Shown here in pieces: positions 1 through 64,000 of a stretch of 64,000 nucleotides of DNA. The stretch is from positions 128,001 through 192,000 of the forward strand of contig CAXXTH010000022.1 of NCBI GenBank assembly GCA_963668025.2, given 5' to 3'. The stretch is from Candidatus Hydrogenedentota bacterium. GTDB taxonomy: Bacteria > Hydrogenedentota > Hydrogenedentia > Hydrogenedentales > SLHB01. Every line of letters starts with the position of its first letter. Position 1 is the stretch's first letter. The position numbers and the translations under genes were made by a program. The notes below the pieces were generated by a model. It did no database searches. It had not been told where the DNA came from and worked only from the letters and a program-made list of their open reading frames with translations.

Positions 1-122
1 CCCTTACATTGTATGCTAATACCAGATTCTGCTGTCCATGCATCTTGGTTAAGCGTGCAAACAACCGCCAGTGGGAAGTATTTTCATGCATGGAAACATG
101 CATCGATAGGAGCGAAATTGAC

Positions 123-1283
123 ATGGGAATCAAAAAAATAGGCGTGGGAATCATTGGAACAGGCTTCATTGGAGCCGTGCATGTGGACGCGCTGCGCCGT
201 CTGGGCTACGTCGATATAGTCGCGTTAGCCGAGGCGAATCCTGAACTTGCTCAGGCCAAAGCGGATGCATTCTGCATCCCCAAAGCTTATGGCGACTACC
301 ATGATCTCATCAATGATCCTGATGTGCATGCGGTGCATAACTGCACGCCCAATAACATGCATCTTGAGATCAACACCGCCATCCTTCAGGCTGGGAAGCA
401 TGTGTTTTCCGAAAAGCCTCTAGCCATGAACGCCACGGAGTCCGCCCAGTTGCTCCAATTGGCGCAAAAATCCGGCGTGGTGCATGGAGTCAACTTTAAT
501 TACCGCATGTACCCGCTCGCCCAAGAGATGAAATACCGTATCGCACGCGGCGACATCGGCGACGTACGCTTGATTCATGGCAGCTATCTTCAAGACTGGC
601 TTCTCTATCCTACCGATTACAACTGGCGCATTGAGCCGGAAATCAGCGGCGCGACGCGCGCTATTGGCGACATCGGCTCCCATTGGTGCGATATGGCGCA
701 AACGGTCACGGGCCTGCAAATCACAGAAGTGTTCGCTGATTTCGCCACGGTGATTCCCGTTCGCAAGAAAGCCCGCAATGTAGAGACATTCGCAAAGGCG
801 GATGCGGCTACAGAATGGGAAGATAAGCCGGTTCAAACAGAGGATTGGGCGGCTGTACTTGTACACTTCAGCAATGGGGCCCGGGGTGTTTTCAAGGTTT
901 CGGAAGTTTCCGCTGGGCGGAAGTGCCGTTTTGACATCGAAGTCAACGGCTCAGAAAAAACGTTCTACTGGAATCAAGAGCAGGGCGACCGGCTTTGGGT
1001 GGGCAGCCGGGAAGAATCGAACCAGGAGCTCATACGCGATCCGAACTGGCTTACGCCTGCGATAAAGCCGTATACGGCGGCCCCCTGTGGACACCCTGAA
1101 GGCTGGCTAGATGACAACGCCTCCAACGTCAAGGCGTTCTACGAGTTTATTCGCCAAGGCAAAGATCCTCGGTGCGATCACGCCGATTTCGCCACATTCC
1201 AGGAAGGCCATGACATCATGCTCATCCTCGCCGCGATCGCCGAGAGCGCCAAATCGAGGAAATGGGTTGCGGTGGAACGTTGA
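123..1283 (+). CDS. Gfo/Idh/MocA family NAD(P)-dependent oxidoreductase
   Basis: GIIGTGFIG Rossmann motif, HVFSEKPLA, GDIGSH; AGGAG RBS before ATG 123. Confidence 0.9.
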   Translation: MGIKKIGVGIIGTGFIGAVHVDALRRLGYVDIVALAEANPELAQAKADAFCIPKAYGDYHDLINDPDVHAVHNCTPNNMHLEINTAILQAGKHVFSEKPLAMNATESAQLLQLAQKSGVVHGVNFNYRMYPLAQEMKYRIARGDIGDVRLIHGSYLQDWLLYPTDYNWRIEPEISGATRAIGDIGSHWCDMAQTVTGLQITEVFADFATVIPVRKKARNVETFAKADAATEWEDKPVQTEDWAAVLVHFSNGARGVFKVSEVSAGRKCRFDIEVNGSEKTFYWNQEQGDRLWVGSREESNQELIRDPNWLTPAIKPYTAAPCGHPEGWLDDNASNVKAFYEFIRQGKDPRCDHADFATFQEGHDIMLILAAIAESAKSRKWVAVER

Positions 1284-1328
1284 TGACTATAACCAAAATA
1301 AAAAATGGCCGCCTAATAGAAGGAGCCT

Positions 1329-2588
1329 ATGAACATGCCCAATAGCCAAATTCTTGCCACGGCAGTAAAGAATTTTGAACATGCGGCTGCCCAGCTCAAC
1401 CTCCCAGACTATTTGTTCTGGCGGCTGGTCAATCCCTCGGAGAAAATGGAGATCTGCATTACTCCGGTCGTACCAGGCGGACGCGTGCTCAAAATACAAA
1501 CCTTTATAACCTACCATAACAATATTTTGGGGCCCGCCAAGGGCGGTATCCGCATGGCGGCGGAAGTGACCCAAGATGATGTCACCGGGCTCGCTATGGA
1601 AATGACCTGGAAAACTTCCCTCATGGGCATTCCTTTTGGGGGAGGAAAAGCGGGAATTCGGTACGATTCGGAATCGCTTACCCCAGATGAAAAAGAGATT
1701 GTGATTCGCTCGTTCGTGCGCGGCGCACGCCGCCATATCGGGCCTGAGATTTATGTTCCAGCGCCCGATCTAGGCACGAATGAAAATGATATGGGCCATA
1801 TCTGGGACTGTATCTCATACTCATCCGGCACCGCTATTACCAACGGCTGTTTTGTAACTGGCAAACCGCCCATTTTGGGAGGAATCTTGGGCCGACGCGA
1901 AGCCACGGGAAAAGGCGTGGCCTACACGGTGCAAGCGGCATGCGAGCACTTGAAGCACGATCCCAAAACCCTTCGCTGCGCCATACAAGGCTTTGGCAAT
2001 GTCGGGTCCATTGCAGCGGCCGAACTGGCCAAAATCGGCGCGAAGATTGTAGCGATCACCGATCTGCACGGAGGGGTATTCAAGGAAGATGGAATCGATA
2101 TTCCAGCATTGGCGAACTACGTGGCCGGCAACGGCTCCATCAAAGGATTTGCCGGTGGAGACGCCTTAGGGGCGGATGAGCTTTTCGATGTGAAGTGCGA
2201 TTGCTTCATTCCCGCCGCGACTGGCTCACAAATCCACGCCGCCAATGCGGACCGAATCCGTGCGAAGATCGTAGCCGAAGGCGCAAATGCGCCCACCACC
2301 CCAGAAGGTGATGAGATACTCAATAGCCGGGGCGTATTTGTCATCCCGGATATTTTATGCAACGCGGGCGGCGTATTTGTCTCGTATCTCGAATATACCA
2401 ACGAAACGCAACGCGAACAGATCACCCAGGCGGATGTCGAGTTACGCCTGCGGGAACGCATCCAATCCCAATTCTGGGCTGTTCATGCGCTCGCCCAAGA
2501 GCATCACCTGACCATGCGCCAGGCGGCGATGCGCATCGCCGTGGCGCGTGTAGCGAGCGGCTTCAAATCCCGCGGGCTGTGGCCATGA
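1329..2588 (+). CDS. Glu/Leu/Phe/Val dehydrogenase, probably glutamate dehydrogenase
   Basis: GPAKGGIR, MTWK, GGGKAG, PAPD, GFGNVG, EGAN, NAGGVxVSY motifs. Confidence 0.9.
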   Translation: MNMPNSQILATAVKNFEHAAAQLNLPDYLFWRLVNPSEKMEICITPVVPGGRVLKIQTFITYHNNILGPAKGGIRMAAEVTQDDVTGLAMEMTWKTSLMGIPFGGGKAGIRYDSESLTPDEKEIVIRSFVRGARRHIGPEIYVPAPDLGTNENDMGHIWDCISYSSGTAITNGCFVTGKPPILGGILGRREATGKGVAYTVQAACEHLKHDPKTLRCAIQGFGNVGSIAAAELAKIGAKIVAITDLHGGVFKEDGIDIPALANYVAGNGSIKGFAGGDALGADELFDVKCDCFIPAATGSQIHAANADRIRAKIVAEGANAPTTPEGDEILNSRGVFVIPDILCNAGGVFVSYLEYTNETQREQITQADVELRLRERIQSQFWAVHALAQEHHLTMRQAAMRIAVARVASGFKSRGLWP

Positions 2589-2701
2589 TGCTGCGCGCTG
2601 CATCTGTTATATATTTCGTTGAAAAAAAACAAGTCCAATCTTGGTGTTGATCATATAAGCTAGACAAGAAAAAAAATCACTTAGAAAAAAGGAGCGAACA
2701 C

Positions 2702-3751
2702 ATGAACAAAAGCAAGGGAACATACCGGTTTTCGTTTGGACCCTGGAATGTAGACGAAGGCGCTGATCCGTTCGGCCCAACCGTACGCAATCCTATTCCT
2801 TTCGCGGAAAAATTGACGCAATACAAGAAACTGGGATTCGACGGTGTCCAGTTTCATGATGACGACGCCGTACCCGATATTGACAGCAAATCCCACGCTG
2901 AGATTGAAAAAGAGGCGAAGCAAGTCCGGCAGATGCTTGATAACGAAGGCTTGGTAGCGGAATTTGTTGCGCCCCGCATGTGGTTTGCCAAAGAGACTAT
3001 TGATGGCGGTTATTCCAATAATGACCCCGCATGCCGCAAATACGCCATTGAGCGCTCCAAAACCTGCATCGATATCGCTAATATTTTGGGCACGAACCGC
3101 ATTGTGCTCTGGCTGGCGCGCGAAGGCACCTATATCCGGGAAAGCAAAAACGCCCGGGCGGCCATATTGCAGATTCTCGATGCCATCAACGCCATGCTGT
3201 CACATGACTCCAATGCCCGGATTCTAATCGAACCTAAGCCTAATGAACCCGTAGACAGTGGCCTCATTCCGACCATCGGCCATGCGATCGGCCTTGCCTA
3301 CGCCAGCATCGATCCTTCCCGGGTCGGCGGCCTCATCGAGAGCGCCCACTCGATTCTGGCGGGGCTGGATCCATCCGACGATATGGCCTATGCCTTGACC
3401 CACGATAAACTGTGGAGCGTCCACCTCAATGATCAAGGCGGCCTCAAGTTTGATCAAGACAAGTCATTCGGCTCGTTCAATCTGCGCCGCGCCTTCAACC
3501 AAGTGCGCGTGTTGGAAGAATATGGTTATGGCAATAAGGGCGAGTTTGTCGGCCTGGATGTTAAAGCCATGCGGACTCAGAAGCTGGAAGTCTCCTATAA
3601 GCACCTTGCCAATAGCAGGCAAACTTTCCTTTACCTGCTCGAAAAAGTGGTCACGCTTGACCATGCACTGGAACAAAAGCTTATCCAAGAGCGTGATTAC
3701 GAGGAACTTGACCGCTATATACTCTGCCACTTGATGGGAACCAAGTATTAG
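2702..3751 (+). CDS. Xylose isomerase-like (class I XylA-type) TIM-barrel sugar isomerase
   Basis: GADPFG, FHDDD, WLAREG, EPKPNEP, HLNDQ, DQD metal-binding motifs. Confidence 0.85.
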   Translation: MNKSKGTYRFSFGPWNVDEGADPFGPTVRNPIPFAEKLTQYKKLGFDGVQFHDDDAVPDIDSKSHAEIEKEAKQVRQMLDNEGLVAEFVAPRMWFAKETIDGGYSNNDPACRKYAIERSKTCIDIANILGTNRIVLWLAREGTYIRESKNARAAILQILDAINAMLSHDSNARILIEPKPNEPVDSGLIPTIGHAIGLAYASIDPSRVGGLIESAHSILAGLDPSDDMAYALTHDKLWSVHLNDQGGLKFDQDKSFGSFNLRRAFNQVRVLEEYGYGNKGEFVGLDVKAMRTQKLEVSYKHLANSRQTFLYLLEKVVTLDHALEQKLIQERDYEELDRYILCHLMGTKY

Positions 3752-3832
3752 AAATAACATGTTTCTATGGTATGGAGCGGGCTGGCGGCAAGCCAGCCCC
3801 TCACATTGCCTTGATCAAAGAAAGGGGATGCA

Positions 3833-5026
3833 GTGCGTACAGGCCAGGCTAATGTCGTGGTCGCCGGACATATCTGTCTGGATATCATTCCAGAATTTCC
3901 TGAAACAAGAGAAGGAGCCGCTGCGGCTCCTCCCCCTGGAAAACTGGCTATCGTGGGTCCTGCGGAAGCCTCGACGGGAGGCTGCGTATCAAATACCGGA
4001 CTTGCCTTGCATAAGCTGGGCATATCCACCGCCCTTTTGGGCAAAGTAGGCGATGATCTGCTCGGGCGCGCCACTATCGATTTCATTCGCCAAAACGATG
4101 AGCTTTTGGCTGAAAGCATGATCGTCTCCAAAGGGGAAAAGAGTTCATACACCATAGTCGTGAATCCATCTGGCGTAGATCGAAGTTTTATGCATTTTCC
4201 TGGCCCCAATGACACGTTCGTAGCAGACGATTTGGATTATAACGTGATATCCGGCGCACGATTGTTTCATTTTGGATACCCGCCCCTCATGCGGGCGATG
4301 TTTGAAGATAATGGGAAAGAGCTCATCAAGCTTTTTAAACAAGTCAAAGACACAAAAGCCACCACAAGCCTCGATATGGCGCAGCCTGATCCTCAATCTC
4401 CGGCAGGCCAAGCGGATTGGCTCACCATTCTAAAATCAGTCCTGCCCTATGTGGATATTTTTCTCCCCAGTCTAGATGAAATTCTCTATATGCTCGGTAG
4501 CCCATACCGCGAACGGTTCGAGGCCGCACAAGCCGCAGGCGAAGGATTGGATTATGCGCTCTGCGCAGAGTTGTCAGAGGCGCTTATCGAAATGGGCGTC
4601 GCAATCGTCTGTTTGAAAATGGGCGATCATGGGCTTTATTTGCGCAGCACCGCCGATCTCAGCCGCCTCGAAAAAATGGGAAAAGGGGCTCCCATCAAGC
4701 CGGGCGAATGGCGCAACCGGGAGCTCATGGCGCCTTGTTACCAAGTTAAGGTTGCAGGCGCCACTGGCTCGGGCGATTGCACCATCGCTGGTTTCTTGGC
4801 GGCTTGGACTCACGAGCTCACTCCTGCTCAAATCATGAATATGGCCGCTGCCGTAGGCGCATCCAGCGTGGAACAAAAAGACGCCACCTCCGGCGTCCGC
4901 ACCTGGGAGGAAACCATACAACGCATGCAACACGGCTGGCCCAGGCGAAATCACATTGCACCCAAGGCCGGCTGGCGTTGGGATGCGGAAATGGGGGTCT
5001 GGATTGGCCCTTGTGATTGTTTGTAG
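3833..5026 (+). CDS. PfkB/ribokinase family carbohydrate kinase
   Basis: GGCVSNTG, GKVGDDLLG, ATGSGD anion-hole motif. Confidence 0.9.
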   Translation: MRTGQANVVVAGHICLDIIPEFPETREGAAAAPPPGKLAIVGPAEASTGGCVSNTGLALHKLGISTALLGKVGDDLLGRATIDFIRQNDELLAESMIVSKGEKSSYTIVVNPSGVDRSFMHFPGPNDTFVADDLDYNVISGARLFHFGYPPLMRAMFEDNGKELIKLFKQVKDTKATTSLDMAQPDPQSPAGQADWLTILKSVLPYVDIFLPSLDEILYMLGSPYRERFEAAQAAGEGLDYALCAELSEALIEMGVAIVCLKMGDHGLYLRSTADLSRLEKMGKGAPIKPGEWRNRELMAPCYQVKVAGATGSGDCTIAGFLAAWTHELTPAQIMNMAAAVGASSVEQKDATSGVRTWEETIQRMQHGWPRRNHIAPKAGWRWDAEMGVWIGPCDCL

Positions 5027-5164
5027 CATGAACACCATCTGTGTTCATATGAACTGAGCAGAGAGCTTGTTTTTCGTTTAATACTTTTGTATGCTATGTA
5101 AATAATGAAAAATATGTACGCAAAAATCGTAACGCCTTGTGAAAAAGTGAAAAAGGAGGTTGAA

Positions 5165-5914
5165 ATGGTAGGTATAAATCTCAGCGGAAAAACAGCTCTT
5201 ATTACGGGATCTGGCCAAGGGCTCGGGGAAGCAACCGCCCGCTTATTTCACCAAGCGGGGGCCAATGTGGTCATCAATTATTTCTCGGACCCGGAAGGGG
5301 TGAACCGCGAACGCGCCGAGAAAGTGGTGGAATCTCTCGGTGAGCGCGCCATAGCGCTTGAAGCCGATGTCCGCGACGAAGCCTCGGTGCAGAGCATGTT
5401 CAAAGCAGCCTTGGCTAAGTTCGGCGCCATCGACTTCGTGGTCAACAACGCGGGTGTCATTCGAGACAAGAGCATCAAGAAAATGGAACGCAGTGATTGG
5501 GACATGGTGCTGTCCGTCAATCTGACCGGTGTTTTTACCGTATGTAAAGCAGCCGCCGAATGCTTGGCTGATAATGGGCGCATCGTGAATCTCTCTTCGA
5601 TCTCGGGACTGCTTGGCTTTTTCGGGCAGGCGAATTATAGCGCCTCCAAGGCGGGCGTCATCGGGCTTACTAAAGTGCTCAGCAAAGAGCTTGCACGGCG
5701 CTCCATCACGGTGAATGCGGTGGCGCCTGGCGTGGTGTTGACGGAGATGGGGTTGTCCATCCCCGAGAACTACCGGGAAGAAATGCTCAAGCAGATTCCA
5801 TTAAACCGCTTTGGCACGCCGGATGATATCGCGAACGCCATCCTCTTCTTGTGCAGCGATTTGGGCGCTTATATTTCTGGACAAGTAATTCATGTAAATG
5901 GCGGGTGGGCCTGA
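5165..5914 (+). CDS. FabG/PhaB-like short-chain dehydrogenase (3-oxoacyl reductase)
   Basis: TGSGQGLG, NNAG, YSASK, VNGG; AAGGAGG RBS. Confidence 0.9.
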   Translation: MVGINLSGKTALITGSGQGLGEATARLFHQAGANVVINYFSDPEGVNRERAEKVVESLGERAIALEADVRDEASVQSMFKAALAKFGAIDFVVNNAGVIRDKSIKKMERSDWDMVLSVNLTGVFTVCKAAAECLADNGRIVNLSSISGLLGFFGQANYSASKAGVIGLTKVLSKELARRSITVNAVAPGVVLTEMGLSIPENYREEMLKQIPLNRFGTPDDIANAILFLCSDLGAYISGQVIHVNGGWA

Positions 5915-7455
5915 TGCGAAATAACCGCGATTCGAAAATATGCAGCGCGCAAGAAGCTGTAGCTCTTATCAAAAACGGTGATGCCGTGGCCTGTTCAGGC
6001 TTCATAGGAGCAGTGCATCCTGAAGCCCTGAGTTCAGCCATTGAGGCGCGTTTCATGAGCGAGCAACAGCCTCGAGATCTGACTCTTGTGTATGCTGCTG
6101 GCCAGGGAGACGCCAAAACACGCGGTTTAAATCATCTCGCCCATGAGGGGCTTTTACGCCGCGTGGTGGGCGGCCACTGGGGCCTTGCCCCGGGATTGGG
6201 ACGCCTCGCCACCGAAGGCAAAATCGAAGCCTACAATTTCCCGCAAGGGGTCATCGCCGTTCTCTTTCGGGATATCGCCGCCGGACGCCCCGGCTGCATC
6301 ACCCATATTGGGCTTGGCACCTTCATCGATCCCGAATTCGGCGGCGGGCGCATGAATGACATTACGCCAAATGAGCTGGTGGAGCGGGTGGTTCTAAATG
6401 GCAAAACATGGCTCTTCTATAAGGCTTTCCCCATAAACATAGCCCTAATCCGGGCCACGTCGGCGGATCCCTTTGGGAACCTAAGCATGAGCCGGGAGGC
6501 CCTGTTTGGGGAAGCCCTGCCCATCGCTCAAGCCGCACGCAATTCCGGCGGCATTGTCCTCGCGCAAGTAGCCGAATTACTCGATAAACCCATTCCTCCC
6601 CAATCTGTTGATGTTCCAGGTATCTTCGTCGATAAAATTGTGGTCGCGGACCCCCATGACCATGCGCAGACTTTTGGCGAAGAATACAATTCCAAGTATT
6701 GCGAACCAATGCCGGCCGAGTTTGAAATGGAGAGCCTGTTGCCGCCCTTGGCTCCAGGCCCCCGCCGAATCGTGGTTTCGCGCGCATTTGAAGAGATTCA
6801 TGAAGGCAACATCGTCAATTTGGGAATTGGCATGCCGGAAGGCATAGCCTGCATAGCCGCCGAGCGCGGCTTTATCGAGCACTTCACGCTCACGGTCGAA
6901 AGCGGGCCCATTGGCGGCGCGCCTGCCGGCGGGCTTAATTTCGGCGCATCGGTATATCCGCAAGCCATAATAGGCCAGCCAGCCCAGTTTGACTTCTATG
7001 ATGGAGGCGGCCTCGATTTCGCCGCATTAGGCGCAGCGGAAATCGATGAACAAGGCAACGTGAATGTCTCAAAGTTTGGCCCCCGCCTTCCTGGCGTGGG
7101 CGGCTTTGTCAACATCACCCAAACCGCCAAATCACTGGCGTACTGTGGCACTTTCACGGTGAGCGGCCTGGAAGTCGCGATGGAAAACGGCAAGCTCCGC
7201 ATAGTCACCGAAGGAAAAGGCATCAAGTTTGTCAAAGCGGTGGAACAGGTGTCTTATTCGGCCAAACACGCCATCCAAACAGGCCAGCGCGTGTTATACA
7301 TTACCGAACGCGCGGTGTTTAAGCTCACCCCAGAAGGTTTGGAGCTAATCGAAGTCGCTCCAGGGATCAGCATAGAAGAGCATATTCTGCCTTATATGCA
7401 ATTCCGCCCCATTATACGGAATGTGCGCGAAATGTCGGCACAGGCGTTTATCTAA
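5914..7455 (+). CDS. Family I acyl-CoA:acetate/propionate CoA-transferase (YdiF/Pct-like, fused alpha-beta)
   Basis: NLGIGMP, catalytic VESG, GNVNVS, GGFVNI, YITERAVF; TGATG coupling to the SDR gene. Confidence 0.9.
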   Translation: MRNNRDSKICSAQEAVALIKNGDAVACSGFIGAVHPEALSSAIEARFMSEQQPRDLTLVYAAGQGDAKTRGLNHLAHEGLLRRVVGGHWGLAPGLGRLATEGKIEAYNFPQGVIAVLFRDIAAGRPGCITHIGLGTFIDPEFGGGRMNDITPNELVERVVLNGKTWLFYKAFPINIALIRATSADPFGNLSMSREALFGEALPIAQAARNSGGIVLAQVAELLDKPIPPQSVDVPGIFVDKIVVADPHDHAQTFGEEYNSKYCEPMPAEFEMESLLPPLAPGPRRIVVSRAFEEIHEGNIVNLGIGMPEGIACIAAERGFIEHFTLTVESGPIGGAPAGGLNFGASVYPQAIIGQPAQFDFYDGGGLDFAALGAAEIDEQGNVNVSKFGPRLPGVGGFVNITQTAKSLAYCGTFTVSGLEVAMENGKLRIVTEGKGIKFVKAVEQVSYSAKHAIQTGQRVLYITERAVFKLTPEGLELIEVAPGISIEEHILPYMQFRPIIRNVREMSAQAFI

Positions 7456-7471
7456 CCGAGGAGTAAACGAC

Positions 7472-8620
7472 ATGAAACCGATTTGCATTGTGGCTGCTAA
7501 ACGGACCCCTCAAGGCAAGCTGTTAGGCGCGCTCACATCTAAAAGTGCGGTGGATCTGGCGCTTGTGGCGGGTAAAGCCGCGCTCGAGGGCATCGCCCCC
7601 GAGGAGGTGGATGAGGTTATTCTGGGGAATGTGCTTGCCGCTGGGCAGGGCATGAATATCGCCAGGCAAGTGTCCATAGGCGTAGGCATCCCCGACTCTA
7701 AGACCGCCTTCACGGTAAACATGATGTGCGCAAGCGGCATGCAGGCCGTTATACTGGCGGCCGAATCGATCCAGCTCGGAAAATCACACGTCGTATTATG
7801 CGGTGGAACCGAGTCCATGACCAACGCTCCCCATTTGCTGACCCGTGCACGGACAGGCTATAAGCTTGGCGATGGCGTCCTCGTGGATTCGGTGTTGCGC
7901 GATGGCCTGGTGGACACGTTTTCGAATGACCATATGGGGTTGACCGCTGAAAAACTGGCCGAAGAATACTCCCTCACCCGCACCGAACAAGACGCCTTTG
8001 CGCAATGCAGCCAGCAGCGCTGGGGGGATGCGCAGAAATCCGGCGTTTACGAGCAGGAATTGGTACCCATGAAGGAATTGGCCCAGGATGAACACCCACG
8101 GCCCGAGGTGACGCTGGAACAGCTCGCCAAACTGAGGCCCGCCTTCAAGCCAGACGGTACCGTGACGGCAGGAAACTCCTCTGGCATCAACGATGGAGCC
8201 GCCATACTGCTGCTCTGTGATTTAGAGACTGCGCAAAAACACGGCTGGACGCCCTTAGCGCTCATGACAGGATGGACGAGCGTTGGCTGCGATCCCTACC
8301 GCATGGGATTAGGCCCCGTCCACGCCACACGGAAACTACTCGATATGACGGGCTGGACGCTGGCGCAGTTTGACCAGATCGAGCTCAATGAAGCATTCGC
8401 TTCGCAATCGCTGGCCTGCATCAAAGAGCTTGGACTCGATCCGGAACGTGTCAATGTGCATGGCGGAGCCATTGCCATCGGCCATCCCATTGGCGCATCC
8501 GGAGCGCGTATCATCACCCATTTGGCGCATTGCCACCATCGCGGCGAGACCAAACAGTCCTTCGCATCGTTATGTATTGGTGGAGGCATGGGCGCGACGG
8601 TTGCACTTCAGTCTGTATAA
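7472..8620 (+). CDS. Acetyl-CoA C-acetyltransferase (thiolase)
   Basis: NMMCASG, NEAF, GHPIGASG, CIGGG. Confidence 0.95.
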   Translation: MKPICIVAAKRTPQGKLLGALTSKSAVDLALVAGKAALEGIAPEEVDEVILGNVLAAGQGMNIARQVSIGVGIPDSKTAFTVNMMCASGMQAVILAAESIQLGKSHVVLCGGTESMTNAPHLLTRARTGYKLGDGVLVDSVLRDGLVDTFSNDHMGLTAEKLAEEYSLTRTEQDAFAQCSQQRWGDAQKSGVYEQELVPMKELAQDEHPRPEVTLEQLAKLRPAFKPDGTVTAGNSSGINDGAAILLLCDLETAQKHGWTPLALMTGWTSVGCDPYRMGLGPVHATRKLLDMTGWTLAQFDQIELNEAFASQSLACIKELGLDPERVNVHGGAIAIGHPIGASGARIITHLAHCHHRGETKQSFASLCIGGGMGATVALQSV

Positions 8621-8676
8621 CCATTCGATGTATAAACAGGCCCTAATCGATTGGGAATCCAGCGGTTAGGCAGAGC

Positions 8677-8766
8677 AAGGCGCAGGCCGCCACAAGGAAC
8701 GCCAACACGGCTTATACCGCCGCCGAGGTTCGGCTTTAGCGATGGCCTGCGCTTTTTCCTTTTTTT
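8677..8766 (+). terminator. Putative intrinsic terminator with an unusually large structured loop
   Basis: AAGGCGCAGGCC (8677-8688) pairs with GGCCTGCGCTTT (8744-8755), followed by a T tract. Confidence 0.45.
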
Positions 8767-8813
8767 CTCAGAGCCTGTTGACTCCAGAAAATAAACCAAA
8801 AGGCAGCACACGT

Positions 8814-8842
8814 TTGACGCTTGGAGAAGCGGATGATAGAGT
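8814..8842 (+). promoter_or_regulatory. Putative sigma70 promoter for the NtrC-type regulator
   Basis: TTGACG-17 nt-TAGAGT with a TGn extension. Confidence 0.5.
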
Positions 8843-8881
8843 GTTGTTGTTAGAACACGTTCCAAACGCATAAGGCGGGCC

Positions 8882-10276
8882 ATGTCAAACGCAGTTAATG
8901 CAGAAACAGGATTAGCTGTCCCTACTGGGCGCATGCTCGTAGTGGATGACGAACCTGGCATGCGCCAGCTCCTTGAAGCGACTTTTAAAGAACGTGGCTT
9001 TCTCGTCACCACGGCATCCAACGGCGATAAAGCAATCGAGCATATTAATACACAGGCGTTCGACGTTGTCATCACGGATTTGAAAATGCCGGGGCGGGAT
9101 GGCCTTGCCGTCTTGAAGGCGGCTAAGGCCGCATCCGTGGACACCCATGTCATCGTGATTACCGCCTACGGTTCCGTTGAAACCGCGGTTGAAGCCATGC
9201 GGTTGGGTGCCCACGATTTTATTTCTAAACCTTTCAAACTAGCCGAGATAGAACTCAAGGTCGACAAAATACTGCGCGAGTGCGGCCGGGCGGAAGCGCT
9301 ACCCGCTGGGCATGATGAGCTATTCACGCGCCGCATGGTGGGCGAAAGCCAGCAAACGCGGCAGCTTCTTCAAATGATTCGTAAAATCGCCACGAGCCGC
9401 AGTTCCGTGTTAATCACTGGCCCCAGCGGCACCGGCAAAGAACTGGTGGCCCGTGCGATCCATGACGCCAGCCCCCGGAGGGAGCGCCCTTATGTGGCCC
9501 TCAATTGCGCCGCCTTGGCCCCTGGCGTCCTCGAAAGTGAATTATTTGGCCACGAACGGGGCGCATTCACCGGTGCGACAGGACGGCGTGTAGGCCGTTT
9601 CGAGCGCGCCCATACCGGCACGTTATTTTTGGATGAAGTAGGAGAAATCGATCCGAATATCCAAACCAAGCTGCTTCGCGTGCTGCAAGAGAATGAATTC
9701 GAGCGCGTCGGTGGCGCGGAAACCATCAAGGTGGACGTACGCATTGTAGCCGCCACCAACAGCGACTTGCGCGAGGCCATCCGCGCGAGCCGGTTTCGGG
9801 AAGATTTCTTTTACCGCCTCAATGTGTTTTCCTTGAGCATCGAGCCGCTTCGCCGCCGTCCAGACGACATTCCCGCGCTGGTGGACCATTTTCTGCGCAA
9901 ATTCAGTGAGGAAACCGGAAAAATCGTTACGGAGATTTCCGATGAAGTGATGCATCTCTTCATGCGGTATCCATGGCCGGGCAATGTACGGGAACTCGAG
10001 AATGTCATCGAACGGGCCGTCGTACTTACGGACGGCAATGCGGTCACCCGTATCGAGATCCCCCAAGAAATGTTCTTCGCACCGGAAACTCCCGGGCCGG
10101 AGCCAGCGTCCATGCCTGAACAGTCGTCTCTTATCGAGCAAACCGACCAGTTGGAACTCGAGCTGATCCGCGCCGCTCTGGAACGATTCCGATGGAATAA
10201 GACCCGAGCCGCGGAGCATTTGGGGCTCAAACGCACTACGCTTCAATACAAGATCCGGAAATATGGGCTGGAATAG
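8882..10276 (+). CDS. Sigma54-dependent response regulator (NtrC/AtoC family)
   Basis: REC domain (VVDDE, DLKMP), GPSGTGKE, GAFTGA, WPGNVREL, Fis-type HTH. Confidence 0.95.
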   Translation: MSNAVNAETGLAVPTGRMLVVDDEPGMRQLLEATFKERGFLVTTASNGDKAIEHINTQAFDVVITDLKMPGRDGLAVLKAAKAASVDTHVIVITAYGSVETAVEAMRLGAHDFISKPFKLAEIELKVDKILRECGRAEALPAGHDELFTRRMVGESQQTRQLLQMIRKIATSRSSVLITGPSGTGKELVARAIHDASPRRERPYVALNCAALAPGVLESELFGHERGAFTGATGRRVGRFERAHTGTLFLDEVGEIDPNIQTKLLRVLQENEFERVGGAETIKVDVRIVAATNSDLREAIRASRFREDFFYRLNVFSLSIEPLRRRPDDIPALVDHFLRKFSEETGKIVTEISDEVMHLFMRYPWPGNVRELENVIERAVVLTDGNAVTRIEIPQEMFFAPETPGPEPASMPEQSSLIEQTDQLELELIRAALERFRWNKTRAAEHLGLKRTTLQYKIRKYGLE

Positions 10277-10506
10277 GAAATCACGGTGTGATCTTGCGAT
10301 ATGCAGGCATGTTTATATGCATAAGCGTTTTATTTATATTGGCTTTTCTTGCATGGTTCATTTTGTAAAATATGGCATTAATTGCAGTATGAATATTTCT
10401 AGCCTGCCGTTATATATGTGATTTCCTCATGGCTAATGGCTGCAACTGCTCATAAATGGCGCAAATGCATGGCCATCTTCGCCTAGAATCTGCCCCGGAG
10501 TACGGT

Positions 10507-12348
10507 ATGAATATAAAAAGAGAACTGCGTTTCATTGATGTGTACTGCATCGCCACGGGCGCGATGATCAGTTCCGGGATTTTTGTCCTTCCAGGCATAG
10601 CCCATGCCAAGGCAGGGCCAAGTGTAATACTGTCGTATTTTTTTGCGGGCCTGCTCGCCACAAGCGGCATGTTCAGCGCCGCGGAAATGGCGACCGCCAT
10701 GCCCAAAGCGGGAGGCGATTACTTTTTTATTACAAGAGCACTTGGCCCGCTAGCTGGCACGATCGCCGGCTTGCTGAATTGGTCCGCTTTATCATTAAAG
10801 AGCTCATTTGCATTGATCGGGATGGCCGCGTTTGTGCAGTTATATATAAATATAGATTTGTATATACCAGGGCTTATTTTTTGTGCTTTCTTTGTCATTC
10901 TCAATTTGGCGGGCGCAAAGCATGTAGGACGACTTCAGATTGTGATTGTCGCCTGCCTGCTCGTGCTGATGCTGGCATATATTTGCCTGGGCTTGCGGCA
11001 TATTTCTTTGGAGAATTTCGCTCCTTTCGCGTCACACGGATTCAAAAAAACCATAGCTACAGCAGGTTTCGTGTTTGTGTCATATGGCGGGCTGATTAAA
11101 GTGACTAGCATCGCGGGGGATATTAAAAATCCCAAGCAGGTGATTCCGCAAGCCATGATCGCTTCCGTTCTGAGTGTAATCATCCTTTATACATCCATGG
11201 TTATGGTCACAACAGGTGTTTTACCAACAGAAAAATTTGATAACTCATTGACGCCAATTACGGAAGGAGCCCGCGCTTTTTTAGGGCCTTGGGGCGTATT
11301 TGCGATGAGCTTGGCCGCCGTGTTCGCCTTTGTCACATCAGCTAACGCGGGTGTCATGGCGGCGTCACGGTATTTGTATGCGTTGAGCCGGGACTCATTG
11401 ATTCCCAAACCCCTGAGCCATCTGAGCAAGCAAGCCCGGATGCCGGTATTCGCCATATTAGCCACCGGTGTATTTATGGGCGCTTCTTTATTTTTAAACC
11501 TTGAACTCTTGGTCGAGGCCGCATCTTTAGTCCTGATATTGGGATATATTTTGGCAAGCGTTTGCGTCATTATATTAAGAGAAAGCGGGCTTCAAAACTA
11601 TCGCCCTAGTTTCCGCGCGCCTCTGTATCCCTTCACTCAGCTTGTTTGCATATGTGGTTTCGGCTTGCTGGTTATCGAGCTTGGAATAAACGCATTTATT
11701 ATTTGCGCATGCATTGTCACGATTGGCATTGCTTGCTATTGGTTTTATGGGAAACGCCAGAAACAACGGGAATACGCCTTGATGCATCTCATCGAACGCC
11801 TGACCGCGCGAGAATTGGTTTCGGGCATGCTTGAACGTGAACTCAAAGAAATCATTCATGAACGGGATGATGTCGTTTTAGACCGTTTCGACAACCTCAT
11901 CATGCGCTGTCCTGTACTTGATATCGAAGAAGAAATTACTGCGCAGGAGTGTTTCATCCGGCTTGGCGCCGTAATTGAAGAGCGGGTTCAAATCAACGCC
12001 AACGTGCTTGCGGAAATGATCATAAAACGTGAAATCGAGTCGTCAACCATGCTGACGACTTTTCTTGCAATACCTCACATTGTGATTCCCGGAGAAGGCA
12101 AATTTGAGATCGCTATTGTACGAGCCAGGAATGGCATCACATTCAACGATCCGGCAAGCAAGGCGCACGCCGTCTTTTTACTACTAGGCACTCGTGATGA
12201 ACGGAATTTCCATCTGCGCGCCCTTGCCAGTATTGCACAAATCTCCCAAGAGCCCGATTTCGAACAGCGCTGGATGGAGGCCCGGACCATTGCAGCCATA
12301 CGGGATGTGGTTCTGCTTGGGAAACGCATCCGTGATTCCAGGCTCTAG
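10507..12348 (+). CDS. APC-family amino acid permease fused to a C-terminal PTS EIIA type-2 domain
   Basis: GAMISSGIFVLP, PKAGGDY and about 12 hydrophobic segments; C-terminal RE..ST..LAIPH and HLRALA. Confidence 0.85.
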   Translation: MNIKRELRFIDVYCIATGAMISSGIFVLPGIAHAKAGPSVILSYFFAGLLATSGMFSAAEMATAMPKAGGDYFFITRALGPLAGTIAGLLNWSALSLKSSFALIGMAAFVQLYINIDLYIPGLIFCAFFVILNLAGAKHVGRLQIVIVACLLVLMLAYICLGLRHISLENFAPFASHGFKKTIATAGFVFVSYGGLIKVTSIAGDIKNPKQVIPQAMIASVLSVIILYTSMVMVTTGVLPTEKFDNSLTPITEGARAFLGPWGVFAMSLAAVFAFVTSANAGVMAASRYLYALSRDSLIPKPLSHLSKQARMPVFAILATGVFMGASLFLNLELLVEAASLVLILGYILASVCVIILRESGLQNYRPSFRAPLYPFTQLVCICGFGLLVIELGINAFIICACIVTIGIACYWFYGKRQKQREYALMHLIERLTARELVSGMLERELKEIIHERDDVVLDRFDNLIMRCPVLDIEEEITAQECFIRLGAVIEERVQINANVLAEMIIKREIESSTMLTTFLAIPHIVIPGEGKFEIAIVRARNGITFNDPASKAHAVFLLLGTRDERNFHLRALASIAQISQEPDFEQRWMEARTIAAIRDVVLLGKRIRDSRL

Positions 12349-12419
12349 ATTCTTCCTGACCGGCATTTGGGCCGTATTCAAGATTAAATCTTAATCTTGA
12401 TCAAATAAAGCAGTTCAAA

Positions 12420-12630
12420 AACAGTTCAAGATCATGTCTTCGCATGATGCAAAGCAAGCTGTATCACATGGCATTCCCAACATAGCTCGCAATACACTAT
12501 CCAACGCCAACAAAGAGCGCGATTGGCGCATCCATGCCAATTTCGCCCAAGTCCTATAGCCCAAGCAAAGACGTTGCATCGAGTGGAAGACATGGGCGTC
12601 GAACTCGAACAAACGGCGTACGGCCTTGTT
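12420..12630 (+). pseudogene. IS4-family (DUF4372-type) transposase fragment
   Basis: With two frameshifts it reads MQSKLYHM/GIPNIARNTLSNANKERDWRIHANFAQVL/AQAKTLHRVEDMGVELEQTAYGL, matching the IS4 N-terminal region. Confidence 0.7.
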
Positions 12631-12771
12631 CCTTAACTATAGGTCCGTCTGTAAATGCCATCCCGGGGTAGAGCAAGGCATTGAAACATGCTATGATGCC
12701 AGCGCAATGGGTATTTGCCGACAAGGCGGGCCAGGCCTGAGGGACCGCCACAACCGAAAAGGAGGCTTTTC

Positions 12772-13266
12772 ATGGGCAGCAAGGGCCGTGAAATTGTGGG
12801 AATGGATGTAAACCGGGTGCTTGAACTCTTAAACAAGTCGTTCGCGGATGAATGGCTGGCGTATTACCAGTATTGGCTCGGCGCAAAGATAGTGGCGGGG
12901 CCAATGAAGGATGCGGTCATCGCGGAATTGTTGCAGCATTCGGCGGATGAATTACGCCATGCGGACATGGTGGCGAACCGCATCATCCAACTCGGCGGCA
13001 CGCCGTTGACGACGCCTGCACAGTGGATGGAATGGACGAATTGCGGCTACGACGCGCCGGATGATCCGTTTGTGCGCGAGATCCTGGCGCAAAACATCAA
13101 GGGCGAACAGTGCGCCATTTCGGTGTATAACAGCATTATACAAGAAGTGGGGCTGAAAGACGTAGTAACGTACAACATGGCGCTGCAAATTCTTCAAGAT
13201 GAGGTGACCCACGAGGAGGATCTTCAGGCGCTGCTCGAGGATCTGGGCGTGTTATTGAACAAGTAG
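12772..13266 (+). CDS. DpsL / bacterioferritin-related ferritin-like protein
   Basis: ADEWLAYYQYW, DELRHAD, EQCAI, DEVTHE di-iron ligands; Cys pair as in thioferritin; AAGGAGG RBS. Confidence 0.85.
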   Translation: MGSKGREIVGMDVNRVLELLNKSFADEWLAYYQYWLGAKIVAGPMKDAVIAELLQHSADELRHADMVANRIIQLGGTPLTTPAQWMEWTNCGYDAPDDPFVREILAQNIKGEQCAISVYNSIIQEVGLKDVVTYNMALQILQDEVTHEEDLQALLEDLGVLLNK

Positions 13267-13276
13267 GCAGAGGAGC

Positions 13277-13762
13277 ATGCCGCGAATGCTGCGTGGAGTA
13301 TTGTCAACCCTTTCATTGCTGGTGGTCATAGTGGCGGTGGGATGTCCCATCACGCTGCCTGGCCCCACCTATTTTTTAGTGGCCGATCCGTCGAACCCGG
13401 ATCTGGGCTCGTATGTCTTGCCGCTTACCGATGAGTCGGACATTGCGCATGCGAGAGAAGTTATCGCTGATCCGGACAACACGGACGGACATATCATAGT
13501 GGCGAAGATCGCAAAAGGCGGTACGAGCCACGCTTATGTAAATGGCGTTTACGCCAACCGCGATCTGCTTAATGAGGGCGCTCTATGGTCCTGGCATGTG
13601 AGTGAGTTTCTAGAGTTCGCGGACGTTGTAATTGAGATTTATGACGGCTGGCCGCAATATGTCGAAGACAATCTGGATGAGTGGCTCACGACTACCGGCA
13701 ACACCATCGGATTCTGGAGTTTCCGTGTGACACGTGAAGTCGGCCTGGACGAGATGTCTTAG
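13277..13762 (+). CDS. Putative lipoprotein, BP74-like
   Basis: Lipobox VAVGC; IAHAR..WSWH..EIYDG.PQYVEDNLDEW pattern resembles BP74-related proteins. Confidence 0.55.
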   Translation: MPRMLRGVLSTLSLLVVIVAVGCPITLPGPTYFLVADPSNPDLGSYVLPLTDESDIAHAREVIADPDNTDGHIIVAKIAKGGTSHAYVNGVYANRDLLNEGALWSWHVSEFLEFADVVIEIYDGWPQYVEDNLDEWLTTTGNTIGFWSFRVTREVGLDEMS

Positions 13763-15375
13763 TCAGATGGAATGCGAGGGCCCATGGCAGGCAAGGTGCG
13801 GCGGTTTTCCGCACTGGGGCCGGCAAGCGTTTTGGTGGGAAGGAAAACCGTAAATTTAGCGCCTTTTCCTTCAGCGCTTTCGAGCCATATCTCGCCGCCG
13901 TGGGCCCGAACAATACGGTCGCTGCATGCGAGCCCCAGGCCCGTGCCTTTCGAGCCTTTGGTGGTCATAAACGCGTGGAATAGTTTTGCTTGGATTTCTG
14001 GCGGAATGCCGGGGCCGTTATCGGCGACATCGATATAGGCTCCATGGGCGTCTTTGCGGGTAGTGACAATCACCACGCCTCCATTGTCCTCGCACGCATC
14101 AATGGCGTTGCCGACCAGATTGAGGATGACGCGGAAGATATCCCGGCTATCTAGATAGACAATCCCCACCTCTCCCCGTTCGAGTTTTAATTCCACACCG
14201 TGTTGCTCGGCTCTCGCCATGGACATGTCGAATACTTCCGCCACTAAGTGTTCGATCTGGGAAGCCTCAAGGCGCAGTTCGTGCTGTCCTGAAAAAGAGA
14301 GCAGATTCATAACTAGATTTTCGATGCGCAGAGCAGAACGCCGTACAAGAGGCCACCCTTTTTGCACCCATTTCCAGTCTTGCTGTTCAAGGCCCATGTC
14401 GATTAATTCGCCACCGCCTTTGATGCCCACCATGATGTTTTTCACGCAATGGCCTATGCCGGCCGTGGCCTCGCCAATGGCGGAGAGGCGTTCGCGCAAC
14501 AGCATTTCCTGGTGGAGGCGGGCGTTATCCACCGCCACGCCCACGACACGGCCTATGGCCGTCAACAATTGGAGATCCTCACCACTAAATATGCAGGATT
14601 CCGAGCCGCTGTCCACATAGATCGCCCCGATGAGCAACTCGCGGGCGCATAAGGGCGCGCACATAGCAGCTTGTATAGCGAATCCGAGCACGCTTTCCGA
14701 ACCAGTGAACCGTTGATCTTCTTGGGCGTTGGTGGTGAGTATGGCGTTTTTCTCGCGCAGAGTGTGGCGGATAAGGGTTTGGCTGATCGGCGGCCCTTCA
14801 TCAGAACCGCTGCGGTGGAGGCTGGCGCGCACATCGGGCTGCGCATGGGGCTGCGGCGGCACAATCACCACATACCCGCGCTGGGCGGGTACGGCCTCGA
14901 AGATGAGTTCCAGGATTTGCTTGAGCAGATCATCCAGATCGAACACACTCCCCATGAGCTGCGCGGCTTTATACAAAATGGGCAGGCGTCCGCTCCCTTC
15001 TTCTTGGATGATACGGCTATAGAGAGCGCCCGCCTTCTCGAATGAGATCATGGTGCTGGTGTCGGACAGTATTCCAGCCGACGAACGCCGCTGGACCGCG
15101 AATTCATGCGAACCGATGACAATGCGGTCGTTTTCTTCAAGCGCGCTATTTCTTGTGGGACGCCCGTTGACCAGAATGCCGTTGCGCGAGCCTAAATCCG
15201 CGACATAGAGGACGCCCCGTTCGACCCAGAATCGGGCATGGCGGCGGGACACCAGGGAATCGGGCAGGGCTACATCGCATTCGCTCGAACGGCCCACAAT
15301 GAGTTCGGGGGCGTTGATATCGTATGTAGCCAAATCGGCGCCATCCTGGCGCATAACCAACACATATTCCGCCAT
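13759..15375 (-). CDS. Soluble FHA-GAF sensor histidine kinase
   Basis: FHA (GR, VSRRHA, GSRNG), GAF, H-box IGHCVKN, NLVGNAID, DNGPG, GTGLGL. Confidence 0.9.
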   Translation of the reverse strand: MAEYVLVMRQDGADLATYDINAPELIVGRSSECDVALPDSLVSRRHARFWVERGVLYVADLGSRNGILVNGRPTRNSALEENDRIVIGSHEFAVQRRSSAGILSDTSTMISFEKAGALYSRIIQEEGSGRLPILYKAAQLMGSVFDLDDLLKQILELIFEAVPAQRGYVVIVPPQPHAQPDVRASLHRSGSDEGPPISQTLIRHTLREKNAILTTNAQEDQRFTGSESVLGFAIQAAMCAPLCARELLIGAIYVDSGSESCIFSGEDLQLLTAIGRVVGVAVDNARLHQEMLLRERLSAIGEATAGIGHCVKNIMVGIKGGGELIDMGLEQQDWKWVQKGWPLVRRSALRIENLVMNLLSFSGQHELRLEASQIEHLVAEVFDMSMARAEQHGVELKLERGEVGIVYLDSRDIFRVILNLVGNAIDACEDNGGVVIVTTRKDAHGAYIDVADNGPGIPPEIQAKLFHAFMTTKGSKGTGLGLACSDRIVRAHGGEIWLESAEGKGAKFTVFLPTKTLAGPSAENRRTLPAMGPRIPSD

Positions 15376-15671
15376 CGCGCGCATCTCTCCCCATGTTGCC
15401 GCCATTGTATAAGATGCGTGTTTCAGCGGCAACCTAGCGAATAACCGAAATCGAAGATACTGCTGATAGGATTGTGAAAGACTCAGCGCGGCATAACCGC
15501 AACCAAACGGCTCTCATCCGTGAAGCAAAATCATCTAGCACTTCGTTATAATATGCATATAGTAGTACATAAAATAAATAATGTGGCTTTTATCCACTGC
15601 CATAAAGAAGAATAGCAAGCCCGGGATGTGGCACAATACGGTTTTCCGGCTTTGGATAGGATCTATGGAAA

Positions 15672-17813
15672 ATGCATGAATCATTTGGCGATGTATGCCT
15701 CGCCATGAAGCAATATTGGGGATATGAGTCGTTTCGCCCGCTCCAGCGTGAAGCCATGGAATGCGTGCTGGCGGGGCGCGATTCAATGGTGGTATTGCCC
15801 ACGGGCGGCGGGAAGTCGTTATGCTTCCAAGCGCCTGCGGTGGCGATGCCCGGCATGGCGGTGGTGGTATCGCCGCTTATCTCGCTTATGAAAGACCAGG
15901 TGGACCAGCTCCAGGCCAGCGGCGTGCCCGCGGCATGCATCCATAGCGGCATGACCGCCGCAGAGCGGATGGCCACCCATCGCGGCGTGCGCGAGGGCAG
16001 CCTTCATCTGCTCTATGTAGCGCCTGAGCGGATTGTAAAGACGGAATTCATCGAGTATCTGCATAATGCAAATGTCTCGTTCTTCGTGGTGGACGAAGCC
16101 CATTGCATCAGCCAGTGGGGGCATGATTTCCGGCCCGAATACCGGGCGCTGCGCGTGCTCCGTGAAGCGTTCCCAGAAGCGGCGTTTCACGCATACACCG
16201 CGACGGCAACGCCGCCCGTACGGGAAGATGTGGCGCGCGAATTGGGCTTGCGCACGCCCGAAGTGCTCGTCGGTTCGTTCGATAGGCCCAATTTGCTGTA
16301 TCGCGCCGAACGGCGCACCGACGGCATGGCCCAAGTGCTTCAAATTCTCACCACCCATCAGAATGATTCCTGCATTGTTTACTGCATATCGAGGAGACGG
16401 GTCGAGGAAGTGTGCGCGCGTTTGCGTGAGGCGGGTTACGCGGCGCTGCCTTACCATGCGGGGCTGGATGATTCCACGCGCAAGAATAACCAAGAGGCCT
16501 TTATTCGCGATGAAGCCCGCATCATCGTGGCGACGGTAGCCTTTGGCATGGGGATCGACAAGCCGGATGTACGCTGCGTCATTCATGCCGAAATGCCAAA
16601 ATCCATCGAGCATTACCAGCAAGAAAGCGGGCGCGCGGGCCGCGACGGGCTTGATGCGGAATGCTGGATCTTATATTCGGGAAGTGATTTTCGCTTGTGG
16701 CAGAGCATTTTAGAGAAATCGGACAATGCAGCGGCCGTGGAAACCGCACGGAAAAAACTCGATAATATATTCAATTTTTGCACGCGCGGGGCATGCCGCC
16801 ATCGTACATTGTTGGCGTACTTTGGCGAAGGCTATCTGAAAGATTCCTGCGGCGCATGCGATTTCTGCCTGGATGAGAAGGCTTTCCGCGAAGACTCTTC
16901 TGCTATAACGGACACCATCTTGCGCTGTGTGGCGTCCATCGGCTCTTTCGCGGGGCCTTCGTACACCACCAGCGTGCTGGTGGGCGACATGGGCGAGCGC
17001 GTAACGAACAAAGGCCATCACCACCTGGATACCCATGGCACATTGAAACAGCATGGCGCGCAGGTGGTGAGGGACTGGATCGAACAGCTCGTGGCGCAAG
17101 GCGTGCTGCGTAAGGAAGGCCAATACAACATTCTATCCGTGGCGCACCGGTTAGAAAATGCTTCAGCCCGCTTGGCGGAAGTGGAGCGACCACATGCCAG
17201 CAAGCGAAAAGGGCCCATCAAATCCCAAGCGGAAGCTGGATACGATATCGGTTTATTCGATGCGCTCAGGGCATTGCGGCGCGAACTGGCGGAATCGAAG
17301 AGCGTGCCACCCTATGTCATTTTCGGCGACGCCACCCTGCGCGACATGGCGCGCCGGAAGCCCGTGACTCCGGAACAATTCATCCAGACGCCAGGAGTGG
17401 GCGAGCATAAGCAGCGTGTCTTCGGCAAGCCATTTCTCGCCGCCATCCGTGAGTATTGTGGATTGCCTCCTGGAGATAAAGCGCCAAGCAATTCCAAGAA
17501 GAAAAGGGCATTCACCGCGGAACAGGCGCGTCTGTTTTCACAAGGCGGCGGCATTGACGAATATTCGGAGATGATGCATGAGCCTCCTTCGCGGGTGTTG
17601 GGAATGCTGCTCGAATACATCGAAACCACCGGAGCCACGGAGCCAGCCATATGGGTGAACTCCGCCGTGGCGGAACGTATTCTAGACGCCGCACAAGAAG
17701 CAGGACCGAATGCGCGCACGCTCCGCATACTGCTCGCTGGAGAAGCCAGCGAGGCGGACATCCGCATTTGCGTGGCGTGCTTGAAAAACCGGGCAACTGT
17801 TTTAGACCACTAA
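15672..17813 (+). CDS. recQ: ATP-dependent DNA helicase RecQ
   Basis: PTGGGKSLCFQ, DEAH, SQWGHDFRPEY, QESGRAGRDG, zinc Cys, HRDC domain. Confidence 0.95.
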   Translation: MHESFGDVCLAMKQYWGYESFRPLQREAMECVLAGRDSMVVLPTGGGKSLCFQAPAVAMPGMAVVVSPLISLMKDQVDQLQASGVPAACIHSGMTAAERMATHRGVREGSLHLLYVAPERIVKTEFIEYLHNANVSFFVVDEAHCISQWGHDFRPEYRALRVLREAFPEAAFHAYTATATPPVREDVARELGLRTPEVLVGSFDRPNLLYRAERRTDGMAQVLQILTTHQNDSCIVYCISRRRVEEVCARLREAGYAALPYHAGLDDSTRKNNQEAFIRDEARIIVATVAFGMGIDKPDVRCVIHAEMPKSIEHYQQESGRAGRDGLDAECWILYSGSDFRLWQSILEKSDNAAAVETARKKLDNIFNFCTRGACRHRTLLAYFGEGYLKDSCGACDFCLDEKAFREDSSAITDTILRCVASIGSFAGPSYTTSVLVGDMGERVTNKGHHHLDTHGTLKQHGAQVVRDWIEQLVAQGVLRKEGQYNILSVAHRLENASARLAEVERPHASKRKGPIKSQAEAGYDIGLFDALRALRRELAESKSVPPYVIFGDATLRDMARRKPVTPEQFIQTPGVGEHKQRVFGKPFLAAIREYCGLPPGDKAPSNSKKKRAFTAEQARLFSQGGGIDEYSEMMHEPPSRVLGMLLEYIETTGATEPAIWVNSAVAERILDAAQEAGPNARTLRILLAGEASEADIRICVACLKNRATVLDH

Positions 17814-17836
17814 ATACATGGGATACACGAAAATTT

Positions 17837-17999
17837 GTAGGGTGGGGCTTGCCTCACAGATCAGGGCGGTGCGCCCTGCAACGGCACCCGAAAGAACGAA
17901 TACCATAACCATTTGATATGATTTTATTTGAGTGCTGTGCGTGTCATTAATGTTCTGTTCTTTATAGATGCCTGAGCGGTGGGGCAAGCCCCACCCTAC
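17837..17999. repeat. Inverted pair of GTAG-type REP-like palindromes
   Basis: GTAGGGTGGGGCTTGCCTCAC (17837-17857) and GGTGGGGCAAGCCCCACCCTAC (17978-17999). Confidence 0.75.
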
Positions 18000-18218
18000 T
18001 TCCTAATCACGTTATCGAACACATTAATATATAAATAAATGCATTAATATTTTTATAGATATACGCAATAAATATATAATTTATTAAATATGTGATACAT
18101 ATGGAAAGATTTTGGGACGGGCTGCAATAGGACGAGGTTTGGATATTGTCGTTATTGCAGCTTATTTTCCCGCATAATCAGTGGGCTTCATCATGCAATT
18201 ACCGAATTGAACATCAAA

Positions 18219-18322
18219 ATCAGCATACATCTGCGTCATCTGCGGATCAAAATCATTACACACTCAATTTCAGATAGCTTCCCATCTCTGTTGGATTTGC
18301 GTTCATTCGCGTCCATTTACGG
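18219..18322. repeat. Two clusters of 9-10 nt periodic repeats
   Basis: ATCAGCATAC-ATCTGCGTC-ATCTGCGG (18219-18245) and ATTTGCGTTC-ATTCGCGTCC-ATTTACGG (18295-18322). Confidence 0.6.
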
Positions 18323-18348
18323 TCAAGACTTTCAATTGATGCCGCTTT

Positions 18349-20004
18349 CTATTTCCTATCCTTCCACCCATAATCCCCGAATCGCTTATCCGGCTCCTGG
18401 TCGCCAAAATGCCAGGCCCTTCCGATCAGGATGTCGTAGTCCTCTTGCTGGGCTACGGGGTCCGCGATGCGGACAACCGTGCGGCCGGTAAGGAATTCGA
18501 TGCTGCGTTCGAAGGGCCAGAAGAGCGTTCCGATGCGCGTGTCCTCCGGCAGCGTCTCGATAGCCTGGGCGAGGTCACGCAAATCACGCGTATCGTCGTG
18601 GGTGTAGATCCAGCGGGCTTGCAGCGCCAGTTCCCATGCGGCGGGTGCGCATGCAAGGCAGGCCAGGATGGCGCAGGCCCAGCGGACCGCCGTGCGCCGA
18701 TCTCGCTGGAAAACTATCCACACCCAATCCCATACCGCACTGCCCACGAATAGACCGCCGAGAGCCAGGCTGTACCACAGGTAGCGGGGAATATTGCCTG
18801 GCGTGAAGAATATCCACCAGAACGCAAGGAAGGGCGAAATAAGGAAGACCGCCGCCGTGGCGGGGTCGTAGCGGAAGGCGAACACGCGCGGCAACTGCCA
18901 GAGCAGGCCTGCGGCCAGCACGGGCAGCAGGAAGGGGTGGTTATGGGCAAGCCACGAAATTGGCTCAAAAGCCGAGCGGAATCCGAAGAGGAGGTATTGC
19001 TGGTATAAGCTGAACAGTCCCGCCGCTTGGCCCGTGGCGGATGTCCCGCTCAGGGCTTGCACGAGCCACCATAGTCCCAACGGAAGGCACGCGCCCGCTA
19101 TCGGGACAAGGACATGCGCGGCGCGGATGCGGCGGAAGGTGAACCGATCATATAGCAGCACGCCAAGCAACGGCCACACGGTGATAATCAAGAACAGTTT
19201 GCAGAGCAGGGCCAGGCTGAACAGAACGCCTGTCCAAAAACCCGCCCAAGATACGTGTGGTTGCGTTAAGGCGCGCCTCCACAGCCGCAGGCTGAGTACG
19301 AGGCACAACAGCGCGGGGATTTCGCCATACACAGCGCGGGCTAGGTAGAGGCTGCCCATCGCGCCGCCCAGAAAGAGCGCCCCTAAAGCGGCTTCTTTGC
19401 GGCCCAGAACAGGCGATAGGAAGCGCCATGCTTGCCAGCATAATACCAAGAACGCGAGCGCTATAAGGACACGCGCGGCCCATAGTCCCGTTCCCGCCAC
19501 CCGAAAGACACCCGCGATGGGCAGCAGCACCGCCGGGCCGACAGAATCATATTCATCAAACAGGCGGAAACCCGATTCCGGGTTTCCTGACGCGTAGACG
19601 CCGTATTCCGCTAGATTGCGCGCCACAAGGAGGTGGTGCATCTCGTCCGGCTCGGGATACGGGTAGTGGGTCAGATGGGGAAACGCCAGCGCCGCCAGAA
19701 AAAGCAACACGACCCACGTGAGCAAGCCAGGCTTGCCCACCCGCGCCAGGGGGTCCTCCCCCACTGCACTGGCCCGTATGCGCAACCCCCAGAGCCCCGC
19801 GCACGCGGCGGCGGCCAGTCCTAAAAAGCATGCGGCTTTCAGCAGCAACACCGTGGACGACGGGGCATCAGCGGTGGATTGTCCTAAAAGCATCAGCCAT
19901 ACGACGAAGGAGCCCACGCCCGAGAATCCCATGCATGCAAACACCAGCGCGCAAAAGGCCCCCGCGAAGAGGCGCATGTACGGCGGCTCGACCTGGCTAT
20001 TCAC
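18349..20004 (-). CDS. ArnT/PMT-like GT-C membrane glycosyltransferase
   Basis: PDE acidic motif after the first TM segments, many TM helices, K in LALLCK. Confidence 0.7.
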   Translation of the reverse strand: MNSQVEPPYMRLFAGAFCALVFACMGFSGVGSFVVWLMLLGQSTADAPSSTVLLLKAACFLGLAAAACAGLWGLRIRASAVGEDPLARVGKPGLLTWVVLLFLAALAFPHLTHYPYPEPDEMHHLLVARNLAEYGVYASGNPESGFRLFDEYDSVGPAVLLPIAGVFRVAGTGLWAARVLIALAFLVLCWQAWRFLSPVLGRKEAALGALFLGGAMGSLYLARAVYGEIPALLCLVLSLRLWRRALTQPHVSWAGFWTGVLFSLALLCKLFLIITVWPLLGVLLYDRFTFRRIRAAHVLVPIAGACLPLGLWWLVQALSGTSATGQAAGLFSLYQQYLLFGFRSAFEPISWLAHNHPFLLPVLAAGLLWQLPRVFAFRYDPATAAVFLISPFLAFWWIFFTPGNIPRYLWYSLALGGLFVGSAVWDWVWIVFQRDRRTAVRWACAILACLACAPAAWELALQARWIYTHDDTRDLRDLAQAIETLPEDTRIGTLFWPFERSIEFLTGRTVVRIADPVAQQEDYDILIGRAWHFGDQEPDKRFGDYGWKDRK

Positions 20005-20025
20005 CTCCTAATGCCTCCAGAGACC

Positions 20026-20339
20026 GTAGCATGGGCGTCCCGCCCATGTAAGTTTAGGCTATATTCCATCCATCTGGGATTTCCAAAAATGGAGTAGGCA
20101 AGCCAAAGAAAGAGAAAAACTCCAAAATACACAAAAAAGAACACGAAAGCGGTAGCAAGCTACCGCACTTCACACACGCTCTAAGTCTTTTCTTATCAAA
20201 TAGCCTGGAGTGCGGCAGCTTGCCGGCGCTTTGGATATGCGGATAACGCCCGAAAGCTTTTCTCTGATTTGTGGGGATGTGAACTCGCACATGCAACATT
20301 TTTGAAGAGCCCTTTTCACGGGCGAGACGCCCGTGCCAC
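20026..20339. repeat. Nested pairs of two different REP-like palindrome families
   Basis: Outer pair GTAGCATGGGCGTCCCGCCCATG / CACGGGCGAGACGCCCGTGCCAC; inner pair AAAGCGGTAGCAAGCTACCGCACTTC (20146-20171) / GGAGTGCGGCAGCTTGCCGGCGCTTT (20207-20232). Confidence 0.75.
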
Positions 20340-20368
20340 AGTCAGAACGTAGAATCATACGCCAATCA

Positions 20369-21130
20369 TTACACTTCGATATCGGCCACGGAATCCAATA
20401 TTTGTGTAGGCTGGTACGGGTATTTTGTCACATCCTCCCGCCGCGTGACGCCCGTTAGCACGAGAATCGTTTCCATGCCGGTTTGCACGCCCGCGATGAC
20501 ATCCGTATCCATGCGGTCGCCGACCATCACCGTGTGTTCCGAATGGACGCCGAGGTAATTGAGCCCCGTCCGCATCATCAAGGGATTCGGTTTGCCGATA
20601 AAGAAGGGCATGCGCCCCGTGGCGCTCTCGATTAATGCGGCCAATGCGCCGCAAGCGGGCACAATGCCGCCATCGCCGGGTCCATTGGAATCGGGATTCG
20701 TGGCAATGAACCGTGCGCCGCTGGCCACCAACCGGCATGCCTTGGTCAGCGTTTCGATGTTATATGCCAGCGGCTCGCCGAGTACGACATAATCGGGTTC
20801 ATGGTCTGTAATGATATATCCTGCTTCATGGATGGCCGAGGTCAGCCCGCTTTCACCGATGACAAACGCAGTGCCCCGGTTTTTCTGAGCTCCTAAAAAA
20901 CGGGCTGTCGCCATTGCTGATGTAAAGATATGCTCGGCGGGAATATCGAGTCCGATGATATGCAGCCGATGGGAAAGGTCGCCGGGCGTATAGATGGGGT
21001 TATTGGTCAACACGAGGAACTTCGCCTCATGCTCGCGTAAGCGTGCGATGAACTCGGCCGCACCGGGGATAGCTTCTTGCCCACGGATCAGAACTCCGTC
21101 CATGTCGATCATGTAATTCTTTTGTGCCAT
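20369..21130 (-). CDS. nagD: HAD-IIA phosphatase, NagD-like
   Basis: DMDGVL, LTNN, GKP, GDRMDTD. Confidence 0.85.
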
Positions 21131-21213
21131 ATATCTCCCGCCATGTGGTTTCATTTGCCTGTTTGCGCTGGTTCGCCGGGGCAGGGTACCACACCGGCCC
21201 TGGCGGAGACACC

Positions 21214-22704
21214 TTACGGACGTTCAGGAGCCGGGAAAAACTCCGCCCCCGCCAGCGTCGCGGGGAACCGGTCATCCTTGCGCACCAATTCCATGTGCCC
21301 ATCCAGATATAGAACCAGCCGCGTCTGAGCCTGCGGGCCTTCGGGCCCGGTCTTGGTTGAATCGAACAGCAATGGGATTTCGGAAATATACCTGGGGTTT
21401 GCGACGGGATCATTGATATCCGTGATTAAAAAGCGCGCCACGCCTTCGGCCAGCGGAAGTGGGGACGCCCCTCCCGGCAAAGCCGCGCCAGAAGGCTGTT
21501 GTCCTTCATCGATAGCGCGCTGGCGCGCCGCCATGGCAGCCTCCGTGGCGTCACGGACCACCCAGCGTGGGTAGGTGTAGCTGGCGGCGGCGGCGCGGGC
21601 GGCGGTCTCGTAGTCCGGCTCGGGTTTGTCCAGGGCGTCGCGCAAGGTATCCAGCAACGCGTCCGCATCGGGCAACCGGGGATCCACCAATAGCGACAAA
21701 TCCTCTATATAATCCGGATACAGCCCGCGCAGATCGAACATCCAAACGCCGCCAGGCGCGAGGGGTGGATAGTCGCCGCCGTGGTTCTTCGCATACATCT
21801 GCAACGCGATGCCCAACCGCTCCAGATTGTCTAAGGCATCGCCGCGCCGGGCCGCCTCGCGGGAGCGGGCCAGGATGGGCAGCAACACGGCGGCAAGGGC
21901 GAAAATGACGACAATGGCCACCGCCACTTGATAGAAAGGCGCGTGAAGCCAAGGCTGGGCATATTGGCGGTTTTGCTCCTCGGCTGCGACGCGCTGCATG
22001 GCTTGGCCTGTAAGGCCCTCGGGCATGGGCGCGGCAAAAGATGCATCCAAAGCGTGGAGCGCGTTCCGTTCTTCTTCGACGATACGCCGCAAAGCTTCTG
22101 ATTCCGCTAACCGAGTTTCGTATTGCATGCGCGCGCTAGGTTCAAGCATGCCAAGCACATAACGGCGGGCCAATAAGCAGTTGTTCTTCTGGGCTGGCTT
22201 CACATCGGACTCACGCGTCAAAGACTCATAAGCCTTGAGCATTCGACGCTTTACAGCAGTTACAGAAGCGCCGGTGAGCCATGCCGCTTCACCATATTCA
22301 AGGCCCGCGCAACGGATAAGGGCGAAGGCAGCCCGGTATTTGGTTGGGAGCGCCTGCAAAAGGCCTGCGTCATCTGAAGCGGGCTTCATATCTTGCCTTG
22401 TCCACGCATGGCGCGTGGCGCATTGCGCCAATGCCGTGCGGTAGAGCCATGGACGCGCCCGCATGCCTTGCTTGAAGCGCCCCAAGCTTTGGTGGGCCGC
22501 GATGGCGGTTTGCGTGAATACCTGTTCCGCCTCCGCAGGGCTTTCCGATAAGGCGTACAAAAAGGCATATAAGGAAGGCGCGTGCCGCTGCAGGAATGTC
22601 TCAAAAGCGCTTAATTGTCCTTGATGCGCCGCGCCGATAAGGGCTTCATCCGAAAGGCGTGACAAAATGAGCTCATCGCCTTTTTCCGCGTGTATATCAG
22701 TCAT
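21214..22704 (-). CDS. ECF sigma-like / anti-sigma-like / TM / pilin-like (DUF1559, H-X9-DG-type) fusion protein
   Basis: SDEAL..AF..PWLYR (sigma2), LP..YRAAF..GLEYGE..VKRRM (sigma4), YVLGML..E.RL (anti-sigma domain), [42 protein letters not shown]. Confidence 0.75.
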
Positions 22705-22879
22705 GCCATATACGCTCCAGGAAGGCGCTTCAATGGAAGGCCGGATTATCAATACTATTCAACCTGGCGCCATTATACCGCCGGAAGCGATAGAGATAAA
22801 CTTAATCGCCGCTTTAATGTCCTGCCTATCATGTGGTATGACTTCCCCCAGGTTTCAGCGGTAGAACGGAGGTAACAAT

Positions 22880-24259
22880 ATGCGTATCACATCTTATGGC
22901 GCGGCGGAAAACGTCACAGGAAGCAAACATCTGCTTGAAGTCAATGGGTACCGCATCTTATTCGATTGCGGCATGTTCCAAGGCAAGCGCGAAGAATCCT
23001 CCATGCGGAACAAGGCTTTGCCATTTCCCGTGGACAGCCTCCACGCCGTGGTGTTAAGCCATGCCCACATCGATCATAGCGGCATTCTGCCCGTTCTGGC
23101 GCGTTATGGCTACAAGGGCCGTGTGTTCACCACCCCGGCCACGCGCGATTTGTGCGCCATCATGCTCCTCGATAGTTCGCACATTCAGGAACGTGATGCG
23201 CGCTGGCTCTCGAAAAAGCACCAGACTTTCGTGCCGCCCATCTATACGGATGAAGATGTCCGCGAGATCATGCGCCATTTCATCAGCATACCCTACGACA
23301 TCGTCATGGAGGTTGCGCCTGGCGTCTGCATCACCTTCAAAGACGCTGGCCACGTCCTCGGTTCGGCCATGGTCCTGGTCGAATTTACGGAAAACGGCAA
23401 GCGCCGCACACTGATTTATAGTGGCGACATTGGCCGGAAAAACATGCCTATCTTGAAAGACCCCTGGGAGCCAGATCATGCCGATGTCGTGATAATGGAG
23501 AGCACCTACGGCAACCGGGATCATGATCCCATCGAGACGCTAGACAACGAACTGGCCGATGTCGTGAACCGAACCTATAACCGGGGCGGGAAAATCGTGG
23601 TGCCCACGTTCGCCCTCGAACGCGCCCAAGAGTTCATATTCGCCCTTAAACGGCTCGAAATGCAGAAGCGCATTCCCCTCATGCCGGTCTATGTGGATAG
23701 CCCGCTGACCGTGAACATCACGGAAGTGTTCCGCCTGCACGCGGACCTTTTCGATGAGGAAATTCGCAAAGTTATGGAGGAATCGGGCGATCCCTTCGAG
23801 TTGCACAACATTGACTACATTCGCAACCTAGAACAGTCCATGGAGTTGAATTCACTTACCAAGCCCGCCATCATCCTCTCGGCGTCGGGCATGTGCGAAT
23901 ATGGCCGTATCTTGCACCATCTGCGCCATAACATCGAAGATGAGCGCAACACCATCCTTATCATCGGATTCCAGGCCAGGAACACCCTCGGACGGCGCAT
24001 CGTCGAGCGCGAACGCGAAGTCCGCATTTTCGGCATCAAACACCGGTTGGATGCCGAAGTGAAAGTGCTCAACTCCTTGAGCGCCCATGCGGGCCGTTCC
24101 GAGCTTCTTGACTTCGGCTCCCGATTCAAGAACAGCGCCGAGCGCATCCTGTTGGTGCATGGTGAGCAGGAGGCCCTGGACGCCTTATCTTCCGGACTCG
24201 CCGAAAGAGGCTGCAACAACGTGGCTATCCAAGAAGAAGCCGTAACCGTCGAGTTATAA
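22880..24259 (+). CDS. MBL-fold beta-CASP ribonuclease
   Basis: SHAHIDH, AGHVLGS, SGDIG, MESTYG, SASGM, SAHA. Confidence 0.92.
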   Translation: MRITSYGAAENVTGSKHLLEVNGYRILFDCGMFQGKREESSMRNKALPFPVDSLHAVVLSHAHIDHSGILPVLARYGYKGRVFTTPATRDLCAIMLLDSSHIQERDARWLSKKHQTFVPPIYTDEDVREIMRHFISIPYDIVMEVAPGVCITFKDAGHVLGSAMVLVEFTENGKRRTLIYSGDIGRKNMPILKDPWEPDHADVVIMESTYGNRDHDPIETLDNELADVVNRTYNRGGKIVVPTFALERAQEFIFALKRLEMQKRIPLMPVYVDSPLTVNITEVFRLHADLFDEEIRKVMEESGDPFELHNIDYIRNLEQSMELNSLTKPAIILSASGMCEYGRILHHLRHNIEDERNTILIIGFQARNTLGRRIVEREREVRIFGIKHRLDAEVKVLNSLSAHAGRSELLDFGSRFKNSAERILLVHGEQEALDALSSGLAERGCNNVAIQEEAVTVEL

Positions 24260-24264
24260 ACGTA

Positions 24265-24303
24265 AACCGGAGAGGACTCGTGCTGCGGGCCCTCTCCGGC
24301 TTC
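24265..24303 (+). terminator. Hairpin after the beta-CASP gene
   Basis: CCGGAGAGG..CCTCTCCGG stem. Confidence 0.55.
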
Positions 24304-24364
24304 ACTCATTCATCATGCGCTGGTTCTATTAGGAGCATGGATGCCTGCTCATAATTCGTTCTAT

Positions 24365-24798
24365 ACATGAGGGTGACTTCAATCTACCCATGACCTTCTC
24401 TCCTTCACGGGTGCGCTCAATGCTTTCTTTGAAGGAAGCCCACCTCCATTTTAAGCCGCCCTATTTCCTGATAGAGTGGAGCCGTAAGCCCATCCGCATC
24501 CGGCACCGCTCCTGAATGCCCCCCGTTCGAAGAGCTGGGCGGCATTCTCCAGCAGCAGTTTCTTCCACTACGTGATTTGGGTGGGATGCACCTTGTCACG
24601 CGCCGACAGTTCGCTCAGCGAATGGACGCCTTTCACTGCATCGAGCGCCACCTTGGCCTTGAACTTATTGGAATCATTCTTTCTCGTCTGACCCATCTCT
24701 TGGACTCCTTTTCCGGACATTGTCCGGAGTGGCGGCCAGCCATGCAAACAGGCCTTCCTCCTTCTTAACCACCTGTCCGAAAATTGGGGATAATTTCA
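24365..24798 (-). mobile_element. Truncated IS3-family insertion sequence (left end plus decayed orfA)
   Basis: Minus strand starts TGAAATTATCCCCAATTTTCGGACA (IS3-type TG end); AAGGAG RBS; MGQTRK..FKAKVALDA..HPTQIT*WKK..LYQEIGRLKME with a stop and a frameshift. Confidence 0.8.
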
Positions 24799-24815
24799 GA
24801 CCTGCGTCGGTGAGC

Positions 24816-25484
24816 TTAACCCATAGCATGCCGCAGGACAAAGATAATCAAGAATTTAGAGATGACTTCCGCTACCAGGAGCCCCACGATGAATCCCACG
24901 GCCGAGCGCCAGCCGCGCACGTTACACGACACCGCGAATGCGCGATACATAAGCGCCACCATCCACACGAGCATGATGATCATAAAACAGATGACGATGA
25001 GAAACTGTGCAAAATCCACAATATTTGCGCCAGAGGGCAGCAAATCCATAGGTGTGGCGGCTGGGGTTGCGATTTGCTGCATAAAGTGCTTGTTTATTGC
25101 TTCGGTGAAGCGGCCATAGCCAGGCAGCAGGGCAAATAATACAGAAAACAAGGAAGGTGTTCGGGCAATAGCTTGGGTGCCGAATACATCGACCATGCGC
25201 ACGTTGCTGGTCGAGATAATTTTTCCAATAATGAACAACACGGCGCTCAAGGCCAGCCAATCGATAAGAACCTCCGTGGGAAATGCCCACCACGAAGCTG
25301 ATGCGCCGGTGTGAAAATCGAGTACGCCGTCGAAATGGCTGTTGGAGAGTGCTCCGACGAGACCGGTGGTGATGAGCATAACCACCCCCCATGCGAGGGC
25401 CGCGCCGCCTGCAACGTAATAAAAGGGATTGAAAAGCCAAGTCACTAACCGGCGTCGCTGCAACAGATTGGCTTCATTGCTCAT
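24816..25484 (-). CDS. Membrane protein, YIP1-like
   Basis: About five hydrophobic segments; LFNPF and HFDGVLDFH motifs; GGAG RBS. Confidence 0.6.
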   Translation of the reverse strand: MSNEANLLQRRRLVTWLFNPFYYVAGGAALAWGVVMLITTGLVGALSNSHFDGVLDFHTGASASWWAFPTEVLIDWLALSAVLFIIGKIISTSNVRMVDVFGTQAIARTPSLFSVLFALLPGYGRFTEAINKHFMQQIATPAATPMDLLPSGANIVDFAQFLIVICFMIIMLVWMVALMYRAFAVSCNVRGWRSAVGFIVGLLVAEVISKFLIIFVLRHAMG

Positions 25485-25510
25485 GGTTCGATACTCCATT
25501 TCGTTTTCAG

Positions 25511-25783
25511 TTACTCCAGTTCCTTGATGCGTGCGATAACCGCATCCAGGCGATTGCGCACGGTCGGATACGACAGGCCATACGCCTTGGCCACATCTTT
25601 TAGGCTGCCACCACAAAGGACAAGCGTCCGAACGAACGCTTGTTCCTCTTCCGTAAGGCGGGCCAGGAGTGGCAGTCCGAATCGGCCTTCCACCACGGTT
25701 TCACATCCTGGACAGGTGAGCCGCGTGACGTCCAAGGGCTGGCTGCAACTAGGGCACATTATGGGTAGCCGTTTGTTTTCCAT
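25511..25783 (-). CDS. DUF2089 family protein (Zn ribbon plus HTH)
   Basis: CPSC..CPGC, GSLK.VAK.YG.SYPTVRNRLD. Confidence 0.85.
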   Translation of the reverse strand: MENKRLPIMCPSCSQPLDVTRLTCPGCETVVEGRFGLPLLARLTEEEQAFVRTLVLCGGSLKDVAKAYGLSYPTVRNRLDAVIARIKELE

Positions 25784-25988
25784 GTGGATATTATGACATA
25801 CTTGTTTAATAAAATTCAATACTGTTTTTAAATATTTGATTATAAGATGCTTTTTATTTATTTCGTACGTCGCATGTCGCATTTAGGGGACATGGAGGCT
25901 CTTTCATACAGAGTCTATTCGGAGGATACGGCAAAATAACGACGTGTCGAGGTACCGTTTGGGGGCTTCTTCGGCTGTATGAGGTGAA

Positions 25989-26522
25989 ATGGACCCGGTG
26001 TTGACAGATGCGGAACTGGTGAAGGCTGTCCTTGCGGGAAAAGGAGCGGCGTACGGAGACCTTATCAGGCGGTACGAACGATCAGTCCGTGCTGCGACTC
26101 TTGCGGTATTGGGCGACTTCCACGCCGCGGAGGACGCCACTCAAGAAACGTTTGTCGTTGCGTACCGGAAGCTCGATGCCCTGCTGCGGCCTTCCGCCTT
26201 CGGCGCTTGGGTATTGCGAATCGCACACCGCCAAGCGTTGCGGGCTGTCCGGAAACACCGGGCAGCCGAAACGCTCGATCCGAATGTGGCTGTTCAGGCG
26301 CCTCATAACGGACGGCTGGATGAGGATTCGGAAGGCCTTCTCACCGCCGTGGCCGCGCTGCCAGAGCACGAACGGCGTGTTGTCATGTTGCATTACTTCG
26401 ATGGGCACAGTGTGGCCGTCATCTCGGCGATGTGTGGCCGGCCTCTTGGTACGGTGACGAAACAACTCGCGCGCGCCCGCGAACGATTGCGGGGCAGGCT
26501 CTGTAAGGAGGCGAAACCATGA
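25989..26522 (+). CDS. ECF sigma-70 factor
   Basis: AEDATQETF, FGAWVLRIA, LP..R..LHYF.G, GTVTKQLARAR. Confidence 0.92.
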   Translation: MDPVLTDAELVKAVLAGKGAAYGDLIRRYERSVRAATLAVLGDFHAAEDATQETFVVAYRKLDALLRPSAFGAWVLRIAHRQALRAVRKHRAAETLDPNVAVQAPHNGRLDEDSEGLLTAVAALPEHERRVVMLHYFDGHSVAVISAMCGRPLGTVTKQLARARERLRGRLCKEAKP

Positions 26523-27410
26523 CAACCAAAGACACGCTTGAGCAGCGGCTTGCACGCCTTGGACGCACCCTTGCAGACGAGGTTTCCGTCGCCGATACGG
26601 TCATGAAGCGTATAACGGAATGCACCCCCCCTGGCGCGAGGCGTTCGAACCGGCGTCCCATGTGGCTGTTCAAGCCTGCGCTGATCCTGGGTTCGCTTGT
26701 GGCGGCGGCGCTAGTCTACGAGTTCGCGAAGTTTGCCGGTCTCGTGAGTATTACCGGCCGCGCATGGGCTGCGGCGGAGGCCACACCCGACCCACATAAA
26801 ATGATAATTTCGATCGCCGCAGTTTTAGTGCTGGCCGTGTTTTTTTTGGTGATGTTTGTCAACATTCCCACCGCGCTGTGGCGGCGCACGCACACAAGAC
26901 GATACCCATTACTCTGGATTGCTGGTGTCGGCGGCGCTATCGCCTTCCTGATGGGTTCTGTGGCGTGGCAGTGGAACACCGCGCCCTGTCCCGTGGGAAT
27001 CGATGAGACCCTCGAAGTGAGAGGCGGCAACAGCCCGTTGGTTATTCTTGGGATACGGATGGAGCCACCCGCGGGGGATAGCGGCACTATCGAATTGGAT
27101 GTCCGTAACGACGGTCCTACACAGCAATTTTTGGCGTTTGCATACTATGCGAAATGGCGGCACATTCTTGGGAGGGTTCTTCCACCCTGGTGCCAGCGGC
27201 GGCGGAAAGGTCAAGCGCGTGCCTCCCCATTGGTCAGGCACTATCGAGTTTGACCTTCGCTTTCCCCCACGGTTTGGATACAGCGGCAGGATAGAGATCC
27301 AGATAGGCGGCGCTGTGGTGTCACAAGAACAGGATTTTATAGTGGGGTTGCCGCCTGAGTTTGAAATCTTGTACAAGAAGCGGTTTGTTCTAGTTCCAGA
27401 AGGCGGATGA
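26519..27410 (+). CDS. Putative membrane anti-sigma factor, frameshifted near 27153
   Basis: ATGA overlap with the sigma gene; three TM segments; removing one A from GCGAAATGGC joins 26519-27253 to the tail of the 27048-27410 frame. Confidence 0.55.
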
Positions 27411-27468
27411 TAATTATCCACGGCCTGAAAATTTGATTTCCCCATCCACTTGCCCCATAGTGGTTTAT

Positions 27469-27853
27469 ATGGCTCGATTCGAAGTACATAGCAGCACGGG
27501 CGGACGTCCGGGACAATATCGCGCTTTCGAGCGGGGGGCCGTTGGTGGACATCGTCGGATGGGGCATTGCCCTGTTTGCGTTTTTGTTGGTATCCGGCGC
27601 GGTGCTGATAGGGCTCGTGATAGCGACGGTATTACGTTTGGCGGGCTGGCTATTTCTGTTCTTTATAAGACCGCCCCGCCATGCCAGCGTGGACCCATCG
27701 CATGCTTCTCCCCAGCCGTCCTTTCACCAGGAAGAGATCATCGAGGGCGAGTTCCGCGTCATCTCAGACAACTCCAACACCGAAGCTCCCAGTTCTCAAG
27801 ACCCTAAACCCCAAACCCTAACTTGCATTGCACGCTTGTCTTATCTAGGATAG
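27469..27853 (+). CDS. Small membrane protein, frameshifted at the G6 run 27533-27538
   Basis: MARFEVH..FERG / PLVDIVGWG.. TM segments and IIEGEFRV motif. Confidence 0.5.
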
Positions 27854-27859
27854 GGGGGC

Positions 27860-29048
27860 ATGGTCCTAACGCAAGAACAGCGGGAATGGCTTTCCCTCAC
27901 GCTCGTACCAGGCGTGGGGTCGGCGGCGTTTATCCGGCTGCTGGCCCGGTTTCACACGCCGGGGCAGGTGCTGCAAGCGCCATATGAGCAGCTTCGCGAG
28001 ATGGTGGGCAAGGAATTAGCCCAGCGCATCGCGCAATACACGGACGTGGTGGATATCGAGGGACAGGAACGCGCCATGGCCCGTTGCGGGCGCGAAGCTT
28101 ATCACGCTTGAAGACCCTGCCTATCCCTTGCGCCTTGCGGAGATCTATGATCCGCCGTTGGCGTTGTTCATGCGGGGCGATTTGCGGGACGAGGATGCGT
28201 GGTGCGTGTGCATCGTCGGCACGCGGCAAGCCACGCCGTATGGCCTGCACGCGGCGGAGAAATTTGGCCGCGAACTGGCGGCTCGGGGCATCACCGTGGT
28301 GAGTGGCATGGCGATGGGCATCGACACGGCGGCCCATCGCGGGGCCATCAGCGCGGGCGGGCGCACCATCGCAATCCTGGGCTGCGGCGTGGACGTGGTG
28401 TATCCCTCTCGCAACCGCGAATTGATGGAAGACATCATCCGGCACGGATGCGTGCTGTCGCAGTTCGCCATGGGCATGCAACCATCGAAAGGGCATTTTC
28501 CGTACCGGAACCGCATCATCAGCGGGATGAGCATGGGCACGCTCGTGGTCGAAGCGCCCGAGCGAAGCGGGGCGTTGATCACGGCCAAGCAGGCGGCGGA
28601 ACAGGGCCGCGAGGTATTCGCCGTGCCTGGCTCGATAGGCTCGGAATGCAGCGCTGGGCCGCACCGGCTCATCCAGGAAGGTGCAAAACTGGTCCAGTGC
28701 GTGGATGATATCTTGATGGATCTGGAACTTCCCGGCGTACACGTGGCGGCAGTGCGCCTCCCCGAACCAACAACATCCGCAGAACCGGCGGTGCGTCCAG
28801 CGCTGCGTATAACAGAACCTCAACCGCTCACCCCGCCTGTGATGGCTCCGGCTGCCCCTCCCAATCCTCCGGCGTTATCACCCGAGGAAAAGGGCGTGCT
28901 GTCCGTATTGGCATCGGAAGGGTCTTACGTGGACGAGATCGCCATGGCGTGCCGGGTGTCCATATCTGAAGCCTTGAGCGCTCTTACGATGCTCGAGATG
29001 AAGGGCCTTGTGCGTCAATACAGCGGCAAACGCTTCGCGCCGAAATGA
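27860..29048 (+). CDS. dprA: DNA-processing protein DprA, split by a +1 frameshift at GGG 28088-28090
   Basis: VGTR, SGMAMGID, FPYRNRIISG, SGALITA, VFAVPG; removing one G gives a continuous ARCGAKLITLEDPAYPLRL. Confidence 0.9.
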
Positions 29049-30062
29049 ATGCACGGCATGCGAGCTAAATTCCACGAGATCGCTGAAAAGGTCCGCCGGG
29101 GCGAACCGCTCCCTTGGGCATGGGCGGCGGTATTGTCGGCGGCGGTTCCGGTGGTGCGCTTGGGCATGTGGCGGCGGCTGCGCCAGCCACGAGAGCGCGT
29201 CGAAGCGCGGGTCATCAGTTTTGGCAACATCACGGCGGGCGGCACGGGCAAAACACCCGCCGTCATCGAGCGGGCGCGGGCGGAACTCAATGCCGGGCAT
29301 CACGTGGCCGTATTGACGCGTGGTTATGGCAGCCGAGGAGGCGGCCAGCCGGAACTGCTCATGCCGGGTAAACAACCCAATGGCGCGCATCCCTGGCTAG
29401 GCGACGAACCGGCATTGATAGCCCGGCGCGCGCCGGGGGTGGTGGTCGTGCGGTGCCGCGACCGCGTGGCGGGCGCATGGGCGGCCATCGAGCAGACGGG
29501 ATGCGATACGCTCATTTTAGACGATGGCTTCCAGTATGTGCGGCTCGAACGGGATGAAAACATTGTATTGATCGACGCTACGAATCCTTTCGGCAATGGT
29601 TGCCTGCTGCCACGTGGCATTATGCGAGAACCGCTTGAAGCCTTGGCGCGCGCCACTCAATTTATCCTGACGCGGTGCGACCAAGCGCGGGATCTGGCCG
29701 AGTTAAAGGCGCAACTCGCTGTATGGTGTCCGTATGCCCCCATACGCTGTACGCGGCATGCGCCCACGGAATTGTGGAGAGTATCCGATGGCGCGCACAT
29801 GCCTGCGGCGGAATTGAGGGAGCGGCAAGTATCCGCGTGTTGCGCTATCGGCAATCCGGATGCTTTTTTCCACACGTTGGAGGATTTGGGTGCGCGATTG
29901 GAAACCAAGCTGGCGTTCCCCGATCATGGCGTAATCCCTATCGAAGGCATCCCCACAAAAACCTTGGTTATCACCACGGAAAAGGACGCCATGCGCATGA
30001 GCAACCCGCCAGATAATGTATGGGCGCTGGGGATTGAATTGCAGGACTTGGAGGAAGAATAG
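29049..30062 (+). CDS. lpxK: Tetraacyldisaccharide 4'-kinase
   Basis: GNITAGGTGKTP, RGYG, GDEP, LDDGFQ, FPDH, TEKD. Confidence 0.93.
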   Translation: MHGMRAKFHEIAEKVRRGEPLPWAWAAVLSAAVPVVRLGMWRRLRQPRERVEARVISFGNITAGGTGKTPAVIERARAELNAGHHVAVLTRGYGSRGGGQPELLMPGKQPNGAHPWLGDEPALIARRAPGVVVVRCRDRVAGAWAAIEQTGCDTLILDDGFQYVRLERDENIVLIDATNPFGNGCLLPRGIMREPLEALARATQFILTRCDQARDLAELKAQLAVWCPYAPIRCTRHAPTELWRVSDGAHMPAAELRERQVSACCAIGNPDAFFHTLEDLGARLETKLAFPDHGVIPIEGIPTKTLVITTEKDAMRMSNPPDNVWALGIELQDLEEE

Positions 30063-30166
30063 CTTGGCCACAAGAAGCGCAAAAGACACAAGATAGCTTT
30101 TGCGTTACTTTTGCTTTTTAAGGCTATTCCTGTTTGATGACTCCCCATCTCTGATATACTTCCCGC

Positions 30167-30886
30167 ATGGAACAGCCTACATTTTCTATCGTGATTCCCG
30201 CGTATGACGAGGAGCAATTTTTGCCCGCGTGCCTGGACGCCATCGAACGGGCGCAACAGCAACTGGGCGAAGCGGTCGAGGTCATCGTCGTCGATAATGC
30301 CAGCCGCGACCGGACCGCCGCCGTCGCTATCGAGCGCGGGGCCAAGGTGGTGTTGGACGAACGAAAATGCTTATCAGCCATCCGAAATGCCGGAGCGGCC
30401 CAGGCCACGGGAAAATATCTTGCGTTCATCGACGCGGACAGCATCATGTCGGACAACATGCTGGCCGAGATCAAACGCATAATGGATTCCGGGCGGTACG
30501 TGGGCGGCGGCGTATCGCGGGTGTGGAGCGACCGTGTTTCGCTGGGCATCCTGTGCAGCGTGATTGTTTTTTCGCCGGTGCTCTTGTGGTATGGCGTCGC
30601 GGCCGTCATGTTTTATACGACCCCAGAAGCCTTTCGAGCCATTGGCGGATTTAATGAAAATTTGTATGCAGCGGAAGACCTCGATTTCGGCGTACGCTTG
30701 AAGCTGCTGGGCAAAACGCGGGGCCAGCGGTATAAAGGCATATGGCGCGCCTGGGTGACGACTTCGGCGCGCAAGTTTGATGAATTCGGCGATTGGTTCT
30801 TGTTCCGCCGCATACGGATGGTGCTGCGCATCATACGGAATGACCGGGAAAGCGCGAACGAGTATTGGTACCGTCCAAGGCGGTAG
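30167..30886 (+). CDS. GT2 family glycosyltransferase
   Basis: SIVIPAYDE, VVDNASRD, RNAGA, FIDAD, ED. Confidence 0.9.
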   Translation: MEQPTFSIVIPAYDEEQFLPACLDAIERAQQQLGEAVEVIVVDNASRDRTAAVAIERGAKVVLDERKCLSAIRNAGAAQATGKYLAFIDADSIMSDNMLAEIKRIMDSGRYVGGGVSRVWSDRVSLGILCSVIVFSPVLLWYGVAAVMFYTTPEAFRAIGGFNENLYAAEDLDFGVRLKLLGKTRGQRYKGIWRAWVTTSARKFDEFGDWFLFRRIRMVLRIIRNDRESANEYWYRPRR

Positions 30887-30906
30887 AGCTTTTGAAAGGA
30901 ATGCAC

Positions 30907-31218
30907 ATGATCTACGTTATCGCTACGATTCAAGTGAAACCTGGGCAGCGGGACGATTTCCTCGCCATATTCAACCGCAACGTGCCGAATGTGCTGGCGG
31001 AGGACGGTTGTATTGCCTATGGCCCGGCGGTGGATGTGGCATCGGGCTTGGCCGTCCAACCGCCGCTTCGAGAAAACACAGCAGTAATCATGGAGCAGTG
31101 GGAAAGCACCGCGCATCTGCGCGCCCATTTGAAGACGCCGCACATGGCGGCGTACCGGGAAGAAGTGAAGGATATGGTCGAGAGCACGATGGTGCAGGTG
31201 CTCGAGCCTAAGGCTTAG
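30907..31218 (+). CDS. Antibiotic biosynthesis monooxygenase / putative quinol monooxygenase
   Basis: E.GC..Y, EQWES..HL.AHLKTPHM. Confidence 0.85.
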   Translation: MIYVIATIQVKPGQRDDFLAIFNRNVPNVLAEDGCIAYGPAVDVASGLAVQPPLRENTAVIMEQWESTAHLRAHLKTPHMAAYREEVKDMVESTMVQVLEPKA

Positions 31219-31228
31219 GGGGGAGCGG

Positions 31229-31272
31229 CCGGATCAGCCGGATCAGTCAGATCTGCCGGATCGTCCTAGATC
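31229..31272. repeat. Degenerate 9-nt tandem repeat built on GATC
   Basis: CCGGATCAG CCGGATCAG TCAGATCTG CCGGATCGT CCTAGATC. Confidence 0.6.
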
Positions 31273-31335
31273 ATTTTTGCATAATCTGTTATACTAAAGC
31301 AGGTTCAAGGAGAAAACCATGGGGAGCATGCAGCC

Positions 31336-32376
31336 ATGGGTGAAGAAAAAAAGAAGCGTGGATTGCGATGGCTGGAATTCGGAGCGGTAATTGTATTCAT
31401 AATAGTACTTTTCATAGTTGGGCTGCCTGCCTTTAGTAAGTTCAGTGAATATAGCAGCCGTTCGTCGTGCCAGAACAATCTCAAGCAATGGGGCGCGATT
31501 TTCGACATATACGCCAATGAAAACCAAGGACTGTTTCCTCCCCCTATCCGTCATCAAATACTAGGCCAGCGCATGCTGCGCGGATTCGCGGCGGAAACGC
31601 TCTATCCCAATTATTGGACTCGGCTGGATTACGCCATTTGCCCTTCTTCTTCCCGTGGAAAAAGCTACCTAGAACCTCCGATTGATGCGCTTGCGACCGA
31701 TGGTGCGGGCGAAGTATGCCGTTCGGCGCTATTATCGCGGCCCATTTCCTATGTGTATTCGGCATACGCCGCCACTACCACGCCAGATTTCGCAGAATGT
31801 ACACTATTACACGCGGAACAACAGAAACAGCTTTGGGACGCGGAGCCGCAGTCTTACAGGATCTGGCGCGCGGGCGAATTGGCGGCGGCAGGATGTCTTG
31901 CCTGGAAACGCAAGGAAACTGCATCTCCGCCCTATGAAAGCGAGGGGGTGACATATGGCCCCTACGAGCCAGAAACGCTGGAAGGCCAGAGTTCGAAGTA
32001 TGAACAATTGTCCAGCGAATCCACTTTGCGCAAGTCCTATCCGCGCATGCGCAAAGGCGTAGAACGTTTCTTCCTCACGGATATCAACAATCCAACTCTT
32101 AAAGAACTAAGCGCCAGCGCCATCGGCGTGATGTGGGATGTCTGGGGCGAACCAGACATAGGCCTGCCGAATCTGCCCGGAATAGCTTCTCCGATGGTGA
32201 TGATTTTTAATCATGTGCCGGGCGGCTCAAATGTGCTTTATATGGATGGCCATGTGGCGTATGTCAAGTTTCAAGAGGGATATCCACTGCTGGAAGATCG
32301 CGAAATGACGCAGAACGCGGACTTGATCGATATTATCAGCCAAACGGTGATGCCGGACGTATTCATGATGCATTGA
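31336..32376 (+). CDS. Prepilin-like DUF1559 / H-X9-DG domain protein
   Basis: KKKRG|LRWLE class III-like leader, SCQNNLKQWG, ERFFLTDINNP, NHVPGGSNVLYMDGH. Confidence 0.85.
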   Translation: MGEEKKKRGLRWLEFGAVIVFIIVLFIVGLPAFSKFSEYSSRSSCQNNLKQWGAIFDIYANENQGLFPPPIRHQILGQRMLRGFAAETLYPNYWTRLDYAICPSSSRGKSYLEPPIDALATDGAGEVCRSALLSRPISYVYSAYAATTTPDFAECTLLHAEQQKQLWDAEPQSYRIWRAGELAAAGCLAWKRKETASPPYESEGVTYGPYEPETLEGQSSKYEQLSSESTLRKSYPRMRKGVERFFLTDINNPTLKELSASAIGVMWDVWGEPDIGLPNLPGIASPMVMIFNHVPGGSNVLYMDGHVAYVKFQEGYPLLEDREMTQNADLIDIISQTVMPDVFMMH

Positions 32377-32423
32377 TGCCCTATTTTACACGATGCAACT
32401 CAACCTATAGGAGTGTAGGAACC

Positions 32424-33503
32424 ATGAAGATGTTACGCATCAACCGCATCGAATTCGCTGTGCTGCTCACCATCGTCGTTGCATTTGCATTGTTGTTGAC
32501 GCCTGCGGCGCGCATGGCGCTGGCGCAGGACACGAAGAGCGCCTGCCAAAACAACCTTAAACAATGGGGCATCGTCTGCAAGATGTACGCCAATGAAAAT
32601 AAAGGCAGCCTATACCCCCCTCCCATGCGCTACCACGTACTTGGCCGGAGACTGCCCCGCGGATTCGCGGCGGAAGCGCTGTACCCTGAATACTGGACTG
32701 ACATCAGTATCGCCATCTGTCCCGCCGATCCTCGTATAGACAGCCCATTGGCGGATCAAAAGACAGGCGTGCAACAAGATTTTATTGGGCAAACCCAGGC
32801 TATCACGGCGAGAGGCACGGATGAATCAAGCAAGAAAGTTTGCCTGAATACATTATTATCTCAACCTATTTCGTATGTCTATTCCGGTTACGCTACTACT
32901 AGCATGCCAGAATTCACCGACGCTACACTAAGCCACGCGGAAGCGCTCAAAGCTGAATGGGATGCAAATCCTGATTCTTATCAATCTTGGACGGCGGCGG
33001 AGATGATCGCTGCAGGCTGTCCCAATTGGCGTTCAATCAGACGCGGGGCTGCATATGAGTTAGAAGGCGTCATCTATGCAAAAAATGACATCAAGCAACT
33101 GAAGCCAGGAACCTTCAGCAATCAATTACGGCCCGAAAACAAAGAAGCGGAAGAACGCGGATGGACTTTGCCGGAGTACCTCATGTTGTCGGAAGGCGTC
33201 GAGCGCTTTATGATCACGGATATTAATAATCCCGCTGCAAGCGCAATGGCGCAAAGCAGCATAGGGCTGATGTGGGATGCGTGGGGCCCTCAAATGGATA
33301 TCCCGTTGAACGCCCCGGCGGACACGGAAGTAAAAAACATGCGCTTCCACCACACGCCTGGCGCATGCAATGTGTTATTCATGGATGGGCATGTTGAATT
33401 TGTCAAATTCAGTGAAAAATACCCATGCACGGCGGCGCTGGATGATGGCACAGTCAGCCCCTTGATACTGGCCGTCATGGAACGGGCTGGCGGGCAAGGG
33501 TAA
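32424..33503 (+). CDS. DUF1559 / H-X9-DG domain protein, tandem paralogue
   Basis: ACQNNLKQWG, ERFMITDINNP, HHTPGACNVLFMDGH. Confidence 0.85.
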   Translation: MKMLRINRIEFAVLLTIVVAFALLLTPAARMALAQDTKSACQNNLKQWGIVCKMYANENKGSLYPPPMRYHVLGRRLPRGFAAEALYPEYWTDISIAICPADPRIDSPLADQKTGVQQDFIGQTQAITARGTDESSKKVCLNTLLSQPISYVYSGYATTSMPEFTDATLSHAEALKAEWDANPDSYQSWTAAEMIAAGCPNWRSIRRGAAYELEGVIYAKNDIKQLKPGTFSNQLRPENKEAEERGWTLPEYLMLSEGVERFMITDINNPAASAMAQSSIGLMWDAWGPQMDIPLNAPADTEVKNMRFHHTPGACNVLFMDGHVEFVKFSEKYPCTAALDDGTVSPLILAVMERAGGQG

Positions 33504-33565
33504 CACAATTTACCCTTCTCATAAGTTTGAGTCCCAGAAGTATGAACCTGTAATCTTAGTGGCTG

Positions 33566-33616
33566 GCCACATTGGCCTTGATGCCCAGGCCTTCTTCGGC
33601 ATCAAGGCCAATGTGG
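33566..33616. repeat. Perfect 19-bp inverted repeat
   Basis: CCACATTGGCCTTGATGCC ... GGCATCAAGGCCAATGTGG. Confidence 0.7.
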
Positions 33617-33917
33617 CTCCCAACACCGTAGAGCACTTCAAGATTGGCCTTGCGCCTTCCCTATACCACCGATTCATCCCTTTTCCCAATCTGCCTGGAG
33701 TTATGGCTAGACATGCAGGCTGTCCGTAGCTTTACTTTTCTATTTGTCCAGGAATTCGAGAAAACCGCGATTAAGAAATCGTAATCCAATCACTAGATCA
33801 TATTTTAATATTGGGATGGTAGTCTCTCATCGAGGGTTGAAATCGTGCCGCTTGCAGAATAGTTAGAGAAACAACTCGTGTGCTGGACCGGCAGGGTTCA
33901 TTAGCGCGCCATGGAAA

Positions 33918-35474
33918 GTGAGGAAAGTGATGAATACGGCATCGACAATGATTGCAAAAAGACGCTATGCGCCGTCCCTTTTCTGTTCTGCTTTGTCCAT
34001 CTTGTTCTTTGTTACGCTGGCCGGTGCGGATCCATACACCCAAAGTAGTGGGACAGTAAGCAAGACTGGCCAGGCGTATACGGCAAGTAATCAGGATGAA
34101 TCGGGCGTGCTTGTCACCGGAGGTGAGTTCACACTGTCCGACTCAACCGTCACAACAACAGGCAATACCTCGTCGGGCGACAATAGCAGTTTTTATGGGC
34201 AAAATGCCGGGGTATTGGCCAAATCGGGCGGCAAGATAAACCTTTCGGGCTGTACGATAACCACGAGCGGTACGGGGGCGAATGGCGTTTTTGCGTATTA
34301 TACCGGCTCTACCGTTACAATGACGGATTGCACGGTTTATTGTTCTGGACAACTAGCCCATGGCATCATGGCCAGCGGCGGCGGGACGCTTACCGCAACA
34401 AATGTCGATATAACGACATTGAATCGCAATGCCGCCCCTATCGCCACGGACCGGGGCGGCGGCACGATTACCGTAACCGGTGGAACCATGATCGCTTCTG
34501 GTGCGGATTCGCCAGGCATCTATTCCACCGGAGTGATTTCTGTTACCAGCGCCACCATCGAGGCAACGGGATCTGAGGGCGCCGTGCTCGAAGGGAAAAA
34601 CACCATTACCCTGACGGACACCAACCTATCCGGAGGACAAACCAATTACGGCGGCGTCTTGCTGATGCAGAGCATGTCGGGCGACTCCGATATAGGAACT
34701 GCGAGCTTTATCATGGATGGCGGCACGCTCACCGCGCCAAACGGCTCTCTGTTTTTCATTACGAATACTACAGCGACCATTACGCTGACAGGGGTTAGCG
34801 CTTCCGCCACGTCAGGAACTCTCCTGACCGCGTGCGCCACCGACCGATGGGGCACTACAGGCTCGAACGGCGGTTTAGTGACATTGACCGCAGACGAACA
34901 AACACTAGCGGGTAATGTGGCCGTGGATAGCATCAGCACGTTTTCTGGCGCGCTGCAAAATGGTTCGACACTAACAGGCGCCATAAACGCGGCTAATACC
35001 GGCCAATCCGTGTCGCTTGCACTGGATGCGGCCAGCACCTGGACCGTTACGGCGGATTCGTATTTGAGCAGCCTGTCCGATTCCGACGGGATTTCCGGCA
35101 CATCTGTAACCAACATTATTGGCAACGGCAACAATGTCTTTTACGATCCAGACGAGAGCGCCAACAGTTATCTCGACAGCCAAATCTACTCATTGGTGAA
35201 TGGGGGCTACCTGGCGCCGGTTGGCGCTGAAATCATAGATACCGATGAAGATGGGCTTCTCGATAGTATAGAAGAAGAACTCGGAACGGAGCCAGATAAC
35301 GCAGACACGGACGGCGATGGACTTTCGGACGGTTACGAGGTAAGCAATGGCCTGGATCCGCTAGATCCCAGCGACGCGGCACGCATCGATTTACCCGCTG
35401 CTTCCTGTATGCTTATGTTCTTGGCAATGGCATTCGCAGGAATGGCCATCGCATGGCGTCGGCGCAAGGCATAG
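33918..35474 (+). CDS. Secreted Thr/Gly/Ser-rich beta-helix-like protein with Ca-binding DxDxDG repeats and a C-terminal sorting segment
   Basis: Signal peptide, repetitive T/G beta-strand pattern (ATDRGGG, SPGIYSTG), DTDEDG/DTDGDG repeats, LPAAS-TM-RRRKA. Confidence 0.7.
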   Translation: MRKVMNTASTMIAKRRYAPSLFCSALSILFFVTLAGADPYTQSSGTVSKTGQAYTASNQDESGVLVTGGEFTLSDSTVTTTGNTSSGDNSSFYGQNAGVLAKSGGKINLSGCTITTSGTGANGVFAYYTGSTVTMTDCTVYCSGQLAHGIMASGGGTLTATNVDITTLNRNAAPIATDRGGGTITVTGGTMIASGADSPGIYSTGVISVTSATIEATGSEGAVLEGKNTITLTDTNLSGGQTNYGGVLLMQSMSGDSDIGTASFIMDGGTLTAPNGSLFFITNTTATITLTGVSASATSGTLLTACATDRWGTTGSNGGLVTLTADEQTLAGNVAVDSISTFSGALQNGSTLTGAINAANTGQSVSLALDAASTWTVTADSYLSSLSDSDGISGTSVTNIIGNGNNVFYDPDESANSYLDSQIYSLVNGGYLAPVGAEIIDTDEDGLLDSIEEELGTEPDNADTDGDGLSDGYEVSNGLDPLDPSDAARIDLPAASCMLMFLAMAFAGMAIAWRRRKA

Positions 35475-35495
35475 TGCCGAATGCTGCCCGGGCAT

Positions 35496-35524
35496 TTGAC
35501 GTGGCAGGTCTTCTCACGTAGAAT
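35496..35524 (+). promoter_or_regulatory. Putative sigma70 promoter of serC
   Basis: TTGACG-17 nt-TAGAAT. Confidence 0.6.
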
Positions 35525-35589
35525 CCTGTCAACCGGGAGGCCGATTCGAGCGAACAGAAATGCTTCCCTCATTGAGAAGGAGTCACGCC

Positions 35590-36684
35590 ATGACAGAACG
35601 CGTCTACAATTTTTCCGCCGGACCCGCAGCTCTACCCTTGCCCGCACTCGAAGAAGCCCAGCGCGACTTGCTGGCCATCGGCAAAGAAGGCGCTTCCGTG
35701 ATGGAGATCAGCCATCGCTCGAAAACCTTCGATGGCATCTTGCAGACGGCCAAGGCCAACATCAAGGCGTTGTTGAATATACCAGACAACTACCGCATCT
35801 TGTTTCTACAAGGCGGCGCAACGCTTCAGTTTTCGATGGTTCCCATGAACCTGCTGCGCGGCTCGGGCAAAACCGCCAGCTATATCCTCACCGGTTCGTG
35901 GGGCGGAAAAGCGTTGAAAGAAGCCAAGAAAGAAGGCGCTACCAGCGTGGCGTGGGATGGCAAACCAGAGGGATTCGTACGAGTTCCCGCTCCATCTGAA
36001 CTGGCCCTCGAGCCGGATGCGGCGTATGTGCATTTTACCTCGAATGAGACCATCGAGGGCGTGCAATTTAAGACGGAGCCCGAAGCGGGCGGCGCGCCGC
36101 TGGTGTGCGATATGTCATCCGATTTTCTGTCCCGCCCCTTCCCCGTGGACCAATACGGGATTATTTATGCCGGCGCACAGAAGAACATCGGGCCATCGGG
36201 CATTGCCCTAGTTATCATGCGGGAGGATTTGCTCGAACGGACGCCTGCGGGCCTGCCGTCACTGCTCGATTATAAGCTCATGGCGGAAAATGATTCGCTC
36301 TACAACACCCCCCCCACGTTCGGGATCTACATGATCATGCTGGTGACTAAATGGATCATCGAGACCGTGGGCGGCCTGGATAAGATGGCGGCGTTGAACG
36401 CGCGCAAGGCGGCCGCGCTCTATAGCGTCATTGACGCCAGCGGCGGATTCTACAAGGGCCATGCCGCAGTAGAATACCGTTCGGACATGAATGTCACATG
36501 GCGCCTGCCCAGTGAAGAACTGGAGAAGGATTTTGTCGAACAAGCGAAGGCAGCCGGTTTGGTCGCATTGAAAGGCCACCGCTCGGTTGGCGGTATTCGC
36601 GCATCGATCTACAATGCCATGCCGATGGAAGGCGTGGAAGCGCTGTGCGGCTTCATGGCGGATTACCAGAAGAAAAATGGGTAG
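35590..36684 (+). CDS. serC: Phosphoserine aminotransferase
   Basis: NFSAGPA, SHRS, AGAQKNIGP, NTPP, GHRSVGG.RASIYN. Confidence 0.97.
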   Translation: MTERVYNFSAGPAALPLPALEEAQRDLLAIGKEGASVMEISHRSKTFDGILQTAKANIKALLNIPDNYRILFLQGGATLQFSMVPMNLLRGSGKTASYILTGSWGGKALKEAKKEGATSVAWDGKPEGFVRVPAPSELALEPDAAYVHFTSNETIEGVQFKTEPEAGGAPLVCDMSSDFLSRPFPVDQYGIIYAGAQKNIGPSGIALVIMREDLLERTPAGLPSLLDYKLMAENDSLYNTPPTFGIYMIMLVTKWIIETVGGLDKMAALNARKAAALYSVIDASGGFYKGHAAVEYRSDMNVTWRLPSEELEKDFVEQAKAAGLVALKGHRSVGGIRASIYNAMPMEGVEALCGFMADYQKKNG

Positions 36685-36692
36685 TTGGTGCT

Positions 36693-36732
36693 AAGCGGGG
36701 CGCTTTCGAAGGTGAAAGCGCCCCTTTTTTTT
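36693..36732 (+). terminator. Intrinsic terminator of serC
   Basis: GGGGCGCTTTC-GAAGGT-GAAAGCGCCCC followed by T8. Confidence 0.85.
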
Positions 36733-37618
36733 ATTCATGAAGATCTTTTACTTGAATGCTTGCATGGATATGCTTTAGAAAAGCCTGCTCGGCGCGGGTC
36801 TGATACGCGCCCCGCCGCCAGATGGCTCCAATCCGCACCGGCGGCAAACCGGATACATGGATTCTCTCGAGCGCCCGGTCGCTGGGCTGGATGGCCACAC
36901 TGGGCAGGAATGACAATCCCACTCCTTCGGCCACGTAGCGCTTGATCACCTCGAAGCTGCCGCTATCCAGCACAATTTGAGGCTCGAAGCCCTCCCGGCG
37001 AAAATGCTCCCGCAACAGGCCGCCCGTGCGGGTAGTTTCATCCAGCAGTAGAAACGGCTCTCCCGCGAGGTCCGCCAGGCATAGTTGGCGCGGCTTGCCG
37101 CGCAACCAGCGCCGGGGGGCCACCAAGACCAGTTCTTCTTGAAACAATTCACGTTCTTCCAGCTCCGTCCGCTCGACAGGCAGCGTAACAATGCCCAGAT
37201 GCAGCTCGCCACGCGCCACTTGCTCCGCGATGGCGCTGGACGGGCGGTTCACCAGGGCCAGGCGCGTGCGCGGCATGGCTTTCGCGAATGCCCGCACTAC
37301 GGGCGGCAGCACATAAAGCGCGGTCGTGTCGCTCGTGCCCACATGCAGCGCCTGGATATCCGCTTCATCGAGATCCGCCAGTTCGCGGACAAGGCTTTCC
37401 GCCGCACCCAGGATTGCGCTGGCGCGGGCGTAAAGCCGCTGGCCAGCGGGCGTGGGCGTACAGGTGCGCCGTTCAAGCAGCATGTGGCCCGCCTCGCGTT
37501 CCAGCGCCTTGATTTGCTGGCTCACGGCAGGCTGGGAACGGTGCAGCCGGGCGGCGGCGGCATGAAAACTGCCGCATTCGATAATGGCGCAAAAGCACCG
37601 AAAACCTTCCAATGTCAT
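36731..37618 (-). CDS. LysR family transcriptional regulator
   Basis: GSF..AA..L..SQPAVSQQIKALE, TPAG, substrate-binding domain. Confidence 0.95.
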   Translation of the reverse strand: MTLEGFRCFCAIIECGSFHAAAARLHRSQPAVSQQIKALEREAGHMLLERRTCTPTPAGQRLYARASAILGAAESLVRELADLDEADIQALHVGTSDTTALYVLPPVVRAFAKAMPRTRLALVNRPSSAIAEQVARGELHLGIVTLPVERTELEERELFQEELVLVAPRRWLRGKPRQLCLADLAGEPFLLLDETTRTGGLLREHFRREGFEPQIVLDSGSFEVIKRYVAEGVGLSFLPSVAIQPSDRALERIHVSGLPPVRIGAIWRRGAYQTRAEQAFLKHIHASIQVKDLHE

Positions 37619-37733
37619 GATAAGTTCTCCTTATCATTAATATTAAAAGATTTCATTTGACTTATACAAGAGCAGTGATTAAGGTTAAGGAAGGAACCGG
37701 CGCTAACGCCGCACACGCCATGGAGAGCCTAGC

Positions 37734-38804
37734 ATGACGGAACATCAAGAAGGACTCAGTTATCGGGACGCAGGGGTCGATATCGACGCCGCCACCGAAG
37801 CGCTCAAACAGATTAAGACCTTTGTGAACCGCACGTTCGACGATAATGTATTGAAGGATATTGGCACGTTTGGAGCCATGTACCGCTTGGATGCGAGCGG
37901 CATGGAAGAACCCGTGCTCGTATCGAGCGTCGATGGCGTGGGTACGAAACTTAAAATCGCGTTCATGATGAATAAGCACGACACGGTGGGCATCGACCTC
38001 GTGTCGCATTGCGTCAACGACATTCTAGTGCAAGGCGCGCGCCCGTTATTTTTCATGGATTACCTGGCATCGGGAAAACTCGAGCCCGCCGTGGTGGTCG
38101 AAGTGCTGCGAGGCATCACGAATGGCTGCCGCTACGCCGGGTGCCCGCTTATTGGAGGCGAGACCGCTGAGATGCCCGATATGTACCGCCCGGGGGAATA
38201 TGACATCGCGGGCACCATTGTCGGCATCGTAGACCGCAAGAAAATTGTGGATGGCGCGGATATTCAAGAGAGCGATGTGCTCATCGGGCTCGAGTCTTCC
38301 GGCCTTCATACGAATGGCTACAGCTTGGCGCGCAAGATTTGCTTTGAAGTGGCGGGGCTTGCCTGCGAAGACCCCATGCCGGGCGTGGGCCGCACCGTGG
38401 GCGAAGCGTTGCTCGAACCGCATCGGAGCTACGCGAAAATCATCCAGATCATACGTAAAATCGTGGATGTCAAAGGCATGGCCCATATTACGGGCGGCGG
38501 CATTACGGATAACGTGCCGCGCATTCTGCCAGAAGGGCTCGGCGTGGAAGTGCAGCTCGGGACATGGGAAACCCCTCCCCTCTTCCATTTCTTGCAAGAG
38601 CGCGGCCGTGTAGATGAATTCGAAATGCTTCGGACATTCAACATGGGGATTGGGTTTGTGCTGGTGGTGCGTGAACATGACTTGCACCGGGCCATGCATG
38701 CTTTTAACCAAAGCGGCGAAGCGGCGCATGTCATTGGCAAAGTCATCCGGGGCGAATCCAAAGTGAGTTATACAGGGAGTGTGCAATATGCCGCATCGAA
38801 TTGA
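37734..38804 (+). CDS. purM: Phosphoribosylformylglycinamidine cyclo-ligase
   Basis: Y..AGVDI, DGVGTK, GGETAEMP, SSGLHTNGYSL, HITGGG, TFNMG. Confidence 0.97.
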   Translation: MTEHQEGLSYRDAGVDIDAATEALKQIKTFVNRTFDDNVLKDIGTFGAMYRLDASGMEEPVLVSSVDGVGTKLKIAFMMNKHDTVGIDLVSHCVNDILVQGARPLFFMDYLASGKLEPAVVVEVLRGITNGCRYAGCPLIGGETAEMPDMYRPGEYDIAGTIVGIVDRKKIVDGADIQESDVLIGLESSGLHTNGYSLARKICFEVAGLACEDPMPGVGRTVGEALLEPHRSYAKIIQIIRKIVDVKGMAHITGGGITDNVPRILPEGLGVEVQLGTWETPPLFHFLQERGRVDEFEMLRTFNMGIGFVLVVREHDLHRAMHAFNQSGEAAHVIGKVIRGESKVSYTGSVQYAASN

Positions 38805-41763
38805 AGTGGGCATGAAGCCAGGCTTGCCGGATGCGGCGGGCATGGGCGTGCGCCGCAGGCTTGCGGATGATCTAGGGATCCAGGCCGCCGATGTTCGTGT
38901 AATACAGGTATATACCATTAATGCAGAACTGAGTTTAGATGAACTCGAGCGTATCCGCACGGAGCTATTCACTGATCCCATTATCCAGGATTCAACTGTT
39001 GACGCTTCCCTCGCCCTAGGCGAGGCATATCATGGATTCGCGTACGCCATTGAGGTGGGCTTTCGTCCTGGCGTGACGGACAACGTGGGCAAAAGCTCCG
39101 CGGAAGGCATTAGCGATACGCTGGGCCGCAGCCTCAAAACCGGGGAAGCGGTCTTCACCTCCCGCCAATATTTGATGTATGGAGAGGTGTCGCGCGCCAC
39201 ATGTGAACGCACGGCGCGTGATTTGCTGGCCAATGAACTGATCGAGCGGTGGACCGTCAAGACGCAGGATGAAATGGCCGCATTGAACGGGAAATCCCTC
39301 CTCGGCCTCCCCATCGTCAAGGATGAAGGCGGCGCGGAAGTACACACCATAAACCTTGAGGTAGGCGATGCGGAGCTGATGCGTATCAGCCGGGATGGGA
39401 TGCTGGCCCTGGAATTGCACGAAATGAAGGCTATCCAGGCCCACTTCCGCGATGCGGCTGTGCATGCGCGCCGCGAAGCCGCGGGCCTTCCCCCCCACCC
39501 CACGGACATCGAGCTCGAGATCATCGCCCAGACGTGGTCGGAGCATTGCAAGCATAAAATTTTTAACGCCCTTATTGAGTACACGGATGCGGACGGCGCG
39601 AAGCACGTTATCGACAGCCTGTTCAAGACGTATGTCAAGAAAACCACCGATGAAGTGGGCAAAAAGGTTGGCTGGCTGGTGAGCGTGTTCCACGACAACG
39701 CGGGGATCATCCATTTTGATGAAAACCATCATTTCGCGCTCAAAGCCGAGACGCATAACAGCCCATCGGCCCTCGACCCTTATGGCGGCGCGATGACGGG
39801 CATCGTCGGTGTGAATCGCGACATCCTGGGCGCGGGCATGGGCTGCCGGTGTATTTTGAATACGGATGTCTTTTGTTTCGCATCGCCCTCGTATGCGGAA
39901 GAGATACCCGCGCGGCTGCTGCATCCCCGGCGTGTGTTCCGGGGCGTCCACCAGGGAGTGAAAGACGGCGGCAATCAGAGCGGCATCCCAGATGTGAATG
40001 GGGCCATTGTGTTTCATGACCGCTTTCTGGGAAAACCGCTGGTATTCTGCGGAACCGGCGGCCTGATCCCCACCACCGTCGATGGGAGGCCCAGCCATGA
40101 GAAAAAGGCCCATCCCGGAGATCTGATGCTCATGATTGGCGGGCGCATCGGTAAAGACGGCATCCATGGCGCTACGTTCTCCTCGGAAGAATTACACGAA
40201 GGCTCTCCCGCCACGGCGGTGCAGATCGGCGATCCCATCACGCAAAAGAAAATGGCGGAGTTTGTGCTGGAAGCGCGCGATCGCGGCTTATTCACCTGCA
40301 TTACCGACGATGGCGCGGGCGGCTTATCCTCGAGCGTGGGCGAAATGGCGCGCGGCTCCGGCGGTGCGGAAACACATCTCGATAAGGCTCCACTCAAATA
40401 TGCCGGACTCGCCCCTTGGGAGATCTTTCTCTCCGAGGCGCAGGAACGCATGACCCTCTCCGTGCCGCCGGACAAGCTCGATGCCTTCCAGCGCCTGGCG
40501 AAGAAACATGCGGTCGAGAGTACGGTGCTGGGCGCGTTTAATGATTCCGGTTATCTGGAATGCTATTACAATGGCAAGCTCATCGGCTCTCTGGATATGG
40601 AATTCCTGCATGACGGCGTACCGCGCATGCATCTCGAGGCGGCTTGGACGCCGCCCCTGCTCGAACCGGAAATCCTAGTCGAAAGCGGCAATCTGCTCGA
40701 AGATCTTAAGGCGGTGCTCGGCAGCTTGAATGTATGCAGCAAGGAGAGCTTCGTGCGCATGTACGACCACGAAGTGCTGGCGCAAAGCGTGCTCAAACAG
40801 TTCCAAGGCGTGGCGCATGACGGCCCCGGCGACGCCGGCGTCTTGCGGCCCGTGCCCGGCTCGAAGCGCGGCCTCGCGCTTTCGTGCGGCATCTGCCCGA
40901 AATACAGCGATATCGACACCTATCACATGATGGCGTGCGCGATCGACGAAGCCGTACGCAACCTGATCGCCGTGGGCGCGCAACTAGGCTCGATTGCGGG
41001 GCTGGACAATTTCTGCTGGCCCGATCCCGTGCAAAGTGAGAAAACGCCTGATGGGGCTTATAAGCTGGCGCAGCTTGTCCGCTGCTGCGAAGCGCTGTAT
41101 GACGTGTGCCTTGCGTATGACATCCCGCTCATCAGCGGAAAAGACAGCATGAAAAACGACTATAAGATCGGCGACACTAAGATTTCGATTCCGCCGACGG
41201 TATTGTTCACGGCGGCCGCCGTGCTTGATGACGCCACGAAGGTGGTTTCCATGGATGTGAAGAGTCCTGTCGACATCGTATACGTCCTTGGCAAAACCCA
41301 AGTGGAAATGGGCGGCGGGGAATACCTTGCCCTGCGCGGCCAGCTCGGAACGAGCGTGCCGAAAGTGAATGCGCGCGCGGCGCGCATGCTGTACGAAAAA
41401 CTGTCTGCTGCTATTGCCCAGGGCTTGGTAGCGTCATGCCACGATTGCTCGGATGGCGGGCTCGGCGCGGCCTTGGCGGAATCGTCCTTCGCAGGCGGCT
41501 TCGGCATGGACATCGACATTACGCCAATAGGACTCGAACAAAATATAGCTGCGCTGTTCAGCGAATCGCAGAGCCGTTTCGTCGTGACTGTCACACCGAA
41601 GCATGCGGAGGCATTTGAGAAAGCCTTAGCGGGCTGCCCGGTAGTGAAGCTGGGATGTGTCATCCCCGAAACGCAATTCCGCTTGCGGGGACGGAACGGA
41701 TATTCCGGAGAAATGGCTCTCGCGGAATTGAAAGAAGCATGGCAGCGGCCTCTTCGGTGGTGA
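38788..41763 (+). CDS. purL: FGAM synthase subunit PurL with N-terminal PurS-like repeats
   Basis: QTWSEHCKHKIF, ETHNSPS, DGIHGA, SEAQERM, GKDSM, HDCSDGG. Confidence 0.95.
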   Translation: MPHRIEVGMKPGLPDAAGMGVRRRLADDLGIQAADVRVIQVYTINAELSLDELERIRTELFTDPIIQDSTVDASLALGEAYHGFAYAIEVGFRPGVTDNVGKSSAEGISDTLGRSLKTGEAVFTSRQYLMYGEVSRATCERTARDLLANELIERWTVKTQDEMAALNGKSLLGLPIVKDEGGAEVHTINLEVGDAELMRISRDGMLALELHEMKAIQAHFRDAAVHARREAAGLPPHPTDIELEIIAQTWSEHCKHKIFNALIEYTDADGAKHVIDSLFKTYVKKTTDEVGKKVGWLVSVFHDNAGIIHFDENHHFALKAETHNSPSALDPYGGAMTGIVGVNRDILGAGMGCRCILNTDVFCFASPSYAEEIPARLLHPRRVFRGVHQGVKDGGNQSGIPDVNGAIVFHDRFLGKPLVFCGTGGLIPTTVDGRPSHEKKAHPGDLMLMIGGRIGKDGIHGATFSSEELHEGSPATAVQIGDPITQKKMAEFVLEARDRGLFTCITDDGAGGLSSSVGEMARGSGGAETHLDKAPLKYAGLAPWEIFLSEAQERMTLSVPPDKLDAFQRLAKKHAVESTVLGAFNDSGYLECYYNGKLIGSLDMEFLHDGVPRMHLEAAWTPPLLEPEILVESGNLLEDLKAVLGSLNVCSKESFVRMYDHEVLAQSVLKQFQGVAHDGPGDAGVLRPVPGSKRGLALSCGICPKYSDIDTYHMMACAIDEAVRNLIAVGAQLGSIAGLDNFCWPDPVQSEKTPDGAYKLAQLVRCCEALYDVCLAYDIPLISGKDSMKNDYKIGDTKISIPPTVLFTAAAVLDDATKVVSMDVKSPVDIVYVLGKTQVEMGGGEYLALRGQLGTSVPKVNARAARMLYEKLSAAIAQGLVASCHDCSDGGLGAALAESSFAGGFGMDIDITPIGLEQNIAALFSESQSRFVVTVTPKHAEAFEKALAGCPVVKLGCVIPETQFRLRGRNGYSGEMALAELKEAWQRPLRW

Positions 41764-41863
41764 GTTGGGGAGATGACGCAGCACGGCATAGCCACAACCT
41801 AAGAACCCGGATTTTTGGACCACGAAACACACTAAATACACTAAACTTGATGGGATCTTGTCA

Positions 41864-41926
41864 GGTTTGTTGATGAATTTCGGGGTATCCAAGCTAGAAT
41901 TTAAACGCTTAGTATGGGGCTATTAA
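41864..41926 (+). pseudogene. C-terminal remnant of a GxxExxY protein
   Basis: GLLMNFGVSKLEFKRLVWGY*, flanked by periodic repeats at 41820-41845 and 41946-41971. Confidence 0.6.
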
Positions 41927-41980
41927 CTGTATAAATATTGATATCATCTGTGTAATCAGCGTAATCCGTGGATAAAAATA

Positions 41981-42012
41981 AAACACGTGGCCTTGATAGA
42001 GGCCACGTGTTT
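41981..42012 (-). terminator. Hairpin terminator for the small antisense ORF
   Basis: AAACACGTGGCC-TTGATAGA-GGCCACGTGTTT, with an A-rich flank giving a T tract on the minus strand. Confidence 0.7.
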
Positions 42013-42039
42013 CAAAGGATTTTTGCGATGCGGACTAGA

Positions 42040-42159
42040 TTAGTCTTCGCAACCAACATCCGGCACCGTCAGCTCAAGGCCGAGGGTTTCGTTAAGAAAA
42101 CCGAAAACGACGTCCAGGATGTTTTGGACCATGCACAAAATGCTGTTCAGGAAATCCAT
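42040..42159 (-). CDS. 39-aa small protein MDFLNSILCMVQNILDVVFGFLNETLGLELTVPDVGCED
   Basis: AAGGGG RBS 7 nt upstream of ATG, TAA stop, its own terminator, amphipathic pattern. Confidence 0.65.
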   Translation of the reverse strand: MDFLNSILCMVQNILDVVFGFLNETLGLELTVPDVGCED

Positions 42160-42277
42160 GTCTTGTCCCCTTATAGGTTGGTTGAACACTAGTTGCTAAA
42201 CTACTAAACGAAAGCCATCAAAGTATACAGGCCAGGCAGGCAAACGTTACGCGCAAGCGGCGCGCAGGAGAAGGGCA

Positions 42278-43063
42278 TTGAACGTACGAGCACTCGTCCT
42301 CACGGGTTTTGGCATCAATTGCGACCGGGAAACACAATTCGCGCTTGCGCGCGCGGGCGCGGATGCGCAACGGCTTCATTTGAATGACCTCATCGAGAAG
42401 CCCGCGCTTCTGGCGGAATATCATATTCTCGCGGTTCCGGGTGGATTTTCCTTTGGAGATGATGTGGCGTCCGGCAAAATATTCGCCAACCGCCTCCGTT
42501 ACCGCCTGGGCGAGCCGCTCAAACAATTTGTGGCTGCGGGCAAGCTGGCCATCGGCATCTGCAACGGTTTTCAGGTGCTCGTCAAGATGGGCATGCTGCC
42601 TATGTTCGACGGCGAATTCCGCCAGGAAACGACGCTCACGCACAATGATTCCGGACGTTTCGAGGACCGGTGGGTATGCCTGAAGACCGATCCCGCCACG
42701 CGCTGCGTGTGGCTCAAGGGCATCAGCCAACTCGAATTGCCGGTGCGGCATGGCGAAGGGAAATTTATCCCAAAGGATGATGCCGTGCTCGAACGCTTGC
42801 GCGCGAATGGCCAAGTAGCACAGCGGTACGTGCATACGGACGGCACGCCCGCGCGGGGCGAATTCCCCGCCAATCCAAATGGAGCCGTGGACGACATCGC
42901 GGGCATCTGCGATCCTTCCGGGCGCATATTTGGCCTTATGCCCCACCCGGAGGCGTATGTGGATCGGACAAACCATCCAGCATGGACGCGCCTCGAATTG
43001 CCCGAGGAAGGCGCAGGCCTCCAAATCTTCCGAAACGCCGTGGAATATGCGGCATCATTGTGA
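42278..43063 (+). CDS. purQ: FGAM synthase glutaminase subunit
   Basis: PGGFSFGD, GICNGFQ, HGEG, NPNG, MPHPE. Confidence 0.95.
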   Translation: MNVRALVLTGFGINCDRETQFALARAGADAQRLHLNDLIEKPALLAEYHILAVPGGFSFGDDVASGKIFANRLRYRLGEPLKQFVAAGKLAIGICNGFQVLVKMGMLPMFDGEFRQETTLTHNDSGRFEDRWVCLKTDPATRCVWLKGISQLELPVRHGEGKFIPKDDAVLERLRANGQVAQRYVHTDGTPARGEFPANPNGAVDDIAGICDPSGRIFGLMPHPEAYVDRTNHPAWTRLELPEEGAGLQIFRNAVEYAASL

Positions 43064-43090
43064 TGAATATCTATCACATCATTGGTATGA

Positions 43091-43183
43091 CCCTACCGGG
43101 CATTTTCTAGGGATTTGCTTACCCCCAGGGACGCCCTTGCCCTAAGGGCGGCCCTAGGCTGTTTTGGGCTGTCCCTTCGGGAC
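43091..43183. repeat. Compound hairpin element between convergent purQ and valS
   Basis: CCCAGGG-ACGCCCTT..AAGGGCGG-CCCTAGG plus GTCCCTTCGGGAC. Confidence 0.5.
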
Positions 43184-43264
43184 ACATATCAATGTGCTAT
43201 TGTTGTAAAAAAACGACTTTTAGCAGATTTTCCTGGCGTTGATGCTCTGCTATGAAAATACCGA

Positions 43265-45850
43265 TTACAGAGACACAATAACTGCCGCCAATCCCGTTTC
43301 CGGCTCCCCTTCCTGCAACTCCACTTTTTCGATTTGCAGCATGCGCCGCACATCGTCAAACACGGCATCCAGGGCTTTCAACGTATCGGCTTTTGCCGCC
43401 ACCTGGATGGAGGGCACGGGGGCTTTCATGCTCAGATTGGCTTCGGCTTTCGCCTTGCGGACGGCTTCGATGACGGCCACAGCGGCGGGATACGCCTGTT
43501 CATGGACGGGCCTCGGGATATCGGCCAGTTCGTCCAAGCTGGGCCATGGGCTTTTATGCACCGATTCGGCCATGCCTTCGTCTTCGCTATAACACCAATG
43601 CCATACGCCATCCGTCAGATAGGGCATGAAGGGCGCGAACAGGCGCACAAGCGCGCGGTGAAGCAGCCGCAAAGTCGTGCAGGCGGAAAGGCGGCCTTCC
43701 GTCAATTCTTCTTCGTAGGTGCGGGCCTTCGCCAATTCAAGATAGTTGTCACAGAAGGTTTGCCAGAAAAATTCTTCGGCCACTTGAAGCGCCTGGGCGT
43801 AATCGAAGGCATCGAAGGCCGCCGTAGCGCGCTGGATGACGGGGCGCAGCTCTTGAATCACCGCACGGTCTAATTCCGTGAACACATTATCGGGCGTAAG
43901 AAGCGCAGCATCGATGTCCGCGAACCGCCCCACGGCGAATTTACTGGCGTTGAAGAGCTTGGTCGAGAGGCGCTTGCCGACCTTGAATATCTGTTCATCG
44001 TATGCCGTATCGACGCCGAGCCGCGCCCGGGCGGCCCAATAGCGGACGCCATCCGCGCCGAATTCGTCGATAAGCGGCTCGGGCGTCACGACGTTGCCCT
44101 GGCTCTTCGACATTTTCTTGCGGTCGGGATCCAAGATCCAGCCGCTGATCACCACATTCTTCCAGGGAATAGCGCCTTCGTGCAGATAGGCCTTCGCGAT
44201 GGTGTAGAACGCCCAGGTGCGGATGATCTCGTGGCTTTGGGGCCGGATATCCATCGGGAACAAGCGGGCGTGGCGCGCCTTGTCCTCCGCCCAGCGTGTG
44301 GCGATCTGCGGCGTGAGCGAACTGGTGGCCCAAGTATCGAGCACATCGGGATCGCCCGTAAAGCCGCCCGGCTGATCACGCTGGTCTTCCGTATATCCGT
44401 GCGGCGCCTTATCGAGCGGGTCCACTGGAAGTTGTTCGGGACGCGGCACGATGGGGCGTTCATATTCGATATGGCCGTCGGCGTTGATGGGATACCACAC
44501 GGGAATGGGTACGCCGAAAAAGCGCTGGCGGCTCAGGCACCAATCCTGATTGAGCCCCTCGACCCATCGTTCGTAGCGGATGCCCATATGTTCGGGATGC
44601 CATTGAATTTTTTGGCCCTGTGCAAGCAGAGCATCTTGGTGTTCGAGGATGCGGCAATACCATTGGCGTGTGGGCACCAGTTCGAGGGGGCGGTCGCCTT
44701 TCTCGAAGAAGCGCACGGCATGGGTAATCTCTTGTTTAGGCCGGTCCACCAGGCCTTCACACAATTCCGCAAGCTCCATGATGCGGTTCTTAGCTTGCTT
44801 AATGGTAAGGCCTTCGAGCTGGCCATACACCTCGTTGGCGGCATCGGGATTGAGGCTGTCCCAGCCCGGTTTGCCGAATGTCGTTGGCATGAGGCGGCCA
44901 TCGCGCCCGATGATTTGGCGCAACGGCAATTCGTAGCGCCGCCACCACTCGACGTCCGTCTGATCGCCGAAGGTGCAGACCATCACGACACCCGTGCCCT
45001 TTTCAGGGTCCGCATGCGGATCGGCCATGATCGGCACAGGCGCCTGGAACAACGGTGTTACGGCGCGTTTGCCGATGAAGGCGCGGTAGCGTTCGTCATC
45101 AGGATGGACCAGCACCGCCACGCAGGCGGCAAGGAGTTCGGGGCGCGTCGTGGCGATCACCAAATAGTCGGAAGCGCCTTCGATGCCGAATCGGAGGAAA
45201 TGGTATGCCCCCGCAACATCCTTATCCACGACTTCCGCCTGGGCGATAGCGGTGCGATAATCGATATCCCACATAACGGGCCGTTCGGCCTGATAGATCT
45301 CCCCCTTTTCCAGCAGCTCCAGGAAGCTTATTTGGGAGGTGCGGCGGCAATGCTCGTCGATGGTGGCGTACTCGAGGGTCCAGTCATACGACATGCCCAG
45401 CCGGGTCCATAAGCGGCGGAAGGCGGCTTCATCTTCCACGGTCAGTTCATTGCACAACGCAATAAAATTGCTGCGGCTTACCGGTTTCGGGTCGCCTTTC
45501 GCGCCGCGAACGGCGGAAAAAGAGGGGTCATAATGCAGATGCGGTTCGCAGCGCACATTGAAGACATTCTGCACGCGCCGCTCGGTAGGCAAACCGTTAT
45601 CATCCCAGCCGATGGGAAAGAAGATGTTCTTCCCGCGCATGCGCTGGTAGCGCACGATAAAATCCTGGTGGGAGTAGCTGAAGAGGTGCCCTACGTGGAG
45701 GGAACCGCTAACCGTGGGCGGCGGGGTATCCACGGCGAAAGTCTCTTCGCGGCCGCGTGAAGGGTTCCAAGCATAGAGCTTTGTCTGCTCCCATTCCTGC
45801 ATCCAATACTCTTCAATGGCATGCACATCATATTTATCCGGCAATTTCAT
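43265..45850 (-). CDS. valS: Valine--tRNA ligase, short (archaeal/actinobacterial-like) type
   Basis: DTPPPTVSG.LHVGH, GWDDNGLPTER, DWCLSRQR, KMSKS; no C-terminal coiled coil. Confidence 0.93.
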   Translation of the reverse strand: MKLPDKYDVHAIEEYWMQEWEQTKLYAWNPSRGREETFAVDTPPPTVSGSLHVGHLFSYSHQDFIVRYQRMRGKNIFFPIGWDDNGLPTERRVQNVFNVRCEPHLHYDPSFSAVRGAKGDPKPVSRSNFIALCNELTVEDEAAFRRLWTRLGMSYDWTLEYATIDEHCRRTSQISFLELLEKGEIYQAERPVMWDIDYRTAIAQAEVVDKDVAGAYHFLRFGIEGASDYLVIATTRPELLAACVAVLVHPDDERYRAFIGKRAVTPLFQAPVPIMADPHADPEKGTGVVMVCTFGDQTDVEWWRRYELPLRQIIGRDGRLMPTTFGKPGWDSLNPDAANEVYGQLEGLTIKQAKNRIMELAELCEGLVDRPKQEITHAVRFFEKGDRPLELVPTRQWYCRILEHQDALLAQGQKIQWHPEHMGIRYERWVEGLNQDWCLSRQRFFGVPIPVWYPINADGHIEYERPIVPRPEQLPVDPLDKAPHGYTEDQRDQPGGFTGDPDVLDTWATSSLTPQIATRWAEDKARHARLFPMDIRPQSHEIIRTWAFYTIAKAYLHEGAIPWKNVVISGWILDPDRKKMSKSQGNVVTPEPLIDEFGADGVRYWAARARLGVDTAYDEQIFKVGKRLSTKLFNASKFAVGRFADIDAALLTPDNVFTELDRAVIQELRPVIQRATAAFDAFDYAQALQVAEEFFWQTFCDNYLELAKARTYEEELTEGRLSACTTLRLLHRALVRLFAPFMPYLTDGVWHWCYSEDEGMAESVHKSPWPSLDELADIPRPVHEQAYPAAVAVIEAVRKAKAEANLSMKAPVPSIQVAAKADTLKALDAVFDDVRRMLQIEKVELQEGEPETGLAAVIVSL

Positions 45851-45935
45851 AACTCACTCCTGCGAAGGGCTTTGTAAAGAAAATTCGCCAGCGGCGCGCG
45901 GAAATGCTCCGCCCCGGCAAATTCAATGCGCTGCG

Positions 45936-46574
45936 TTACATACTGAGTCCAGCGAATGAAAGCACTGGGTCTATAAACACACTAAATGCTATTTTAAAAA
46001 CTGGTTTGGCCGCGAATATGGCGATGATAATACCGAATGGCCCAATGCGTTCGAGTATTTGCTGGCCACTCGGCGGCAGAAAATAATACAGCACATGGTG
46101 GCCATCCAGTGGTGGAACAGGAATAATATTGAACACCGCCAGCACCAGATTAATCACGATCATATAGTATAAAAAAAAGCCGAGGAGGAAAGGGAGCTCT
46201 ATAGTCCCTATTGTCACGATGAGGATCCGGCTGATAAATACGAACAAAAATGCGAGCAAAAGATTGGAAACAGGGCCCGCGATAGCAATGAATACGGGAT
46301 CACGGCGTATATCGTGCAAGTTTCGGGGATTGAATGGAACGGGTTTTGCCCAGCCAAACAGGAAAGGCAGATGAGAAAACATCATAAGCAGCGGCATGAG
46401 CACGGTGCCGATGGGGTCAATGTGCGCTAATGGATTCAGCGTGGCCCGGCCTAAAAGACGGGCGGATGGATCTCCGCATCGATCCGCCATAGCCGCATGG
46501 GCCGCTTCATGTATGCTGAGCGAAAATAAAAAGCAAACATAGCCGACAATCATCATGGGCAAATCGGATGCCAC
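45936..46574 (-). CDS. Site-2 protease (peptidase M50)
   Basis: HEAAH, AGPVSN, NIIPVPPLDG. Confidence 0.93.
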   Translation of the reverse strand: MASDLPMMIVGYVCFLFSLSIHEAAHAAMADRCGDPSARLLGRATLNPLAHIDPIGTVLMPLLMMFSHLPFLFGWAKPVPFNPRNLHDIRRDPVFIAIAGPVSNLLLAFLFVFISRILIVTIGTIELPFLLGFFLYYMIVINLVLAVFNIIPVPPLDGHHVLYYFLPPSGQQILERIGPFGIIIAIFAAKPVFKIAFSVFIDPVLSFAGLSM

Positions 46575-46628
46575 GGTTAATCCCCTTCTGTTAATAGAAC
46601 TCCGTACTATACGAGATCACAAGACCGC

Positions 46629-46660
46629 CAGTCAAAAACGAGGGCAGTCAAAAACGAGGG
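46629..46660. repeat. Perfect 16-bp tandem duplication
   Basis: CAGTCAAAAACGAGGG x2. Confidence 0.85.
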
Positions 46661-46819
46661 CTTGGGTAAGAAGCTTAAGAAACGGCAATGAGATAACACC
46701 CATTTGTGGAATGGCTTGCAAAGGTTTCTGGGAACTCCTATAATAACAATCGCCCAGCGAGAGAAGAAGGTGAAACATGTGTGCCGAAAGTATCTAAGCG
46801 CCTTGAAGGAGACGGCCCC

Positions 46820-47152
46820 GTGACAATGACGAAACGCGAGCTCGTGATTCGAGTAGCGAATAAGTTAGGCATGACACAAAGCGATGTAGCGAAGATCGTG
46901 GAAGGCATTTTCGAGACCATTTCGCGTTCGCTGGCTGCGGGCGAGCGGTGGGAATTGCGTGATTTCGGCGTCTTCGAGGTCAAAACACGCGCTTCACGTA
47001 TCGGCCGCAATCCCCGCACGGGAGATCAGGTTCCCGTGCCTGAACGCAAAGTGGTGACTTTCCGGCCAGGTAAAAAGATGAAGGAACTTATTTCCGATAA
47101 TACCATTGGCGTTTCTGTATCTTCCGAAGAGACGGCATCCGCCATAGAGTAA
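46820..47152 (+). CDS. HU/IHF family DNA-binding protein
   Basis: MTKRELV, FGVF, GRNPRTG, FRPGK; AAGGAG RBS. Confidence 0.93.
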   Translation: MTMTKRELVIRVANKLGMTQSDVAKIVEGIFETISRSLAAGERWELRDFGVFEVKTRASRIGRNPRTGDQVPVPERKVVTFRPGKKMKELISDNTIGVSVSSEETASAIE

Positions 47153-47203
47153 TGAATCCGATTTTTTGAAACTGTAATTATAGCATTGTCAATTACTTAC
47201 AAA

Positions 47204-47236
47204 CGCTAGGGGCGGTTAGGCAACCGCCCCTAGCGT
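47204..47236. terminator. Hairpin between the HU gene and tsaB
   Basis: ACGCTAGGGGCGGTT / AACCGCCCCTAGCGT inverted repeat. Confidence 0.6.
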
Positions 47237-47279
47237 GTCTCATAACCTACCTCTCTCATTTTTGGGATGGCTGAATCTC

Positions 47280-48005
47280 ATGATGATACTTGCAGCCGAT
47301 ACGGGAACATCCATTCTGGGTGTGGCCGTGTGCGACGAAAACCGCATACTCGCGGAGACCACGGTCTTTTGCGGGCGGGCGCATTCGGAGCGTTTTTTGG
47401 AAACCATGGATTGGGTGCTGCGCGAGAGTGGGGCAACGCTCGGCGATATCGATTTGCTGGCGATTGGCATTGGACCAGGTTCATTCACGGGACTGCGCGT
47501 TGGGGCCGCCGCGATGAAGGGCTTGGCACTCGGCTATTCTTTGCCTCTCATGGGCGTGCCGTCTTTGGACGCCATGGCCCGCCTTGCGGTTTTCGGAAAT
47601 GCTACGGTGATGCCGCTCCTCGATGCTAAAATGAGCGAGGTTTTTGGCGCTATCTATACGTTTAACAACGGTATCCGCACCAAGCACACACCGGATATGG
47701 TTTGCCCGATCGAGAAACTGCTTGGCCAGCTTGATGCAATCGAATCTCATGGCGGGGTGTATGTTCTTGGAGATGGGGCCACGCGTTACGCCGAGGCCAT
47801 TCGTACGCGTGTGCCAGAGGCCGTTTTTTTACCCCCTCCCTGCAACATTCCTCGCGCATCGGCCATTGCATATGAAGCCGCGGAACGGCTGGCCGCCGGA
47901 GCGCCAGCGGATGCCGCATCGGTGGCGCCTGTTTATTTGAGGAAATCCCAAGCGGAAGAGGCGCGTGAAGCCCATGCCAGATCAGGCTCAAAAGCCACGC
48001 ATTAA
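47280..48005 (+). CDS. tsaB: tRNA threonylcarbamoyladenosine biosynthesis protein TsaB
   Basis: ILAADT, HSE, GPGSFTGLRVG, DAK..EV, PVYLR. Confidence 0.95.
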   Translation: MMILAADTGTSILGVAVCDENRILAETTVFCGRAHSERFLETMDWVLRESGATLGDIDLLAIGIGPGSFTGLRVGAAAMKGLALGYSLPLMGVPSLDAMARLAVFGNATVMPLLDAKMSEVFGAIYTFNNGIRTKHTPDMVCPIEKLLGQLDAIESHGGVYVLGDGATRYAEAIRTRVPEAVFLPPPCNIPRASAIAYEAAERLAAGAPADAASVAPVYLRKSQAEEAREAHARSGSKATH

Positions 48006-48483
48006 GGCGGAAAACGCCTCATTCGTGCGCCTGGCCGAGGAACACATTGGCGGCATACTCGCCATTGAGGCCGAGGCTTATCCTGAAGCATGGTCGGAAC
48101 AGATGTTCCAAGACGAGATATGCCACCCGCACTCCCATTTTTATGTCATGATGCTGGATGGGCAAATCGTAGGATATGGCGGTTTTTGGCTGGTGCTGGA
48201 TGAGGCGCACATCACAAGCATAACCGTCCGCCAGGATTACCGCGGGAAAGGGCTGGGCCGCATACTCCTGGCTTACCTGCTCAATTTATCCGAAAAGCTG
48301 GGGGCGGTCATGGCGGCGCTTGAAGTGCGCATGTCTAATGTCATCGCGCAAAATCTCTACGGTAGTGAAGGCTTCGAACCCATTGGAATACGGCGTAAAT
48401 ATTACGCCAAAACGGGTGAGGACGCCATGGTCATGGTTTTGCAGTATGAAAAGCGCCCTGGCCGGCAGCCTAGTGGAAAATAA
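47974..48483 (+). CDS. rimI: Ribosomal-protein-alanine N-acetyltransferase
   Basis: RGKGLG, LEVR.SN, LY, R.KYY..EDA; follows tsaB. Confidence 0.9.
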   Translation: MPDQAQKPRIKAENASFVRLAEEHIGGILAIEAEAYPEAWSEQMFQDEICHPHSHFYVMMLDGQIVGYGGFWLVLDEAHITSITVRQDYRGKGLGRILLAYLLNLSEKLGAVMAALEVRMSNVIAQNLYGSEGFEPIGIRRKYYAKTGEDAMVMVLQYEKRPGRQPSGK

Positions 48484-50375
48484 ATCGAGTAGGGGGGTTC
48501 CTCACGGTCCCCCCCTCTCACACCACCGGGCATACCTGCTCGGTACCACGGCGGTTTCGGTCATTTTTGAACGTTTCGTACCGTTGAACCGGGTCTATCA
48601 GTTTTTGTTTCGCGAACCATTGTTTGTCCATGGCGTGTTGCGCGGGAGGACTCCCCGCTTTGCGCCACCAGCCCTTCCCGGACCCTGCGAGTATCCATGC
48701 CTGAAATTGCGGCACGCCTAGTTTTCTAAGGAAGTCCGCTATGGTTTTCGTGCGCTTGAGGCGTTTGAGGATGACGCAGCGCAGTTTGCGCCGCATCCAT
48801 TCCCCGAGGCGTTCCAGATGGCCCTTTGCTTCGGCAAACCGATAGTAGGTTATCCAGCCGCTCAGGAAGCTGTTGAGCTCCTCAATCATCTGGCGCACTT
48901 TGGCGTCGCCGCGGTTGCGTCGCGTGATGTCGCGGATGCGGTCTTTCGCCCGGTCGAGGCTCTTGGGCGCGATGCCCAATCGCCCCCCACCCAGCAAGCG
49001 ATAACCCAAAAATTTCCGCTCTCCCACGAACGCCACCGCGCTCTTCTCGCGGTTCACCCGTAGTTTCAGCTTCCCCTCAAGGAACTGCGTGACCGATGTC
49101 AGGACACGTTCTCCCGCGCGTATCGTCTGCACGTAAATGTTGCAGTCGTCCGCATAGCGGCAAAAACGATGCCCTCGTTTCTCCAACTCCTTGTCCAGGT
49201 CGTCCAAGAGCAGGTTGGCCAGCAGCGGCGATAGAGGACCGCCTTGCGGGGTCCCTTCGTATCGTTCGATGCATACGCCGTTCTGCATCATGCCGACTTC
49301 AAGAAACCAGCGGATGAGTCGGAGTACGCGTTTGTCTGACACGTGCCGCGCCACGCGCGCCATCAGGATGTCGTGGTTGACCCGGTCGAAGAATTTTTCC
49401 AGGTCCATGTCCACAACAATGCAGCGGCCTTCGCTTACGTACGTGCTGGCTTGCCGCAGCGCCTGATGTGCATTGTGCCTTGGACGAAATCCATAACTGC
49501 TTTCCGAGAAGGCCGGGTCTAGAAGCGGTTCGAGAGCCTGCAAGAGCGCTTGTTGCACGACTCGGTCCACCACCGTCGGAATGCCCAGTTGCCGCATCCC
49601 CCCGCCCGGCTTGGGGATTTGCACTCCCAACACCGGTTGGGGACGGTAGCGCCCTGCCGTCAGTTCCTCTTGCAGTCCCCGCCAGTGTTCCGGAAACCAA
49701 CGCTTCAGGTCGCGTACGCTCATGCCGTCCGCACCCGCCGCGCCTTTGTTCCGTTGCACCCGGCGTACCGCTTCCGTCAGGTTCGCAAGACTCGCGACCC
49801 GTTCCATCAAGTCTTGCGTCAAGGCTCGCCTCTTGTTCGCCGCCGGGGATAGTTGCCGCGCCTCGAACGCATCCGATTCGGTTCCGCCTTCTCCGATTGC
49901 GCCGTGGCAAGCCGACTCCAGTGGGAACTCCATCTGGCAACCTGCTACTTCCTGCCGCTCCCTATCCCACGAGACGTTCAATGCTGCTCCTTGAATGATC
50001 GATTCGGCCCTTCCCCTTGCGGGTATTATGGCCTCGGCTGACTCCTGCCCACCCCTCGCGACATGTTGCCATCCCGCTAGTCTGGCTCTTCCAGACAGAT
50101 GAACAGGTCTCCCAAGGTAAGACGCGCCTCTTTCCGCCGGGCCTCGCCGGATTTACCAAGGTGTGTCCGAATGGTTATTGGGCGTCGCCATCCATTGCTG
50201 GCTTGCCCCGCCACCCCGGCCTTCTATCCGGTTTCTGTGCGTCGAGTCCGACTTTTGCCTCCTGCTTCCTCCAGACCCCGCCTCGCGGCGACGCCCTTGC
50301 TCTTGGCTAGCAATTCCCACCATCAGGGCTTGCAGGGGACTTACACCCCTTAGATCCGCGCCATGCTTGGCACAC
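48484..50375 (-). mobile_element. Complete group IIC intron (about 1.9 kb)
   Basis: 5' end GTGTGCCAAGCATGG at 50375; DV with CGC triad (AACCGCCGTGGTACC..GGTATGCCCGGTGGT); DVI ending CTACTCGAT at 48484; inserted just after a terminator hairpin. Confidence 0.9.
48518..49981 (-). CDS. ltrA: Group II intron reverse transcriptase/maturase (no endonuclease domain); start uncertain
   Basis: NKGAAG.DG, IPKPGGG.RQLGIP, GTPQGGPLSP, YADD, FLGY, GW..YY. Confidence 0.95.
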   Translation of the reverse strand: MNVSWDRERQEVAGCQMEFPLESACHGAIGEGGTESDAFEARQLSPAANKRRALTQDLMERVASLANLTEAVRRVQRNKGAAGADGMSVRDLKRWFPEHWRGLQEELTAGRYRPQPVLGVQIPKPGGGMRQLGIPTVVDRVVQQALLQALEPLLDPAFSESSYGFRPRHNAHQALRQASTYVSEGRCIVVDMDLEKFFDRVNHDILMARVARHVSDKRVLRLIRWFLEVGMMQNGVCIERYEGTPQGGPLSPLLANLLLDDLDKELEKRGHRFCRYADDCNIYVQTIRAGERVLTSVTQFLEGKLKLRVNREKSAVAFVGERKFLGYRLLGGGRLGIAPKSLDRAKDRIRDITRRNRGDAKVRQMIEELNSFLSGWITYYRFAEAKGHLERLGEWMRRKLRCVILKRLKRTKTIADFLRKLGVPQFQAWILAGSGKGWWRKAGSPPAQHAMDKQWFAKQKLIDPVQRYETFKNDRNRRGTEQVCPVV

Positions 50376-50420
50376 AAAGAAGCAGCCGAAGGCGCTTAAA
50401 AAAGCAGCCCTCGGCTGAAA
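50376..50420 (-). terminator. Intrinsic terminator of the ferritin gene (intron target)
   Basis: Minus strand CAGCCGAGGGC..GCCTTCGGCTG-CTTCTTT directly before the intron GTGTG. Confidence 0.75.
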
Positions 50421-50437
50421 CACGTATTGATATCGGT

Positions 50438-50950
50438 TTACTCTGAAGAGGAAGAAGCGCTTGCTTGGCGCTGTCCAAGCTGGCGGTCCATCATGAACAT
50501 CCCGCCTGGCGCATCTTTCACCATATTCAAATCATGCACCAGCTTCGATGCATTCGCTTCTTCTTCGACTTGCTCCGTCACGAACCATTGCAGAAACATT
50601 TCCGTGGCATAATCCTTTTCGCCACGGGCAAGCTCAACCAGATTATGGATACAGCTTGTGACGTATTTTTCATGTTTGAGCGTTGCTTCAAACACGGCCA
50701 AGGGAGATGCAAATTTCGCTTCTGGCTTGGCAATAGCTTCAAATTCCACGCATGAGCCCGAGCTGACCGCATACCGGTAAAATTTGACCGCATGCCCCAT
50801 CTCTTCTTGGGCCTGGATTTCCATCCAATGGGCGAATCCTGCAAAGCTCTCCGCCTCAAAATAGGCCGCCATGGACCAATAGAGATATGCGGAATACAAC
50901 TCCGCATTTAGTTGCTTGTTCAAGGCTTCCGCCATTTGTTTACTGGCCAT
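50438..50950 (-). CDS. ftnA: Non-heme ferritin
   Basis: Q.NAELYSAYLY, EE..H, HE, FLQWFV.EQVEEE. Confidence 0.92.
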   Translation of the reverse strand: MASKQMAEALNKQLNAELYSAYLYWSMAAYFEAESFAGFAHWMEIQAQEEMGHAVKFYRYAVSSGSCVEFEAIAKPEAKFASPLAVFEATLKHEKYVTSCIHNLVELARGEKDYATEMFLQWFVTEQVEEEANASKLVHDLNMVKDAPGGMFMMDRQLGQRQASASSSSE

Positions 50951-51258
50951 ACTCTATCCTTTCATCCGCCAAATACTGGCAATCAGGCATACTCAGCCTA
51001 CGACAGTTTCCCGCCTCCGCCTTTAGTCAATACGAGCAAGAGCTCTTCCCAAACCGGCAGGGTTTCCGCAGTACGGGGCTGTTTTGAGATTTTGCGTGTA
51101 TGCTTCATTTGGCAATTCCTCCAAGTTTTTTGACTCATGTACCCATAAGCCTCACCCACTGACGATCATTTCAGCGCCATGAGAAGCTCTGTAACGGCGT
51201 AAAACTATCACAAGGCTTGCTGGCAAAGCAAGAATATGCGATCTTAATAAACGTTAAT

Positions 51259-51278
51259 GGCCCCTGAAAGGGGCCTTT
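51259..51278. terminator. Short hairpin at the end of the glycan locus
   Basis: GGCCCC-TGAAA-GGGGCC. Confidence 0.45.
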
Positions 51279-51326
51279 AACTGGTGAATTCATTATAGAA
51301 CCCTGCGGCAGTAGTCCTCGAGATGT

Positions 51327-54300
51327 TTACAGTTCTTGTTCCGGCGCATTCCACGCCTTGGCGAACATTTTTTCCGGCGGCTGTGATTTGGCGCGTATGG
51401 TGATCCGCTTCTCTTCGCCAGGCTCCAGCCAGAAATAGTTGTCGCTGTAACGCAGCTCGTGGTCGTGCTCTGGACAATAGAGCCGGACGCGATACGCGGG
51501 CTTTTGGCCTGCGTTTGTGATACGGGCTTCCGACGACCAGCCGGAATCCCCATCCCGCCACGGTTCACCCCATTCCAGTTGGAGTTCCGTTGGGGTATTT
51601 CGTACGTCGCGAATCCAGGGACCGTTCTTCAGATACGGCATCCGCATGGACGGCGTTCCGACACGAGGAGTATAGACACTGCGAGAAAGGAGCTCTCCGC
51701 CTTCTTTGTCCAGCAGCTCCACGCAAAGGAACATGGCTTGTTCCTTAGTGGTTTTGGGTATCTTCCAGGAAAAGAATCCGGCGGTGCAGGTGGTCTCCGG
51801 CCGTATGGATACCTGATCCTGCTTCGAAGCCAACAGCTTCAGGCTAATATCGTATAACCGCACATTCACGACGGCGCCAGGGAAGGTTTTCGACGTATCG
51901 TTGGCGATGAAGAGCTTTGCTTCGAAATCCGTTCCCAGCGCGGTGAACAGTTCCAGGAATGTAGCGCCCACGTGAAGGGGTTCGTACGCTAGTTTGTAGT
52001 CGTAATAAGACGCCTTGGGCACGCCATACCAGTCCACATATTCCCATGTCAGACAACTGGGCCATATGACATTAAATGACCATCCCATCGAAAGGGTGCA
52101 ATACGGCCAGCGTGAGCGCCAGAAATCAAGCCCGAAGCGGGCCAGCATGCCTTGGCCCGTCTGCGCATACTCGACAAATTCCTCCCAATTATCCGGCACG
52201 CCGCTGTCGGCGATAAAGGGCATCATCCTAGCTTGAGAGTAGGCAAGGTGCGCATCATGCATGCTGAATGCGCTCTCCCGTTCGCGGAAGCTTGGCTCCC
52301 AGCCCGGAAGCTCAAATGGCTCCAATGGATCGGGGCCCGCAGGCGGCCAGGACTTGAGTTCTTCTTCTGGAATAACCTTCTTGAGCGTATGCAGCGATGG
52401 AGGAGACGACAGCGAGAATTCCGTGATAGCTGGAGATAAATCCCGCGCGAAGTAGGTGTAATTTGCTCCGCCTTCCCAATACACCTGGTAGGAATGGCTA
52501 TCACCCCCATGAGGGCTGGCCCGGTGGACTTCCCGGGACGGATCAAACTCCCGGCACAAATTCTCGAATGAATCCACAACGGCCCGGTTCCACTTATTGC
52601 CTTCGTCAAATTCATTGCCACAGCACCACATCACTAATGAGGCATGGTTGCGCAAACGCTTCACATTTTGCACGACCGTATCCCGCAATACATCGGAATC
52701 CATTTCATGAAACAAGCTATTGGCAAACGGGAATTCCTGCCAAACGCAGATGCCAAGGCGGTCACAGATTTCATAAAACTCGTCCGTCTCGAGCATCCCC
52801 CCGCCCCAAAGGCGCATGATGTTGATGTTCGCGTCCACCACCCGTTCGAGCAAGGCCTCGTAACGATTCCGGTCTAGGCGCAGCATCTGGTCAATAGGCA
52901 TCCAGTTAACGCCCTTGCCATAAAACGGTTTGCCATTCACCGTGAAAACCCAGTTGTATTTCCAGCGGCCTTCAGGCGTGGGCTGCATCTTGATGATGCG
53001 CACTCCAAATGACAATTCGAGCGAATCCGCCGGAGGAACCTCCGCCATCTTTTCGGGCAGCACCCCCCAAATGATGATCTTGAGACGGTAAAGCGGGTGC
53101 CCGCCCATGCCATTGGGCCACCACCGTTTAGCGTGAGGAATACGGATTTGGAAATCCTGGCGTTGCGCGCCCCGGAAATATCTTGTGGAGAAGGGAACCT
53201 CGATAGCCTCATCATTCTGATCCGGAGACTCGATGCGGATGATGCCGCCTGGCCCCTCGGGATACATTTCAGCGGAGCTGGCGATAGTGAAAGAGAGAGC
53301 AAGCAGCGCATCATCTCCATCAAAGCTCTTGGTGATCACCTGGGGATCGAGGAGGGTGATTCTTTCAGACGCGCGCAGCTCGACGGGACGCCAAAGCCCA
53401 ACCGTTAAAATATCCATGTTGAAATGCCAGCGTTGAAAGATATAGGCCTTCACATTACTATGCGGCGGCGTCGGGCAAGGCAGGAGGCAAACCACGAGTT
53501 CGTTTTCACCGCTTCGCCGCACCTTGCTAGATATGTCAAAGGTGCGTTCGCGGTGCATGCCTTCGTGGTAACCGAGCTGTTCGCCATTGAGCCAGACATA
53601 GCCATGGTAGTCGATGCCGTGAAATATGAGTTCAATATTTTTGCCGGACCAGTCCGGAGGCAGCACAAATGTACGGCGGTATATCCAGCGCTGCCGGTCG
53701 ATCCATCGCTGCTTAGGTCCATTATAGCCATAATACGGATCTTCAATCACCCCCGCTTCGAGCAAGGCTGTTTGCACGGTGCCCGGCACCACCGCAGGGA
53801 TCCATCGTTCCGTAACAAGGTCTTCCAATGCCACCGGAACCGTACGCGCAAGTGAATTTGAAGTGAAATCATCCTCGAACAACACTTTGCCGCCATCTGG
53901 GGTAGTCATGCGCGCATGGCGAATTTGTGAGGAGCCGTTTTGAACTAGAAATCCCGCCATACGGCCGCACAACCGGCGGTCCGAGAATGAACCAATCTGG
54001 ACGCCATCCAATAACACTTCCACCCCGTTGGCCGAAACCGCCACACGAACCGTATAATCAGTTCCGGCCTGGATAACAGGCTCTTGAGCCTGCATCAATG
54101 CTGGACCATCCGGAAGATCGTACAAGATGTAATTGGCGCGAACCAGCTTTCCCGGCTCCATCAGGATTTGGTAGAAACAGTTTCTATCTTCGAGGAAACA
54201 AACAATCACACTTAGAAGCGTGCCTGGGCTATCAATGGACACGACGGATTCCCATACAAAATCCCCTTCTGGCTCCACATTGGCCAGTATCTCCGCCGAA

Positions 54301-54431
54301 CCCGGGCTATCTCCCACCAATATGCCATCGCGGATGGCCCATCCGATGAGGTGCTGATTCCATTTGCCTAATACAGGTTCAGGCATCCAAGACAATTCCC
54401 AGCCTTGCGAAATATCACGAATCTCACTCAT
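51327..54431 (-). CDS. GH2 beta-mannosidase-like glycoside hydrolase with an extra N-terminal beta-sandwich insert
   Basis: WIPAVVPG, FHGIDY, GVNWMP, RLWGGG, WQEF, WCCGNE (acid/base), ITEF (nucleophile). Confidence 0.88.
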   Translation of the reverse strand: MSEIRDISQGWELSWMPEPVLGKWNQHLIGWAIRDGILVGDSPGSAEILANVEPEGDFVWESVVSIDSPGTLLSVIVCFLEDRNCFYQILMEPGKLVRANYILYDLPDGPALMQAQEPVIQAGTDYTVRVAVSANGVEVLLDGVQIGSFSDRRLCGRMAGFLVQNGSSQIRHARMTTPDGGKVLFEDDFTSNSLARTVPVALEDLVTERWIPAVVPGTVQTALLEAGVIEDPYYGYNGPKQRWIDRQRWIYRRTFVLPPDWSGKNIELIFHGIDYHGYVWLNGEQLGYHEGMHRERTFDISSKVRRSGENELVVCLLPCPTPPHSNVKAYIFQRWHFNMDILTVGLWRPVELRASERITLLDPQVITKSFDGDDALLALSFTIASSAEMYPEGPGGIIRIESPDQNDEAIEVPFSTRYFRGAQRQDFQIRIPHAKRWWPNGMGGHPLYRLKIIIWGVLPEKMAEVPPADSLELSFGVRIIKMQPTPEGRWKYNWVFTVNGKPFYGKGVNWMPIDQMLRLDRNRYEALLERVVDANINIMRLWGGGMLETDEFYEICDRLGICVWQEFPFANSLFHEMDSDVLRDTVVQNVKRLRNHASLVMWCCGNEFDEGNKWNRAVVDSFENLCREFDPSREVHRASPHGGDSHSYQVYWEGGANYTYFARDLSPAITEFSLSSPPSLHTLKKVIPEEELKSWPPAGPDPLEPFELPGWEPSFRERESAFSMHDAHLAYSQARMMPFIADSGVPDNWEEFVEYAQTGQGMLARFGLDFWRSRWPYCTLSMGWSFNVIWPSCLTWEYVDWYGVPKASYYDYKLAYEPLHVGATFLELFTALGTDFEAKLFIANDTSKTFPGAVVNVRLYDISLKLLASKQDQVSIRPETTCTAGFFSWKIPKTTKEQAMFLCVELLDKEGGELLSRSVYTPRVGTPSMRMPYLKNGPWIRDVRNTPTELQLEWGEPWRDGDSGWSSEARITNAGQKPAYRVRLYCPEHDHELRYSDNYFWLEPGEEKRITIRAKSQPPEKMFAKAWNAPEQEL

Positions 54432-54436
54432 AGTTT

Positions 54437-55717
54437 TTACCCCCGCCTTGCCTGTTGTTTGCCATTGGATTGCTTCTTAATGGCTTGCACCAGCTCTGTT
54501 TTCCATTTGCCGTCGAGATCGCGAATACCAGTCCTATTCCATGGAGTGTCATCAGGTGTATCTTGATAGGCCCAGATCCACCACCCCGCAAAACCGTATT
54601 CCATACACTTCTTGAATTGCCATTCAAAGATTTCAGGCCCAGAATATCCATCGGTGGAAATGATCGCGCTTTTCCGCTGTGCATCATGGCCGGGGCCCAC
54701 GAAGTCGGTTGAAAGGATGCGCGATGCGTTCTCACGCCCAAGTATCTCTACTATCTTGCGTATATAGTAAACACCATCAGACGCCGGATCGCTGCAAGGC
54801 CACGTTGACATGGGCCAATAATCGGGTGGAAGCCCAAGGTCGTCAAGAAGCCATTTCTTCAGGTTTGTGAATCCGCTAAGACGTGCCTCTGGCGGCTTCG
54901 CCATCCAGTAGGGCTCATTGGATAATATTGGCAACAGGAACGGCGCAGCCTTGGGCCTTGTGCCCGCGGCCCAGAACACCGGCCAGACGCGTTTCACAAA
55001 TTCCTCGGTGCTCGACAAGATGGACGGATTGTCTTCGCGCTCCCAAAGGCACGGTTCCGCTTGTCCGATTTCATAATTGCCCGTCATGCACCACATCGCG
55101 ATGCCCTCAGGATGCTTCACACGTCCTTCGATGTAACGGATGGTTTCCCGGTACCACAAGGCGGATTCATTCCAAGGCGTCTCGTCCGGCATCGGCCAGT
55201 GTCCCGTGTTTGCTATCTGATGCGACGGGTCGGTGGAATACGGGATCCACATGTTGCAAGCCAAATCGAGCTCAACCGAAACGCCCCGTTTATAGCAGTC
55301 ATCCACAAAAGCAGCCACATTGTCCAGGTACGAAGTGTTTGCCCATTCTGTGAGAGCACGCCCTTCTTGAGGGGCTTGAGATGGTATTTTCAAAGAATAT
55401 GGAATTGCTACATATACATCGACGAGATTGATACCGGCTACGCGCACCAGTTCATCTATGGCATTGCATACCTGTTCTCGAACCTCGGGATAGAGACACA
55501 GCCAAGGATATCCAGCCAAATCAATGGATTCGGCATCCGGTTTGTGCTGGATCAGCGGATTGAAGTGGACACCACGGAAAGGCGTCCGCGATACTGGCGC
55601 TGGAGGTTCTTTTTTGAGCGAAATCCCTTCTTTATCCGCAGCAAAGGCCATCCCGCATGCCATTATCACCAACATCATAACATTAATATCTTTAATTAAG
55701 TTTAATTGTACGTTCAT
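54437..55717 (-). CDS. Secreted TIM-barrel-like hypothetical protein (paralogue 1 of 4)
   Basis: Signal peptide ending AFA; FRGVHFNP, AEPCLW, PPDYW, RILSTDF, GWWIWAYQD. Confidence 0.75.
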   Translation of the reverse strand: MNVQLNLIKDINVMMLVIMACGMAFAADKEGISLKKEPPAPVSRTPFRGVHFNPLIQHKPDAESIDLAGYPWLCLYPEVREQVCNAIDELVRVAGINLVDVYVAIPYSLKIPSQAPQEGRALTEWANTSYLDNVAAFVDDCYKRGVSVELDLACNMWIPYSTDPSHQIANTGHWPMPDETPWNESALWYRETIRYIEGRVKHPEGIAMWCMTGNYEIGQAEPCLWEREDNPSILSSTEEFVKRVWPVFWAAGTRPKAAPFLLPILSNEPYWMAKPPEARLSGFTNLKKWLLDDLGLPPDYWPMSTWPCSDPASDGVYYIRKIVEILGRENASRILSTDFVGPGHDAQRKSAIISTDGYSGPEIFEWQFKKCMEYGFAGWWIWAYQDTPDDTPWNRTGIRDLDGKWKTELVQAIKKQSNGKQQARRG

Positions 55718-55778
55718 ATAATATTCTCCTTATGTAATTACATATGTATTTGCTATACTTTTTACTATATTTTTTGTA

Positions 55779-57020
55779 TCATTTATTGGGGGCTGCCTCT
55801 TGATTAATGGCTTTCAGTAAATCCTGTTTCCATTCTCCATGGATGGCACAAATTCCACTGTCCGCATTCGGCGTATCCTGGTAAGCCCATATCCACCACC
55901 CTGCAAAGCCATATTCCGCACACTTTTGAAAATGCCATTCAAGCATTTCCGGCCCCGAACGGCCTTCTGCCGGAATGATGGAAGCCGCCCGTTCATTGTC
56001 GTGCCCGGGCCCCTTGAGATCAGTCGAAATGATGCGATGCGCGTTCTCAGGCCCTAGTATCTTGACGATTTCCCGAAGATAATAAACACCATCAGGTGCA
56101 GGGTCACAGAAGGGATATGTGGTCATTATCCAATAATCCGGCGGAAGGCTCAGATCATCGCATATCCATTTCTTCAGATTTGTAAACGCGCTCAGGCGCA
56201 CCTCGGAAGAATGATCAATCGCGGGCAAGGCTGTTTGGAAATCTCGCCAATAGGTGTCATCAGCAAAAATCGGCAGCATAATGGGTGCGGCTTTTGGGCG
56301 CTTCCCGGCTGCTCGGAACACAGGCCAAACTTTCTTCACGAACTCCTCGACACTCGACAAAACTGCTGGCTTTCCGTCAATGGGCCAGAGGCAAGGTTCA
56401 GCCGGTCCCAACTCAAAATTTCCCATCATGCACCATGTGGCGATGCTTTCAGGGTGTTTGGCCCGTCCTTCAATATAGTTAATGGTTTCCCGGTACCACG
56501 TGGCGGATTCTTTCCACGGCGTCTCACTGGGTTTAGGCCATTTCCCTTTATTGGAGAGCTGATGCTCTGGGTCAACGGAGTACGGTATCCACATGTTGGC
56601 CGCCAGATCGAGTTCAACAGAAACGCCTGCATCGTGGCAATCTTCAATGAATGCCGCCACATTGTCTAGATAAGCGAGATTCGCCCATTCGCCCAAGGGC
56701 TGTCCCTCTTGTGGAGCCTGGGTGGATTTTTTCAAGGTATCTGGGATGCAGACGAATATGACAACCAAATTGATGCCAGCCGCGCCAGCCAGTTCATGAA
56801 GCGCGGCACAGACCTGAGCACGGCATTGCGAGTAACAAGCCAGCCACGGCTGGCCAGATGAAGTGTTGATCTGAGGATTAAAAAATACGCCTCGAAACTG
56901 GGGCGTTTTTATCAAATCCGCTTCGTGCTGCACGTGATTTCCGTTGTCCGAGGCGCATGCGCCAAGCGCCCCCATGCTTAACAATATGGGCATTGCCATA
57001 TATTTGACTGGAGCAGACAT
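55779..57020 (-). CDS. Putative lipoprotein, TIM-barrel-like (paralogue 2 of 4)
   Basis: GAGG RBS before MSAPVK; lipobox LGAC; same motifs as paralogue 1. Confidence 0.75.
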   Translation of the reverse strand: MSAPVKYMAMPILLSMGALGACASDNGNHVQHEADLIKTPQFRGVFFNPQINTSSGQPWLACYSQCRAQVCAALHELAGAAGINLVVIFVCIPDTLKKSTQAPQEGQPLGEWANLAYLDNVAAFIEDCHDAGVSVELDLAANMWIPYSVDPEHQLSNKGKWPKPSETPWKESATWYRETINYIEGRAKHPESIATWCMMGNFELGPAEPCLWPIDGKPAVLSSVEEFVKKVWPVFRAAGKRPKAAPIMLPIFADDTYWRDFQTALPAIDHSSEVRLSAFTNLKKWICDDLSLPPDYWIMTTYPFCDPAPDGVYYLREIVKILGPENAHRIISTDLKGPGHDNERAASIIPAEGRSGPEMLEWHFQKCAEYGFAGWWIWAYQDTPNADSGICAIHGEWKQDLLKAINQEAAPNK

Positions 57021-57072
57021 AAGCCTCACGTCCTTCTTGGTTGCTAAGGCACCAGGCTTGCCATATTTTCCT

Positions 57073-58311
57073 CTACTTAGCAGGCGCTTGTTTCTTGATG
57101 ATTGCCAACAAATCCGGTTTCCATACTCCATTGGCATCACGGAGTCCCGTCTTCGAATTCGGTCCATCTTGGTAGCACCATACCCACCACCCAGCAAAGC
57201 CATATTTCTCACATTGTTGAAGATTCCATTCCAGCATCTCGGCTGAAGAACGTCCGCCATCTGAAATGATGGTGTCAGAGAAATCTATTCCGATTGCCTT
57301 GAAGTCTGTGGATAGGATGCGCGGCGCATTCTCTTTGCCTAAAATATCCACTATTCGTTGTATATAGCACGTGCCATCGGGAGCTGGATCACAGAAGGGA
57401 TAGGTAGATATAGGCCAATAATCGGGCGGAAGCGCGAGATCGTCCAGAATCCATTTTTTCAAGTGGATGAATCCGCTCAATCGTTCATCAGGAGACTTCG
57501 CCATCCAATAGGAAGAATTCGAGAAAATGGGAAACGCATAAGGCGCGGCTTTCGGCCTTTTGCCTGCGGCGCGGAATACGGGCCATACCTCTTTTACAAA
57601 CTTCTCGATACTCACAAGGAGCGCCGGATTATCGTCAACCCCCCAAAGGCAAGGCTCGGCCGTGCCGAGTTCGTAGTGGCCCATCATGCTCCACATGGCG
57701 ATGTTTTCCGGATGTTTCGCATGCCCCTCGATATACTTAATAGATTCGCTGTACCAGGTGGCCGATTCGTTCCAGGGTGTTTCGTCAGGCATGGGCCAGT
57801 GTTTGGAATTCGCAATTTGGCGCTCCGGGTCCACCGAATAGGGTATCCACATATTGCACGCCAAATCGAGTTCCACGGCGATTCCAGCATCATAACAGTC
57901 ATCCACAAAAGCGCATATATTGTCGTAGTATATTGCATTTCCCCATTCGCTGAACGGCTGGCCTTCTTGAGGAGCTTGCGAAGGCGTTTTCAATGAATAC
58001 GCAATAACGACAAACATGTCGATCAAATTGACGCCTGCCGTGCTCGATAAATCCTGGAGAAGCGCACGTATCTCTTCCTGGTTTTCCTGGTAGTAAACGA
58101 GCCAAGGCCGGTCTGGATTGGTGCTGACAGAGGGATTAAAGAATACCCCTCGGAATTTCTGCATCGGTTCTGAAGGAGGAATGGTGGGCGCTGCTTGTTC
58201 AACGGCTAACTGTGGAGTATCTGCTTCGTCTGCTGCTAAAGCGCCTGCAAACATAAGAATCATTAATGCGGACAGCATCGCAGCCTTGATGGCTATACAT
58301 GGATTCATCAT
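57073..58311 (-). CDS. Secreted TIM-barrel-like hypothetical protein (paralogue 3 of 4)
   Basis: Signal peptide ending ALA; same motifs as paralogue 1. Confidence 0.75.
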   Translation of the reverse strand: MMNPCIAIKAAMLSALMILMFAGALAADEADTPQLAVEQAAPTIPPSEPMQKFRGVFFNPSVSTNPDRPWLVYYQENQEEIRALLQDLSSTAGVNLIDMFVVIAYSLKTPSQAPQEGQPFSEWGNAIYYDNICAFVDDCYDAGIAVELDLACNMWIPYSVDPERQIANSKHWPMPDETPWNESATWYSESIKYIEGHAKHPENIAMWSMMGHYELGTAEPCLWGVDDNPALLVSIEKFVKEVWPVFRAAGKRPKAAPYAFPIFSNSSYWMAKSPDERLSGFIHLKKWILDDLALPPDYWPISTYPFCDPAPDGTCYIQRIVDILGKENAPRILSTDFKAIGIDFSDTIISDGGRSSAEMLEWNLQQCEKYGFAGWWVWCYQDGPNSKTGLRDANGVWKPDLLAIIKKQAPAK

Positions 58312-58370
58312 GATGTCATCCTCTGTTAACTAAAACAAAAATCCGAATAGAACACTCTTCACCATTTTCT

Positions 58371-59684
58371 TTATTTTTTACGGATATACAATATCCCTCC
58401 CATTATGCCAGCAAACGCCAACGACCCAAGGCTTAACAGACCCGCCACCGGCGCATCTTCACCGATAACAGGCATTTGGGCGGCGATCACCTGGACGAGG
58501 TCTGTTTTCCACTGGCCGTCTTGCTCACGGATACCCCTTGTTTCACCAGGCCCGTCCTGATAGCACCATATCCACCAGCCCGGAAAGCCATACTCCGCAC
58601 ATTTATCAAAATGCCACTGGAATAGCTCTGTGTCTGTATAACCTTCCGTTGAAAGAATCGTCGAGGAATAATCGGCCAGCACCCCCAAGTCTGTTGGGAT
58701 AATTCGAGAGGCGTTTTCCCATCCCAGAATGTCCAGAATTTCCTTGTAATAGTAATGCCCGTTTGGTGCGGGATCGCAGAGGGGATAAAACGTCATGGGC
58801 CAGTAGTCGGGCGGCATCCCGAGATCATCCACTAGCCATTTCTTGAGATTAGTGAATCCGCTAAGTCGAGCGTCATCCCGGGCCATCCAATAGGTGTTAT
58901 TCGACAAGATAGGCATCAGGTAGGGCGCTGCTTTCGGCCTCTGGCCTGCCGCCTTGAACGCAGGCCATACGTTCTTCACAAATAGCTCGTTATATGTCTT
59001 GATTTCTGGAATATAATCATTATCCCAAAGGCCGGTCTCCGCTCCGCCGAATGTATAGTTGCCTCCCATACACCACCATGCGATGCTCTCTGGATGGCTG
59101 GCTTTCCCTTCCACATATTCGATGATCTCCGTATACCACGTAACCGATTCATCCCAAGGAGTATCATCCGCTATGGGCCACCACGGATCGGTTCCAGCCG
59201 GGTCATCCGGAACGCCCACCAAATGATTGGCCGTATCCACGGAATAGGGCACCCACATGTTGTTGGCCATATCGAGCGCTACCGAAACGCCGGCTTCATG
59301 GCAGTCATCAATGAACATCGCCACATTGTCGAGATAAGCCATATTAGCCCATTCTTCCAGCGGCTGGCCTGGCGTGGGCGCTTGTTTGGGAGTCGCCAGC
59401 GAATTGGGAATAAGCAAAAAAATGGCGGCGAAGTTTAGATTTGCTTCAGTGGCCATTTCCTGTAAGGCCATTTTGATCTCACTGCGGTATGTCGAATAGT
59501 AAAGAAGCCATGGAAAATTGGTGCTATCGTTAATGACAGGATTAAAAAAGACGCCGCGCATCGAAGCAGACTTAATATGCGCAGCGTCTTTATCCTCACG
59601 ATACACTTCCGCTTGTCCACTAAAAGGTGCTAAAAAGAATGATGCCGCCAAGATTCCTGTAATAGCATTTTTCCTCATGATCAT
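58371..59684 (-). CDS. Secreted TIM-barrel-like protein with a C-terminal TM sorting segment (paralogue 4 of 4)
   Basis: Signal peptide; same motifs; APVAG-hydrophobic-RKK tail. Confidence 0.75.
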   Translation of the reverse strand: MIMRKNAITGILAASFFLAPFSGQAEVYREDKDAAHIKSASMRGVFFNPVINDSTNFPWLLYYSTYRSEIKMALQEMATEANLNFAAIFLLIPNSLATPKQAPTPGQPLEEWANMAYLDNVAMFIDDCHEAGVSVALDMANNMWVPYSVDTANHLVGVPDDPAGTDPWWPIADDTPWDESVTWYTEIIEYVEGKASHPESIAWWCMGGNYTFGGAETGLWDNDYIPEIKTYNELFVKNVWPAFKAAGQRPKAAPYLMPILSNNTYWMARDDARLSGFTNLKKWLVDDLGMPPDYWPMTFYPLCDPAPNGHYYYKEILDILGWENASRIIPTDLGVLADYSSTILSTEGYTDTELFQWHFDKCAEYGFPGWWIWCYQDGPGETRGIREQDGQWKTDLVQVIAAQMPVIGEDAPVAGLLSLGSLAFAGIMGGILYIRKK

Positions 59685-59856
59685 CTCCTATTTACTTTCT
59701 TGGTAACAAGCCACATCTTTTGATGGCTTTAACTATGTCTCTCTTCAATTCAGCCTGAACGCAGCCACCCTCTCCATAAATAGTGAACTTGAAATATCCC
59801 CGTCCACTCGCGTCTTATAAACACTTTATTTTTTTATACGATCAACAATCAGTACA

Positions 59857-60846
59857 TCATCCTGCCTGGGAGGTGTCCCTAATTAGGCGATTCAGAGTAA
59901 TGGTTAGCGCCAGGAGAAATATCAGCATGGTCAATCCGATGGCGCATGCATAACCCATGCGTTGAAAACTGAATCCATTTAGATACATATATAGTCCTGG
60001 GACTATTGTTCGATAACCTGGACCGCCATCCTGGGTCAAAATGTATACGGATTCAAAACCATTGACAATCCCAATTACTGTAAGCACCACAAGCAGCTTT
60101 ATTTGTTGTATGACAAGCGGAAAGTGTATTTTTATGATTCGACCCAGCGCACCTAATCCGTCCAGTTCCGCTGCTTCCAAAATACTAGGGGATATATTAC
60201 TTAGTCCTGCATAATAGATGAGTATGTTAAAACCATGTGCAAAAGGAAATCCGACGCATGCCACAGCCCATAATGCTGTTTTGGGATCGCCAAGCCATCC
60301 ATGAACCCAGCTCGTTAGCCCAACTCCGTTAAGAAATTCCGTGAGTATACCCGCATCCGAATAGATGTACCGCCAAATCATAAAGACAACCACGCCTGGG
60401 ACAATCATGGGCAGTACGACAGCGACTCGGCACATGTATGCCATGCGTTCAGAACGAAGATGGAAAATCATCTCCGCGACGCAGAACGGTACAATCATGC
60501 TCACTAAAAACACAAAACAGCCAAGCTTTGAGAGATTGGAAACACTTTTACTAAAAACAGGATCACGCCACATTTCCGTGAAGTTCGCCAACCCTATCCA
60601 TTCGCTCTTCGCGCCAATATCGCTGCTAGTGAATGCATAATATAAGGCCGAACAAGCAGGTATGTAGTTGAACACAATAAGAAGCCCAATAGGCCCAAAC
60701 AAAATGCCATAGATAAGCCACAGCGGAGCGTCACCTGCTTTACGCGCCCGGCCAGTATTCCTATGTTTTCTAGTTTTTAAGTTCGCTTGCAAGGCGGACG
60801 CCCCTTTCTTGCCAAACAGTCTCCATCTTGCTGAAATCCCATTCAT
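59857..60846 (-). CDS. Carbohydrate ABC transporter permease (MalF-like); start uncertain
   Basis: GLANF, EAAELDG EAA loop, GYACAIG. Confidence 0.9.
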   Translation of the reverse strand: MNGISARWRLFGKKGASALQANLKTRKHRNTGRARKAGDAPLWLIYGILFGPIGLLIVFNYIPACSALYYAFTSSDIGAKSEWIGLANFTEMWRDPVFSKSVSNLSKLGCFVFLVSMIVPFCVAEMIFHLRSERMAYMCRVAVVLPMIVPGVVVFMIWRYIYSDAGILTEFLNGVGLTSWVHGWLGDPKTALWAVACVGFPFAHGFNILIYYAGLSNISPSILEAAELDGLGALGRIIKIHFPLVIQQIKLLVVLTVIGIVNGFESVYILTQDGGPGYRTIVPGLYMYLNGFSFQRMGYACAIGLTMLIFLLALTITLNRLIRDTSQAG

Positions 60847-62323
60847 TTTCTTTCATGTGGCTAGCGGCCCAGCCAGCGAAATTTTGTTCTAGTATGCCTA
60901 AATATTCTTCTAGAGTTATCCCATCGTTCAACCAATCATCCATCATGCGGCGCCACTCTTTTTTATACCGTCCATCCATGGAATCCAGCCACTTAATGGC
61001 GCAATAACGTCGCTGGAAAATATCCTCGAAAGGCTGTAAATCTGGCTGCATGCGTGCGCCTTCCACATTGGGGATATATACCTTGGCTTCCGATGTGAGC
61101 TGCTCTAAGTTCTTTGGCGCAGTAATGTACATCAAGAAATCCATGCAATCGTCCAAATTGCCATTGAGCATGGCGCTATTGGTCACATGTAATTGTATTG
61201 CAGCACCGCCAATTACAGTGGCGGGCGTTCCAGAAGCGTATGGGCTGGTTTCCGATGTTATCGCGGGGATATAGCCGATTCCCCATCGGAAATCGATGTA
61301 GGGATCGGTTGTCATACGGCGAATAAACCATGAGCCGGTCCAGTACATTGCTACACGCTTGGTCAGGAAAAGCCGGATCGGATCGGTGTTTTTAATTTCT
61401 TTCGCCCAATATCTCCGCCAGTCTTTCAATATTCGATGCATTTCACGCCATCGCGGATCGCTCTTGGTAAAGAATCCTTTTGTAAAAAGAAATCCCGCCT
61501 CGCTGGGCTCTAGATAATGATCAAGATACGCTTCAGCGGCGCTTGATGAAGGAATCAAATCCATATCTTTTAGAATACTATGATAGAGCATTTCAAAAAT
61601 GATGTCTTGCCCCCAATCGGACGCGAGAGTGCTTCCTATCGGGCATTCCGCCGTGAAGGGCGTGATATCTTTTTGTTGCAGCTTCTTGCAGAGCTCTATC
61701 ATCTCTTCCCATGTTTTTGGAAATTGCGACACCCCAACAAATTCCAGGATATCTTTGTTATAGAAGACGCCCGTTTCCACTATATCAATCGAGAGGCCAT
61801 ATAATTTTCCATTCGGCGCACGCTTGGCATTAATCAAGGCCTTATTCTTAAAAATATCTATCCAATGGGTATTGCCAGGAACATATGGATTTGGCTTTTC
61901 GAGATATTCGTCAAGAGGCACATACCAGCCTTTATCCACATCCGGCCATGCTACTTCCGCATTCTGGTTGATGATCTCGGGAGCGACACCGCCTAAAAGC
62001 TGTGTTTTTAGCCATTCCCCTTCACTATTTCCCGCTGACACTAATTGTTGAAAACGGATTTTCTTGCCGCGATGCGCCTCTTCCCATATATCGGCGAGGT
62101 CCTGAGCCGCTTTCACTGGCTCGCCAATTCCTTGCGGTATCGTGCCGGGCGTGTATAGATTGAGGTCTGCGCGGATAGCATTTTCTGAAGATGTATCCGC
62201 CTGCGCCTTTGGAATTCCCGCCATCCAAGCGATTGCCATAAAAACAATTCCGACATTTTTTGCACTTGCATATATTTCTAATATATGCCTTATTTCACTC
62301 AGGCGGAAACCCTTATTATCCAT
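60770..62323 (-). CDS. Sugar ABC transporter extracellular solute-binding protein
   Basis: PLDEYL, FYNKDI, PKTWEE, F...RVAM..GSW; between two permease genes. Confidence 0.85.
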   Translation of the reverse strand: MDNKGFRLSEIRHILEIYASAKNVGIVFMAIAWMAGIPKAQADTSSENAIRADLNLYTPGTIPQGIGEPVKAAQDLADIWEEAHRGKKIRFQQLVSAGNSEGEWLKTQLLGGVAPEIINQNAEVAWPDVDKGWYVPLDEYLEKPNPYVPGNTHWIDIFKNKALINAKRAPNGKLYGLSIDIVETGVFYNKDILEFVGVSQFPKTWEEMIELCKKLQQKDITPFTAECPIGSTLASDWGQDIIFEMLYHSILKDMDLIPSSSAAEAYLDHYLEPSEAGFLFTKGFFTKSDPRWREMHRILKDWRRYWAKEIKNTDPIRLFLTKRVAMYWTGSWFIRRMTTDPYIDFRWGIGYIPAITSETSPYASGTPATVIGGAAIQLHVTNSAMLNGNLDDCMDFLMYITAPKNLEQLTSEAKVYIPNVEGARMQPDLQPFEDIFQRRYCAIKWLDSMDGRYKKEWRRMMDDWLNDGITLEEYLGILEQNFAGWAASHMKENEWDFSKMETVWQERGVRLASELKN

Positions 62324-62499
62324 TGTATTGCAAACCTTTGAAGTTATTGTGGAATAGAAATCAGGGATTGCTCGACTGTATCACGGAATATGAAGATACT
62401 TAACAGATTCAACGCAAAACCATTAATGCTAAAATCGGCAAATTCATTTTAATAAGCGTTTCTAGATTTTACTTACTCTCATAAATTTGCGCAATAGTA

Positions 62500-63354
62500 T
62501 TATGCTTTTAGCGCACCGCTCATAATTCCTTTCATGAACAATCTCGTGCAAAATAGAAACAGAATGCATAATGGAATAGATGATATGGCATAGCCCGCGA
62601 ACATCCGTCCGTATTGGTTGCCTACTTTACCGTTATAGCGGAGTATTCCAACCGTCAAGACCATCACATCATCACTGGAGGTAGTCACCAAGGGCCATAG
62701 AAAATTGTTCCATACGCTCAAGGCGCTGACAATTGCCACAACTCCAAGCACTGGCTTTGCTAAAGGCAATCCGACATGCCAGAATTGGCGCAGCAATCCG
62801 GCTCCATCAACTTGAGAGGCCTCGAATAGATCCTCTTCAATTTCGCTGAAAAAAGTTCTGAGTAGATAGATTCCAAGAATCTGCCCGCTGGCGATATAGG
62901 GGAGCAGCATCACGCTGTATGTGTCGAGCAAACCCAGGCGTTTCACCCACAAAAAAGAAGGGATGAGCATAAGCACGCCGGGAATCATCATCATGGCGAT
63001 TATATTGTAATAAAACATTTCCCGGCCTGGAAAATCACAACGTGCGAAGACAAAACCTGCTAGGGATGCAAATGTCACTATGCCTGAAACACTTAGTGCC
63101 GTTATTAGGATGCTGTTAAGCAAATAGACTTTCATGTCTCCAAACGCATAAATATAGTTTTCAATACGCAGCGGCAGGACTGGCATCCAAAAGGAATGGA
63201 AAAACTGGTTTGTGTCTTTTAGCGATGTAATCACCATAAACACAAAAGGCAAGAATGTCAGGCTGAGGATGGCAATCAGGGCGATGCGCCACACCGCGCC
63301 AGATAATGTGATACGCCGTCCGATCAAAGCTATATTCATGGCCGTTACGTTCAT
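62500..63354 (-). CDS. Carbohydrate ABC transporter permease (MalG-like)
   Basis: TSLK, ENY, FPGR, EASQVDGA, WNNFLWPL. Confidence 0.92.
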   Translation of the reverse strand: MNVTAMNIALIGRRITLSGAVWRIALIAILSLTFLPFVFMVITSLKDTNQFFHSFWMPVLPLRIENYIYAFGDMKVYLLNSILITALSVSGIVTFASLAGFVFARCDFPGREMFYYNIIAMMMIPGVLMLIPSFLWVKRLGLLDTYSVMLLPYIASGQILGIYLLRTFFSEIEEDLFEASQVDGAGLLRQFWHVGLPLAKPVLGVVAIVSALSVWNNFLWPLVTTSSDDVMVLTVGILRYNGKVGNQYGRMFAGYAISSIPLCILFLFCTRLFMKGIMSGALKA

Positions 63355-63411
63355 GAAAAAACCGTATCCCCTTGTACTACGTGCGTTAAATAAAAACAAT
63401 TCGTAATCTCT

Positions 63412-64000
63412 TCACTTACTAGTTGAGCCGGGCTCGATAATGACTTCCAGTTTAGACGGTTTCTCAACAACCTTTATGTCCGTTTTCCCATTTTTTTGAG
63501 AAAATTCCAGGTGCAGCAATTCACCGTTCATGGGAAGTTTATAAGTAACCCGCTCATAAGAAAGGCCTATCCCCTGGTGAAGGACTATTTTGCCTTTGTA
63601 TACCTGGGAAAGATCAATACCAAGAAGATACTGTGGAATAGCATATCCTGGAACGGAGCTCCACGCATGGCAGCATGATACAGGAATCCAGTCGCGCTCC
63701 GGCATTGGACAGTGGCCAAGGAATACATGTGGATAGGTCCATGATGGTAAGCTGGGATTGAATACTTCCCACCACGTCGTTGCGCCCCTATCTAGCATGG
63801 CACCCCAATATTGCCTTACCAAACTTTCAATGTTCTCCAATTTTCCAACCTTGGCGAGAGCCATAAACACAACCCAATACGTGGATGCCGAACCAGGTTG
63901 TATGCACGTTTTATCGTTCAATACCATGTTTATAATATGGCCTGTTTGTTCTTCCGTTGGAATGCCTGCAAGAATAGCTGCCAGATTTGATTGTTGCGAG
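63412..64000 (-). CDS. GH78 alpha-L-rhamnosidase-like protein, C-terminal part (runs off the window)
   Basis: SQQSN.AAIL, WG.MLDRGATTWWE, SCCHAWSS.P. Confidence 0.85.
   Translation of the reverse strand, partial: SQQSNLAAILAGIPTEEQTGHIINMVLNDKTCIQPGSASTYWVVFMALAKVGKLENIESLVRQYWGAMLDRGATTWWEVFNPSLPSWTYPHVFLGHCPMPERDWIPVSCCHAWSSVPGYAIPQYLLGIDLSQVYKGKIVLHQGIGLSYERVTYKLPMNGELLHLEFSQKNGKTDIKVVEKPSKLEVIIEPGSTSK

Follow-up and report, generated by a model that had tools for sequence, protein, structure and literature searches.

An ECF sigma factor joined to a pilin-like anti-sigma protein in a Hydrogenedentota bacterium: a rare version of a two-gene switch

Can an ECF sigma factor, an anti-sigma-like segment and a pilin-like sensor be one polypeptide, and what could such a protein do at the membrane? 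The question was raised by an open frame on the minus strand of the window, the whole 64,000-nucleotide stretch of a Candidatus Hydrogenedentota contig analysed here. An earlier note had read in it a degenerate sigma factor, an anti-sigma-like segment, a pilin-type helix and an outer domain, and had taken the protein for a membrane-tethered sigma switch. Overall, this observation was confirmed and the interpretation was partly supported. The sequence strings on which the observation had been based, LDGH among them, were all found in the translation, and GATGTGAAG was found in the DNA. The features are as follows.

21214..22704, minus strand: whole gene, with the ATG at 22702-22704 and the TAA at 21214-21216; 496 codons and the stop, uninterrupted
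22405..22674, minus strand: sigma domain 2, diverged (residues about 11-100; Sigma70_r2 29.4 bits; pLDDT >90)
22210..22362, minus strand: sigma domain 4 (residues about 115-165; Sigma70_r4_2 34.9 bits; VIA matches to sigma region 4 structures)
22200..22203, minus strand: GTGA, relic of a former overlap; the GTG is Val176, the old anti-sigma start, and the TGA is the old sigma stop, out of frame
21946..22197, minus strand: anti-sigma-like helical segment without HxxxCxxC (residues about 170-253; four helices, pLDDT >90)
21784..21939, minus strand: 52-residue helix, membrane span and pilin alpha-1-like (residues 256-307; from the AF2 secondary structure and the register against prepilin-type DUF1559 proteins)
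21217..21783, minus strand: DUF1559-type outer domain (residues 308-496; pLDDT mostly >90 with a deep alignment)
22772..22777, minus strand: TATAAT hexamer 5' of the gene, noticed by eye; weak

The exact 496-residue protein is present in an NCBI/ENA record, on a contig of 213,790 bases. The ATG at 22704 is supported as the start because the closest fused relatives likewise begin with MT. That one chain carries sigma, an anti-sigma-like segment, a pilin-type helix and a DUF1559 outer domain was borne out by the open frame, Pfam, NCBIfam, homology searches and an AF2 model. With its sigma part, anti-sigma segment, membrane span and outer domain on a single chain, the protein has the architecture of the IutY type of sigma/anti-sigma hybrid.

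The domains were located by profile searches. In Pfam, Sigma70_r2 matched residues 38-96 with 29.4 bits (cut-off 24) and Sigma70_r4_2 matched residues 115-161 with 34.9 bits (cut-off 25.7). The curated models for sigma domains 2 and 4 were both passed, which is one mark of an ECF (group 4) sigma-70 factor; the whole-protein score of the NCBIfam model TIGR02937 (sigma70-ECF), 33.5 bits, lay under its cut-off of 42.9. The NCBIfam model NF052375, named 'antisigma', covered residues 178-276 with an E value of 6.5e-10, yet scored 39 bits against a cut-off of 100. The zinc-finger model zf-HC2 (PF13490) had no match at E<=1 in the 496-residue protein, where the HxxxCxxC position reads RLAESEAL. A search of a word-indexed protein collection returned 12 matches, none of which reached the sigma part. 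Five proteins, P0003 to P0007 (318-351 residues, 35-39% identical), consist of the anti-sigma-like segment and DUF1559, and three of them (P0004, P0005 and P0007) carry PF13490; the segment is therefore a homologue that has lost its zinc site.

The DUF1559 model itself (DUF1559/SBP_bac_10, PF07596) stayed below threshold, with 18.7 bits against 23.3 at residues 282-314, covering the first 33 domain residues only, and TIGR04294 was not among the best 25 of 58 NCBIfam matches for the 496-residue protein. Despite the sub-threshold Pfam score, the C-terminal two thirds are clearly homologous to DUF1559 proteins in searches (E 1e-12 to 1e-54), and about 100 matches to the DUF1559 part were listed in the own genome. 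Shared with the DUF1559/H-X9-DG prepilin-type proteins (PF07596, TIGR04294) are the alpha-1 helix, the LLPxLxRxREAARR stretch and the motifs YPxY, ERFxITDIN and LYLDGH. Unlike these prepilins, the window protein has a cytoplasmic part of 255 residues before the helix. Two nearby proteins, at 31336 and 32373, had been singled out for their shared motifs. Both indeed pass TIGR04294 (H-X9-DG) but are distant paralogues of the fused gene and not close partners: the 32373 protein matched it at E 5e-5 and 1e-4, and the 31336 protein was absent among the best 100 listed matches.

The structure was predicted with AF2 from two separate alignments, one of fused and sigma rows (33 sequences) and one of fused and anti-sigma rows (107 sequences). 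A joint alignment of fused, sigma-only and anti-sigma-only sequences was dropped, because sigma domain 4 was misplaced in 25 of its 25 sigma rows. With the 33 sequences the pLDDT was >90 over residues 11-250 and the C-terminal part was poor; with the 107 sequences the mean pLDDT was 91.3. In the model, sigma domains 2 and 4 come first and are followed by four helices (170-249), the helix 256-307 and a mixed alpha/beta domain.

A sigma fold, on which the proposal of a sigma switch depended, was thus predicted with high confidence, and its best matches were ECF sigma factors. The best VIA match was SigW of the SigW/RsiW complex (5wuq; Z 14.9, rmsd 3.6 over 150 residues), and CnrH of CnrH/CnrY (4cxf) also matched (Z 14.7, rmsd 2.7 over 141 residues); both matches span the two sigma domains. 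Foldseek gave TM values of 0.78-0.80 to anti-sigma-bound sigma chains, whereas sigma factors in RNA polymerase complexes aligned at an rmsd of about 27. This places the predicted sigma part in the compact form of an inhibited sigma factor, and from this compact shape we infer its contact with the anti-sigma helices of the same chain, on which it would be closed. The matches listed in fold searches with the full model were all to sigma factors, and the pilin likeness of the outer domain comes from sequence.

The origin of the gene was traced in related genomes. Matches were found in 20 of 41 relatives (E<=1e-20) and in 46 of the 135 genomes of the phylum (E<=1e-25), both counts including the own genome (G000). 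At 31 loci of relatives a separate ECF sigma frame was found directly upstream in 26, two were cut by contig ends and three were fused. Of the 26 two-gene loci, 23 share ATGA or GTGA as an overlap between the end of the sigma gene and the start of the anti-sigma gene; the remaining three show TGATG, an overlap of 8 bases and a gap of 37 bases (with the start as we chose it), respectively. The GTGA at the junction of the fused gene, where the earlier note had considered a split, lies at the same point and is a relic of this overlap. In the alignment the sigma part of the fused gene stops four residues short of its relatives. Since the GTGA is kept and sigma is now in the frame of the anti-sigma gene, the gene is a fusion of the usual pair. 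By this comparison, the sigma gene lost its stop in the overlap when the frame changed near its 3' end, just before the overlap.

The two-gene modules of the phylum (loci L012-L042 and L047-L060) are homologous over the full length, with the parts in the same order, and are 24-34% identical in sigma and 31-38% in the anti-sigma/DUF1559 protein. They differ in having two genes with a 4-base overlap, well-conserved sigma motifs and a self-promoter, TGAACC-N16-CGTA. The ancestor consisted of an ECF sigma gene followed by an anti-sigma gene whose helix and periplasmic domain came from a DUF1559 pilin-like protein. The idea that the pilin-like domain was co-opted in the fused protein does not hold: the anti-sigma/DUF1559 design was already common as two genes (in the 46 of 135 genomes) and the fusion came later. 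The fused form is a rare version of a two-gene switch that is common in the phylum. In the own genome, one place only matched residues 176-258 (among the matches listed), and the best match to a partner sigma elsewhere was 43% identical; the window genome is without a normal two-gene pair.

The same one-frame form was found in eight genomes of another family, f5, all in the genus g39 (L022, L040, L041 and L048-L052, with L052 cut by a contig end), as the earlier note had suggested looking for. The normal two-gene pair is present in this genus at eight loci (L047, L053-L058 and L060), so the fused form there is a paralogue. For the two closest fused pairs the dN/dS was 0.19-0.20 in sigma domain 2, 0.13-0.20 in sigma domain 4, 0.10-0.18 in the anti-sigma part, 0.03 in the helix and 0.08-0.10 in the outer domain, showing that the fused paralogue of g39 is under purifying selection. 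A profile of the eight fused proteins was searched against 1.84 billion representatives and found 326 proteins at E<=1e-30. Among the best 150 were four more one-chain forms (P0014, P0015, P0062 and P0048), together with P0002 from the window's own cluster and many anti-sigma proteins of the two-gene type, about 310-340 residues long. The sigma motifs of P0048 and P0062 look normal; fusions thus arose more than once.

The relation between the window gene and the g39 clade was analysed by trees. The sigma tree groups the window protein with the fused clade of g39 (SH-aLRT 98) on long branches, and the anti-sigma/DUF1559 tree places it apart from the other fused clade. The AU test is compatible with one fused clade (p 0.55; the constrained tree is 2.5 log units better). 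Derived states common to both, collected by eye, are LY.L for (L/I)RRM, RTA for RIA, KAY or EAY for KAV, DNLE or ENLE for QNNLKQ, and a Q at helix position 5. From these comparisons, the window gene and the g39 clade may go back to one fusion event.

The residues lost in the window protein were then counted in its relatives. The zinc ligands HxxxCxxC are retained in 17 of the 47 anti-sigma parts of two-gene members. The Cys of SCQNN is present in 10 of 90 two-gene and none of 11 fused members, and the His before DG in 17 of 90 and none of 11, whereas the prepilin-type proteins compared retain both (6/6). The loss of zinc ligands, Cys and His that had been noticed in this protein is thus real, but it is a trait of the whole anti-sigma-linked subfamily and not particular to the fusion. 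Where a prepilin would be cleaved, the window protein reads H at −1, A at +1 and Q at +5. Among 38 two-gene anti-sigma factors, six carry G at −1 and six carry E at +5; the fused proteins of g39 all have G at −1 with F at +1 (8/8), and Q at +5 in 7 of 8. None of the marks of a prepilin-type H-X9-DG protein (Gly at −1, Glu at +5, His before DG) is found in the window protein, which, unlike the free DUF1559/H-X9-DG proteins, lacks the prepilin leader, the Cys and the His.

The sigma part was compared with 25 partner sigmas in an alignment. The conserved motifs of domain 2 are altered, as the word degenerate in the earlier note had implied. The partner-family motifs AEDLFQETFLRVY and IPVGTVKSRMNKAV are both replaced by other residues, and RIATNxCRD has become RTALAQCAT. 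In both fused lineages the changes affect regions 2.2, 2.4 and 4.2. Kept are W86, the LYR stretch and a basic recognition helix. The end branch of the window sigma is 1.79 against a partner median of 0.31, about six times as long, and domains 2 and 4 are joined by a linker some 35 to 50 residues shorter than that of the relatives.

The promoter of the family was also compared. In 46 loci, a strict pattern for the ECF-type promoter TGAACC-N16-CGTA(T) gave 47 sites, every one on the strand of the genes. Of these, 31 immediately precede the sigma gene (23 in the first locus set and 8/8 in f5) and 16 directly follow the anti-sigma gene. Behind this second promoter lies the gene of a leaderless DUF1559 protein in 4 loci and, in 7 loci, that of a conserved exported protein to which Pfam gave no match. 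A regular-expression search for TGAACC-N16-CGTA found no site upstream of the window gene, and the family promoter was absent near the start of all seven fused g39 genes with upstream DNA read. The motif was not enriched in the whole genome (18 matches, 41 for the reversed control), and in the window two loose matches stood against 1.13 expected, none near the gene or near 31336. The own genome's copy of the conserved exported-protein gene, a target of the normal sigma elsewhere, keeps the TGAACC box at the usual distance. The gene lies at G000:C10:1136903-1138231, and its box is a variant, with TTGAACC followed 16 bases on by TGTC. A consensus scan for sigma-70-type promoters called 0 sites in 21000-23000, the TATAAT listed above having been picked out by eye. 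The fused sigma is strongly diverged and its self-promoter is lost.

Such a single frame could also be an artefact or fresh damage: two normal genes would have been joined by an indel from sequencing or assembly, or by a frameshift of very recent date, and the fusion would have no biological meaning. A 4-base overlap lets such fusions form easily, and P0048 is a recent-looking case, with a normal sigma through KSRMN and then an odd joint. In addition, the database holds P0002, a protein of 281 residues that is identical to residues 176-456 and begins at the GTG of GATGTGAAG. P0002 was rejected as evidence for a split gene, however. Its contig (2,677 bases, from run X3) matches the window from 21360 to 22211 only, and past 22211 it continues with the sequence of a different contig from the same genome (G000:C23:384535). 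Of the eight X3 contig ends found here, seven lie in HinfI (GANTC) or MseI (TTAA) sites, and the join in the P0002 contig reads GACT|ACTC, matching two filled-in HinfI ends. Proximity-ligation libraries are prepared via such cut, filled-in and joined ends. The contig is therefore chimeric at 22211, joined at a restriction site, and P0002 is a by-product of this ligation chimera. Run X3 leaves 22212-22224 uncovered, which we read as a 15-base HinfI fragment lost in a ligation-type library. Two further contigs, X1 record 2 (21395-22900) and X2 record 7 (21650-22900), both span the junction with 0 differences; X1 and X2 are two runs of one sample, compared here as contigs from a different assembler, and are possibly the genome's own source data. 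It is unlikely that an indel error lies within some 25 bases of the junction. With all 496 codons open and a sigma part whose divergence is far too great for a fresh event, we regard an artefact or fresh damage as most improbable. Separately, contigs of run X4, from a wastewater sample and roughly 90-95% alike, span 21350-22004 only; 24 changed codons, 13 synonymous and 11 nonsynonymous, were counted in this relative, a rough count that mixes two contigs.

What, then, could the fused protein do? On balance we lean towards a sigma/anti-sigma hybrid that, like IutY, is tethered to the membrane and inhibits itself, here with a sensor of pilin origin. In the model, the cytoplasmic N-terminal half folds as sigma domains 2 and 4, which would be closed on the anti-sigma helices, and a single long helix is predicted to traverse the membrane and to run on into the outer domain as its pilin-type alpha-1 helix. 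At the membrane, the protein's own anti-sigma segment would keep the sigma part inactive. By analogy to IutY, a signal at the pilin-like outer domain or at the helix would lead to proteolysis and free the sigma part. An RseP-type site-2 protease is encoded in the genome (Peptidase_M50, PF02163, above cut-off). Given the divergence of the sigma part, the loss of the self-promoter and the absence of a normal pair from the genome, a sigma released in this way would probably read promoters different from those of its ancestors.

The same divergence could mean that the fused sigma part is a pseudo-sigma: no longer functional as a sigma factor, it would survive only by folding with the anti-sigma helices, and the protein would have some other task at the membrane, such as scaffolding or acting as a decoy for the pilin-handling machinery. 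This would fit the altered motifs in regions 2.2, 2.4 and 4.2 of both fused lineages, the long sigma branches, the self-promoter gone from the window gene and from 7/7 g39 genes, and a family promoter that is not enriched in the genome. In the other family, moreover, a fused copy coexists with the normal pair and is therefore free to change its function. However, the dN/dS of the sigma part is 0.13-0.20 in the two closest fused pairs, the sigma fold is predicted with confidence, and W86, the LYR stretch and the basic recognition helix are kept; in addition, the window genome has no normal pair, and its exported-protein gene keeps the TGAACC box at the usual distance. We consider a non-functional sigma part the chief alternative to the hybrid reading, possible but doubtful.

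The pilin-like helix might instead be the site of control, being cut by prepilin peptidase at the cytoplasmic face so that the sigma/anti-sigma part is released. The genome encodes a prepilin peptidase (PF01478, 69.6 bits), and the Gly-Phe of the g39 fused proteins (8/8) stands out against the 6 of 38 two-gene anti-sigmas with G at −1. Prepilin peptidase requires a glycine at the cleavage site, however, and the window protein with its H at −1 and A at +1 should resist cutting; moreover, the anti-sigma helices would stay joined to the sigma part after the cut. Such a switch is therefore rated highly unlikely. In a bolder version, the fused proteins would be pilin mimics: prepilin peptidase or a pilus or secretion platform would act on the helix, and the cutting or extraction would free sigma, coupling pseudopilus assembly or the membrane pilin pool to transcription. 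If true, the Gly-Phe of g39 would be a working cleavage site and the window protein a variant shifted to another protease. We hold this for a long shot, though a somewhat better one than the simple peptidase switch.

The hybrid reading, with a self-inhibited sigma at the membrane, has known counterparts. IutY of Pseudomonas putida, an ECF243 sigma/anti-sigma hybrid, is activated through Prc and RseP proteolysis according to section 3.5.3 of PMC8999054. The same section places IutY with the predicted hybrids ECF48, ECF52 (SCO4117), ECF53 and ECF36, in which, as here, an ECF sigma, an anti-sigma-like segment, a membrane span and an outer sensor form one chain (PMC8999054). The window protein differs from all of these in its sigma and anti-sigma families and in a helix and outer domain that are pilin-derived (DUF1559), whereas theirs are FecR-like or carbohydrate-binding. 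Its sigma is strongly diverged and without the self-promoter, and processing like that of IutY would hold by analogy. SigW/RsiW of Bacillus subtilis (5wuq) and CnrH/CnrY (4cxf), in which an ECF sigma is held by a single-pass anti-sigma, are closest to the predicted sigma part; they are pairs of proteins, RsiW binding zinc, whereas the window protein is one chain without HxxxCxxC. For the sensing of pilin pools, which the earlier note had proposed, a precedent is PilS-PilA of Pseudomonas aeruginosa, where inner-membrane pilin pools are sensed by direct contact of membrane segments, as parts of PMC6058289 describe. PilS-PilA is a histidine kinase system and not a sigma/anti-sigma device, and it would apply here by analogy.

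In the literature library searched, no paper joins 'DUF1559' and 'anti-sigma', four contain 'DUF1559' at all, and DUF1559 is not mentioned in the main text of the 2021 ECF classification, whose supplements, listing the anti-sigmas by group, may bear on it. Sigma/anti-sigma hybrids are already known, and an anti-sigma built on a DUF1559 pilin-like protein is apparently undescribed in print.

DUF1559 proteins are very abundant in planctomycete-like bacteria, and we know of no function for them. A sigma switch with a sensor built from DUF1559 would give a regulatory handle on this family. In the relatives, the positions of the promoter sites suggest that the switch drives a neighbouring leaderless DUF1559 gene or the gene of the conserved exported protein. 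The fusion illustrates how easily an overlapping sigma/anti-sigma pair can become a one-protein device, and it offers a natural case of a sigma factor tied to its inhibitor, in which the sigma has diverged rapidly and lost its self-regulation.

The ECF promoter of the sigma/anti-sigma family, TGAACCTT..CGTA, was found in a second copy directly 3' of the anti-sigma stop codon at the following loci.

Second ECF promoter copy: loci L013, L015, L017, L024, L030, L032, L033, L035
Second ECF promoter copy: loci L037, L038, L039, L042, L057, L058, L059, L061

At 7 loci, the gene behind this second promoter encodes a conserved exported protein that starts with IPDLPSA..W(S/N)DF and has no Pfam match, and at 4 loci it encodes a leaderless DUF1559 protein. 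The genes behind the second promoter are likely the regulon of the normal sigma factor, the sigma partner in the two-gene form.

The genome under study has a homologue of the exported protein (37% identical) at locus L062 (G000:C10:1135403-1139731), where it is not linked to any sigma gene. A TTGAACC box is retained ahead of this gene, some 87 bases before the ATG.

L062, about 2980-2990, minus strand: TTGAACC box

Sixteen bases past TTGAACC, CGTA is replaced by TGTC. This site could be a relic; alternatively, a sigma factor with a changed -10 reading may use it as its promoter.

The window itself contains these further genes.

31336-32376, plus strand: H-X9-DG protein, TIGR04294 passed
32373-33503, plus strand: H-X9-DG protein in tandem with the former, TIGR04294 passed
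25989-26522, plus strand: ordinary ECF sigma gene
26519-27253, plus strand: 244-aa membrane protein, 4-base overlap with the preceding ECF sigma gene

Both H-X9-DG proteins are without a normal prepilin leader. The second is 32% identical (E 2e-20) to the leaderless DUF1559 protein behind the ECF promoter in L035, and no promoter of the L035 type was found upstream of 31336. The ordinary ECF sigma gene and the membrane protein, for which no Pfam match was obtained, are probably another sigma/anti-sigma pair.

Within the last 20 codons of the fused gene 21214-22704, a stem and T run resembling a terminator were observed at 21246-21266 (minus strand). Since the scan returned 4 terminator-like sites versus 1.9 expected, this stem may be a chance occurrence. 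Contigs of the public sequencing run X3 end in the window at these positions.

21360, 22211, 22225, 22610-22613 and 22804: X3 contig ends

The breaks in the X3 contigs fall on HinfI and MseI sites, and the contigs are joined to remote parts of the same genome; in its behaviour X3 resembles a proximity-ligation library. P0002, a 281-aa database protein starting at the GTG of the fused gene, and similar gene calls on X3-type contigs are chimeras.

In the profile search with the fused proteins, P0018 (1239 aa), P0019 (1462 aa), P0027 and P0028 each showed 5 to 8 separate matches to the DUF1559 outer domain and are therefore tandem arrays of this domain. The fused proteins of genus g39 carry W-G-F-R-F-M at the prepilin cleavage position, where the helix starts, in 8/8 cases (L022, L040, L041, L048-L052), with G at -1 and F at +1, where most two-gene anti-sigma factors differ. 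Cleavage there by a prepilin peptidase may still occur.
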